Below are positions 1 through 64,000 of a stretch of DNA of 64,000 nt, one piece after another; within the stretch, counting starts at the first letter, position 1, and every line of letters begins with the position of its first letter. Position numbers and translations under genes: made by a program. The notes under the pieces are model-generated. The model worked only from the letters and a program-made list of their open reading frames with translations, was not told the DNA's origin and ran no database searches. Where the stretch lies: assembly GCA_001179505.1 (NCBI GenBank), contig CDMY01000356.1, positions 310,001 through 374,000 on the forward strand. Reading direction: 5' to 3'. Source of the stretch: Vitrella brassicaformis CCMP3155 (lineage: Eukaryota; Protista; Chromerida).

Positions 1-83
1 CGGTCAGACAGCCAGGCAGCCAGGCAGCCCAGCACACACAGGGCACCCAGACGATCCCAATCTCCCCTTGTACCGCGTTGCAG

Positions 84-1278
84 GCGCTGAAGAACGCGGT
101 GCCGTTTGACTCCCATGACGACGTGTATCTGGAGGCCTACGTTGACACCTACACACGAGTTCTGGTCAAGTGCTACCCACAGGCCATGTCGCTCGACATG
201 CAGGCACAGTGAGTGAGAGACGACGGACAGGACACACAGAGAGGGAGGGAGGGAGAAAAGGAGCGAACAGAACACCACGCACGGGGCGGTTTGTGTGTAT
301 ATACCAACCAGGGTGGCTCAGCTGCTGGAGGCCGCCCATCGTCGCATGCTGGCCTCATACCCCCGGCTGGCAGTGTTCCTCGACGCGTCGCTGCCGCTCA
401 TCGGCAAACTGGGCAAGGCGCTCGCATTCAGTCTCAAGGTAGGTCAAGAAGACTGGTATATATATCGGTTTGTGACTGCGACGTCTGTCTGTCTGTCTGT
501 CTGTCCGTGTGTCGGCGTGTTTCCTCTAGGAGTGGGTGACGCTTGTGTGTCACGGCCTAGAGTCCACACACCCGGCCTGCTGCAGAGCTGGTGAGTGAGT
601 GAGTGAGCATCAGAAGAGGGAGAGAGGGAGAGAGGGAGAGAGAGACGGACTAGACGGATCACATGCACTGCACGTATCGCCCGTGTCTGTCTGTCTGTCT
701 GTCAGCGCTTCGGTGTCTGCTGGCCATGATGAACACTGCCCCCAACAGGGTCGCCTACTGGTCAGCCGACATCTTCATGCGCCTGGTGGTCGCACACATG
801 ACCTTCATCGCTTCACGACACAACCACCACCCCACACACACACCACCACAGCCACAGCAGCAGCAGCGTCCATCGCCTCTGAACCCACCGCTGCTGGACA
901 GCGAGCGAAGGCAACTTGACGATATGAGGTCAGCCTGGCCACATAAACGATACACTGCTTGGTGATTTTTTTGTGTGGATGGATGCAGGTCTGAGCTGGA
1001 GTGGTACCTGTGCGAGTGTTGGCGTCGGATGGCCCACATCTGCGGGCCGCACTACCAGGCGCTCACCAAGGACCTGAACGCGGGCGTGAGGAGGCTGCGG
1101 AGGGACGCACGGGCGATCGAGGAGAGCGGGCTGGATGAAGTCATCACACAGCTGGTGAGGGTGCGGGTGGGTGGGTGGGTGGGGAGGCAGCAGACTGATG
1201 CCACGGCTTGTGTGGTGTTTGTGTGTGCAGGAGGGCCTCGGGAGGCGGGTGGTGGCACTGCAACACGACCTGGACTGA
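84..1278 (+). CDS. Hypothetical protein, 3' part of a multi-exon gene entering from upstream of the window
   Basis: GT-AG bounded exons at about 84-161, 311-438, 706-928, 989-1155 and 1231-1278. They give helical-looking peptides (VAQLLEAAHRRMLASYPRLAVFLDASLPLIGKLGKAL; SELEWYLCECWRRMAHICGPHYQAL) and end EGLGRRVVALQHDLD-TGA. Microsatellite introns lie between them. No family recognised. Confidence 0.6.
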
Positions 1279-1710
1279 ACGCGTTAAGGAGGGGCTGCCT
1301 ATGTCTGTCTCTCTGTCTGTCTGTCTGTCTGTCTGTCTCCCCCAAACAAACATCGACTCCTGTCAGTCAGACAAGAGACGGCTGTGTATATGTATGCTGT
1401 GCTGCACATCACATGTATGTATGTGATTTGGTGTGTGTGACCGACCAAGATAGCGGTGTATGTGTTGGTGTCTGGCTGTCCCGCCGAGAAATGCGAGACA
1501 TGGTTCCGACATGAGTGGCCGCTTATGCTGGGACTATGATTTGCCCTTCTTGGCGAGGCAGCCAGGCAGAGACACATGAGACAGCTACCCGAAGCCGTGA
1601 TGTATGTGGCTCGATGTAGGATTGATCTGCTCGTCCATCACATCGGCAATACCTCCATCCATCCGTCTATGTAGACACACGTACGTACCGTCCACCCATG
1701 GTCGACAGCG

Positions 1711-2290
1711 TCAGGTCCTGACTGCAATGACCCTGGAGTACTCCCTGGTCTTGAACAGATACCCGCAAAGCCCGACGCCACCCAACACAAACAACACGTA
1801 CGCCACGAAACACGCCATGCTGAACCCACGCAGCCACAGAGGCGGACGCTCAGACTCGAGAGACACATCTGAACAAACAACGATGGAGGCCAGACAGACC
1901 ACGAACCATCCATCCATCCATCCATCCATCCATTTATCCGTTTTCACATGCGTTGTGAATCACAGGTGTGGGGTGGGTGACTCACCTTGCATCCTTCGCC
2001 GTCTCGGCAGCGGCGCCTCTGTCCCGCTTTGCCCATCGATTTTGGCCGATGGCTGCTGATCGGCACTGCCAGCGACTGTGTGGGTGGGGGAAGGGGCTTG
2101 CAATGGAAGGACACCGCTGTCCTCTCCGGGCCCCTGCGTGGCACATTCATTCACTTGCACCGAAAAATGCGGCCTGGCCTTCGCAGTGGGTGGCCCCTTC
2201 GCTCACAGTCGCTCCTGGAGAGGCACAGAAGAGCAAGACGATGAGATAGCCGAGAGGGCTACGTATCTTTTGGGAGTGGATGGACTGCCA
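1711..2290 (-). CDS. Probable small membrane protein with a C-terminal TM helix; 5' end unresolved
   Basis: Strong GTGAGT donor near 1985 and a phase-compatible acceptor give ...APLPRRRRMQ|DVSLESERPPLWLRGFSMACFVAYVLFVLGGVGLCGYLFKTREYSRVIAVRT-stop (1711). The segment FSMACFVAYVLFVLGGVGLCGYLF is hydrophobic. No start codon confidently placed. Confidence 0.35.
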
Positions 2291-2659
2291 GTGGAGAGAG
2301 AGCTGTCCGTTGTCACCAGCGATTGCGCGCTCAAGTATTCGTTGACGATGAAATAAGTGTGAGGTGAAAACGGCGCGAGGAGAGCAGTGAACTGGCCAGT
2401 CGGCACTCACCGGCCATCATCCTCATCCTTTGTGTCTTCGGGGGCTCCGAAAGTCCGTCACTTGGATTGAGGAACTTTCATGATGAAGCAGCGGTGCAGC
2501 AGGGCAGCTATGGTCTCCGTCCGACCTTCTTGTCTTGTAAGGGCCTCCTGCCCATATTTTATTCATGCTGAAGCCCTCGCGCCATCCCGCGGCCACTGAC
2601 GGCATCCGCCACTGAGGCCGCCATCCTTCCCTGGGTCCAATTTTGTGGAAGAAGCGGCC

Positions 2660-4597
2660 ATGGCGACGGATATGGCGGCAGCATGCCGACAGGGAGGGGA
2701 GAGGGGCCGCGCTGCATACCCATCTTCAAGCAAGGACAGGCAGCACGACCCCTGTTTCCGCCGCTCGGGCACTGGGGCTGTGTCGGTGGCGTCGACTGAC
2801 GTCGGGGGCGACACCGGCTCGGGGACGCCCTCGACCATTGGCTTGAGCACTACCCACAGCTACGCCCCCCCGCCCTCCCAGCAGCGGCGCGGCAGCTTCA
2901 TCAACTTCTCCTTCTACCCACGCTCGGCCGGCCACGGCGGGCAGAGGGCCCAGACCGCCAACAGTCGCCAACACCACCACCAGCAGCAGCAGCAGCCCCA
3001 GACGTCATCATCGCATGTCGGCCCCTCTTACTCGTCCTTCCCGCAGTCATTTCCGTCCGACATGTCCGAGTCGGACCGGTCGCAGGTGGTGGCGGCCATC
3101 GCCGCCAAACAACACGCCGCTTGTGAGGCGTCGGCGGGGGCCGTCACGGAGACGGGGAGCATCAAGGGGTCTGACTGCTCGACCGACTGCTCGCCGATGC
3201 GTGGGTGTGGCGGGTATGGCTACGACGGGTATGGGTATGGGTGTGGCGTGGTGGACTATGGCGATAGCAGCCCCGACTTTGGTGGGTCCGATGACGACAT
3301 CACAGACAGAAGCGGAAGGGGCCCCGTTCGCACACATGACGTGCCGGTGAGTGGAGTGGAGCCAACCACATCAAATGCAACGGAGAGAGGCGCGTGTTGA
3401 TGTCTGTCTTGTCTGTCTGTGTGTGCGTGTTTGTGGTCTGTCTGCAGGAGTATTCAGTGTCGACTGTGAGTGCGTCTCCCAGTGCAGCGGCGAAGGGTCA
3501 CCACTTTTCCTCTACCGAGGCCGACCGATTCGCCACCGACCAGCACTCGTATCACGCTCAGCATCACCATCACGACCCCCGGCGGCCGGTGTCCCCCCCT
3601 CCGCCCCCTCCTGCCTTGGTCGTGTCCGAGTCGATGGTGAATTATCAGTTTTTCCTGCAGTACACCTACACGCCCGAGTGTGCCCTGCTGGCATACAACT
3701 TCACGGCGTCGATAGAGCAGCTGCGGGTGTTTGCCGTCTTCGAGCCGCTGCCGGACATCAGACACCTTGCGGTCAGTCAGTCAAGTCAAGATGGAGGGAG
3801 GGAGGGAGACCACACACACATGGATTGGAGTGATGGCAGCGATGGATGGATGTATGGATGGATGTGTGTGTGTGTGCAGGTGAAGCTCTTGTATCTGCTG
3901 TACAAGTACCAGATCCACCACATCGACATGGCCCTCGACCTAGCCCTCACACTCGTGTACCTCTCAGAGGCACTCCAGCTACACCACAATGACGACACCA
4001 ACACCTACCCACCACCCATCGCCGACCAGGCCGACCCCTCCCCATCGCCCTTCCCCTCGCCCTCCCCTCCCCCTCCCCCCTACCATTCCGTCACAGACGC
4101 CCCCACGGCCACCGAGAGCACAACTCGTGCTCTGTCCGCCCCTGCTGCCCCTCCTGGTGGCTGCCACGTGCGCAAGACCTCCTTCTCTTCTGGCGGTGGC
4201 AAGAGTGTGGCTAATCGGGGCACCGTGCGGCTGGGCGACCTGGTGGTGCCGCGGTCCAAGGGTTTTGAGGTGGTTTTCTACTCGGTCTACCTTGCACACG
4301 TCTGGAACCAGGTCAGTGCAGTGCCGTGCAGAGCGTGTCTCTGTTGTGTCCTTTTGTCACGTGTTGGTTGTCCTGTGTGTCGTTCGTTGTGGCTGGGCTT
4401 GGCTGCAGGATCGCACTATCTGTTTGCGTGACTGGTACCGCGAGTTCGGCCACGAGAGCTTCCGCAGCTGCCACGAGCTCAACTGCTGGGTGCTCAAGCT
4501 GATGCGCGGCATGAGGCACTGGAAGCTGCGCGCCAAGCCTGAGGACATCCGCGCGTACGTCTCCGGACTCTGCCAGGCGCCGAGACTCGGCGAATGA
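2660..4597 (+). CDS. Four-exon protein with low-complexity N-terminus and a divergent cyclin-box-like C-terminus (PHO80/cyclin Y-like, tentative)
   Basis: Exons 2660-3346, 3448-3771, 3880-4311 and 4409-4597, all phase 0 GT-AG. The C-terminal VVFYSVYLAHVWNQDRTICLRDWY...ELNCWVLKLMRGMRHWKLRAKPEDIRAY resembles the cyclin Y/PHO80 pattern LASKVWDD...W...N.LE..FL..L.F.... The gene is well supported; the family call is weak. Confidence 0.6.
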
Positions 4598-4765
4598 TAT
4601 GAAGGACGGACGGACGGACGAGAGGCGTCCAGACGTGTGTACGGCACGTTACCTAAGTGTGTGAATGTGTCTGTCTTATTCGATGGGTTGATCTGATGGG
4701 TGGGTTGGATGGCCATGGAGGGGGGAGTGGAGTAGGTGAGGTGAGTGAGGGGCTAAAGAGCGGGG

Positions 4766-5065
4766 NNNNNNNNNNNNNNNNNNNNNNNNNNNNNNNNNNN
4801 NNNNNNNNNNNNNNNNNNNNNNNNNNNNNNNNNNNNNNNNNNNNNNNNNNNNNNNNNNNNNNNNNNNNNNNNNNNNNNNNNNNNNNNNNNNNNNNNNNNN
4901 NNNNNNNNNNNNNNNNNNNNNNNNNNNNNNNNNNNNNNNNNNNNNNNNNNNNNNNNNNNNNNNNNNNNNNNNNNNNNNNNNNNNNNNNNNNNNNNNNNNN
5001 NNNNNNNNNNNNNNNNNNNNNNNNNNNNNNNNNNNNNNNNNNNNNNNNNNNNNNNNNNNNNNNNN
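4766..5065. other. Assembly gap (300 N)
   Basis: Run of N flanked by G-rich sequence. Confidence 0.99.
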
Positions 5066-6416
5066 GAGGGAGGGAGGGAGGATAGATAAGGAAGGAAGGA
5101 AGCTCAATAGCTAGATGCATCCTGCATGCGTACCTACCTACCTAACGGGGCCGGGTGGGGTGGGCGGGTCAGAGAGGAGGAGAGGGAAACGCACATCTAC
5201 ACTGCAGACGGATGGGATGACAGTATTCCACAGCCGGGTCTTAAGTAAGAGGGGTCAGTGAGTGAGGGAGCGATGGAGGATGGGATTAGGGCCGGGCCCC
5301 ATCCACGCCCTTTTTGGTTTGGTTCCTGCCTGCTGCGGCCGTTTTTCTGTCATGGCTGCCCACACCTGCCTGCCACGGCCGGCCACGGCCGGCCCCACTT
5401 GCTGGCTGGCGACTGCCCGGCTTCATTCATTCATTACGTAAGTGTACCTATCTATGTGGATGTATGTTCTGTATGTCTGTTATGTGTGTTGAAGCGTCTT
5501 ATGTCTGTAAGTACTGTCGCATGCGTTGCCACGTGCAAGCCAATCGACGACCAATTATTGCCCGTTTCTTGCTCTGTCTTTCCTTGGAGGCCTTGCCCCG
5601 CCTCGCCTCGTTCCTTCTTCCCTTCCTTCTGCCTGCCTGCCTGCCTGGCTGACCGTGTGTTGTGTGCTAACGTACATGTCGTGTCTGTCGTGTGATGGTG
5701 GCTGAGCTTTTGTTCCCTTACGAGTTCGGTTGCTCAGCTCATTCAGTAGTGAAGACGCTAGCTAACAACATGTGTCTGGGTATGTCATGTCTATGTCATG
5801 TTTGTGTGGGTACGTCTGTAAGTGACGCTCGAGCGCATTGAACACGAGAGGGAGAGAAAGAGAGAGAGAGAGAGAGGGCGGTGTGGGATCGATGAGCCAG
5901 GTTTTCCATTGCGCCGAGGCCCCACGAGTGAGTGATCTGACTGACCGGTTTGTAAGTGAGCGAGTGAGTGAATGGGTGGGTGGGCGGCTGACTGCACGTC
6001 ACGGACACACACACATAGACACAGTTACATGTGGTGCATGTGCTTTCATACGTGACGGTTACGCTACACCTTTCGTGCCTGCCTGCATACATGCCATGGC
6101 TGCCATGGCATACAATATATAAGCAGCTAAGCTCTCTCCCATTCTTCCTTCCATTCATCCGTAATATTTACAGCCCACCACCCGTGTGTGTGACTGTCAC
6201 AATGTCTGTCTGTCTGTCTATCTGTGGTAAGTATAAGCGTAGATGCCCTCCTCCCCCCATAAAGCCCCTATCTGCCTCTCTCTATATGTAAGTTGCTAGC
6301 TAGATGCTTTTGTGCGTCTCTCTCGGGACCCTCGTCTGTGCCTCTTCCTTCCCCCCTCCCCCCTCCCCTCTCTCCCCCTCTCTGCCAGCATCCATTCATC
6401 CCATGCACCACCAATT

Positions 6417-6436
6417 GATCGATCGATCGATCGATC
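6417..6436. repeat. (GATC)5 self-complementary microsatellite
   Basis: GATCGATCGATCGATCGATC read directly. Shorter (GATC)n runs near 39767 and 52428. Confidence 0.9.
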
Positions 6437-8139
6437 GGCCGGCTCACTCACTCACCCACACCTACCAGCTGCTACGAACGGGGTTGAGGCACATGCGGGG
6501 TGGGGGCAAAACAACGGCCAGACCGGCCGTAAAGCGTGCTGGGTGGTGGTGGTGGTGGGTACTGTCATGGCATGGATATCTTGTGACGATATGATGCATG
6601 CCCATCTGGGCACACCAACTCGCTCTCTCTCCCTCTCTCCCCTTACACCTTTCCTATCTTTTTACGTCAGTCTATCGAATCGACTGCTGTGTGTATGTGT
6701 GTGTGTGTGTGGAATCGATCATATCGTTCTTGCTGTGACGTACGTGTCTGGTGGGCGGGGCGGCTGGGGGCAGTTTTGCTGTCTTGGGGTGGGGGGGCTG
6801 AGAGTGAGAGGAGTGGAGTGGAGGGAAAAGGGAGGGCCTCTTGCTTCTTCGACTGCTTGCCTTGCGCTTGTTCTTGCGGTGTGGTGCGGTGGTGGTGTGG
6901 GGAGTGGCTGCCGGTCAACCAATCGCTAAGTCTAGGCACTAGCGTCATCCCCGCCTTCCTGCCTACCTGCCTGCCCGCCTGCCTGCCTGCCGTCATGCCC
7001 TCCTCTCTCTCGCAATACTCATACTTTTGTCGACGTCCTCTCGCTTGCTGCTTGCAGCAATCTCTCTCTTAGTCTCTGTCTCTCTCCCTGTCTCTCTGGC
7101 TGCATGTTCTCGCTCATCTCATGCTGTGCGCACCGACCCACATGCATGAATGACGTCTGGCAGACAGAGCTGGCGTGTGGGGGTGTGTTGTGTCGCGTGT
7201 TGTGTTGTTGTCTAGTCAATGATGTGCACAGATAGATGATCTGATCGGGTGGGCGGACGGGTGGCGGGGTGGGCGGATGAGGGCGTTTGTGTGATGGCTT
7301 CGATCCTTTAGTGCCATAGTGATGACTGCCTGCCTGGCTGGCAATGGACGATTTGGATGCGAACCTCTCGTCCTATGTGAAATGATCAACCAAGGAAGGA
7401 AGATGGCGATTGACGCATGAATGGGCCAAGTCACCCATACCATCCATGAGTCTCGAGAACACCCTCTCGTTCCCCCCCCGCTCTCCCTCTCCCTCTCCCA
7501 TCCACACGGACACGGACACGAACACACACACGCAATAATGTACCGACAAAATCCCCCCGCCTCACCACACCAGCTTCACAAGACACTGACTGCCTCACTT
7601 CTCATGGATGGCTGAAGCCGCAAAAACGCGACGCTCTCATTCTCACCTCCAGGCACTACGCCATGCATCCCGATCGAGCGGCAGCGATGTGGACGGACGG
7701 TAGACTGGGAAAACCCTTTACACGCAGCCAGCATCCATGGTCGATCGGTTCATTCATTCAAATTGGTGTGCTCGCGATGCTCTCTCTTGCGGGAAAATGA
7801 ACACGCTCACACACACACATGCACATGCGCATCAGACACCCTCTCTTTTAAGAGGTACTACATACCTGCATCTCTCTCTCTCTCTCTGCAGGCCGACAAA
7901 CGGCGCCCCCTTCTCTCTCACACGAGCCACACACACACACAGACGGACACACACACGGACAGACACATGAAGAACGCCGACACAGAAAATGCGACACGAT
8001 GAGCGTTATTGACAGAGCACTTCACCGGCGTCATGCCATTCAAATAGAGTCCCCCCCATCCCCTCCACTCCCCTCCCCCTCCCCCACACACAGTCAACCC
8101 CCCCACCCTCACCTCACACCCATACCGCACCGCCGTCAG

Positions 8140-10057
8140 TCACACTAAAAGAGCCAGTGCCAGGCTGCAGAAGAGCGTTGCCGTGACCAGCGACAGCAGG
8201 TACATCCAAAACAGCAGCTTGGACAGAAAGTCCGCCTCCTCCCTCAAACCGAGCTGGTTGGACACCACAGAGAGCGCCAAGGCAGGCGGCGCGCAAAACT
8301 CCAGAAGCAGCACCAGCTTGAAGACCGGGCTGTCCGGCACCAGTGTGCGCACCCACGAGCCATACCCGGCGCTATGCAGGTACTCGAGCAGCACGAGCAT
8401 CCCACAGCCCACCATGGGGACGACCACAAGCTTGATGCCGGAGCAGAAGACCACGAACAGCGCTTCCGGCGAGAGGCATTGCGGCCTGCCGCTCTGCTGG
8501 TGCCTGCTGTCCTTGTTGCTGCGGCCGGTGTCGTGCTGCACGCCGTGTGCAAGCGAGGCCGCGAGGATCAGGGACATCAACGTCACCGTGGGCTCGGCGA
8601 TTAGCCTCCCAACACGCCCAAAGACAGACAAGAAACTACTCGTATCCTCAAACATGGACACCTGCATGCCATGCCATGCATGCAGGTCGCAACGCAACAC
8701 AGGCACCGATTGAATATTCACTGGGGGGGCGACGGGGCGTGCCACTCACCTGGAAGTCTCGCCAGAGTCCCATCAAGAGGCCCAAGATGGTTGCGATGAT
8801 AGCCGGGTGCCGAAGCCTGTTCAACGCGGGCGGGAACAGGTAGTGGCGCTTGCCGGCTGCACCAGGACACCGCTGCTGCCGCTGCTGCTCCTCCTCCTCC
8901 TCCTCATCGCCCGAGTCCCCATCTCTATCGCCATTCTTGCTGCTGTTGGACGGCACTATGTCGATCGTCTCAGCGGCGTCCTGGGTGCAGCTATCGGTTG
9001 AGGGGCCGGCCGGGAAATGCGGCGCCTGCGTGTGGTCAGGGCGCCACGTTGATGGTGGCGGCACAGACTTGGTATGCTGGATTGGCAGCACTGGCGGCGG
9101 CTCCGACGCAGCGCGACAAAGGGGGAGCTTCGTGGCTTCATTGACAGACGCGCAGCCATCGGGTGACGACTGGCCATCCGACAAAGAGGCTGCAGCTGCT
9201 GCTCGCCGGCTGAGCGCCGCCAGTGATTCTAACGCAGGCATCCCATGCAGCCAAAACACGAAGAACCTGACAGACACCAGAACACGCGCGCAGAACACAT
9301 CACACGCTTTGACGTGTTTGTTTGTCTCGGCTGACTAATGGTGGTGTGGTGTGGTGTGGTGTGGTGTGCCATCCATCCATCCATTTCGCGTCAGTACCAG
9401 GGTATGCCATGGATGAAGAGCAGGGAGTCAGCCTCATCTTCACAGCTGTCCGCCGACCCCGCCCACTCGCCAAGCGCATCAGACGTCTGGCAGAGCGCCC
9501 GCATCAGCGGCAGAAGGAAATTGATGCCATTCTGGAAGGTCAGGCAAGTCACAGCACACGAGGTGGTGGCCTTGGGCAATTCCCTGACTCTCGTGCGCCA
9601 GAGTGCGATAAGGGCAACTGCGGTCAGATGGTTGGTCAGCAGCGTCACGAGGCTCCACAGGACGATGGGCCATAAAGCCTCCAGCTCACGCACATCCACG
9701 GTGGATGCCAAGCTCACGAAACACATGCTGACCACCCACACAGACACATCATGATGCACCTGACATGCAGTGTTCGGGGTGGGTCTTCTGTCCCCTTACC
9801 ATGGTAGGAAGAGCAGCATCGACAGCCGGGAGAGTTCCTGCAGCAGCCCGCGAGAGAGAATGGGCGCTTTCCTTGGGAAATACGCCAGTAGGAAACCAGG
9901 GCTGCATAGCAGAAAGACCTGCAGTATACAAGTAGTACGGCAAGCGAGTCAATGATAGATGGATGACTCAGATCAAGATGCGAGGCGCTCTGTGTGTGAC
10001 CTTACCTACCTGCAGCACGGAGCTGAATGATGCGTAGAAGATGCTCCCCAGCTGCAT
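8140..10057 (-). CDS. Auxin efflux carrier (AEC/Mem_trans) family transporter, PILS/ECM3-like
   Basis: Spliced product begins MQLGSIFYASFSSVLQ|VFLLCSPGFLLAYFPRKAPILSRGLLQELSRLSMLLFLPC and includes TCLTFQNGINFLLPLMRALC...CEDEADSLLFI. A long hydrophilic loop follows, then HPAIIATILGLLMGL, EPTVTLMSLILAASL, GIKLVVVPMVG, DSPVFKLVLLLEFCAPPALALSVVSNQ and SKLLFWMYLLSLVTATLF. This is the 5 TM-loop-5 TM layout of PILS-type carriers. Confidence 0.88.
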
Positions 10058-10328
10058 GATGGATTCTCCACGGCGGGCGAATGCGATTTTTTCTTTTGAC
10101 CTGTCGCTTCTCCTTGCCTTGCGGGGAAACAGCCGCTTCTTTGCGTGAAAGACATGGGTTAGCCGCCAGCGCCTAGGTTATTCCGTGAAACTGCTCCCGT
10201 TGCGACGGGACAATCACAACACTCTACTCGCAGAGGGAGATCTGCCAAGATCTTTGGCTTCCCCTGGTGCCCTTCCACCTCCCCTTGCATCACGAAAGCG
10301 CCACAGCCTCTGATCTTTGTCTTTCGCA

Positions 10329-11078
10329 ATGCAAGACGGCCCGGCTTGTCGTTCTCCGCTGACAGTGGTGACCCTGAATGTCTACATGGACGGCTGGAGG
10401 CACCTGTGTGCCCGCCACACCATCTCGTTCATCGAGCACTCTGACGCCGACATCATCTGCCTGCAGGAGACCAACGAGGACTGGGAGAGGACCCTTAATG
10501 CCCGGCCGGCCATCAGGCAGCGCTTCCCCTACGTCAGCTTCACGCACGACAAGTGGAGGCAGGGCGGGCTGGCCTTTTTGTCCAAGCTGCCGATGTCGGC
10601 TGTGGGCGTGTTGCCCCGCCTCTACACTAACTGGTACTTCGCCTGCCGCGTGACCGTCCACCCGCCGTCCGATGCAGCCATGCCGCCCTTCCAGATCATC
10701 CAGGTGCACTTGAAGGCTCCCGTGCCATCGGTGCCCATCCTCGTGCAGCAGCAGCGGGGACACGAGATCCGCTCCCATATGGGCGCGTACACGCCGTCGC
10801 TCCCCGCTATCGTCCTGGGGGACTTCAACTGCTCTACTGGGCCGGCAATGCGCTTCATGACAGCTGAGATGGGCTTCACCAACTGTCTGCTGGATGGTGC
10901 TCGACAGCAGAGGAGGGGCAGGACGACGTGGAAGGGGTGCTGTGCGAAGACGCTGTGTTGTGCGCCGCAGCTGTTCGATCACATATTTGTGAAGGGGTTT
11001 GATGTGGTGGATTGTCGTGTGCTGCATGAGGGGGGGTCAGACCACTGGCCGGTTCAGGCCAGAGTGATCATATCATGA
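10329..11078 (+). CDS. Endonuclease/exonuclease/phosphatase (EEP) family protein, intronless
   Basis: All EEP motifs in order: VTLNV, DIICLQE, GLAFLSK, VHL, VLGDFN, FDHIFV, SDHWPV. First ATG at 10329; single 750-nt ORF. Confidence 0.93.
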   Translation: MQDGPACRSPLTVVTLNVYMDGWRHLCARHTISFIEHSDADIICLQETNEDWERTLNARPAIRQRFPYVSFTHDKWRQGGLAFLSKLPMSAVGVLPRLYTNWYFACRVTVHPPSDAAMPPFQIIQVHLKAPVPSVPILVQQQRGHEIRSHMGAYTPSLPAIVLGDFNCSTGPAMRFMTAEMGFTNCLLDGARQQRRGRTTWKGCCAKTLCCAPQLFDHIFVKGFDVVDCRVLHEGGSDHWPVQARVIIS

Positions 11079-11836
11079 GGGGCTGATGGGGGACAGCTTT
11101 TTGCAACATACATATGTGTGTCCGTGCCTGCGTGATGGACAGACAATTGGGGTGGTGGTTTTGTCTTTTGGCTTGACTCAGAGGGTGAATTCATGGCGTT
11201 TGTGTAGTGTCTTGACACTCATACATACAATACAGGCGAGATATAAAGCTATTCATCACGATGCACATCTATCTGCGTGCACGTACTTTCCTCCGCAGCC
11301 CTGCGTGGACTCACAAAACATCGATGGGGAGGGGGTCTCATGCAATTGATTGGATTGCAAAATTGTCCTATCTGTGTGCGCTGCTGGATAGCCGCCTAGC
11401 TGTGCGTCTCGCACGATGTCTGCCCTTCGCCCCTCCGTCTGTCCCTCTGTCTGTGTGAAGACACCAGCTCCGTCAAGGGCTCGAGTCATGCAAGACGGAC
11501 GTCTTAAATGCACTGGCACGCAAGCAAGATAAAAACCGGAAAAGGCCTCATGGATGTGATGTGTACAAAGGGGTTTCGTATGCGTGCATGTGAAATACGT
11601 ACGTTACAGACGATAGACAAATACCGACGTGTGCACATTCCTACGCAGCGAGCGGCCTCCAGAGACCGGTAGATAGCAATCAATGTCAGCGTACATACGC
11701 ACATACGCACATACAATACACAATATGTAATATGTAATATGTACATACGTACAGAGAGGGAGGGAGAGGGGCGTCTGCGCACACAAGTGTGCCCAGACAC
11801 CGGTGCGTTAGCCTACCTGTCTTCTGCCATGACACA

Positions 11837-14800
11837 TCAACAGTGCACCGGCCAGCATCCACGCAGCTGAGACAGAATGGACTGATGGCCAGCAGAGCAC
11901 TGGTGTGTCACATCAGAGACAGCAGAGCAAACGAGACACCGCTATCGTACGAACATTTTACACACACACACAGAGACACACACTCACCCCACGTCCACCC
12001 CCATCCCACCAACCCGAAATCTCGCGTGTGGGTCCTCCTCAGAGTAGAGAATGTCGGATGCTTCGCTCGTGCCGAGCAGCACCTCACACGACTTCTTGAG
12101 CTCGTCGGCAATCTCCATTCGCTCCGGTTCACCGCTGGGGATTGACGACATGTGGAGGGCCATGAGTCCAAGGTCGTCCACGTCGAACGACCGCCGTTGC
12201 CGCGAATACTCAAGAACCTCACGCATGGCCGTATGGCCCTCCTCGTCCCGCCAATTGGCGTACAGCATGGACACACGCATGTGCAGCATCCTCGTTATTA
12301 GGGGGGTATCGACATTCAGTTCGCGGACTCTCCGGAGCATCTGCTCCAGCTCACGTAGCGCACTCTCCGCGTGCGTGAGGGACAGCCGCCGCAGCTGCTG
12401 CTCCACTTCTTCCATGACTGACGTCGCCCGCGAGCTGTACTGGGGCCCAGGGACCTGGTGGCGACTTGCCATGTCCCTCCAGCTGGCGAGAGAGATAAAG
12501 GTATCGCTCAAATAGGACACCGTGACCTCGCTGCCCGTGGGAATGGGGCGCACTGCACGCACGATCATGACCCCATCGACCACATACCTGTGTGAACCGG
12601 ACAAGACATACATGTGTGAAAGAAGCAAGAAGATTCCCTGTCATTGCCACGTTAGTCGCCTACCAGATCGCGTTGCGCTCCGCGCCGGCATGACTGGATT
12701 GCGAGGGCAACGGCCACAGGCCCACTGCAGGCCAAGACCACACACAGTGTGAAGCCGTGCATTGCATCTTCCCGTGCCTTGTTTTCTCACCCGTCACAGA
12801 CGGGACGAGGGAGGTGTCAATGACATCATCAACCACGCGAGTGTTAAAGTCGAGCAGCTGGCGGAGGCGATCGGTGGTCCAGTAGCCCCGCTGCACGACA
12901 GGCTGACCGAACTCTTCTCCTGCCGGCGAATCCATGAACCTCGGCAGAAGGGGAAACTCCACAGTCAGCCCAAGACACGTATCCAGCGTCAACGCCATGG
13001 CCGAGGGCTGTCCCTTGCTAAGCGGCAAGCAGCACAGCTGAGAGAGCAGCCGAGGGTGCCAACCATCACACGCGGCCACTAACTGGGGCAGCATCCGCTG
13101 AGATACCAGCCGCTCCAACAGCCGCCCTTGGATGCCTTCTGTGGGCGCTTGCACTGCGATGACGGCCTTCTGGACGATCAAAAGCTGCCCGGGCTGGATG
13201 TTCTCTGTGGCGATGAGGCAGGGCTGTCTGTTGGGTGCGTGTTGGATGGCGACCGGGCCGACGTACTCGCCCACGTCGATTGGCGTCGTCGACTTGCCGG
13301 GCGGCGTGTTTCGCGCGTTGCCCTTTGCATGTCGATAAATCGCCGCCCAGTCGTACACGCCGCTGGCATTGGCCATGTGAGTGTGGATGCGCTGCTGCAG
13401 CGCGTTGGCCTCTGTCGTCATCTGACCCTCCAAACCCTGGTAAGAAAAACACGAAAAGCGTCAATCGTCATCAATGTCCCCTTTTGATTCATTTGCGTCG
13501 TATCATATCGTCTTACATTGTCGCCGAGTGCCTTGGTGACTGCGTCGGCAGCATCGAACAGCCGCTCCGACAGCAGCCCGTGGCCCAGCAGAATGAGCGT
13601 CTTCTGCTGGATATCACTCAGCTGCTCGCAGGGCGCCTGCAGGGAGCTCAGATGAAAGGCGGCGGCAGCACAGCCAACAGCGTCCGGCCCTCCCTCCTTG
13701 ATGAGCTCCGGCTTGAGCAGACATGCAGCCGCGTTGCTGAGCAGCGCCACAAGGGTCTCCACATCAGCAGTAGCCAGACCAGCCGTAAGGACGTCGCGCG
13801 CCTCGGCGTACCTCTCAACCCCCTGCAGCATCTCGCCCTCCGCCAGCGCGTCCGCTACTTGCCGCGGGCTGCCTGGCATCTGCCGCTCTGTCGAGCAGAG
13901 TTTCGCCATAGCGTTCTTCATCAGTGCCGCGATCGCTTCCTTCGATGGCAAGACGACGTCAGCCGCACGGCGTCGACCCTGTCGACGCCTCCCTGGGCCG
14001 GCGCAAAGCTGCTCGATCAGGCCCTTGTACAGTCCCACAGCCGTGCACTGAATGGTGGCGCATTTGCTGCCAGGGTCGACGGATGGGAGAGGCGGAAGGA
14101 TGCGGAGGACGGTCGTCACGTCGAGGAAGGCGTCAAGGTAGCCCTCGACACCGATAAGGCACTGGGCGCGGCGCACGAGCAGCTCGCCGAGAGTCTCCCG
14201 CTCCATTCGGATACCCTGCAGCCCACAGTCAGAGATCACAGCAGCATCGTGGGTTGAAGACGCTCTTCGCGTGCACGTGTTCAGCCCCCCACCTGCAGAT
14301 ATGCCCGATAGGCGTCGAGATGTTTGTCACGCTTAAAAAGGTCGTTTCCTGTGGCTCTCCACTTGTCGGCAGGGGAGTGGACAACGGCAGCTGCACTCGG
14401 AGCGGAGGTCGCAGCACCCCTGCCAAGAGCAGACAAGCCACAGACGATGCGCACAAAGAAGAGGCGGTCATAGCGTGTATCGATTGAGTGTTTCGTTTAC
14501 GTGCTGGCAGTGGACGAAGAAGATGGACGTGCGCCCTCATTGAGCGCTGCAGACGACCGGCTGCGCGCACCACAGCCACGAAGAGGCAGGACGGCATTCT
14601 TCTGCATCCACAGTGAAGGCGCTTCTGGTCTTCCCTACCTTGTGGATGCAGCAGTAGTGGGCAGGGACGCTTCACTCGGCTCAGAATGACCCGCATTTCT
14701 GGATGCAGGCCGCTGTGCCCGGCCGGTGCCGCCCTCGTCCTTGGCCCCTTCACCCGGGTTGCCTTCCCTCTCACTGTTGCGCTGCTGCATTTCTTCCTGG

Positions 14801-16993
14801 ATCTCGTGCACGAAACTGCGCGCCCGTTGCCGAAAGGGAGTGTCTGCCGCCAGTCTGTCGACGGATGCACCGTGTCGCAGCAGCGCGCGAATGATCTCCT
14901 TCTGTCGCTCGATCTTCGTTGGTGGGGCCCTCTGCTCGCAGAGCTGGTCCGTGAGACGGTACGCGGCCTGGCCCAATGCTGTGGCTCCCTGCCCCGGTCC
15001 ACTCCGAAAGTTGAGGTTGATCTCACCAGGTCGGAGCCGCTCACACAGCCACTTCACCACCGGGAGGCCGGCATCACCACAGGAGACGGCCATGACGAGT
15101 GGCGTCGTCCCATCATCGGCTGTGGCATCAGAGGAGGCACCATAGGCCGTCAGCAGGTCCAGGTACGAACGAATGAATGCTGATGACAACGTGGGTGAGG
15201 CTTGAGAGGCCATGTGCATGGCCGTCGTTCCAGAGAGGCGTCCGCTGGCGAGTGCACGGTCATGCTCAAACAGTAGGCGATAGACCTCGAGGAGTGCCGC
15301 CTCATAGGGAGGGCTGGGCTGCGATGGGGCTGCCGCCTTCGGGCTGAAGTTAGCAAGGGCCAGGCCCATGGATAGCATGATTCCCTGATCCTGTGATGAG
15401 ATCAGCGGTGCATCGTCATACTCATTGCGGACCGCCGCCCCGTTCTCGAGCAGCACCTCAGTCGCGGTGACGTTGGCGCACTGATGGGCCACGCTAAGAG
15501 GACATACGCCTTCTTCGATGCCGGCGTTGACTTTTGCACCATTAGCGATGAGTGCCCGCAGGACCTCACGCTGCACTTGACAAGTGGGCCAGGGAGGAAG
15601 GCGCAGCTGCTGCGTCACAGCGGACCAAGTGGCCGGGCAGCTGTTGAACGGGTCATCAACAGCGAGGCAGAGGACACTCACACGCACTGGCCCGGAACCG
15701 CCCAGCACGAGCCAGTATGGCAGCGCCACTGGCTCCCGAGCTGGCTCCCTGCCCATGCCGACAGCGGTCTCTGGGTCAGCGCCGTCCCCGCACAGCCGCC
15801 ACACGTCGGGGCCAGCCAGTGTACGGCACACGGTCCGACATAGTAGCTCTTGAGACGCAGAGGCACTTGTGGCCGTGGATGCGCGGCAAGCGACCTCGAA
15901 GCTCGCCACTGATAGGCCCTGGGATCGAAGCAGGCTCTCCACCTGCTCCAAATGCGGAGCATCGACACCTCTCGCGGAAGCCTGGAAACCAGCACGCAAC
16001 CGGTACAGAGCACATCCATTTATTCCCAGCAATATGCGGCAACCCGCACCTTGATGCCTTCTGGCGGTACTGAGAGTTCGGACAAAGGCAAAGACTTGTC
16101 ACACGGAGATGCATCCGCGAATCGAGTACCCAAAGGCATACTGACACACATGGAAGCGAGAACGAGTTCTCTCGGCTGGCCACATTGTGCGACGGTGGTG
16201 CACGGCACGGCTTACCAGAAGAGCCCCGCAGATGGAGAAGAAGACGGATTAGTGTCATCCAACGGACTGAGGAACCGAAGGAGTGAGGGTTGTTTGGCAT
16301 CGACATAGAGTACTCCCTTCGCGAGTGCCTGCTGACCTGGGTGCAGACCGCGGCTGCCGTCCACTGCCCCGCCGGCCCCCTGCGCTGCTGCTCATCGCTT
16401 TGCTCGCCTTTCGCTGCCCGGCGCCCTCCGCTGCTCGTGCCTCTCGTGGCTGCTTGGTGCTGGTGCTGCTTGTGGCCTCGATGCCCTCTGTATGTAGGGG
16501 CGCGGGCGGGGCGGCAGATGACGACGATGATGATGAGGGGGTCTCACTCTCAGGAGCTGCGGACGGATCGCAGGCATCCTGGAGCACGCGTGTACGAGCC
16601 CTTCTGGCTGCACTTCTCACGGAGCTCCGTTCGAAGTCCGACAGGCTGCCGCGAAGGATCGAGAGCATGCTGATACACCCCTCTGTCAACTCCGCAAAGC
16701 GCACTGCGCCAGCCCACACAACAGGCAGGTCGGCCGAGCCGAATGCATCGTGGGCGCGAGATGCAGACCCACGCGCTCGCCGCCAATGCGACACGACGCC
16801 TGAGATGCCACTCTCAGCTGGCGCGTAGCGAAGTCCTCTTCAGTAGAGCGCAGGCGAAGTCCTCTTCCGTGGTCCTCAAAAAGCGCCAGGATGAAGCGCA
16901 CAGCAGTGGTGAGAGGCAGGGGGCTGTCGGCTTGTGGTGCATGTGGTGCAGCATCGCAGCGAGCGGCTCTCTCAGTGTCCACAGCGCCTGCCA

Positions 16994-17030
<37 letters not shown>

Positions 17031-20000
17031 GAAACGTAGAGTACGCGGCCGGTGCCCGTTCCCGGCCTGTGTACACACCTGGAATGCCACGCAGGTAGCC
17101 CAGCAGCCTGGATTCCTTGCCGGTGAAGCTGCACTCACTCCGATTAGCACACGTTTTCCAGACAGATGAGGCCATGACGCCATCCACCAATACCCGACCG
17201 GCCGTCATAGCCGCCTGCAACGCCTCACCCGTCGGCTCGGCCGCCCATTGCGTGTGCTGCAGGCCGGCAAGCTCCCACTCGAAGCCGATCGTATCCACCT
17301 GCCCACCCGCAGTGGAAGCCTTCTTGGCCACTTTGACTGTGATCGCTTCCTGACCCTCCCGTGTTAGTGCCTTCCTGGCCGATTTCCTCATGGCCTGGGC
17401 CGTGTTTGTCGCCTCCTTGACTTGCGCCGAGACCTGCTGCTGCTGCTGCTGATGCTGCAGGGCGGATGACGATGGGCACTCGATCACCGGGGGAAGGCAT
17501 GGGGTGGACGGGGATAGAGAAGGGGGGCACGACATGGCCAGCTCCTCCTGTGGTGCGCACAGCTGCAGACCCATCTCTCGCTGGATGCCCAACACCAAGC
17601 TGCGCAATTGCCGTTGCCCAGGGGTGTCAGTGCGCATACAGCCCACCGATGCACCGTGCTGAAGCAGCACACGGATGATTTCTCTCCGAATGCCGACCTT
17701 GCTCCCATCGACAGGCTTGACTTTGTGCTGCTGTGCGAGGCCGACGGCAGCCTCCTCGAGAGCTGTCATCATGTATGGCCTCCCACTGGTGACGTCCGAC
17801 GGGCCGAGCAGCGAGCACCACTGATGGACAACGGATGACGACACGCGGGCGGCGTTGATCTCCGCAGTGTCCAGCCGCTCACACAGCCAGGCAACCGCAC
17901 TGGGCGCACCCCAAGACACAGCCATGTCCAGGGGCGTCTGGCCTCCGCTGTTCCTCCCAGTCAGAGAGCCGCCGTACCGCAAAAACAACTCGAGGTAGCC
18001 GAGTATGAAGGCCGCTGGGTACGCTCGTGAGGCCATGCACGCCATGTGCAAGGCGCCCTCTCCGTCACACGCCTCGTTGACCAGGGCTGGATCATGGTCG
18101 AAGAGACGGCTGCATATGGTCACAAAGGCTTCCTGATAGCGGGCGCTCAGCTGAATCACGAATAGCCGGGCATTTGTACTAGTGATGGACGCTGCCCAGG
18201 ACTCATTGAGCGGCGGACACACGAGCTCATCCAGCCCATCCAGCCCTCGCACAGCTGCACCGTGGGCGAGCAGCACCTCCACAGCCGTCTTGTTGGCACA
18301 AAGAACGGCAACACGGAGCGGCCGCCGAGTTTCGTCGAGCCCTGCAGGCCGGCAGCCGTCCACATCCGCACCAGCAGCGATGAGTGCCTCGAGCACCGAC
18401 CGCTGCAGCTCTCGTGAGGTCCACACTGGCAGCTTGAGCTGCCGGCCGCCATGGTGCTCAACGACGGGAGGCGCGTCATTGGTTTCATCGTCGATAGCAA
18501 GCGAGAGTATGCTGATCCCGGTCGCCAGCTGTCCGACCCAGTAGCCAGGGCCCACACGCAGCTGGACACCCAGGTCGGCCCTCGCGCCGGCTTCATGCAG
18601 ACGCATCACACCATCAGCTGAGGTAAAAGAACGACCCATGATGCGGTAGGCGAGTTCGCGGCCGGCGGGGCTGTCATCGCCATGTGGTGCGCAGGCCGTA
18701 TCCCTGTGGCTGCAGCAGCTCCCGCAAAGTGCGCTCGTACACGGGCTCCGGCGTGTCTTGCGTGGTGGGGAAGGCACCAGGGGCAGATCGGATCCTGTCA
18801 AGACGCATGACGCAGGAAGGTGAGCCGGGCTGTGACTATGGTGCAGCGTTTACCGAGGAGGATCAACTGCAGAGGAAGAGGCAGGTGGCTGCTCGGCCGT
18901 GTCGCTCTTGACGGCACCAGTCCGTACACTTAAGTGACAGCACAGTCAAGTGACAGACCACCCCGCGCACGCCCACTCACTCGTGTGTGTGTGTCTTCCC
19001 ACCTGCTGCCAGGGGCAGGCGGCGGCTCGACTGGGGCGCTCAGCTGGCTGTGCATCTCATTCTGGATGTCCTGCACGAGCCTGTGCGGAATGTCCTCCTT
19101 TCGACCGCTTCTGCGCATCAGCTGGATGTCGGCACCGTTGCTGAGCAGTGCGCGGATGACTTGCTTGGCCCTATCGATCTGCTGCAGTGGAGCCCTCGCT
19201 CTCAGCTGGTCACTAAGATGACTGTCAGCCGCCGTCAGTGGCGTTGTGCCCCCCAACGGATGGCTCTTGTCGATCTCACTGGTGCCGAGCTGCTCCAACA
19301 GCCACTCCACCACATCGCCACCGCCCTGAACCACGGCGTAGTCGAAGGGCGTACAGCCCTTGGCGTCCTTCGCGATGAGATCGGCGCCGTGGGCCGCGAG
19401 TAGGTCCAGGTAGCTGTGCATGAAATCTGGCGATAGTGAAAGCGACGAATTCTCCACAGCGATCCAGTGCATGGGAGTGTTGCCCTCATCGGTATGTTCG
19501 CTGGCCACCGTGGGGTCCTTCTGAAGCAGTTGGCGATAGACCTCCAGCAGGGCAGGCTCATATTGGGGGCTCGGCGAGAATGGACGGTCGCTCAATCGGA
19601 AGAAAGCCAGCCGCATCCCGCGTACAGCCGCACCATGGGCGAGCAGCACCTCCACAGCCGTCACATTGGGCGTACAACACGGCCACTCGAAGGGGTGTGA
19701 TTTCACACGGACGGCCGTCCACACCCGCACCAGCAGCGATGAGCGCCTCGAGCACCTCCCGCTGCAGCTCTCGCGAGGGCCACAATGGCAGCTTGAGCTG
19801 CCGGCCGGCCGCGATGAGTGGAGGAGCACTATTGATGTCATCGATGGCCAGGCAGAGGATGCTGCTGAATATCGTCAGGTGTTTGCCTTCTGGATGGTCC
19901 GTCTCCAACTGGACGGCGATACTCGGGTCAGCTCCGCCCTCACGACAGAGCCTCGACACGTCGTCGCCTGATCTGGCGGTGCGGCACAGCATTGAGGTCG

Positions 20001-20262
20001 TCAGCTGCCGGCTTTGAGGGCTCTGGTTCCTGCCGAGAATCGCGCCGAGAGAAAGGCCCTGCCGCGAGAGCAGGTCGTCCAACTGCCTCTCATCTGAATA
20101 CTCCTCCTCAGTCTGCAGAATGAATGAACCACACAGCAGAATCAAGAAGGCCTTTGTTGTCATTCATTTTACCGGGCCAGATGAAGGCATGTGGGTGGGT
20201 GGTGGCTGAGAAGATGCGGCCGCCTCTTGGCGCCCACCAAACAACCCAAGCAGCGACTGCAT
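11837..20262 (-). CDS. Giant multidomain protein: 3x ankyrin module, possible winged-helix, TPRs, degenerate SET, Cys/His tail; two frameshifts in the 5' half
   Basis: 16-exon GT-AG model: 20262-20173, 20112-19003, 18928-18854, 18794-17079, 16987-16769, 16703-16337, 16266-16216, 16140-16050, 15981-14639, 14560-14501, 14419-14293, 14215-13517, 13436-12791, 12724-12664, 12587-12014, 11941-11837. All junctions are phase-compatible, except that exons 2 and 4 each carry a net +1 nt. Total 7334 nt. Confidence 0.7.
12500..13330 (-). other. Degenerate SET domain (SMYD/TPR-SET type)
   Basis: DVGEYVGPVAIQHAPNRQPCLIATENIQPGQLLIVQKA ... VGLWPLPSQSSHAGAERNAIWYVVDGVMIVRAVRPIPTGSEVTVSY aligns to the SET consensus (GRGLFA..dI..Gelil.Ek ... 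GL...S..NHSC.PN ... MIVRA.RdI..GEEi..SY). GRGL has become QPCL and NHSC has become SHAG. Confidence 0.75.
13517..14419 (-). other. TPR region of the giant gene
   Basis: ADKWRATGNDLFKRDKHLDAYRAYLQ|GIRME...LLVRRAQCLIGVEGYLDAFLD and GEMLQGVERYAEARDVLTAGL...LLSNAAACLLK match TPR helix-pair patterns. Confidence 0.8.
14800..15981 (-). other. Ankyrin module C
   Basis: LRLPPWPTCQVQREVLRALIANGAKVN...CPLSVAHQCANVTATEVLLENGA, GTTAMHMA, GTTPLVMAVSCG, ATALGQAA...IIRALLRHGA. Colinear with modules A and B. Confidence 0.85.
17590..18794 (-). other. Ankyrin module B, with a frameshift at about 18683-18686 in its N-terminal part
   Basis: YERTLRELLQPQGYGLRTT shifts into HGDDSPAGRELAYRIMGR. Ankyrin motifs follow: RPLRVAVLCANKTAVEVLLAHGA, GEGALHMAC, GQTPLDMAVSWG, TALEEAA...IIRVLLQHGA. 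Confidence 0.8.
19003..20112 (-). pseudogene. Ankyrin module A, split by a +1 frameshift at about 19668-19670
   Basis: LPLWPSRELQREVLEALIAAGAGVDG...TPLRVAVLYA continues as NVTAVEVLLAHGAAVRG...GNTPMHW...GCTPFDYAV...GTTPLTAA only after skipping one extra base (TAC GCC C AAT). Confidence 0.75.
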
Positions 20263-21119
20263 CTGCATAACAACACCGAGAGAGAGGGAAGACGGTCGCT
20301 TCCACATTGTGTGTGGAGCTCATTCAGCAGGGGCTGACCTGTATGAGGCGTCCTCACTGCCCTGAGGCTCGCGGCGACGGCTCACTCCCGCCTCAGATCT
20401 ACCATCTCAGTCCTTCAGAGTCGGCACTCAATCACTGTCGATTGACCCGCCCATCCTACATCACTGAAAGCTACAATCACAGCCGACGATGAAACAATCA
20501 TCCACCGTTTTGCAGGAGTCCTCTCTCACGACAGGGAGGCCAAAGCTGCGAGCTTAGCCGAAAAGCTGGCGATCCATTCCGTGGAACTGGAAAACGTCCA
20601 TGAAAGCCAGCTTCCTGCCCAGACTCACCAGCTCGTGACCCAAAAACCGCAGCTTTTCCATTGCAAATGACCGATTTATCATCAGTGCGTGTTGCTTGAC
20701 CAGACTGCCAGCTCCTTGGCTTGGAATCACCCTCTGTCCACAGGTGTCCATCCATTCATCCATCCATCCGCCGAAATGACAAGGCACCCGCTCCCTCACA
20801 GCTGTACAAGCAAAACCAACAGGTCATCCAACCTTGCTCACTGCACACTTGGGGCAACCACACAGAAAGTGCTGCGCTGCCCTTCCGGGGAGTAGACAGC
20901 GAAGCACTGCAGGCAAGGAGCAGAGCAGCCGACACAGGATAGTCACAGACAAGCAAAGCCATACTTCACTGTCTCATCACACCGCCACGCCTCTCTGACA
21001 GCGCCCGCCTCTCTTGACAGCATCGATCACAAGAACGGCACGCTGATCGGCCAGCCGATGGCGAAAGTATGCACAGCAGCCGGCACTGAGCAGACCACCA
21101 CACTCTCTGACTCACTCGG

Positions 21120-22422
21120 TCATCCGAAAGGGTTGCCGCCCGGCCACGACCCATTCTGCCATTCCTCCCACATTTTCTCCCACAGGTCTTTCGCTGCACA
21201 AGTACACAATCACACGCACGTCACAGGCCGGTGTGATGGCTGCAGGTCGGTCGTGTGATGCGTTGTGTCCGTTCCCATCTTACTGAAGTTGAAGTCAGGT
21301 CGCCAGTCAGCGAACCTGTCGTCGGCATCGCCAAAGTAATCGTCGAATCGGGAATCCTCAGACTGACCAACGCAATCAAGGTGGCACACACCGCACTCAC
21401 TCACAGGCATGTCAGTCATGTGGCTGCCTGACTGTAAGTGTGTGTGTACTGTACGGTGTCTTTGTATAGTTGGCATCTGCCGGTGATGAGCGTGTAGCCC
21501 TCGGCACACTCGTCACACGTGTAGGGGGACTGACACCGCACACAGTGCTCCGGACAATCTGACCATCACATCACGGAAGCAACAGAAACAAACAAACGGG
21601 GTGATTGATGCACCTGTGTCGGTTTAGTTTATCGGCCGTGCGCACCTTTGCAGAATCTGTAGTAGGTGGTCTTTCTGAAGGTGCTGTTCTGCTCAGGGCA
21701 GGGCGCCACACACATGCCTGTGGAGGACTGAGTGCTGGCCCGTGTGGCGTCTGTCACGTGAGGCACCAGCGTGTTGGGCGCCAGACACGATGTGCAGTGG
21801 ATCTCATACGAATCCACACACGTCAGGCAGCTGCTGTGACACGCTGCGGGCACACAACATGGATGGAAGGACAGGGAGAAAATATATAAAGGTACCTGAT
21901 TTGCTGTCCGCCTCGGTGTGTGTGTGTGCTGACGTGCGCATCCGCTTCCGTCGGCGAGAGGGAATTCGCCATCGAGGCAGACAGTGAGGCACAGCCGCCG
22001 CTCGTCTAGAACATAGCCGCCCGAGCACTTGGTGCACTCGAACTCCAGCGGCCCCGTACACTCATCGCAGTGATCCACACACGCTGAATAGGACACACAC
22101 ACACACACACACACACACACGCGCACATGCTCCCTCCCGCTCCCGAAGGACATGATGCGCATGTCGGTCTCCTTCCCTCCTCCCTCCTTGATACACACAC
22201 ACACATACATACGTAGATACCTTTGCATTCTCCCCCGAATCGATAGAAGCCGGTGGTGCACGGCGGCACGCACTGGTCCCGCCAGATGGTGTACCCCTCG
22301 TCGCACTCATAGCACACCCACTGCAGATCCCAGTCCTGCAGATGGCAGCGGGCGCAGTTGGGGTCGCACTTGAGCACACCATAAGCCACGGCAGAGCCCA
22401 GCAGCGGCAGCAGGGCAAGCAT
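21120..22422 (-). CDS. Secreted cysteine-rich protein with furin-like (growth-factor-receptor Cys-rich) repeats
   Basis: Signal-like MLALLPLLGSAVA, then repeats CDPNCARC...C..CDEGY, CVDHCDECTGP..FECTKCSGGY, CHSSCLTC....HCTSC, CPEHCAVC..PYTCDECAEGY. Six phase-consistent exons: 22422-22221, 22083-21934, 21843-21646, 21558-21455, 21362-21284, 21193-21120. Ends KDLWEKMWEEWQNGSWPGGNPFG-stop. Confidence 0.85.
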
Positions 22423-22602
22423 CAGAGAAGAGGAGATGACTGACGCTGCCGTGACTGTGGACCAGAACATGGGTAGGATGGATGGGCATGTTGGTGTCAT
22501 GCCGAGGCCTTGGTAAAGGGCAGATGGTGGCTTCAGATCAGCACCGGCAAGGCGTCGTCAGCTGCAAACGGCGTCAGATCTCCATCATTTTCCGCATTTT
22601 CT

Positions 22603-22614
22603 TCAGTGGATAGG
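22603..22614 (+). repeat. Left target-site duplication TCAGTGGATAGG
   Basis: Identical to 22999-23010. Confidence 0.93.
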
Positions 22615-22998
22615 TCTGCGAGGACCTGTCCATGACCTTCACCCCTCTGGTCGTCACCGTCGATGGGGTGTGGGGGAGGGAGGCGGAGCACTTCTTCACC
22701 CGCTTGACTGAGCAGCTGTTGACGAGGCAGGGGTGGTCAGATAGGGGGCGAGGGCGGGTGCATGGGTGGCTGCGTGCTCGTTTGTCTGTTGCATTGGTGC
22801 GGGCTGCTAGCCTGTGTTTGAGGGGCGGGAGGCAGTCATGGCGTGGTGTTGGGGCGATGGACGGGGCTGGGGTGTTCTCATCGGATGAGTGAGCGTGCCC
22901 TTTGTGCATAGGCATATGTGGATAGATTCATGGAGGCGATTTGGACAAGCGAGTGCATGGATGCCATCTGTCAATTATCTCTTCCAAAAAAAAAAAAA
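22615..22998 (+). mobile_element. 5'-truncated CRE-like non-LTR retrotransposon (3' end of ORF, 3' UTR and poly(A))
   Basis: Encodes CEDLSMTFTPLVVTVDGVWGREAEHFFTRLTEQL...HGWLRARLSVALVRAASLCLRGGRQSWRGVGAMDGA-stop (22892). This matches the C-terminal segment of CRE-clade ORFs (FTPL.VSVDG..G.EA..F.KRL...W.RARLSFA..RA..LC.RG.R). It is followed by about 90 nt of UTR and A13 (22986-22998), and flanked by a 12-bp direct repeat. Confidence 0.88.
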
Positions 22999-23010
22999 TC
23001 AGTGGATAGG
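22999..23010 (+). repeat. Right target-site duplication TCAGTGGATAGG
   Basis: Directly follows the poly(A) tail; identical to 22603-22614. Confidence 0.93.
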
Positions 23011-23280
23011 CTCAACTCAGCGCCATGTATCCTCTCTCGTCTGTTTGCGGCGGAGAAACGAGGCTCAATCGCACAATGAGCTCGCATGGACGCGCCTAGG
23101 ACATTGCGTGAAACCGCTGCTGCCGCGATGGCAGGATGAAGGTAGATCCCGGAAGGCTACGATGATCAAGTATAGGGCAGATCTCATAGTATTGCTCCGT
23201 TGTCTGTTGCGTTGCTGCTCAGTTCAAGCTTGAGGATGAGCTCATGTATGAGATGAGTACCGCCCTGAATTGATCCATCC

Positions 23281-25251
23281 ATGGAACGGCCGCAAGCAGG
23301 GCCCGAGAGGAAGCTGCTGTGCCTGAGCACAATAGGAAATGTGAGCTCACACAAGTTCATTGGCGCACACGTTGTGTCATGTGTTGTGTTGTGTTGCGTC
23401 CCTCTCCGTCAGGCGTGGCTGCAGATCTTCACTTCCACCATGCTCGACACCATCATTGTCCCAGGTGACCACAAGCACAACGCGATTAAGACAATCGAGG
23501 ATGCTGGATGGATGTTCGCATGCCGCTGGTATCTGCAGCGTTGCCGTATGTGTTGAATCTGTCGCCGCTTCGTGAGTCGGCCGTCTTCTCCGCTCGGCCT
23601 GTCAGCTCCATTATCGTGACGCCCGTCGCCTCATGGATGACGGAGGCTATGGGATGGCGGCCACTCATCATTTTTCCTGGCGTGCTGCTGACGCTCGGTG
23701 AATGAACCGACACACAGCCAGCCACTCATGGTTTGGTACGTCATTCATCCGTTGGTCGTTTCGTTTCTCTTTGTCCACTCACTCGCTCAGGCAGCATTGT
23801 GTACTTTTACAGAGCCGACTTCACTGTCTATGTGGCCGCGAGGCTGGTGCAGGGGTGTGCCAGTGCCTTCATTTGGACGGCGGCACTGGGTGAGCGAGCC
23901 GAGCACACCAACCACGTTGGTTGCACCAGTGTGGGCAACACTTACTCCCTCCCTGCCTGCCTGTGTGCCCCCGTGAATGCAGGTGGCGTTGCGCGCACCC
24001 ACCCGCCCGAGATCCAGGCGACGGCGACTGGCCTGGTGATGACTGCCGACGTTGGAATCGCAATAGGCCCGCTGATTGGGGGCGTGCTTTTTGACTGGGG
24101 CGGCACCACGATGCTCTTCTCGTTTATGATAGTGTTCTGTGCTGCGGCGACCGTCGTCACGGCAATGCTCTTTGCCTTCTTTCCCAACGATCTGCCGGTG
24201 CCCGAGCATCCGAGTGAGAGCGAGACGCTCAACCACAGCACCAAGGGTTATCGTGTGTTCTTGAACTACCATTACGTTGTGGCCGTGGTGGCGGTGTGCT
24301 GCATCTATGCGTTTGCCACAGCCCTGCCCGCTCTCCTGCCCCTTTACTGGCATCGCAAGTAGGTAGCCATCTGCCGTGTTGGTTTCCGTATGTGTGAGTG
24401 TGTCCCCCCCGTGTGTCTGTGTGTCGTGTCTATGTTAGGTTTGGTCTGAGTGCGACGCTGACGGGTCTTTTGTTCTCGCCAAATGCATTCATCAAGGTGG
24501 TGGTGTCACCGGTCGCCACCCTCCTCAGCGACTTCGGGCTCGCCACATTAACCGGCCAATACAGCATCGGTACGGTTGGTACCCTACACGCATCCGCCGG
24601 CCCGTCGCGTGGCAATGAATGAATTTGTGTGGGTGTGCGTGTGTGTGTTAATGTGCATTTGTCAGGCCTGTTGTTTGCGTCAGTCTGTTTGGCCTTCATC
24701 GTGACGCCCCCTGACTGGCGTCTACAGGCCTTCCTCCTCACCTTGTTCGGCATCGGGTTCGGCACCGTCGACACATGCGCCACCGCCTTCGCCGGCAGCA
24801 AATTCCTGGCCGACAGGAGACGAACCGACTACGGCATGAGTTACGGGCTGGTGGAGCAAGGCTTCAACGTCGGTGTGCTGCTGGGGCCGCTGATTGTGGG
24901 CGGCCTGACTGAGTGGACCAACTACCACACTGGCTTCATGACTCTAGGAGCGGTGGGGGCGCTGGTGGCTGTGATGGCAGTCGTATCGTGGAAGACCTAC
25001 AGGCCGCCGTACCCGTCACCGCGTCACGTGTCTGCGGGGGAGCAGATGCTGAGGCGGGAGCAAGACCAGCTTGCCGCCGCACTGCTGAGAGGCAAGCGAC
25101 AGCACAGACACACGCATACACACACACACACACATACATGTCAGCTCTTGATCTATCCCTTGTGTGCATGGCATGTGTGTGTGCAGGTGAGGAGCGGGGC
25201 CAGCAAGGCAGGGTTGTGGCATCCCAAGTCAGCTCCGTCTGTCTATCTTGA
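23281..25251 (+). CDS. MFS transporter, SLC18 (vesicular amine transporter)/DHA1-like
   Basis: Spliced LQIFTSTMLDTIIVPALPYVL, ARLVQGCASAFIWTAALGGVARTHP...TGLVMTADVGIAIGPLIGGVLFDWGG, and SYGLVEQGFNVGVLLGPLIVGGL. About 12 TM helices. Start codon and last intron (GC-AG) are less certain. Confidence 0.85.
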
Positions 25252-25678
25252 TGTTTCACACCCGCAGCCCAGCCAGACTGATGGATGATGGATGGATCAA
25301 TCAATCAGAGACGACTCCGTGTGCCCCTGGTGGCTTTAGGCTTTACTCGTGTGTGGTACATGATCACCAATGCCCTCGCGCTTGTTTACACGTGTCTGTA
25401 AACCGCCCTCAGCCGATTCCCGCCCTTTAGCCATGGGCTCCTGTTCCCGCGATGCGGTGTCTGAGTTGGAGCGCCTTTGCCGCGGCCTGTTCCCCAGCAA
25501 GCGCAAGGGCCGCCCCGATAGACCACTAGTCAAGGCCGGTGCCGTGAAGAAGGCTCGGGGAGGATGGATGTGCTCAGGGGCCTCATCCGCACAGACGGTG
25601 GCGAGTTCGGTGGACGTGGAGAGTCAGGCGACCCCTGGGGAGGTGCAGGAGGTGCCGCTGGTGGGTTTCTCCCCCTCG

Positions 25679-26172
25679 CTATCGACATCGCACCACCAGA
25701 TGCCGGACGAACTCATAAGTCACGTCTGCACCTTCCTGGTCGGTCGGGTGGGCAGAAAGACGGCTGAAAACATATATGGGTGGAATACATACATCTGTTT
25801 GCACTGCATGGGGAAAGGAGTGTGCGTTCATTCATTCAATTCAGGGTGCGAGGGATCTGCGCCGTCTTAAGGTGGCGTGTGTCCACTGGGGGAGGAAGGC
25901 GGGCGAAATGGAGGCCCTGAAATTCGACGACAGGATCCCCTCACTCAAGCGTCGCAAACCTGCCTTCATCACCCGACTCAGGCGATAGACAGCTAACCGG
26001 CCGGGCAGCTGCTGGCCGGCCGGATGGGCAGTGGGGCCTCGCCATAGGTAGAGGAGGCCGATCGCGGGCTGCGGGTCATGACATGGCTGGAAACACGGGG
26101 ATGGTGTATTGCATCCTGCGGCTGGGATGACAAAGCTTCTTTTGCTTTTCGTGTGTTTGCCTTTTCCTCGGT
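25679..26172 (-). CDS. Unassigned coding-like two-exon segment (possible TRM10 C-terminal extension or separate small gene)
   Basis: Open frame ...PAIGLLYLWRGPTAHPAGQQLPGRLAVYRLSRVMKAGLRRLSEGILSSNFRASISPAFLP can splice in phase to HRLSAHPTDQEGADVTYEFVRHLVVRCR-stop. No own ATG identified. Confidence 0.35.
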
Positions 26173-26509
26173 CTGGTGGGGGGGAGGGCGGGGAGCGCGT
26201 GCCGGTCTGCGTCAAGGGTGCGTGTGTGGACACGTGTATGTGTCCGAGTGGGCTGACTCATGCATGCCATGACGCGCTTGAACGAGTGACATGGGTGGGA
26301 TGTGCAGGAATGTGTCCATGGCGTGCATCAGTAATTTATACAGGCAGTGTGTATACTCACAATTCTCACACGTACACCACATCGACTGGCAGAAACAGAA
26401 ACAGAAACGGAAACGGAAACATCTACACGTGCCACCCATGTGATTGATATGCATCCTTCGACCAATCGAGTTAACGTGACTGACATATAAGGACATGAGC
26501 ACCGCTCAG

Positions 26510-28139
26510 CTAGCTGACGCCACCGCCCCGCCCCGCCCCGCACATCCCTTCTTGCTCTCCTGCTTCCCCTCCTTGCCCTGCTCCAGCACAACAGTCGTCG
26601 GCCTCCTCACCTTCTTGTGCCGGACCTTCACCACCTTCACTGATGCCGTCTGTCTTCCTTTGTGGCACCCCCTTGCTGCACGCTACCGCCCAGTCACGAC
26701 ACTCCAGCCACTTGAGCAGTATCTCCAGCACTTAACACACTCACTCACACAGAAACAAAGACAGGCGGTGTGTAGTGCGGTGTGGTGTGGTGCGGTGTGG
26801 TGTGTGTGTGCGTACCTACCGTGGTTGGCGGCGAGCACTTTCGATGAGGTCATTCTGATGTTGCTGTCGAGGGGCAGGCGAGCGGCGGCGATGCCCTGCT
26901 CAGTGGCCTTGTTGAGGGTGAGGTTCTTGTACCGATTGCGGTCAACTATGCCGCCTATTATGTACGCCTTGCTGCACCGGGGGATGCACCAGCCAGACAG
27001 AGGGAGAATTGGGGGATAAGGTGCCAACGCGTGAATGCACTGCCTCATGGATCAGATCGTCAGTCACCTGTTGTCGAGCTCGTCGATCACCATTGGGCTG
27101 TCGGCCGTCAGATACACCAGCCTGACACACACAGACCGAACGCCCACACTGTCGTGTGTCTGTCGTGTGTGTGTGTGTGTGTGTGTGTCTGTCGTGTGTG
27201 TGGATTGCTCGTCGCACACCTTTCCTTCTCGATGTGCTCGATGTACGGCTTGCTGATGGTCTCCACCTGCAGGCAGGCAGGCACGGACAGACAGACTGGC
27301 ATGGCCAAGGATGGCACGAAGTCATCTAGGTGTGTGTCAAACAGCTAGCTCACCGCGGGCCATGTGGCGAATCCACTGATCTTGTTGAAGTGCGTGGTGT
27401 AGCGGCTGCCTTCCCTGATGCCGCTGATGAGGATGCGCACAGGCTGCTGGGCTCGACGATTCGCGCCGTATGAGAAGAAGATCTGCTGGGCCAAACTGGA
27501 CACCTCCTGTGGACACACACACACGCACACACACATGATCCGTTTCGTTACACACGTGCATATGCCACACGGTACGGTGGCTGTGTCTGTCTGCTCACTC
27601 ACCCTGTCAGTTTGCAGGTGCTCGAATTCGCAATCGATGACCACAGTGGGCGCATCGGCGCACTTTGCCACAAACTCTGAGCGAAAAGAGAGAGGCCACC
27701 CACCAGCGCGTCCTTTGTGGTCCCGTGTGTTCGTGTGTCATCACAGAAGTGAAGTGTCCACGTCCGTACGGCAGGTACCTTCGTTCATGCGCCGCTTCCT
27801 CTCTGACGGCTCACGACTGGCAGAAGAGTTTTCCTGTGGCGCAATGCTCGGCTGTGGCTCCCCATCATCGACAGCTGCGGCAGCCCCATCATCGACAGTC
27901 TGCGGCTGTTTGTTCTTCCGCCTCTTGGCCTTCCTATCGATTTTCCTTTGGGTTTTCCTCTGCAGATAGCGCTCGTGTTTTCGCTTCTTCTTCTGCTGAC
28001 TCTTGCTCAGAACAGGCCCTCCTGACGCACCGGATGCATCGTACGCTGAACCAAGCTGGTCACCTTCAGGCTGACAACCATCGCCCTGGGCCTCCTCTGA
28101 TCCAAAATCTGCGTCTTCGCCAGCCTCAATATGCGCCAT
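26510..28139 (-). CDS. TRM10: tRNA (guanine9-N1)-methyltransferase, Trm10 family
   Basis: VVIDCEFEHLQTDREVSSLAQQIFFSYGANRRAQQP, LVYLTADS, YIIGGIVDRNRYKNLTLNKATEQGIAAARLPL, KVLAANH and LLKWLECRDWAVACSKGVPQRK are diagnostic SPOUT Trm10 motifs. Basic N-terminus. The 3' end is uncertain. Confidence 0.93.
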
Positions 28140-28183
28140 TTTGATGAGTCGTGCACGAAGGTCTGCAGACGAGCTCGCTCAAA

Positions 28184-28191
28184 AGCTCGCA
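28184..28191 (-). promoter_or_regulatory. Candidate promoter octamer TGCGAGCT upstream of TRM10
   Basis: AGCTCGCA on + strand, 44 nt upstream of the TRM10 ATG, inside a 158-nt divergent spacer. Confidence 0.5.
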
Positions 28192-28297
28192 GGAGCCTCA
28201 GGGAGATCTTGGCTGGCGGAGCGCTGGGCGCTTGCGTGGACATCCTCCCTCCCTCTGCTCCCTCTGTCTGTCCATCTTTCCATCGGTGTGTTCCGTC

Positions 28298-28539
28298 ATG
28301 AGCGACGAGCCCCAGGCGAAGCGGCTCCGCCGCAAGTCGGTGGCCTACTTCTGCATGGAGTACGGCCTCCGGCAGGGATTCTCCATCTACAGCGGCGGAC
28401 TCGGCATCCTCGCGGCGGACATCGTCAAACAATCCAGAGATGTACGCAACGCACACATACACAGACAACGCATACGGGGCGGACACACACACACACGCAG
28501 ACAGACAGACGGACAGACAGACAGACTGACAGAGATGCA

Positions 28540-28572
<33 letters not shown>

Positions 28573-29666
28573 GTGGTGTGGCATGTTCAGATGAACCTGC
28601 CGCTGTATGGCATCGGCATCTTCTGGAACTCGGGGTCAGTCAGCTGGGATAGGGAGGGAGGGAGGGAGGGAGAGACGACACACATAGTCGACGCGAACCA
28701 TGCATGCATGTTGTTTGTCGGCCTCTCGCTGTCTGCCTGTATGTGTGTCGACATACAATTCGTGTGTCAGTTACGTGTCGCAGTCGATCGACAAGGATGG
28801 CAACACGAAGGACAGCTACCCCGCCACGGACCGCTCCCAACTCATCAAGCAGGAGGGCATCAAATTCAGCGTCAAGATCGAGGGCAAGGACATGCCGCTC
28901 TGCGTACACCGAGTCAAGGTAGGTACGTTCTCCTCTCTCTCTCCCCCTCACCACCCCTCTCGCTGGTCATTATATGGAAGGATGGATGAACGTGTCTGTG
29001 TTATTGTTGTTGTGTGTCCACTGTGCAGGGTGCTGAGAATCTGTTGATGATCGAGCCCGAGAAGAAGAAGGACCAGAAGAAGTACACGGACAAGCTGTAC
29101 CAGGGCAGCGACGAGGACCGGGTGGCCCAGGAGATCATCCTCGGCGTCGGCGGCGTCAGGGCACTCCGCGCACTCGACATCAACACAGACATCTACCACT
29201 GTATATATGTGTCTACGCACACACCACACCCACCCACCCACCCACCCACACACACGTGTGTGTCCCCCCTCTGTGTCTGTGTGTGTGTGTGTGTGTGTGT
29301 GTCTCATGGTGTAGTCAATGAGGGCCACGCAGTGTTTGCGGGCATAGAGTTGATTCGCGAGAAGATGGAGAAGGAGGGGGCGGAGATGACCTTCGAGCAG
29401 GCGTGGGCGGCCACCAAGAACCAGGTTATCTTCACCACACACACTCCCGTACCCGCCGGCAACGAACAACACCCATTCGTAAGCAATAGAGCAGCCAACC
29501 AGCACCCACCACACCATCGACTGACAGACACGCCGACAGTGAAACGCATCGCATCGCATGTGTGTATGGTATGCCTTCATTCATTGATTCATTCAGGCCC
29601 GTTTGGAGACGGTCGGGGCGAACCTCAATCTCGACGCCGACCAGATGAAGCAGGTGGGGTGGGTCA

Positions 29667-29697
<31 letters not shown>

Positions 29698-31620
29698 GGA
29701 CACACAAACGGCTTCCATCATGAATGGCTGTTCCTGCCTGCCTGTGTCTGTGTCTGTCTGTGTGTGTGCGTGTGTGTGTGCAGATCGGCGACGAGCCGTT
29801 TGGCATGACGATAGCAGGTCTGCGTCTAAGCTACCTCAGCAACGGAGTCGCACAGCTACACGGAGAAACCGCCAGGGAGTGAGTGAGACGAGAGAGAGAA
29901 CAGATGGATGGACACATACGCAACCGCGTCACGTGTGTGTCCCGGTGTGTGGTGTGTGTAGGATGTGGAAGGACGTGAGCGGGTCGTCCGAGATCATCGC
30001 CATCACCAACGGCGTCCACTGCGCCTCATGGAGCGACCCAGAGATCATCAGCGCATGTGGTGCGTCATCCAGAGGGGCCGGTTCCCTCCCTCCCTCCCTG
30101 CGTGTGTGGTGTGTGGATGTGTGTGTGTTGACAATGTCTGTCCCCAGAGAGCAACAATGACTCCAAGCTGTGGGAGGCCCACATGGCCAACAAGCGGGCA
30201 CTCATCAAGGAGGTCGAGGAAAGGACCGGCTCGAAGTAAGCTGTCGACACACTCAGACAGACAGACAGACAGAGAGCCCCAATCACACCACACACGAGGA
30301 TAAGGTGCTGCATCGTCCATTCATTCCCACACACAGGTTGAAGGAGGATGTGTTTCTGGTTGGCTTCGCTCGCCGCGCGGCCACATACAAGCGACACAAC
30401 CTCATATTCAAGGACGAGGTGCGTGGGTGGGCAACGCTCACACACATCCACAGTGCACTCCACTCGGCTGCATGTGCTGCCTGTGGTGTGTGTGGTGCAT
30501 GTGGTGCATGTGGCTTGGCATCCAGAGTAGTGTGTTTCCGCTGTTGAAGGAGGGCAAGTTGCAGCTGGTCTTCTCGGGCAAGGCGCACCCACAGGACGAA
30601 GGCGGCAAGGAAATGATCAAAAAGGGTAAGTACGTGGCCAACCGAGGCTGCTCCTGGGTGCACTGCAGCCATGTGTTGTGGCATGTCATGTGTGCAGTGA
30701 GCAAGTACCAGCACGAGTTCCCCGACGCGGTGGTCTACATGCCCAATTACGACATCAAACTAGGTTGGTCGGAGGGTGCCTTGACACACACATGCCCCGG
30801 CACACACACACACACACACACACACAACCAACACAAACACACACACACACGACCACCCATCCCCTCCCTCTGCTGGCTGGATGCGTGTGTATGTCAGGTG
30901 CGCTGATCACGCGCGGCAGCGACGTGTGGCTCAACAACCCGCAGCGACCCAAAGAGGTCAGCAAGCCACACGACTGCCTGCCAATACTCATGCACACGTC
31001 TGAGCGTCTGTCGTGTGGTCATCGTTCGCGTCAGGCGTCTGGCACGTCGGGCATGAAGGCTGCGATGAACGGTGTGTTGAACCTGAGCATCCCCGACGGC
31101 TGGTGGCCTGAGGGGTGCAAACACGGCGTCAACGGATGGAAGGCAAGGCAACCAACACACACACCCGCGCACACACACTCATGCACCATGCATGAGCGTG
31201 TGTCGTGTGTGTATATGCGTGTGTGTAGGTGGGTGACGATGTGAACCGTGAGGAGGAGGAGGCTTACGAGAAGGACCATGCCGCACTCATCAAGGTACCT
31301 GTGGACCGTCATCGATGCATGGATGGGTGCATGCATGTGTGTGTGTGTGTGGGTATGTGTGAGTGTGTGCAGGTGCTGACTGAGGAGGTGATTCCCGCGT
31401 ACGGTGACAAGACCAAGTGGATCAACATGATGAAGGCCTCCATCGATATGGCCAAGGTTCGCCGCTCAACCACCCCCCACCCACCCCCACAGACACAGAC
31501 CAGACACTCCTGCCCACCCCATTTGTCTCCCTCCCCCACTTGACTAACTTACAGTATCAGTTTTCTGCCGAGCGGATGGTACACGAGTACTACGCCAAGA
31601 TGTACGACGTCCAACCCTGA
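28298..31620 (+). CDS. glgP: Alpha-glucan (glycogen/maltodextrin) phosphorylase, compact bacterial type (GT35)
   Basis: [10 protein letters not shown]...[125 protein letters not shown] (PLP lysine), [11 protein letters not shown]. About 550 aa over many introns. Confidence 0.96.
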
Positions 31621-32484
31621 TCCGATCCGCTGGCTGACCAACACATCACGTGTAATTCGACAGACACGTGGTTCTGAGTAGACAGACGCGTGAACGAACC
31701 AAGTATGGTGTAGCACATAACATACACGCCTAGATAAATGGATGGATGGTAGACGGGGAGCGGGTGCAAGGGGGGCGGGCGGTTTTGAATGCATGGGCTC
31801 TTTGCTTCCGGTCCGTCCATCACGTGATGAACGGATGGATGAATGGATGGGGTGTGTGGATGGCATGACTTGATCACTCACCGACGAGACAAAAACAGGC
31901 TCGTAATTGGTATCTATCTAGTGTGCATGCATGTAGCGGCCTTTTCGTTGGTGCAGTGCCTGGGCGGAGTGGTGGGGTCCTATACGTCCAGCCGGCTGCC
32001 TACGTCTACAGTTGCAGTTGCAGTTTTCTAGATGTAGACGGACGGACTTTAAGCTGCATGCGTCGCCTCTTCGCTTTCCCTCCTCCATGCCTCGCTGCCT
32101 GCCTGCCTGCCAGCTTGCGGCAGGTTTATACGACTGACTACATTTCTGCTGCGCTATGCTATCTATGGTGTGATGTGATGCGTCGCGCTCTCTCTTTTCG
32201 CCCGCACATGTCTGTCACGTCGTGTCTCCTTGCTGCGGCGTGTGTCTCCACCCCTGCCCCCCTCCCTCTCTCCATCCCTCCCTCCCTCCCTCCCTCTCTG
32301 CCTCGGACGACTAGCTGGATAGATGTCTGACTGAGTGACGAACGTTTGATTGAGTCCTCCTTCACTAAGACAACGGATAAAAGAAGGCAGGTCTGCTTGC
32401 GTACACACAGCGATCGGCTGTGTGGGACCAACGCCCGTCTCGCCTCTATCCATCCATCCATCCACGAAACATTCACATGTGCTT

Positions 32485-33549
32485 CTACTCCACCTTGGAC
32501 TCGCACGTGTAGTCTGGGAAGTCCGGGGTTTTCTTCCACTCGCCCGTCCTGTTGAGGTCCTTGCCGTCGTGGCCCTCCGGGTAGTCGTAGTAGGCCATCG
32601 TGAGAGGCTGAAGCTTGAAAGGGTCGAAGTTGTACTTGGGCCCTTTAACCCGAGCAGTCATGTCGACGCACTTGTCCAGCAGCACCCTTGAGTGTGTGTG
32701 GGTCCACCCTACAGAACTGCCAAATTTCTTGTGCATCACTTCGCCCTGGGTGAAGGTGACGGTGTGTGGCTTGAGGCCCGCCTCGTCGCTGTGGATCTTG
32801 AAGGACCGCAGAGCGCACTTGCTGTCCTTGAAGGGGTTGGTTAAGGGGTTGCAGGGGTTGGTGGTCAGGTGCGCAGTGCACTGGAAATCAGTGAGGATGT
32901 ACCTAGGCACCGCCATATGCGCGTATGTATACCCTGCGTGTCTGTCTCTCCATGTGTGTCTCTGTGTGTGTCTGTGTAGGATGCCGTAGTTACTCGATTG
33001 GCTCTTTGCCGGGCCCGGCCTGGCGAATGAGCGTCATCTCTTCCTTGTTGGGGCAGCCCAGCCAGCACCGGCCGTCGTAGTACCGGTGCAGGCACATGCC
33101 TTCCGGCGGCGTGTGGCTCAGCTTGGATTCGAGCCAGTCCTTGAAGGACTCGAGGAAGACTGCGTATCCACGTACAGTAACCACATACACACACACACAG
33201 GCACAGAGGAACAATCAATCGCACGTGTGGGGGCACATCCAAGCAACGCATTCGTGAGCTGATGACGGCGCACTGGATCACCTGGCCGGTCGTCTGAGCG
33301 TCCTCTCACAAAAAGCCCCCGTGTCGCCGTCTGTTTGTCTGCCTGCAGGAACAGTCGCCCAGCACGGATCCGTCTGCACTTGCAAAGTGTGCCGGTGCGT
33401 GTTTTTCTGCGATTGTGGGGATGGTGTGTGTGTGTGTGCGTCACAATGAGGAGCTCCGTGGATACAAACGTCCCAAGGGACAGCAAGACCCCCAGCACCA
33501 TCACCACGGGCATCGCCATCATGGAGTTGATGAGTGTGGGCGATTGCAT
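32485..33549 (-). CDS. Hypothetical secreted Cys-containing protein
   Basis: Hydrophobic leader MAMPVVMVLGVLLSLGTFVSTELL. Phase-compatible exons give VFLESFKDWLESKLSHTPPEGMCLHRYYDGRCWLGCP...PIE|YILTDFQCTAHLTTNPCNPLTNPFKDSKCALRSFKI...PDYTCESKVE-stop. Confidence 0.7.
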
Positions 33550-33603
33550 GCGAACTTGCAATGAATGATAGTCCGGGCCGAAGACACCTCGCCGGAACAT
33601 CCA

Positions 33604-33611
33604 AGCTCGCA
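33604..33611 (-). promoter_or_regulatory. Candidate promoter octamer TGCGAGCT
   Basis: AGCTCGCA on + strand, 54-81 nt upstream of the candidate ATGs (33549/33522). Confidence 0.5.
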
Positions 33612-34274
33612 AAAGGTCGTTCGTTCGTTCGTTAACCTCACGGGGACCAAAAGGTCGGAAGAGGAAGGAGACTCCCGGTGGAGCACCTGTAGACGCACAC
33701 AATGGACAGATCAGATCTGCCGGCGAACGAGGCGACATACGCACAACGTGAGCGCAGCATGGAGGCATCCACGTTGCCTTCTTTATGGATCTCCCGACAT
33801 GGGCTTGAGCAGTTTCCTCCGAGGGAATCTCCTTTTCCTCAACCAAGGCGACAACATCGAGGAAAAGGTCATGACACTATAGGTTGCCTCACTGATCTGA
33901 TTGTGATTGGTCGTCGTACTTGTGCTAATGCTTTTCGTCTCTCAGGAAAAGGTCAAGGTGGGTGGCCGGCCGGGTGGTGGACAGCGCACAAGATTCTTCT
34001 GAAGCCAGTGAGGTGACGTGGTGCCTTTAGGCATGGGGTGGTGTCACTGAGAAAGCTTCGACGACATTCCAAAGCAAGAAACTCACGACGCGGCACGACA
34101 CCCTGGCAATAGTGGGTCGGCTCGGCGAGCAAGAGGGCAAGATGCTCATCACGAGCCAATTCGCGCCAGGACTCACGATGTTGGAGCTCGGTGCAGCTTT
34201 TTCTGGAGTTGGATATGGAGCTGCGGGACTGATCACAGCATGGCGGGGGCGATGAAAGTGCCTGGGGGTGGTTT

Positions 34275-34779
34275 GTGGTTGTCTGTCTATGGCCGTCGGC
34301 TGGCCACCCACAAGATGGAGACCGGACTGAGGCGGCCCTTCCTCTCGGCGGCTCGGTGGGCGTCCGGCCGATGCCGTCGACACATGCTGCGGATGTACTC
34401 CATTGGCGCAAGATGCAGCGACATGCCCTGCACAGATGGCGAACCAACACGCGGGCCGCCACCGTTGCCGGAAGGTAGACGCCCCGACATCGGCAGCAAC
34501 CACAGCTCAGATATTCCTGTCATTGTGTTGCAACTGCGTGTGTGTGTGCAGCGAGGCGAGGCGCGCAGAGTGTGCGGCGCTGAGTGATGAGTTGCATTCG
34601 CTGCGGCGAGCCCATCTGGAGCTGCAGGTCCGTCCGCTGGTCACGGAAACGGCATGCATGGTTGTGTCTGTCGATGTCTCCTTGTCTGTGTCTGTGTGTG
34701 TCAGGATCGCATGGCTCGTACCTCTACGAGCACAGCGGCCATCTCGTGCAAAAGCTGTCGAGGCCTCTGGCGGCTGTAG
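34275..34779 (+). CDS. Hypothetical small coiled-coil protein; 5' end unresolved
   Basis: Phase-compatible exons LHWRKMQRHALHRWRTNTRAATVAG|SEARRAECAALSDELHSLRRAHLELQ|DRMAR... separated by TG-rich introns. Confidence 0.35.
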
Positions 34780-35694
34780 ATAGACCTGGGGCGGACAGAT
34801 AAGGTGGCGGGCGGAATGGTGGCTGAGCGAGGGCGGTGGCTGGTGACGGTGGGGTGAGGTGAGAGGGCGATGGGATGGGCTGCGTCGCTTTGCAGCACTC
34901 ATGCAGGCCAGGCGCCAATTTGTTTTCCTGGACGCATTGACGCATACGTATGTGTGACTTCTTACTTATGGATGGTGATTTCTCGCCGTGTTGGTTGCAA
35001 TGGGTTCGATCAAATTGCATCTCCAAGGACCATGGATGTGGCACACTGGCAGGGGAGGGAGGGGAGGGCGGTGGTAGGGGACGGAGGGAGAGTGTGGTTG
35101 GTAAAGGACGAGACGTGTAGAGAGAGTGTGGTGTTAGCACTTGTCAGCACTCGATAGTGCAGTAGCTCGGGGTAGCGAGTAGGAACGCGACGATGCCGGA
35201 AGAAGCACATTCAGTGATGATAGAAGTCTCACACGCAAAACTCATGCCTCGTAGATTTCGCCCGTGTAACTCTTCCCGCTCTAAGTGTGATTCGAACCTC
35301 AGACCATCTCCCTCTTCTCTATCGTCGCAGCAACGATGCCAAGCGCTTTCCGCCCTCCTTCAGTCGCCGCCGCATCCGAGAGAAGCTCGCCGAGGTTTCG
35401 GAGAGATATAGCGCGCTTCTCTCTCTCGAATATGCGGGACGGGAGCTGTGTCTACGCTATCTCCGATCGCTCCGACGGCAGCAAGACAGCGCTCCAGCAG
35501 CAAACAGCCCAGCTTACCACCTTCGAGAAGCTTCCGAACAAGCTTATCTCTTCTACGCCAGCAGAGGAGTGCTCATCAACACCATCAACACCAGTAGACA
35601 GCACACCTGTGCAAGCAGATCCAAACAGGCTTGGTGACTCCCGTCAGCCTCAGGCAACACAGCCAAGTGTGAGCGACACAGTGTCTCGCGCAGC

Positions 35695-37763
35695 ATGTTC
35701 CTCGAGCGGCATCAGCAGAAGCGACACCATCCCTCGTCCAGCCGCAATGGCGTGGTGCTCCCGCCGCCGCCGCCGTCTCACCCGCCCCTGCCCCTCAAGC
35801 ACCCAAACCACGACCCATCGCCGCCCTACACGGGCTCTCCCGTCGGCATGTTGGACGTGTACATCAAGCAAGCGGCACCTGCGTCGCCCTACCCGATCCA
35901 GCTGTCCAGCCTCAGCACATGCAACTCGGGTCTCTCGACCAGCGATTCGTCATTCTTTGGCTCCTCAGGAGGAGACGACAGCAACGGTGGTGTCGACGAG
36001 GAGGTGCCTCTGTCCTTCCTGGTCCGGGCCGTCCACCCCCCGCCGCCGCCGCAGCAGCTGAGCAAGTCCGCCCACCACAAGACGGCGCCGTCCCCGCACG
36101 CGCAGCCGCGCCCCAGCGTTGGGTCGACCATACCACCTGCGTCGACATCTGCCCCGCTCCCCGACCCCAACAACAACAACACGCCCAGCAGCCCGGTGCC
36201 ATCCGACAGTTCGCCGTCGGTGTACGCCCGGCTGTCGCTGCCCGGCACGCCCTTCTTGCCGGTCGTGAAGGAGGCCCCTTACGAGCCGCTGCTGACCGAG
36301 GATGTGTCGTGCACCAGCTCCAATGGACAGGCGGGCAAGCTCTCGTGGAGCCCCGCACTCAACACCACATACGCCGGCAGCGGCACTGGCAGGGCCAAGA
36401 AGGGGAGCGCCAAGCTCCCCGGCAAGGGGGAGGTTGAGGGAGGGGACCTGCCGGGCAGCGTGTCGCCCTCGGACGTGTCGCCGGGCGCATCCCCGCCATC
36501 CAAGCCCATATACGATGTACGTACGTCACGTCACTGACTGAGGCACACGGACACACTCACACACACGCAGTGCACTGCAGCCCTCGCTTCCTTCAAGTGC
36601 TAACTCATGTCATGGTGTGGTGTGTGCCTTTATGTCTGTCTCTGTCTGTGTTCAGGGCAAGGTGCCGGTGAGCCGCACGTTCATCCACTTCGATGAGCAC
36701 GACGCCAAGAAGGTTGCGATAACGGGGACCACGTCGCTGACGTCATCTGGCCTGGAGTCGGCGACCAAGGGCAGCCAGCGGCGTTCGCAGTCGGTGGCGG
36801 CCAACCCGCTGTACTCGCGGCTGGGCGGCGAGTCGCTCAACATCGGTTCGCTGGGCCATGTGGAGGGCTTCCGCTGCTGCCCCAACAAACGGTGCTACTG
36901 GTTTTACACCGAGAGAGGCTGCATGCGCGGCAAGTAAGCAACCAACACTACCAAGACAAGAGGGAGGGAGGGGAAGGGAGAGGCAGACAGAAAAGACTCA
37001 CACACGTCCTTGCTCATCTTGCCTGTCTGTCGCTGCCTGTCTGTCTGTCTGTGGTTAGGTTTTGCGACCACTGCCACTTGTGCCTTCCCCGTGACAAGAA
37101 GGCGCAGCGCCACAACGGTAGCCGCAGCCCGCAGCCCGCGTGCGGCCACGGGCGACACCGACACGCACACAGGCGATACACGTCAAGTGTGGCCGAGGGG
37201 CAAGTGTACAGGCAGAAGGGCGGCAAGCTCGTCACCACCACATCCATACAGACTGAAGGAGGCAACAACACACCTGACAACGGCTCATTCGGTGAGAATA
37301 GAGACAGACAAGACACCCACAATGGGCACAAGCAGAGGGCATGTCCCATCCATGTCTGTCTGTCTGTCTGTAATCAGATGTGTCTGGCCACCAAGGTCGA
37401 TCCGGTCGCCGTTCCACTCTTCCAGCCGCCATGCCGCTGCCGCCCCTGAGCAGACACGGCTCCCGCCGCAACTCGTTGCACCCGTCCGATGCAGCAGCGG
37501 GGCTGCTCTCGCCCCAGCAGGCCTTCCAGCAGCCCCTCTCGCCCTCGCCCTCATTCCCGCCGTCCCCGGCCGCATTCTCCACTGTCAGCATGCCGGTGCA
37601 CGGCTACCAGGGTACCTCAAGCGAGGGACACAGCTCGCCGTCGCCCGTCTGCTCGCCGGCCCTGCCTTACACCGGGGGCCGCATAGGTGTTGTGACCAGC
37701 AGGGGCGTCGTGGGCAGCAAACCTTGCGGGGTGATGATTGCGCTGCCGCCTGAGAGACAGTGA
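35695..37763 (+). CDS. CCCH (C3H1) zinc-finger protein with low-complexity Ser/Pro regions
   Basis: The splice junction near 36932/37060 rebuilds CYWFYTERGCMRGKFCDHCH (C-x8-C-x5-C-x3-H). It is preceded by IGSLGHVEGFRCCP and by VSRTFIHFDE...RRSQS. The 5' end may extend to about 35300. Confidence 0.78.
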
Positions 37764-38588
37764 ATGGATAGGATTGAGTGCATGGAAACATGGATGAGTG
37801 AGTATTGAGGGACGCTGAATGAGAGGGGGTAGTGGTGGTGGTGGTGGGTTGTGGGTATGAGTGTAGCTAGCTACGTAGCTAGGTAGGCTTCCCTATGAGA
37901 GATGAGAGAGAGAGAGGGAGAGGGGTCAGTCAGGTCTTGTAGCCTGTTTTTCAAGCACATCCATCCGTCCCTCCGTCGGCCGATCGATACATCCATCCAT
38001 CCATCGGTATATATAATAAGGCTGGGCTGCTCCCTCATGGCTGGCATGGATGGCACTCAGTGGTGCTTACATACAATGCAAGTGCGTACGTTGGTGCATT
38101 CCTTCCTCCTTGCCTACTTCCTAACTTGCCTACTTACTACTCTACTCGACCGACCGACCGATTGACGTGCAAGGGGCGACGTGACGTGTATTTTATAGCA
38201 CTGACACGACACGGCAGCCGAGGGCGGGGCGCTACACTCTCCGCCACGCCCGTCTGCCTGTCTGCCTGTCTGTCTGTCTGCCTGCCTCTGCCTATGGTCC
38301 TGCTTGTTACCGTCGCCCTCCTGCATGTGTGTATGTATCTGTGTAGCCGTGTACGGGTCGGTCGGTCGGTCGGTCGGTCGGTCGATGGGTGTGTGTGTGT
38401 GTGTGTCTGACTGGTGGGTCAGTTGTTATTGAGAATTTTCCACCTGTGTGTGTAAGGGTTGGGTTTGGCTGGGTGGGTGGGTGTTCCCATCTGTGAATAA
38501 CGACACAGGCGAGTCAAGGAAGGAATGGAGTGACTGTGTGTCTGTGTGTCTATTGTGTGTCTGTGTGCGGGAGGGGGGGGGGGGGGGG

Positions 38589-38888
38589 NNNNNNNNNNNN
38601 NNNNNNNNNNNNNNNNNNNNNNNNNNNNNNNNNNNNNNNNNNNNNNNNNNNNNNNNNNNNNNNNNNNNNNNNNNNNNNNNNNNNNNNNNNNNNNNNNNNN
38701 NNNNNNNNNNNNNNNNNNNNNNNNNNNNNNNNNNNNNNNNNNNNNNNNNNNNNNNNNNNNNNNNNNNNNNNNNNNNNNNNNNNNNNNNNNNNNNNNNNNN
38801 NNNNNNNNNNNNNNNNNNNNNNNNNNNNNNNNNNNNNNNNNNNNNNNNNNNNNNNNNNNNNNNNNNNNNNNNNNNNNNNNNNNNNNNN
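38589..38888. other. Assembly gap (300 N)
   Basis: Run of N directly after G16 (38573-38588). Confidence 0.99.
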
Positions 38889-40614
38889 GAGCCTTGTCAG
38901 TCAGTCATCCATCGGTTTGACGTTTAAGCTGCTGAGGCGGACCGACATATGCATGCATGAATTCGTGCCCTCTCCCTTTTCCTTTATTGCTTTTGCTCCC
39001 GTCTGTCGCTGCCGTGGTGACTGACCGCACCGCTGGTTGGGTTGGTTTTGCCATGTGCATGTCAGTCAGTGAGTGCAGCTATCTATCTATCCTATCGATC
39101 ATCCATGGCACCGGGGCGGGCAAGGCAAAGAAACGACCGACATTCAACGCACGCGTGGGTTTGAATCAAGTTGTAGCGTAGCGTAGGTGTCGCTACCGTA
39201 ATGCTACAATACATTGACAGACAATGATGGAGCCGCATCCGTGTCCGTGCCCCATGGCCCCTCCCCCCTCCCCCTCCCCCTCCCCCTACAATGACTGTAG
39301 ATGGTACTCTGGATGTGGTTTTTGCATTTTTCCCCACACGATGTGGATGAGAGAATTCGTGCACGTCGCCGTGTGCTGTGCTGTGGTGCGGTGCGGTGCG
39401 GTGCGGTGCCGTGCGAGCGAGAGGGGAGCGGAGCGGAGCCGGTGGATTCCGCTGATGGCTGGATGTATGGATCGATGCCTCCTTTATTACCTCCCTGCTT
39501 GCTGCGTTGCGCTTTGACTGTTTGTCTGTCTGTCTGTCTGTCTGAGGAGCTGGGTGAGAGGGGCAGATAGATGATATGATTTTTGGTTCCTTGCTTCCTG
39601 TCTTGTCTTGTCTTCTCTTCTCGCCTCGCGAGCGTCCCCTCGCCCCTCGCCGTTGTGTGAGTCATGCATGTCGTTTTTGGTTTCTGCCTGTGTGTGTGTC
39701 GGTGCGGTGGGTGGGGTGGGTGTGGTGCGGTGCATACGGTGATTTGATTGATTGATGCTTTTGATGCGATCGATCGATGTGTGTCAGACGGTCTGTCAGC
39801 AACCCTTGTGCGGCTCGTGTCTGTCGGCATACAACCAAACGTACATACCTACATGAGCATGAGCATGAGCTTTACCTATCGGTTTGCCCGCCCGTGTGTG
39901 TGTGTCTATATAGGTGTCTGATATCTGCGCATGGGTGTGGTGTGGTGAGATGTGGTGCTTTTTGGCCGGTCGTCAACTCAATGCATATGAACGAATGGAT
40001 TGTTTGGTCAACCAACCAGCGAGAGGAGGGAGACCGATCCCATGGTTGCATATATATATATGGGTGTGTGTATGTATGTATGTGTGTTTGTCTGCCTCAT
40101 GGCTGTCTCGTCTCCACTGATCTATCGCTCTACATACCAACCAGACACACGCACCTAAGAACCTACATGTTGTCGGTCGGTCGGGGTGCTGTGCTGCGTG
40201 TGCATGTGTGTCCCGGGGAGAGCGTTTGAGATGGATGAGAGAGAGAGGTACCGTAGCGTGTGTGTTGCTCGATCAGATCGGCGTGTTTCTGGGACTGACT
40301 GGCTGCCAGTGAGTGACGACAGACAATGATTAATAATATTAATGATGAGTAAGCTTGACCCATTTGTCTGTCCGCTGCAACACCACATCAAACAAGTCCC
40401 CCATCTGGCCATCAACCCAACCGACTCGCATTCATTGGAACCATCTCGTCCGCCCATGGCCATGCATGGATGGATGGAGGCAGGCAGGCAGGCATATGTA
40501 CGTCACGGACGTCTCAACGAGCAGGTCACAACAAAACACACACAGCCAAGCTTTGTCACAGCCTGCCTTAAACCACACACCACACACGGAAATGCACCTC
40601 ATGCATGGCACGCG

Positions 40615-43554
40615 TCAGTCTTCTTCCTCTTCCGCCTCATCGTCTTCCGCTTCCTGGTCCCGCTCGTCAAAACCGTTGTCGTCATGCTCCTCATCTTGAT
40701 CCTCACTCCACTCCCCCTCCCCCTCGCCCCCCTCCCCATCCCCGTCATCCATGTCTTCGTCATCTCCCTCGCCGCTCTCGTCGCTCCACTGCTCGCCCAC
40801 CTCGTCCTCCTCCTCCTCGTTGTCCTCGTGGGTGGCAGCGCCATTGATTTCCAGGTCCAGGTCTCGGATGAGAGAGTCGTCCAGCAAAGCTCTCCTGGCC
40901 TCTTCACCCTCCTTGTAGTCCACCAGGGCCTGACGGCGCTCCATACGCTCCTGGGCCAGGTCTGCAGACCTCCATGACATGAAGAGGGAGGGAGAGGGGC
41001 TGATGCGATGCGTGATGCATGCGTGTGCACAGCGACTGACTGACTGCCTGACTGCCTGACTGACCCTTCTGTTGTGCGACGACGGTGCGGGTGTGGTTGA
41101 GGAGTAGGTCCAGTTTGCCGTACAGCCTGACGACCGTCGGGTGGTTAGCCGTCCGCTGCTGGATGTGCTCATACAACGAGTGAAGCATCTACACACACCC
41201 ACACACCCAGGCAGGGTCAGGCAGGCAGGCAGGCAGGCAGACGGGCAAACGCACACCTGCACGTGTTCGATGTGTGTGTGCAGGTGTGTGGTCGGCTACC
41301 CACCGGTCTGCAGTGCGGCATGGTCATGAGGTAGCCCGTGTGGTTGGTGAGGATTGCACGCAGCCACTTCTGGTGCTCAAACATGCCCATCGGCTTCCTG
41401 CACACACCACAGCACAGCCACAGAGACGGGGAGGGAGGGGGGCACACACACTTCCTTTAAGTCCTTTGGTGATTGACACTTGCCTTGCCTTGCCCCCCTT
41501 GTCTGTCCGTCTGTCTATCGGCTGGTCGGCCACTTACGCGTGGATGCGCAGGGTGATGTGTTCGAGCAGCTTGGCGACCAGGTCAGACGGTAGCTCGGCA
41601 AGAGTGGCTGCTATCACTGACAGACAGACAGACAGACCATGATACACCAACGACACACAGGGGGCAACAGCCAGAATGGACTCGTTTCGCAGCGAGGCGC
41701 ACACAGCACACGTGTGTGTGTACCAGACCAGGTTCTAGTTTGCTCCTCAGTGCTGACTCGAGCATCTGCGGATCATCCGATGTCAGCGCCTGACGCACGA
41801 CACTGTAGCCAGCCAACATTGCAGCCAGCACAGAGGATTGGAAGCTAGCTTTTCTGCCCACTCCTCACCTCACCTGGCCATCGACGTGACCGCCACACGA
41901 CCTTTCTTGGACTTGTTCTGCTGCAAGCAGAGCAAAGGCACACACACAGCACAGACACGTACGCAACATCGATCGCTACCTAGAGCCTCCCTCCATGGCT
42001 GCGTACCTTTGCGAGTTTGTGAGCCATAGCCTCGAGCACTTTGCCCTCCCCCTCAGTCATCTTGGCCGCCGGGCGAGACGCCCGCACGTCCAGAGGACCC
42101 AACGCCACGCCCCCACCACGCCGCCCCTTCTCACCGCCCGCGCCTGCTGCTGCCCCCTCTCCCTTTTGATCTTCCAAAGCCACGAGTGCCCTGCATGGGG
42201 CGAGAGAGACCGTCTCCCACCGGACGGCAGGCTGCTTCTGGGTGCTGGTCGTCTCCACCTTGGCATCGACACGCACCCGCTCAAACGTCGGCTGGCCCCT
42301 GAAGCCCCGCACGACGAGCATGTCCATGTGAGGCGACTCCTGGGAGGTGAGCGACAGGTGCGTGGGGGCGTGGACGGCAATAACGCGGTCCTTCTTGTCT
42401 TGCGAGTCGCAGGAAATGTCGCTCTGCGGCGCCAGGGGCAGGAAGGACACAGAGCGCCGCTCCGTCTCTGGATGGTCGTCTTGATCTTGGTCCGCTGATA
42501 CTTTCCGTCTCTTGGCTGCTTTGGTGTCGAGTGTGATGGCGAGCCCGCCGAGCCACCAGAGGGCCACACGCCCCTGGTTGGTCAGCCCAACCACCGTGTA
42601 GTCAGCCCAAGAACGGGCCGCCTTCGCAGCAGCAGCAGCAGCCCTCTTGCGCTTCTTCTGCTGCTTAGTGCTGGCGCCGCCTTGGGCTGCCGGCTGATGC
42701 GGCTGCCCCTGCTCCACACCGCTGCTGATCGGATGCACCACCACCCGCACATCGATGATGGTCTCGTGGTCGGTCAAAACCAGTGGCGCAGTTGGCTGGT
42801 TTCTGTGCGTGTGGTCGTCGCTGCCATCATCACCATCACTGATCCAGGGCAGCCGCCAGAGGTGGACGCTCGTGTCGGCGGCCAGGGTGAGGAGGAAGCG
42901 GTCATCGGGCGCGAAGCGGATGTGGGATACGTCGGCCTGCATGCCCGTGAACTTGGCGTCGATCCGCCGCCTCTGCCCGGCCGTGTCTTGGCTCTCATCA
43001 TTGTCGAAGCTCGTGAGGTCCCACAGCTTGAGCCGCCCAGCCCCGCTGATGGAGGCCAGCTTGGTGCCGTCGTGACTGATGGCGATCCTCTTGACGGCCA
43101 CCCCGTGACGCGCCACCTTGATGGTTCCCGTGGCGGCCCCGTCCCCCAGCGACCGCTCGCTGACACTGCCGTCCCCCCCACACGTGAAGAAAGACTGCTG
43201 GCCCGGGCTGACGACCATGTCGGCAATGGGGGACAAAGACTGATGGGTGGAGCCAGCCACCTCGAGCTGGAGGCCTTGGTCCTCTCTCGGCGACACATCG
43301 AACAATCGCTCCAGCCTCAGGAGGTCCCAGTAGTGTATGCACCCGTCAGAGTAGCCGATCAGCAGGCGAGAGCGGTCCGCTTGAGATCCTCCAGATGTGC
43401 CGAACTTGACGACGGAGATGCGCCTGCCGGCCTCGTGGTGCTCGTGGGAGAGAGTGCTCGTCTGGGTGTCATACGCCTTCCATCGGTTCGGCGTCGCTGC
43501 GGCCGCAAACGTCTTTCCCTCCTCATCGAAGTGATAGATCACTGACTCGGCCAT
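40615..43554 (-). CDS. WDR43: WD repeat protein 43 / U3 snoRNA-associated protein 5 (SSU processome t-UTP)
   Basis: N-terminal WD40 repeats (LLIGYSDGCIHYWDL, FFTCGGDGSV, KLASISGAGRLKLWDL, FLLTLAADTSVHLW). Utp12-type C-terminal domain (VVRQALTSDDPQMLESAL...IAATLAELP...KLLEHI...QKWLRAILTNHTGYLMT...RLYGKLDLL) and a long acidic tail. Confidence 0.88.
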
Positions 43555-43604
43555 TGGCTCAGAGTAGATCACTGAATCTTGGGAGCATGTGGACGCATCA
43601 AAAG

Positions 43605-43624
43605 TGCGAGCTTGGCTGCGAGCT
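43605..43624 (+). promoter_or_regulatory. Tandem candidate promoter octamers TGCGAGCT x2
   Basis: Copies at 43605-43612 and 43617-43624, in the 130-nt spacer between the WDR43 and qRRM/LOTUS start codons. Confidence 0.55.
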
Positions 43625-43684
43625 TTGCAAATTATTTTCACTGCGTCATGGGACGCACGATACCACCCAATTCATGACCCTCTC

Positions 43685-46600
43685 ATGAGTATCCAACAAC
43701 TTACCGAGTATGAGAACAGCAAGCTTCTCAGCCACCAGCAAGGCGACTCGCATTCGTCATCTGACAGCGTCAGCACGCTCTTCTCCAACACGCAGCTGAT
43801 GAGTTGCGACGCCGACGGTGACAAGTTCGAGGAGTGCGAGGGAAACGACCAGCCTGCGGCAGGGGCAGAGTGGCATGAGGTCGTTTCTCCCAACGAGGGA
43901 GAGGCCTACCAGCCATCCGCAGGGCCACAGCTTCATGGCGGCGCTGACCACTCGACGGTCATCGTGTCACACGTGCTGCTCTCCCTGGGGAGCTTGCAGG
44001 CGCACTCGACCAAAGGGAATGGTACGCGCGTAGGGGGGTGTGTGTGTGTGTCTGTATGTGTATCTATGGGTGGATAGCTAGACCGGTGCAGACAGACAGA
44101 CAGACCAGCCCATGCTGTTGGCTTCGGGATGCACACAATCGTTCACGACTGTGTGTGTGCAGATGTGTTGTGCCGTGAGCTTGCCTCGAGCCTGCCCGAC
44201 TCCATCCAGGATATGCTCAAAGACTCCTCAGGAAGTAAATGGCACAGACAGAAGTCATGACAGACATCGGCAGTCATTGATTGATTGACACTTCTTCGTC
44301 TCATTCTCTTCTCTCCCTGTGTGTGGTGTGCAGGTGTGCAGATCGGTTCGTTTCTCCGGAAGTATCCCATGCTGTTCAGGCTCCACACCAACGACAGCAG
44401 CGAGGAGCTGGTACAACTCAACCTCAACCAGCTGCAGCAGCAACAAATCACCCACACGGAGCCGCCAAACAGGGATGACACGGACGCAGAAGCAGCCCCC
44501 CGTCAGCTGCAGCAACAGCAGCAGTTGGATGGCGCTGCTGGCACTGACAGGGCGCCGGAAGGGGTGGGTGAGGACGCACCATTACAGCTGCGGCCGGAGG
44601 ATCGAGCTGGCGACGTGCTAGAGGAGAGGGTGGTCAACGAACGACCCCCCACCGCCTTCGACTCGCACCAGAACGAACGGTCGGTCCGCAGGCAGGCAGA
44701 CTGTCATGCCTCCCATGCTACCTACTTATGCAACCCATATATACGGTTGAATGCCTTTTCCCTCCTCCCTCCCTGCAGATGGCCTCCACCGGGTGTGTCC
44801 CACCCGTCCCCAGCAGGGTCGCGTGTGGCTCAACCCCCTCAACCGCCCTCCCAGCGCCACCACGAGACGGTGTATGCCAACGATGTGCCTTTGCTGTCGC
44901 CCTGCTCCAGCATCGGCACGCCCATTCCCCAGGGGCTGAGCACACCCCCGGTGCTGCCGCCGAGAGGCGCCATGAGCGGTCCGCCACACGACTACCGCCA
45001 GAGGAGCAGACGAGACAGGCACAGGAGCTCCAGGGCCACACTGAGGCTGAGGGGGCTGCCGTACAGCGCCAAGCCAGAACAGATTAGAGAGGTGAGTGAG
45101 GAAGAGTGATTGCCGTGCGGTGCGTGTCTGATATATATGCCTGGCCGCATATATGGGGGGTGTTCGGTTGGGTGTGTGTGCAGTTCTTCCGCGAGTACGA
45201 CGAGCATATTTTGAGGAACAACGGCGTGCAGATCGTCTACAATGCCGACGGCAAGAGCACCGGCAACGCGTTCGTCCATTTCACGGACCCGGCAGCAGCA
45301 GCCCAGGCGCTGGAGGAGAAGAACATGGCCATGTTTGCCACTCGCTACGTCGAAATCTTCGCCTGTGGCGGGGGCAGACGCAAGGCCGCGGCAGCAGACA
45401 GGGACGACGGCGCCGACCACCTCATGCCCAGCGCGCCGGCACACGTCTTCGACTCGCCGGGACACGTACGTCACCTAATGGAGAGAAAGCCTTCAGTCAT
45501 TGCATACCTGCCTGCCTGCGTTGGTGCTGGCTGTTTGCAATGATTGCAGTCCTCTGTGACATCTTACGAGTACACTGCTGGAGGGGGACCACCCGTTGTG
45601 GACTCACAGCAGCTGGCTGAGATTGACCCCTGTCTGGATGGCGAGGGACTGCGGTCGCTGGGCAGTCCTATGGTTGACGGCCTGGTGAATGGTGTGCAGA
45701 TGGCCGCCCAGAGCCCCCAGCCCTCCCGCAAGCCGCGCATAGACACCAGCGGCATGACCACCGGCCACCTGCTCATGGAGGTGGCCCGCAACGTTGTCCG
45801 GTCGCCAGACCGCCAGACCCCGCTGTCCATCTTGGGGATGAGCCTCACACCCAAGGCACGCATTTTCCTCAAGCAGCACCACACACGGTACGGTATAGTA
45901 CAGTACGGTCAGCAAGCAAACCCCCTCACACGCCCCCCACACAGACAGACAGACAGACAGTAGCGCATTAGTTAAACCACCGACCGCTGGTCGCTTGATG
46001 CGATGCAGGCTGAAGGAGTTTCTGCACCAGCACCCAAATCTCTTCCATATCGGTGGCAACCGCGGCTCGGAGATCGTGGCTTTCTGCGCCACGTCCCTCA
46101 ACGACATCGACCTATCGAATGTGCCGCCACTCCCATCACCCCTCACCAAGCCGCCCCCACTGCAGCACTCAGCCTCTTTCCAGAGCGACTCACTTGACGA
46201 CGACCTCCCCGCCACATCGTCGCCACAGCCCGCGGACCAAGATGCCGCCGTGGTGTCCCCGGCGCACGAGCAGCGGATGCACACCATCCACGAGAATGCT
46301 GTGGCCACACATGGATATCAGAGGCTGCCCTCATTCGGTAGCGACGGATTGCCCACCCGCGGTGGACCACCGGCACCACTAGACGAGCTGCTCAAGGCCA
46401 CTACCCAACAGGAGACAGGCCAGCATCAGTACCAGCAGCATCAGGCGGACGAGCTTCTGAATGCGGCACCGGCATTCGCGGCGGCAGCCGATGCTGTCAA
46501 CGAGGCACCGACCGAGCCCCCGCCCCTTGACCAGTCGGTCGCCCTCCCACTCCGCTCGGACCCCTCGTTGGAGAGAGCCATCACACCGCCCGAGTCGCCG

Positions 46601-49600
46601 CTCAAGAGAGAGTTTGCTGCCAGCCATCACTGGGGCGCCGTCACATCAACCATGTTCCCTGATGCCTACTCAGCGGCACAGGATGCCCAAATCGGCGCAG
46701 AGGGGAGGCAGGTTGGTCGGGATGCGGTTCCGCCGTCTCAGCTCCCACAAGCGGGGGACTCTCGGTCGTCTTCGATGGACAAGGACATCGCGCGTCTCCC
46801 ACACAGTCTCAACTGGGACGAGGAGGACCACTTTCCGACCATCACCACTGCCGCCAACTTCATCGGGGCGGACCAACACACGGGGCCGCCAGTCGCCCCC
46901 TCTCACAGCAGTGGGCCGACAAGCACCACCAGCCCCTGGGACCATCCGCCGGCGTCAGCGAGCAGCCATCCGCCCTTGGCAGTGTCAGCGGTGCCGCCTC
47001 CCTTGTTCAGCGGCCCCCTGGGCAATATGTGGTCAGGAGGGCTGGCCACCACACGAGATGTCGGCCTGGCACTGGAGGCCGAGGTTCGTGGGGGCTGGCA
47101 GAGGCCTGCTGAGCCGGCAATCAGTGGACAGCAGCACCCACAGCAGGGGCTTGTGTCGCCGACACACCCGGCAAACGTCCTTGCGGACACAGAGCTCAGG
47201 TGCGCATGTGCCTCGGTATTTTGACGTGTAGGACCAACAACAGATCCGTTCCGTGACGGTCTTCATGTCATGTCATGTCTGTGCGCAGGCCTCCGGAGCT
47301 GGGCGAGGGATCGCCGCACTCCTCCTGGCTGATTGTCCCAGACGCCAGCAGAGAGCAGCCCCTGGCCCCCAGTGACGATGCCAAGGCGTCCCCCGCCATC
47401 AAAGTCAGCCAGGCTCCCCCGTCCCCGGCAGACGATGGCCCGCAGCGGCCGCCCCCCTTCCACGCCGCTTACCCCGCCAGCGCCGCCGAGCGTCCACTGT
47501 TCGTCCACACGCCCCCGACCAGCCCGCCCTTCAATCCACACCTACGGCCGGCGGTCGGACATGTCGACAGGCACAAGAAGGCCCCGGAGTGGTCGCCAAT
47601 GCCGTCGCCTACCCTGGGCAACTTGGCCTCACCGAAGGCGCAGCAGGAGGATGCTGCAGGCAAGGTGAAGAGGCCGCCCGACTATGGCGAGGTCACCAAT
47701 GACGGCCAGCCGAGGAGCCCCGCGGCGTTTCGCGAGCGGGGGACCACTGGCGTCTCGGTGCTGGACGTGGGGATGATGGGATGCAGTTTGGCACACACGG
47801 TGCTGAGAGGCAGAGGCCATGGGCAGCCCATCGGCCCGTCGGTGTATGATGACGTCTCGGTCATCACGCCATCAGCTCGTCTGTGGAAGGACGTCCCGCC
47901 TTCGCTTCCCGGCGGTCCGCAGGGCGCCAAGGCATTCCCTCCTGTGTACGAGGCCCCCTCTTCTCCCGCCAGCACCACCCTGCTGCACAAGCAACCGCCG
48001 TCAGACCCCTCACCCCACGCGGCGTCGCTGCGGTCGTCGCCCACTGCCGTCCTTCCCGCCCCGCCTCAGCTGGCCACCGGCCACCTGCAGCTCGCTGACA
48101 GACCCAGCAGCCACTGCATAACCGCCGTGACCAATCCTGCACCTCCAGCAGCAGCTGAGAGGGAGAGCCACACAGCCGTGGAGGCCCGTCCCCCTCCTTA
48201 CGGCGTGCCGCCTGGCATCTTGTCTGCCGGGCATAGTATGGTTGAGAGGGTGGTGGAGAGGGGCCAGCCGTCCGGCTGGACGCCCCTGTCGGGCCGCAGC
48301 TCCTTTGCGGACAACGTCCCGACAGGTGGGGGAGGCAATAACGGGGCGTTCTCTCTCTATGGCGAGGGGTCCATCGACGGCGGCACTGCGCGGTCGATCC
48401 ACTCAGACGGCACGGGCAGCTCCGTCTTGGGCGACCCCACTGTGAACCGGTCATCTGTGCTGCGGTTGAGGGGCATCCCGTTCGGGGCCTCTGCCGAGGA
48501 CGTCAGGCGTTTCTTTGACGAGCACGCGCTCAACATTCTGCCCGACGGTGTGCGGCTGCTGTTCAATCCTGACGGCCGACCGTCGGGCAAGGCCATCGTC
48601 AAGATGCGGTGAGTGTGTGTAAGGGCTGGGAGGGCCGACAGGGGGACGAAGCACAGGGACACTCCTCGGTGTGTGTTTGTCAGGGGTCACGAGGAAGCTG
48701 TCGGAGCCCAGCAGAGCCTCCACTGCAAGACCATGGGTGAGTGAGTGAGGCCGACCCACTGGCGCATTCACTCGTTTCTCGGCAAATGGGGCTCGTGTGT
48801 GTCCTCAGGGAGCCGATATATTGAGGTCTTCTTGGCGCCTCCCCGCATGTGGTCCAGCCGCAATGGCGACAGCTCTAACAGCTCCCTCGTCAACTTTCCC
48901 CTCCCCCCACGCCCAGACACCGCAACCACAGACCGATCCGTCGACGACAGACTAGGCGCCGGCCGCAATGCGCACATAAAGGGTGACGCCGTCCTCCCAT
49001 ATGCCTCCCAGCAGCGGCCACAGGAGCATGACGGTCTCGTGCAGGGAGGATACGGCGTGCCGCCCCCACCCCCTGCCCCATTTCGCCCAGGTGAGGCCCA
49101 GCGGGGAGGAGCCGGCTATTCGCTGCAGCTCCAGCAGCAGTCTCTGGTGGTCGGCAGCCAACAGCAGCAGCAGCAGCAGCCACACCGCCCATATGTTGCT
49201 GGTGCGGCGCTGGACCGCCCAACCCCTTCTGGCTTCACCCAGCAGCAGCAGCAACGGCCGGCTCCCCCTCTCCGTTCTGCTGCTGCAGCAGTGAGGCACG
49301 ACCCCTACTGGGAAGAGGCCATCAGCCTCCGGCCTCGGAGCAAGCACGGCGACCCAGTGTGGGATGAGTACCTGGACTCGAGCGGGACCGCAGACCGTGA
49401 CGGCAACGGGCGGCTCTATCAGCCTGGTGCTGTGGATAGGAGAGACCACTCACAAAGGAGCTCGTTCGTCCCGGGCACGTCCGAGGCGCACGCCGCCGTC
49501 TACAGGTGGGTGGGTGGGTGAGGCAGCCAGCCAGCCAGCCAGCCAGGAGGAGCAGGATGCGTACGCACGCTTCGTGTTGGTCTGTGTGTGTTCTGTTCAG

Positions 49601-51084
49601 GATGCTGCGTCAGGCTGCCAAGCGTGACGATGAGTATCGCCCCCCACAACAGACGACCCAGCCCGCACCCCCTCACGACCGCCGGAGACAGTACAATGAC
49701 CTGGATGTGCCATCCTTTTCCCAGCAGCAGCACCAGGGCGGTGGTGGCGGTCGCCCGCCGCCCCCTCCAGGCTTCGGAGCTCCTGTCACGCCTGGCACCA
49801 CCACTAGTAGTGTGAATCGTCCGCCGCCCCCCCCTCCTGTGGAACCGCCCCCCCGGCACCAGTCGGCCTATCCGGCCTTTGTGCAGGATCGGGCATACCC
49901 CCCTCTGAGTGGCCATCAGGGGCCGATTATCTGGGGGCAGCCATACCGGCCTATGGGGACCTATGACGGGGAACATGACAGGGCGCCCGCTGCAAGCGAC
50001 GACCACTGGTGACTGAGTGAACCAACGGATTAACTCGCGCAGCCAGACTCATTGTGACTGCTCTGGGGTCGTGCTTGTGGCTGTGTAGGTCTGGTGGTGG
50101 TGGTGGTGGTGGGTACGTAACTTCATCCGGTGCCGCCGCGAAGCACTCAGCGGTGCAGAGACAGGTATGGATAGCATCAGAGCAAGAGGCGGATGCCCAG
50201 GGGTGCCGCGCTCATCTTGGCCTGCTTGTGGTGTGTGTTCAGGTGGGTTACCACGGTGTGTCGGGTGCTGCTCCGTCAGCGAGAGGTGGTGGCGACGGTG
50301 TGGCTGGCGAGCGGCCCCCCGTGCAGTCAAGCTGGGGGACCACACAGACTGCCGACGGGAACCCGTTCCTGTCCAGAGCAGGCGGCGTGCCAGCCAGGGC
50401 TGCTGGGAGCTATCGCGAGCCTGCTCTTGGAGCCGCTGCACAGCCACCGACTGCCGTCGCTTCCGGCCGCCAGTACGGCTTTGCAGCGCAGCACCAGCCG
50501 CTACAGCAACAACAACACCAGCAGCACCACCACCCTCCAGTTGGCGGCGGTGCGGCCGGCGGGGCGTTAGAGCAGCAGAGGTTCACAGAGGAACAAGTGA
50601 GCGGACAAACAGAACGGAGAGACCTGTTAGTGCGAGAGCGAAGGATGTTGGAACGTGTGTGTGCAGGTGTTGTGGGAGTTGGTGGATGCGCTGAGGCCTG
50701 GCGACCCGCAGCACCCATTCGATGTATGGATGTGGGCCGGGCCACTGTTGACATACACACACCATCGAGACATCCATGTACACCGGTTGGCTTACCTGAC
50801 CTGTGCGTGTGTGTGCAGGTGAGGGCTGTAGACGACCTCTTTGGCAAGTTGTCCAAGCCCGCCCTGACATATTTGCTGAGGGCAAAGGTGACGCTGCAGG
50901 CCTTCCTTGAGAAACACAGCGAATTTTTCGGACTTAGCTGGAGACATGGTACACACACACACACGTGCACATCACACGCGGGGCACAGAGAGAGGGATCG
51001 CACTAGTGCCTTTCTCTGCGTGACGGGCGTGTTTGGTGGTCAGATTTGAGCGATTACGTCGTCCTTCTGAAGAAGGCGTGCTGA
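43685..51084 (+). CDS. Large RNA-binding protein with two hnRNP F/H/ESRP-type qRRMs and three LOTUS/OST-HTH-like domains
   Basis: qRRM1 (about 45035-45363): TLRLRGLPYSAKPEQIREFF...YNADGKSTGNAFVHF...RYVEIF. qRRM2 (about 48454-48832): VLRLRGIPFGASAEDVRRFF...NPDGRPSGKAIV...MGSRYIEVF. Three helical segments end in the LOTUS-like L..FL..HP.LF pattern: IGSFLRKYPMLF, LKEFLHQHPNLF, LQAFLEKHSEFF. About 16 exons, roughly 2,000 aa. Confidence 0.8.
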
Positions 51085-53517
51085 TGCTGGCTCGTCGGTC
51101 AAGTGGGTGCGGGTGGGTGGGTGTGTAGCTGAGTGCACGACGCACCCACTCCTGCACGTCTGTCTGTCTGTCTGGACGGCACGCCACGGAAAATCGTTGG
51201 TGACAAAGTGGCAGTTTTGACTTACTTACGCACTACTCTCGTGGGTTGCTCCGCCTTGTCTCAGTCTGTCTGTCTGTCTGTCTGCGTGTGTGTGTGCGTG
51301 TGGGGTAAGACAGCGGCAGCTTTGAGTATAGCTGTGGCTGTGGCTGTGAATATGACCTACCTCCTCTTAAGAGTCAGCCTATTATTATCTTGTTGCTTGC
51401 GCCGCTTGGCCGGCCGGCCAGCTAGCCGGACAGCACGCCCATTGTCAATCGGTCCAGGTGTGCCCGGCTGGCTGGTCTTTTTAGACGTCTTCTGTGCCTG
51501 TCTGTCTCCGGCCGGCCCACTGACGAGCGGCGAGCGAGGCAGGACACCTGTGTCCGTCGGTCCGCCTGCCTGCCTGCCTGCCTGCATTCCATCTTTCCGG
51601 ATGCTGACGATGGCGGTGCGCAATGATGAGCAGCGCGAGTTGTTGAATGATAGATGGATGCCTTTTGTGCTGCATGCATAGCTGCAGACATGAAGCGATC
51701 TTTCTCTCACTCTTTTTCGGGTGCTGCGATGGATGATATGCGAATGTGATGGATGTGGTGGATGTGGTGGATGTGGTAGCGTCCATCCATCCATCCATCC
51801 ATCCACCATCCGCTTTTCGTCAGCCCTTGCGCTTTGCATGGCACGGCATATACAGAGAGCGCCAAAAGCTCATCTGTACCTGCCGTGCGAAACCGTATGT
51901 GGAGTTGAGGGGAGCGGAGAGGGGGAGATGGGGCGGGGCGTGGCGGGGCGGGGCGAGATGGGCTGGGGGTAGTGGGGGTCAGGAAAGGGGCAGTTGGCCA
52001 GCTTGGCACATACATACACACAGTACAGACATGCCACTCACCTGTTGCTTCATTGACACGGGCAGGGCAGTTTCTCGTGGATGGATGGATGGGTGAAGCA
52101 GGGCGATTCATTGATTGATTGATTGTCTGACTGAGTGACTGCTTGTCTATGGATGTGTGGCAGTGGGTGTGGTGTGGCTGGGTGGTGGTGCTCTGTGCGC
52201 CTTTATCCCGGAGGGGCAGGACATATTTTTTTTTCTCTGCGATGTATCCATCCATCCACGTGTGGTTGTCTGTCTGTGTGCGCGTGAGGGGTTGTGTGTG
52301 TGTGTGTGTGTGTGTTCATGCTGCTAGGCTAGGCTAGGCCAGCTGTTGGGGGTGAACAAAACTAAACTAACTTTGACTGACTGACACGTATACACTTGCC
52401 TGCATACATACATACACACCGCATGTATCGATCGATCGATCTCCCAATCAGTATATACATGCGTGGACCAACTCATTCATGTGGCCTGGGCAGCCCTCTC
52501 TCTCTCTTGCCTTACCTACCTACCTACCTACCTACTCACCTACATACCTACCTACCCACTCCATGCATGCTTGCATACCTTCATACACGACGCCCATATA
52601 TATTCCTCCCTCGCTTTCCTCCACCCAGCCCTAGCTAGCTCGTGAATTTCTTGTCGGGGTCAGTCAGTAAATAAGTAAGTGATTGTGGCTCGGTCTCCCT
52701 CCCAATGAATGGCTCGGCACGCAACGCGCGCCGAGACAACAGAAGAGGAGGGAAGATCGATCGACCGACCGACCAGCGGGCATGCAATGCAATGCACCCA
52801 TACGCATTCATGTGTATTCGTGTATGTGTGCAGTCTGCCGTCCGTCATTTCGATCCAAGCCAGTCAGCGGCGGGGTTTGGCGAGACGGGACGAGGCGAGG
52901 CGAGGCCAATGGTGGCTGGACGGCACCAGCGTCGAGGTTGTGTCTGTGTTGTGTGAGCATGTGGGGGCATATGTCTGTGTGTCTGTGTTGCGGGTCGACA
53001 GACAGACAGACAGACAGACCAGCCCAATGACAAGTGACTGGATGGCTGACTGGCTGTGGGGTCTTTGCGACTGGGGCCGTACGTACATACGCCAATATCT
53101 CTCTGTCTCTCTGAGTGCATGACAATGTTGTTGGGCTGGTTCTATCTGTCTGGGGGAGCGTGTGAGTTGTGGTGTGGTGCAGGGGCTGTAGACACATGTA
53201 GTCGGCCAATCAGTGAGTATTCGAGTACGCATGACCGAATGGGTGGATGGATGGTGTCGGACTTGTTTGTGTGCCTGCTTGGCTTGGCTTGGCTTGGCAC
53301 ATCAGACAAAAAGGGGACATATTTCTTGATGGTGTGTCAGGTCAGGACTCGTACGTACCATGTGGGTCATGTGGGTCATGTCCACACACACACGCACACA
53401 TAAGGCGCGTGTTTTGTGAACATATGCAGCGATCTTCTCTCTTGTCAGTCCAGTCACATGTCTACTCTCTATTATCTGACCTACTCCTTGCCGCCTGCAG
53501 GGGGCTGGCTGGGAACA

Positions 53518-54962
53518 TCAAAGCTCCTCATACTTGGATGGCGCGAATATCCTCTCGTGCAGACGATTGAGCTCTCTTTGGAGCTCCGACTCGCGCGACC
53601 TAGATGCATCAACACATTCATCACCACAGCATCCACACAACCGCCCGCCCGCCCGCCAGCCGCTCACCTGCTACGTGCGTCGTCCTGAATGCCGTCAAGT
53701 CTCCTTCTATCCGCAACCGCAACATCTGGCCTGCGTGGCAGATTGGCATACGAGAGACAGAGGAGACAGGGACTATTTATTACAGACATTTGTCTTCTCA
53801 TCCCGTGTCTCGCGTACGGAGAGCTTGTCCTCAGTTTGGCGTAGAGCTTGAGTGTCTGCAGCTCGTGGTCCTCCTGCGATGCGAACAGATCCAGCTGAAG
53901 AGAAAAGCTCGCAGTAAGCACACCGGCCATTTCATGCGCCCCACAGACACGCCACGCCCCTCAACGCTACGCAGAGGTTTGTGTCCATGCTCATGACATA
54001 CGCACCCTCCCGAACACACACCAGCGACGTCTCCACATCGCCCACACCCTTCATGATGTCCATCTCCTCCGCCGCAGGCAGGCCCTTCTGCGACAGGGCG
54101 GTCATCAGGGAGTTGACGCGCTTTTTCAGGTCATCGCGACGGCCCGCCCAATATGAGGTCAGACGCCTGCAGAAGACAGGCCCTTTGTTTTTTCTCTTCT
54201 TGGTGTCGAGGGAGGCATATATCTTTCTGCTGACTCTCTGTGTTGATGGAGGGCGTCTGGCAGAGGCTCTTCGCTTCTGGTCTCTGTCTGAGAAGCGCCA
54301 GTCGTCTCCTCCTCGCCCCTGCCCCGCCACTTGGATGTCTTCTCGTCCAGCTCCCTGCATGATACGTACATGCAATCGACACACATGTGAATGCATTCAT
54401 TGGTCGCCACTATCTGTCTGAGTCGCATGCACTGACTTCTGCGACAGTGCGATGAGGTCGGTGAGCTCCTGCAGGCGGTCAGTGACGCCATCCATTCGTG
54501 CCTTGTCCGACCTGCACCCGGCAGATGGGACCCATGTGTGACAAGACGACACACAGTGCTCATGGCCGGGCCTGATCACCTGTCGGTGTTGAGGATGAGA
54601 TGGGTGAGTGTGTCCATGAGGTAGGCGTGTTCGGCAACCTTCTCAGCGTGGCTCTGCAAGGCATGAGGGCAGTGCATATTCCACGCATTGGTTGGACAGG
54701 GACGCGTCTTACCTGTGCCAGCATCCGCAGGTCGGCCACGTCGTCCTTTGAGGCGCCACCATCTATTGCAGGCTTGACAAACGTGTCATACACCTCCTCG
54801 CCCTTCACCTGCAGATACTTGCCTGCGCAGAGAAAAAAGGCATATGGACCTCTGTGCTTCGCATATCTCACTCTGCACTGGGGTCGACGGAGAAGGCGCT
54901 GCGGCGACGGAGCCCAGAAGGGGCTGGCTGATAATGAACGCGATCACTGCACGCGACACCAT
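53518..54962 (-). CDS. Hypothetical secreted helical/coiled-coil protein
   Basis: Signal-like MVSRAVIAFIISQPLLGSVAA. Phase-compatible exons give KYLQVKGEEVYDTFVKPAIDGG, DRLQELTDLIALSQKSV, KRLTSYWAGRRDDLKKRVNSLMTAL, LDLFASQEDHELQTLKLYAKL and RESELQRELNRLHERIFAPSKYEEL-stop. Confidence 0.7.
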
Positions 54963-54999
54963 GATCTTCGTCTGGCCCCCACCGGGCCCCCAAGTCTCA

Positions 55000-55007
55000 A
55001 GCTCGCA
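55000..55007 (-). promoter_or_regulatory. Candidate promoter octamer TGCGAGCT
   Basis: AGCTCGCA on + strand, 37 nt upstream of ATG 54962, in the 180-nt spacer shared with DNAI1. Confidence 0.5.
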
Positions 55008-55142
55008 ATCGGCAAAAGGGACCTCCTCCGAGTCCTCGCCGTACGAGCCTGTGAGAGAGAGGAGGCACCTTCTCCTGACGCATGCACTCTCCGCCTTGGT
55101 CTTTGTTCTTCTCGCAGGTGCCTTCCATCGGTCCATCCCATC

Positions 55143-58100
55143 ATGGCCCCGAAGAACAAGGGTGAGTCTCAGGGGAAGCGCAGCTCCCCGCTGCCAGGCC
55201 ACGCCGATGAGGCGCCCGACGAGGGAGACGCCGGAGACGACTATGACAACATGCCCGTACGCACACTGACGCAGCCTGCCTGCTCAATGAATGAGGGTGT
55301 GTGTGTGATCGATGGCGCATGATACATGCAGGTGATAGTGAAGGTAAAGCCTCAGGATCAGCTGGAACTGACGCCGGAGGAGCTGGACAAGGAGATGCCG
55401 CCACGGGTGCTGTACCCGCAGAACCCCCGTGCGCCACAGAACATCACTCAGTTCTCGTTCAAGGACCGGCAGTTCAAGCGGGACGACCAAGTCGACCAGA
55501 GCGTCTTCCACTTCTCACTTGAAGAGTCAGCTTTAAAGCCGTCCACACATCTGCAGACACACTGAGTCAGGGCCCCTTCCTTGTCTGTTTGTGTGAATGT
55601 GTGCAGGCGCATTTTCTTCAAGGACAGTCCGGAGGCAGCTGATCAGGAGGAGATGCAGCGCATCAAGGAGGAGGAGAGAAAGAAACGCGAGGAGGCCGAG
55701 GCCGTCGATGTGGAGATCGAGCAGGACCCCGACCAGCGTCGGCAGCAGAAGAGACAACACAAGTCTCCCTTGCTCATATGCTGCTGCCTGTCTATGTGTG
55801 TCGTCTTGGTTCAGCTCTCGACGAGTCTCAGCAGGTGTTGCTCCGCAATCAGTTCAACTTTTCAGACCGGGCATCGCAGTCATTCAACGCACTCCTGAGG
55901 TGAACACACGCTGCGGACAGAGACAGTCACACATACCTGGCTGTACATGTGTGTGCGTGTGCGTGCGTATGTGTGTGCGTATGGTGTGCAGGGAGCGTGG
56001 CGTATCGACGGAGCCCCCACCCTCCACCGACTTCTCGGGCACCGGTAGGTAGCCCTCTCATGCGATGCGGGACTGTCTCCTTTGTCTCATTCATTTGTGG
56101 GTGCTCTTTCTTTCTGCTTGCCTACCTTCTCGTTTACTTGCACCTGACCTGCAGTGACCCAGTGGCTGATATACGACACGTACATGGAGGACATCCAGGC
56201 ACAGCAGGCCAGAGAGGCCAAGGAGAAGGAGAGAGGGGTGAGTGGAGTGAGGGTTGGGGGGAGGGGAGACAACAAGAGGAGGGAGCTCATGTGACTGCAT
56301 TGATTGCACCTCTGGTGTGTTGACATGTCTCTATGACAGTCGCACAAGGCCGCCGAGGAGGAGCCCAAGAAGAAAAAGAAGGAGTCGGAGCTCTACTCGG
56401 ACAGAATGAAATACTTCATCAAGGTAGGTAGGTAGCACGCTCTCGACGTCTAGCTGTGTGGTGGGTGGGTAGGTACATGATGCATCCGCATCCATCCATC
56501 CAGCCATCCAGCCTGTGTCCATCCATCCATCCAGCCGTGTGTCCATGTCTGTCTGCATATAGATAACGGAGCGTTTGGTGAATCAGAACAGCGACAATGA
56601 GATCTACCACGACTTCAAATACTATGAAGACAGATCGGACGAGTACCGAGACGGAGACGGTGAGGAATGAATCGATCCAACGCACGTGTGACACGTGAAC
56701 ATATATATGGCTCTGTCAGCTACCGCCTCCCTCTCGTCCTCTCCTCTCTGCCCGCTTTTGTGTGTTGTGTGTCGGTCAGGCACGTTGTTGCCTCTGTGGC
56801 GCTTTGCGAGTGAGAAGTCAAAGCGGAAGCAGGTGACCGCCATCAAGTGGAACCCGCAGTACAAGGACTTCTTTGCTGTCGGATTCGGTCAGCAACTCGG
56901 CCCTCATATTTGTCAGGGCTTCATGTCATGCATCACGTGTGTCTGTCTGTCTCTTGATCTATATGTGTGTCTTTGTTTGCAGGTAGTTATGACTTTCTGA
57001 AGCAGGGGACGGGTGTGATATGCTGCTACACACTCAAGAACACACGACACCCCGAGTACTCATTCAACACCGACTCGGTCGGCCAGGGAGGGGCTCACCT
57101 CACACAGGCCAGCCAAAAGGGCACAACGCCAGCTGAGTATACATACGTGTGTCTCTCTCTCCCTCTCCTCGATCGGTCGATCAGGGTGTGTGTTGTCTGG
57201 ACTGGCATCCGCAGTTTCCATCGCTCCTTGCCGTCGGCCTCTACGACGGAACGGTCAGTCACCACACCACACATACAAACCACACCCACACACCGATTTC
57301 AATGTGTGACTTGGTACCTCCTGCCTGCCTGCCTGCCTGCCTGCCGTCTGTGTCTGTGTGTAGGTCCTGGTGTTTGACGTGCGTGGCAAGAACCGCAAGC
57401 CGCTTTACCAGTCGACCATCCGATCAAACAAACACACAGACCCCGTCTGGGAAGGTACCGTACGTAGCGTAGCATACCTAGGACGTCACGTCACAGTGTC
57501 TCTCTTTCTTGCGCATCCATCGATCGATTCCTTCCTTACTTGATGCAGTCCGTTGGCACGATGACGAGGCATCGAGCAATCTGTGTTTCTACTCGATTTC
57601 ATCCGATGGCCGCGTCACTTCATGGGCACTCATGAAGAACAAACTCGAACCCGAAGAGGTCACCCACCTACTCATCGCATCGCATCGCATCGCATCGCAT
57701 CGCACACACATGCCAGGCACGGCACGCACCCTCTGTGTGTCGTGTGGGTATTTTTGCGTTTAGGTGATGGAGCTGAAGCTGGTGGGCAACGCGGGCGGCA
57801 AGGGCGGGCAGGAGGACGACACGGCGCTCTCTGGTCTGGGCGGCGGCACCTGTTTCGACTTCAACAAGTTCTCGTCACACCTCTTTCTGGTCGGCACCGA
57901 GGAAGGCAAGATCCATAAGTGCTCCAAGGCCTACAGCGGACAATATCTCGAGACCTATGAGGGTCCACCTTTCCTCCATCCATCCATCCATCCATGTGTG
58001 TGTGTGTGTGTGTGTGAGTGTGTGGGCAGGTCATAGCATGGCAGTGTATGTGGTCAAGTGGAACACATACCATCAGCGGATCTTCCTGTCGGCGAGTGCT

Positions 58101-58995
58101 GACTGGACAGTCAAGCTGTGGGACCACACACAGAAGACGCCCATCATGACGTTCGACCTCGCACAGGCATGCAACCACACACACACGCACGCACGCACGC
58201 ACAGACAGACAGACACACAGACAATATTGAACCCGCACGCGCTCGTGTGCACGGCTGTGTGTGCATCCATCGCTCATCCTGCAGGCTGTGGGAGACGCTG
58301 CGTGGGCGCCCTACGCCTCCACCGTCTTTGCGGCCACCACTGCCGACGGAGTGGTTAGTCAGTCAGTCAGTCAATCGGCCAGCAAACCAGCCAAGAGCAA
58401 GAAGAGCCAGACGTGAGAGCACTTCATTCATGTCTCTCCGTCCGTCTGTTTGTCTGTCTGTAGGTGCATGTCTACGACCTGCACGTCAACAGACACGACA
58501 GAATCTGTGACCAGAAGGTCAGCCAGCCAGCCAGCCAGCCGACAATAGAGAGAAACGGGCTGGGCTGCACTCTGTGCTTGTGCAGGTGGTGAAGCGCGCC
58601 AAGTTGACGCATCTGTGTTTCAATGACGTGCACCCGATTGTGCTGGTGGGGGACGACCGCGGCGGCATCAACTGCCTCAAACTCTCACCAAACCTCAGAA
58701 AAATGCCAGTCAGTAAATCAATCAGACACAGAGACATCAGACATCAGACTGCTTTGGGAGAGGGTGGATGCTTCTATGTGTGTGTATGTTTGTGTGTTTA
58801 GGTTCCGAGTGACGCAGATAAGGATAAGAGCTTTGAGGAGCTGCAGGTCGACAAGATGAACCACCTGCTTATGATGGTACATACGCAGTAGGCTGGGGGG
58901 ATGTCTCTCTCTCTCTTATTGTCGTCGTTGGTGTGCATGCCATGCCATGCCATGCCATGCAGGTGTCGGAGACTGTGGAGGGCCGCAGCGAGTGA
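55143..58995 (+). CDS. DNAI1: Axonemal outer-arm dynein intermediate chain 1 (IC78-type)
   Basis: [149 protein letters not shown]. Confidence 0.96.
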
Positions 58996-59378
58996 TCAAT
59001 CATGGTCATTGTGCATGTGATGTGTGGACGCACTGGATAATGGGTTGCTGGACGGACGGTGGACGGATGTGTGTTGGTTCGACACACACGCACTGCCGCT
59101 GTGTCGATCGCTCGTGCTGCCTGCCTGCCTGCCTGCCTGCATTTGGGTGATATACATCCATCCTTGCGCCCCTTCCTTAACAGTTCATCCGTCGCCATAC
59201 ACAAGTAAGTCTACATAGAGTTCAGCAACGCAAAACTCTGTCTGTCTGGTTGTTTTGGTAGCTAGATGTACACACAAACTTTCTCTGCCTATCAACATGC
59301 ATGTCGCCTAGCCAATCCCACACTCGCTGCCGATCTATTCTTGCCGAGACAAACACCACACCACCTCTCAGCCCCCTC

Positions 59379-59678
59379 NNNNNNNNNNNNNNNNNNNNNN
59401 NNNNNNNNNNNNNNNNNNNNNNNNNNNNNNNNNNNNNNNNNNNNNNNNNNNNNNNNNNNNNNNNNNNNNNNNNNNNNNNNNNNNNNNNNNNNNNNNNNNN
59501 NNNNNNNNNNNNNNNNNNNNNNNNNNNNNNNNNNNNNNNNNNNNNNNNNNNNNNNNNNNNNNNNNNNNNNNNNNNNNNNNNNNNNNNNNNNNNNNNNNNN
59601 NNNNNNNNNNNNNNNNNNNNNNNNNNNNNNNNNNNNNNNNNNNNNNNNNNNNNNNNNNNNNNNNNNNNNNNNNNNNNN
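59379..59678. other. Assembly gap (300 N)
   Basis: Run of N flanked by C-rich tracts on both sides. Confidence 0.99.
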
Positions 59679-59716
59679 CCCCCCCCGCTCCCCTCCCCTC
59701 CTTGATGGCTATAAGG

Positions 59717-61413
59717 TCACCGTCGCACAAGGCCGCCATCGAGGACGCCCTTTTTGGGCTCCTGCCTTGCCGCCTTTGGCCTGAAGCACCCCCTCTCAAG
59801 TGTGTGGTACACCACCTCATAGCACACGAGCACCAGCGCGCTTGACGGCACCACCCGCAGCAGGTGGGTGAACATGCCCGCATACAGCCCACGCACGCCC
59901 TCCTCACGGGCGATCAACCGAAACGACTGGAAAAATCCACTGCAGAGCAACAGCATCATACATAATACACGGCGTGTGTTGGCAGGGGGGCAGGGAGGCA
60001 GGCCCCTGAGGGAGGCAGGGAGCAGGTTGGCTTACGTGTACTTGGCAGGAGTGCCTATGGTTTGCTCTCTGAGCCTGGTTCTGATGACCTCATGGGGGTA
60101 GGTGGCTGTCGAGGCGACCGCCTTCGCAACGAATCCCGCCACCAGAGTCTGCACTCATGAGCGTTCATCAGCATATATCAGCTTGAAAATGCATCCAGAA
60201 TCTCGTACGTTCTGTCTGTCTCTTACCGGCCCTACTGATGCCCTTTGTTGTGAAGACCTTTCGACCGACCCAGGCGTCCTCTCGGCCTCCCTGCATGCAA
60301 TGCAGATAGGGTCAGATCACAATGTGTCTGTCTGTTATGGTTTGATACGGCTCACCTACCGTTGCGACAGCTGCTTCTTCAACGGCTCGAAGATCATCCA
60401 GTGTACGCACCCCTCTGAGATGCCCCAGTAACTCGCCACCACTCCCCTGGAAAACCCTCGCACGCCCTCCTGCATCCATATCGACCGTACCGCATCCAAC
60501 ACGCCCTAGGTACGCCCACAAACAGCAGATAAAGGAATCAATCGCAGCAGATATCTGTTTGTTGAGAGGGAGGGAGGGCCGGCCGAGCGTGCGTCTTAAC
60601 CCACCTTGGCGGCCGTTTCTGATGCAGCGGCATCGAGGAAGAGGCGCGTCCGCACCATGCTGATGGGATTGATGACCGTGTAGGCCACGAACCCCGCCAC
60701 CAGAGCCGAGGTAAAGTGTGTCAGCGCACCATCACCTATCTGCGTTCATTCATTCACCGCACGCACACCCGCCCTCCACTCACAGACACACGGGATGCCA
60801 TGCCGCCATCTGTCTGTCGCCTTACCTACCATTGGGTTCAAGGCATTCTTTGCAGTGGAGTAGGCCCAGAAGTAAGTGGAACGAGACGGAATCACTCCTA
60901 TGAGTGAAGGGGTCAGCCCCGCAAAGAAGCCTGTGACGCCACTCGCCTTGTGGACAGCGGCCACAGTGGCGAGAAACCCCTGACCACCGCTGGCCTGCAT
61001 CTGGGTCTTGACAACCTCAAGAGGGTTCGTCACCGTCGCCACTATCACACCTGCACACCGACGGTAGCATTCAACAGTGTGTGAGTGTACGTACAGCAAT
61101 GCAATTGATTGACAGCACGGCCACCTGCGATAGCGCCCGAGATGAAGCTCAATAAGCCGGTGCCGCCGTTGCCATGGCCACTCCTGTTGTTTGAGCTGAC
61201 CTTCTCGGCTGCTGCTGACGTGCGGTGCCGCTGACGACGTTTCAGCAATGCATTCCGTCGGCGGCTGACAGCAGCAGGGAAGGGGCGTGCCGGGATGGCT
61301 TGCAGCTGCTCAGCTGTGGCCGATCTCCATGGGCTCGGTCTGCTGATAGATTTGGCCAAGAAAAGATCAAGCCCATGGAGAAAGATCACCCAGACTGGGG
61401 ACAAGATCTGCAT
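59717..61413 (-). CDS. RIM2: Mitochondrial carrier (SLC25), RIM2/SLC25A33/SLC25A36 pyrimidine-nucleotide-carrier-like
   Basis: Three carrier repeats with P.[DE]..[KR].[RK] signatures: TNPLEVVKTQMQ, INPISMVRTRL, TYPHEVIRTRLRE. Also GLTPSLIGVIPSRSTYFWAY and GLYAGMFTHLLRVVP. YPHEVIRTRLRE is typical of the RIM2/SLC25A36 subfamily. Start codon uncertain (61413 or 61512). Confidence 0.82.
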
Positions 61414-61446
61414 CTGAGTGCCAAGTTCAGCACAGCGCGGTGGTTG

Positions 61447-61454
61447 AGCTCGCA
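61447..61454 (-). promoter_or_regulatory. Candidate promoter octamer TGCGAGCT
   Basis: AGCTCGCA on + strand, 33 nt upstream of the candidate carrier ATG 61413. Confidence 0.45.
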
Positions 61455-61584
61455 AAAGATGTGCGTGACATTTGGAGATCACCATGAGGACAAGATGAAT
61501 GCGCCAAAGCATCTGGAAGAGGCATAAGACAGCAGCAGCGGCGTCGGCAGCGCCCACTGCCTGACCCGTACGCAAGTACTCGTG

Positions 61585-64000
61585 ATGCCTTCTGCTTCCA
61601 CAGCTGGGCTTCTGCGACCCACAGCCCGTCTCGTGATTGCCGCCATCAGCTTTCCGGCCCTTGCGCAAGGTCAGGTGGACTCGGGGAACAACCCAGCAGT
61701 GACGCCCGATGTTGGCCGCACACCTGCGCGGTCTCCCTCTACGGGCGGCCGGCGGCCGCTGCTGGCCAAACCACGCGATCAGGGGGGCGACCTGGCGGCG
61801 AGTATCGTGGACTGGGGCGAGGTCTGGACCAAGGACAACACCACATGGAAAACATATGAGGTGCGTGGGGGTGGACCGACAGACAGGCAGACAGGCAGAC
61901 GGACAGACATGCAGGCAGGCAGGCAGGCATGGCACGGCTGACTGGGGTGTGTGTTTGTGCGCGTGTGTCAGGTTGGTCCGCGGAAGTGGAGGCGATTTCG
62001 GTTCAAGGTGACTGAGGCCATGATGGCCACGGACGCCAACCTGTTTATCGAGATGCGGTACGACAAGCAAGGCGGCCGCCACTCCTCCCTCACCCCCGAC
62101 GGCAGCCCCCAGCAGCAGCAGCAGCAGCAGGCGTCCTCTGCCTCGTTCACCGTCAACAAGGACGGCTATCGGTTCATCCCGCCCGACCCTCTTCTGCTGG
62201 CCAAGGCCAACGCGCCCCCCACCGCCACGCTCAACGGCGGCAAAGGCAACTGGGACGCCAATACGGCCTTTATGGACTCGCACGCCTACGTCGTGTGGAA
62301 GGTACCGTTACAGAAATAAAAGTGAAAGTGACAAGCCAAATTTTGGTGCCGGCCACCAAGAAGGGAATGCGTGTTCCCCTCCCTTGTCTCTCTGTCTACC
62401 TATCCATCTCCAGGAGTACCACCATATCTTGGTTCCGGCCGAGGAGCTGCAGCTCAACGACACGTGGTGGGTGGCGGTCTTGAACTTCCCCAGCCAGTAC
62501 CCCAACACCGTCACGCTCACGCCGACCATCGACGCGGCCACCAACGAGACCAGCTTCACCAACCGCATCAAAGACCTGCCCATGACTTTCAACATCCGAA
62601 TCCGCCAGTTCCCCCACGGCGAGCGGCCCTGCCCGAGGGACTGCTCTGGCCATGGGGTGTGCCGCGCCGTGGGCAAGTGCCGGTGCGACACTGGCTGGGC
62701 TGACAACGACTGCTCTGTACCGGCGCATGTGTTGGAGAGCGGTGAGGCGCTGCAGAAGTCCATCCCGGCCGGGGAGTGGAAGTACCACTACCTCGACATC
62801 CCCTCGGAGGACGACAGTGACAGAGGTGGGTGGGAAAAAAGGGGGTGGGAGATCCACATATGCGGCAGCATTGGATGTGCTGTGCTGTGTGGATTGCTTT
62901 GCTTGGTGTGGTGTGCAGACCGTGGCAACACGCTTCGGATCGAGATGGTGCACCGAGGCGGCGACCCTCTCATGTTCATCAAGGCCACAGACAAGCAGTG
63001 AGTGAGCATGACATACATACATGACTATGGCATGGCATATTATATGGCATCCCACGTACACTCACTACACCGCTAGCTAGTTGCGCACGTGACGTGACAC
63101 ATACGTATGTGTGAAGGAAAGGACCACCCCACGAAACCTGTTGGTTGGGCTGGTTGCCTTGCTGTGTCTGATATATATGATGTATGTATGTATGTGTGTG
63201 TCAGGGATTATCTGATTCCGACCCAGCGCAGCGAGGACCACACCTTCTATCTGCCAATGCGGCCGGGGGGGAGAAGGCAAATCGTAAGGAAGGGGCGCGC
63301 GCACTCACATAGTCGGGATGGACGGGGGAATAAAGACACACACACACCCACACCCCTACACACACAGACGCGTCACATGTGACTCACGTGTCGTGTTGTC
63401 CCTCCCGTCTGTGTGTTGTGTTGTGTTGCAGCTGCAGATCCAGATATCGCAGTACCCCTCCGACAGATGGTTCTTCGGTACGGACAAGACAAAGCGCACG
63501 CTGGACAGAGAGGAGAGGGGAGGAGAGTGGGGATTCACACACAAGGAAGGCACACACGGGGTCCCTGTCTGGTCTGTCGCCTCGCCAGGCATCTATAACT
63601 CACGCGCGGAGCGTCGGCGTGCGCTGCGAGACACGCAGTACTCGTTGCGCGTGACCCTTCTCAACGCCCCCTTCTCGCGCATCAACCTCTACATCTACGT
63701 CGTCCCTGCTATCGTAGTCGTCAGCACTTCACACACACACACACACACACACGCACTCACACACATAGATGTACTGCACTGCACTGCACTGCACGGCCCG
63801 CCCTGTCTGTCTGTCTGTCTGTCTGCATGCGTGTGTGTGTGCGCGTGTGTGGTGGTGTATCTATCTAACGGTCAGGTGTTTGTGATGCTGTGGGTGATGT
63901 ATGCCATCCACCGGAGCGTGCAGACGCGGCACAGATCGCGGCTCGACGCGCGGCAGCTGGAGATCATCCTGCATGCGGTGAGGGAGCGGCCACACGAGGC
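61585..64000 (+). CDS. Type I membrane protein with an EGF-like domain between two beta-sandwich-like repeats; runs off the window end
   Basis: Signal-like leader, EGF CPRDCSGHGVCRAVGKCRCDTGWADNDCS, repeats (W.R/Y....V/IP...L.IEM...G.PL...K), and TM INLYIYVVPAIVV|VFVMLWVMYAI followed by basic HRSVQTRHRSR. Confidence 0.8.

What the first reader, a model, noticed from the sequence alone, without database searches (positions are those of the whole stretch)
11837..20262. Hidden ~2,440-codon gene fusing three ankyrin modules with TPRs and a SET domain
Seen in sequence: five or more apparently separate ORFs are joined by small linker exons (75, 51, 91 and 60 nt). Every GT-AG junction is phase-compatible. 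Apparent ORF stops, such as the TAG at 14635, fall inside splice donors (ACAAG|GTAG). The product reads Ank-A, Ank-B, helical/wHTH-like region, Ank-C, TPR, TPR, SET, Cys/His tail. Established knowledge: TPR+SET(+MYND) is the SMYD-like layout, and ankyrin+SET occurs in G9a/GLP with a different architecture. Inference: I do not recognise three colinear ankyrin modules fused to a TPR-SET unit from any described protein. It could be a lineage-specific scaffold or sensor built by module accretion.
Basis: partly seen in the sequence, partly recalled or inferred. Interest (0 to 1): 0.8.

Follow-up and report, generated by a model that had tools for sequence, protein, structure and literature searches.

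The report
Broken three-ankyrin TPR-SET fusion gene
In the alga Vitrella brassicaformis, three ankyrin-repeat modules, TPR repeats and a SMYD-like SET methyltransferase fold do lie in one colinear, splice-compatible unit, but three single-base lesions cut its reading frame, so as assembled only the already annotated last part (1,246 residues) can be made.

Summary
On the minus strand lie ANK-A, a 75-nt exon, ANK-B, a family-specific linker, ANK-C, TPR-like repeats, a SMYD/AKMT-like SET fold and a helical tail.

Everything from 16395 to 11987 is already the annotated Vitrella protein CEM05233.1 (1,246 aa).

The upstream extension has comparative support. Five paralogous loci keep the same order. 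Two are annotated as single proteins of 1,954 and 1,989 aa. One paralog has a spliced transcript joining ANK, linker, TPR and SET. The 75-nt exon is conserved in stand-alone paralogs and links A to B in their conserved frames.

The frame is not intact. Three 1-nt lesions (about 19669, 18674-18699 and 16753) put the first stop at codon 215. No good alternative splice site bypasses them.

Most likely this is a recently fused, now decaying member of a Vitrella-only family. The scan met this family before on other DNA (s1-205711, s1-205555). The "Cys/His tail" is not there. No RNA from this locus could be reached.

The parts
20173..20262 (-).
   Evidence: Donor CCG|GTAAAA scores 4.5 and the acceptor before 20112 scores 4.8, both weak to moderate. 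There is no homology or RNA support, so this is unverified.
19003..20112 (-). ANK-A module exon; lesion 1 is one extra C in the run 19670-19668
   Evidence: Pfam Ank_2 E 1.8e-8. Six paralog copies lack the extra base. Closest paralogs are 50-52% identical. The donor at 19003 scores 9.2 and is conserved in paralogs.
18854..18928 (-). 75-nt linker exon, homologous to a conserved 72-nt exon of stand-alone A-type paralogs
   Evidence: DNA alignment with L015, L013, L027 and L014. Its own splice sites are weak (acceptor 1.3, donor 3.4). It keeps A's conserved frame in phase with B's conserved frame.
17079..18794 (-). ANK-B module exon plus the start of the family-specific linker; lesion 2 is a frame change between 18699 and 18674; annotated only from 18606 as a 609-aa protein (P0009)
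   Evidence: Pfam Ank_2 E 5.8e-10. The acceptor at 18794 scores 8.8. The N-terminal motif lies in one frame and the body in another. The ancestral ATG of B-type paralogs reads TTC here.
16337..16987 (-). Linker-region exon; lesion 3 is a 1-nt deletion at about 16753 that separates annotated P0009 from CEM05233.1
   Evidence: Four paralogs carry one more base at this site. The region is colinear with residues 499-742 of the continuous paralog protein P0004. The acceptor at 16987 scores 15.2.
16216..16266 (-). 51-nt exon
   Evidence: Exon of CEM05233.1. The same 51-nt exon occurs in paralog P0004 and in transcript L011.
16050..16140 (-). 91-nt exon
   Evidence: Exon of CEM05233.1. Counterparts of 76, 91 and 96 nt occur in paralogs.
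14639..15981 (-). ANK-C module exon
   Evidence: Pfam Ank_2 E 9.3e-11. AlphaFold model of residues 60-545: pLDDT 78.8, pTM 0.77. Foldseek top hits are DARPins, ankyrin-1, AnkB and RNase L ANK (E about 1e-6).
14501..14560 (-). 60-nt exon
   Evidence: Exon of CEM05233.1. A 60-nt exon sits at the same place in P0004, P0012 and P0013.
13517..14419 (-). TPR-like helical region (two exons, 14419-14293 and 14215-13517)
   Evidence: Family profile against PDB: CNS1 TPR E 1.6e-3. VIA-align: Tah1 Z 12.4, rmsd 3.3 over 94 residues. There is no Pfam TPR hit for this copy.
11984..13436 (-). SMYD/AKMT-like split SET domain plus C-terminal helical domain (exons 13436-12791, 12724-12664, 12587-11987); stop TGA at 11986-11984
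   Evidence: Pfam SET E 0.0048, below threshold, for CEM05233.1; E 3.5e-8 for paralog P0008. Profile against PDB: AKMT 1.2e-4, SMYD3 1.4e-4. Foldseek: SMYD2 3.9e-7. VIA-align: SMYD2/3 Z about 17, AKMT Z 16.1.

Best explanation
The locus is a member of a Vitrella-only gene family. Its intact form reads ANK solenoid, family-specific linker, ANK solenoid, TPR-like repeats, then a zinc-less SMYD/AKMT-like SET domain with a helical tail. Here a stand-alone ankyrin gene (A) appears to have been fused in frame onto the 5' end of such a gene. A kept its conserved donor and 72/75-nt exon and lost its last exon. B lost its start codon. That made a 14-exon unit of about 2,441 codons. Three single-base lesions have since broken the frame, in A, at the start of B and in the linker. 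Translation from the 5' end would stop at codon 215. The annotated B (609 aa) and C-TPR-SET (1,246 aa) models both begin at internal methionines just downstream of a lesion. The upstream two thirds are therefore most likely a young pseudogene relic. The ANK-C-TPR-SET part may still be made if it has its own start site. By inference, in intact relatives the ANK solenoids and the TPR recruit partners and the SET fold methylates lysines of non-histone targets, as SMYD and AKMT enzymes do. Whether this SET is still active is open.
For: Domains.

Exon model and frame walk: 13 GT..AG introns, first stop at codon 215. With frame bookkeeping at three sites, only the terminal stop at 11986 remains.

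Lesions: lesion 1 is absent from six paralog copies and lesion 3 from four. Lesion 2 is seen at protein level against four module N-termini.

One ancestral gene from B to SET: five loci keep the same order. P0004 (1,954 aa) and P0012 (1,989 aa) have the same exon pattern. The window is colinear with P0004. Transcript L011 joins B-type ANK, linker, TPR and SET on one spliced RNA.

A-B fusion: conserved donor and exon, strong donor at 19003 and acceptor at 18794, ATG to TTC, and only about 125 nt between A's stop and the first in-frame ATG of B's conserved frame (18808).

Lesions probably real: the assembly is Illumina/velvet corrected with ICORN (PMC4501334). In the paralog, four frame breaks lie inside exons that are 100% identical between the transcript contig (its coding part is also on record as an MMETSP transcript) and the genome. 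No good alternative splice site bypasses any lesion.
Against: No RNA or read data for this locus could be reached, so transcript extent, start sites and the reality of the three lesions are untested. The 2,441 codons contain no nonsense codon apart from those caused by the frameshifts, which would also fit an intact gene with assembly errors. Lesion 2 rests on short protein alignments (E 0.002-0.015). The 75-nt exon's own splice sites are weak. The annotators, who used RNA-seq intron hints, called separate genes.
Confidence: 0.6

Rival explanations
1. The gene is intact. The three single-base lesions are assembly or polishing errors, and Vitrella makes the full ~2,441-residue protein with three ANK solenoids, TPR and SET.
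For: With three one-base adjustments the whole path is open, with no other stop. Splice sites and exon phases are preserved. Two lesions lie at short C runs. Other notes of this scan report similar small lesions in concatenated Vitrella genes (s1-221654, s1-218446), which could hint at a systematic artefact.
Against: The assembly is Illumina-only, built with velvet and corrected with three rounds of ICORN, so three indels within 3 kb would be very unusual. The C runs are only 3 nt long. In the paralog, frame breaks are identical in the transcript contig and in the genome. No protein of 344-1,094 aa derived from a B transcript, and none of 685-2,180 aa from a C-TPR-SET transcript, was found for this locus.
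Confidence: 0.15
2. This is a tandem array of separately transcribed genes: A alone, B with the linker, and C-TPR-SET. The phase-compatible chain between A and B is a coincidence, or a relic that never worked.
For: The public annotation has separate models (P0009 of 609 aa, CEM05233.1 of 1,246 aa). More than 100 stand-alone single-module ANK genes exist in the genome. An A-type module directly upstream of a B-type module is seen only here. There is an in-frame ATG at 18808 for B.
Against: Both annotated models start at internal methionines inside conserved sequence, just after a lesion. B to C is continuous in two paralog proteins and on one paralog transcript. About 125 nt between A's stop and the first in-frame ATG of B's conserved frame (18808) leaves no room for a 3' UTR plus a promoter (the paralog's UTRs run to hundreds of nt). 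A lacks the last exon of its stand-alone relatives.
Confidence: 0.2

Closest known systems
Vitrella paralogs CEM18269.1 (A0A0G4FTQ0, 1,954 aa) and the 1,989-aa protein P0012, both 'SET domain-containing protein', uncharacterised
   Same: Same order (ANK, linker, ANK, TPR-like, SET, helical tail) and the same exon pattern, including the 51-, 60- and 61-nt exons. They are 52-55% identical to CEM05233.1.
   Different: They have two ANK modules and one open frame. The window has a third module (A) upstream and three frame breaks.
SMYD1/2/3 lysine methyltransferases
   Same: Split SET domain followed by a TPR-like C-terminal domain. VIA-align Z about 17 over about 300 residues covering nearly the whole SMYD chain. 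Foldseek E 4e-7.
   Different: No MYND zinc finger and no post-SET cysteine cluster (no CxxC). NHSC reads SHAG. The glycine loop GxG reads NRQP. ANK and N-terminal TPR additions are present.
Toxoplasma gondii AKMT (PDB 6FND)
   Same: Best sequence-profile match (E 1.2e-4) and Z 16.1. It comes from the sister lineage. AKMT also lacks the Asn of NHSC (it reads AHSC in the alignment).
   Different: AKMT keeps the HxC motif called a hallmark of active SET enzymes in PMC13518913. It has no ANK modules.
Toxoplasma PCKMT (probably the protein named AKMT2 in PMC12819142)
   Same: A described lysine methyltransferase built from TPR, ankyrin and SET domains (PMC13518913). PMC12819142 describes a SET-domain methyltransferase, AKMT2, bound to formin 1 in the preconoidal ring.
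   Different: The domain order appears different (TPR, SET, ankyrin, proline-rich). No sequence match was detected with the family profile. It has an active HxC motif. That PCKMT and AKMT2 are the same protein is my inference. Homology to the Vitrella family was not shown here.
G9a/GLP (EHMT) ankyrin + SET histone methyltransferases
   Same: Ankyrin repeats and a SET domain in one chain (my own knowledge, not tested here).
   Different: Pre-SET/post-SET zinc clusters, a different SET subclass, one ANK block, no TPR.

Membership tests
SET domain (Pfam PF00856) | Score above Pfam's gathering threshold (22.4 bits) | tested here: not met
   CEM05233.1 scores 17.7 bits, E 0.0048. Exon pieces alone give E 0.043. 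Paralog P0008 passes (34.2 bits, E 3.5e-8) and aligns along the whole unit.
SET domain (Pfam PF00856) | SET fold | tested here: met
   AlphaFold model (mean pLDDT 58, blocks mostly 50-90 in the SET core with long low-confidence insertions, and 80-94 in the helical tail). Foldseek SMYD2 E 3.9e-7. VIA-align Z 17.2 with 306 residues aligned.
SET domain (Pfam PF00856) | Cofactor and catalytic motifs: glycine loop, N-H-x-C, catalytic Tyr | tested here: inconclusive
   The glycine loop reads NRQP (paralog P0008 has GKGRG). NHSC reads SHAG: His is invariant in the family, Asn and Cys are lost. Tyr in EVTVSY is kept. Activity cannot be judged from sequence.
SMYD family | MYND zinc finger inserted in the SET domain | tested here: not met
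   No CxxC motif anywhere in residues 831-1246. The insert is not Cys-rich.
SMYD family | Split SET plus C-terminal TPR-like helical domain | tested here: met
   The alignment covers SMYD residues about 3-432 and model residues 324-688.
SMYD family | Post-SET zinc-binding cysteines | tested here: not met
No Cys between the catalytic Tyr and the helical tail. There is 1 Cys in the last 171 residues.
Ankyrin repeat | Pfam Ank families above threshold, and a solenoid fold | tested here: met
   Three separate modules exceed the Ank_2 threshold. The module C model (pLDDT 78.8) matches ANK solenoids over 330-450 columns.
TPR | TPR motif match and helical-hairpin fold | tested here: inconclusive
   No Pfam TPR hit for this copy. 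Paralog P0007 gives TPR_2 at E 0.081. Family profile against CNS1 TPR E 1.6e-3. Tah1 Z 12.4 over 94 residues, a range where helical repeats can match by chance.
Vitrella ANK-linker-ANK-TPR-SET family (archetype CEM18269.1) | Colinear domain order, shared exon pattern and an open frame | tested here: inconclusive
   Order and exon pattern are met. The open frame is not met: three lesions.

The most novel reading that the evidence does not exclude
The three lesions are artefacts, and Vitrella really makes a ~2,441-residue protein. In it a recently captured third ankyrin solenoid has been spliced, through a conserved 75-nt exon, onto a two-ANK, TPR, zinc-less SMYD-like SET enzyme. That would be a gene fusion caught in the act, within a family that swaps ankyrin heads onto enzymatic tails.
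Probability: 0.15. Interest if true: 0.55.

Novelty: new variant of a known kind. Interest (0 to 1): 0.35.

Why it matters
The locus shows how a lineage-specific family in a close free-living relative of apicomplexan parasites builds long proteins by adding ankyrin modules exon by exon onto a SMYD/AKMT-like methyltransferase unit. It also shows how quickly such constructs decay. It corrects the public annotation: two models start at internal methionines created by frameshifts. The family is a natural place to ask whether a SET fold without its zinc ligands and glycine loop still methylates. Apicomplexan relatives (AKMT, PCKMT) control motility, so intact Vitrella members are the ones worth testing, not this broken copy.

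Tried and rejected
- **RNA for this locus.** Two scans of metagenome contigs, one with the linker piece and one with a family alignment, found no relative and not even the known paralog transcript. Exact look-ups of CEM05233.1, P0009 and two window ORFs found no contig. Protein searches returned only annotated models for this locus.
- **Splicing rescue of the lesions.** In the zones around lesions 2 and 3 the only acceptors that score well, 18794 (8.8) and 16987 (15.2), lead into the pre-lesion frames. Acceptors that would bypass lesions 2 and 3 score 4.5 or less. No strong site lies inside A.
- **Cys/His tail and extension to 11837.** No support. The stop is at 11986 and paralogs end at the same place.
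- **wHTH reading of the linker.** No Pfam hit and no Atlas lead. Too few sequences were available to fold, so it was not tested.
- **Joined model.** The joined 2,441-codon product was not sent to any search or fold tool. Searches went exon by exon or used database proteins.
Full report
**Source and setting.** The window is contig C356:310001-374000 of a 72.7-Mb, 1,064-contig genome. Database records identify its proteins as Vitrella brassicaformis CCMP3155. The finding lies on the minus strand.

**The observation.** Stop-to-stop frames on the minus strand and Pfam show three separate ankyrin modules:
- 19874-18933: Ank_2 E 1.8e-8
- 18849-16975: Ank_2 E 5.8e-10
- 16098-14638: Ank_2 E 9.3e-11

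The pieces downstream gave no Pfam TPR hit. They gave only a sub-threshold SET hit (E 0.043).

A full HMMER scan of 1.84 billion representative proteins with the TPR-like piece found seven proteins. Six are annotated Vitrella proteins. The seventh, P0001, comes from a transcript contig (L011) that matches the Vitrella genome at 100%. One of the six, CEM05233.1 (1,246 aa, 'SET domain-containing protein'), maps at 100% onto the window.

Its exons are 16395-16337, 16266-16216, 16140-16050, 15981-14639, 14560-14501, 14419-14293, 14215-13517, 13436-12791, 12724-12664 and 12587-11987. So is the TAG inside the donor at 14637-14635. Only the 75-nt exon and the 18854/18794 junction are new.

I added four upstream exons to the annotated ones: 20262-20173, 20112-19003, 18928-18854 and 18794-17079. 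I also extended the first annotated exon upstream, making it 16987-16337. All 13 introns are GT..AG and 59-91 nt long. Forty-two introns of this family are 63-137 nt long.

The length is not a multiple of three. Walking the frame from the ATG at 20262 gives the first stop at codon 215 (19560) and 68 in-frame stops in all. If the frame is merely re-registered at three places, only the terminal stop at 11986 remains. The three places are the C run 19670-19668, somewhere in 18699-18674, and about 16753.

This was bookkeeping in a script. The joined product was not printed, kept or sent to any tool.

**The three lesions.**
- Lesion 1 is one extra base in ANK-A. Six paralogous copies lack it.
- Lesion 3 is one missing base in the linker. 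Four paralogs have it. It is exactly what separates the annotated 609-aa ANK-B model from CEM05233.1. That model (P0009) runs 21 codons out of frame and then stops.
- Lesion 2 lies near the start of ANK-B. The conserved N-terminal motif (ERTLRELLQPQGYGL) is in one frame and the body (DSPAGRELAYRIMGRS...) is in another, in the order seen in four other module N-termini. This rests on short alignments (E 0.002-0.015) and is the weakest of the three.

No plausible alternative splicing removes any lesion. In the zones around lesions 2 and 3, the only acceptors that score well (18794 at 8.8 and 16987 at 15.2) lead into the pre-lesion frames. There are no strong sites inside A.

**Is it one gene?** For ANK-B through SET the comparative case is strong.
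- The TPR-SET unit occurs at about 12 loci, and the B-type module plus linker at five. At all five the order is ANK, linker, (ANK), TPR, SET.
- Two loci are annotated as single proteins of 1,954 aa (CEM18269.1) and 1,989 aa. Their exon pattern matches the window's.
- The window aligns colinearly with CEM18269.1 from 18675 to 12047.
- A 5,541-nt transcript contig (L011, JGI sample 3300017297) is a spliced RNA of the paralog at C292:53480-60328. Its coding part is also on record as an MMETSP transcript. It is 100% identical to the genome, exon by exon. It carries a B-type ANK, the linker, TPR and SET on one molecule.

**The A-B junction.** For ANK-A the case is moderate.
- The donor at 19003 and the 75-nt exon are homologous to a conserved donor and 72-nt exon of stand-alone A-type genes.
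- Read in its conserved frame, the 75-nt exon joins A's conserved frame to B's conserved frame.
- The donor at 19003 (9.2) and the acceptor at 18794 (8.8) are as good as typical true sites. The exon's own sites are weak.
- A lacks the last exon of its relatives.
- The ATG of B-type paralogs reads TTC here.
- Only about 125 nt separate A's stop from the first in-frame ATG of B's conserved frame, at 18808.

I read this as an in-frame fusion of an A-type gene onto a B-type gene by deletion.

**Are the lesions real?** I could not reach reads or RNA from this locus. Several indirect points favour real lesions:
- The assembly is Illumina HiSeq and velvet, with three rounds of ICORN correction (PMC4501334).
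- In the paralog transcript L011, four frame breaks relative to CEM18269.1 lie inside exons that are 100% identical between the RNA contig and the genome. Transcribed, frame-broken copies therefore do exist in this family.
- Both annotated models in the window start at internal methionines inside conserved sequence, just downstream of a lesion.

Against this, the 2,441 codons hold no nonsense codon of their own. That also fits a very young pseudogene.

**What the parts are.**
- **ANK module.** An AlphaFold model of module C, built on 32 paralogs, has pLDDT 78.8 and pTM 0.77. It is an extended ankyrin solenoid: DARPins, ankyrin-1, AnkB and RNase L ANK match at E about 1e-6 over 330-450 columns.
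- **TPR-SET unit.** The model, built on 9 paralogs, has pLDDT 58, with the helical tail at 80-94.
  - It matches SMYD2/3/1 and Toxoplasma AKMT by Foldseek (E 4e-7 to 3e-5).
  - By VIA-align the scores are Z 17.2 to 15.8, with about 300 residues aligned across nearly the whole SMYD chain.
  - The family profile hits AKMT (1.2e-4), SMYD3 (1.4e-4) and the TPR of CNS1 (1.6e-3).
  - Its first about 100 residues align to three-TPR proteins such as Tah1 (Z 12.4).
- **Missing zinc features.** There is no MYND finger and there are no post-SET cysteines. NHSC reads SHAG and the glycine loop reads NRQP. The catalytic Tyr and the invariant His are kept.
- **Canonical paralog.** P0008 keeps GKGRG and NH and passes Pfam SET.
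- **Linker.** It has no Pfam hit and is confined to about seven loci. I did not test the wHTH idea.
- **Tail.** The 'Cys/His tail' does not exist.

**How it most likely works.** By inference from SMYD and AKMT, in the intact relatives the ANK solenoids and the TPR are docking surfaces and the SET fold methylates lysines of non-histone partners. Activity is open because cofactor-loop residues have changed. At this locus only the annotated 1,246-aa ANK-C-TPR-SET protein could be made as written, and only if it has its own transcription or translation start.

**Comparison with what is known.** A TPR + ankyrin + SET lysine methyltransferase is described in Toxoplasma: PCKMT (PMC13518913). A SET-domain methyltransferase called AKMT2 is described in the preconoidal ring (PMC12819142). 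That these are the same protein is my inference. The domain combination therefore has precedent in the sister lineage. The order differs, and I found no sequence link.

The scan has met this family before on other DNA of this genome:
- s1-205711: a zinc-less SMYD-like ANK-TPR-SET gene of 1,127 aa, in a family of about 13 copies.
- s1-205555: ankyrin heads on interchangeable tails.

My results agree with both.

**Verdict.** This is a new variant of a known kind, of modest interest.

Noticed in passing
L011 (JGI 3300017297 contig, 5,541 nt), equal to G000:C292:53480-60328 minus strand: Spliced transcript of a paralog with B-type ANK, linker, TPR and SET but no ANK-C. It has four frame breaks relative to CEM18269.1, all inside exons 100% identical to the genome, so it is a transcribed, frame-broken copy.
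   Followed up: partly
L011:1-306: The first ~300 nt of that transcript contig match many contigs of the genome at 91-98% (C1002, C901, C284, C74 and others). This is a dispersed repeat or a chimeric 5' end.
   Followed up: no
L016, L017, L019, L023, L025, L028, L030 and others (for example G000:C706:405-2132): A large family of ~600-aa single-exon ankyrin genes starts MAQ(P/S)SSAASQAPP. These genes share a nearly identical C-terminal body (motifs LAPQRDHSMLLARLLPLAPHH and FNEHLGDQDCQF), much more alike than their ANK parts.
   Followed up: no
G000:C499:119182-121728 (+), in L007/L009: A single 849-aa open frame holds two ANK modules joined by a ~60-residue linker and ends in a Lys-rich tail. 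Module concatenation within one exon also occurs in this family.
   Followed up: partly
G000:C412:51969-52292 and G000:C989:155678-156939: The family-specific linker domain (motif DTIGF...HTQWAA) also occurs at two loci outside the five ANK-TPR-SET loci.
   Followed up: no
window 10317-11078 (+): An ORF with a full-length Endonuclease/Exonuclease/phosphatase domain (Pfam E 1.4e-19) lies just downstream of the gene's 3' end. It could be a retroelement endonuclease or an ordinary gene.
   Followed up: no
window 17078-16988 (-): The intron between the ANK-B exon and the linker exon consists largely of a (CT)n(GT)n microsatellite that runs right up to a very strong acceptor.
   Followed up: no
window 18794-18740 (-) compared with L011:500-560: The window aligns to the spliced paralog mRNA across that paralog's first exon junction. 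The first intron of B-type genes therefore seems to be absent here (intron loss).
   Followed up: partly
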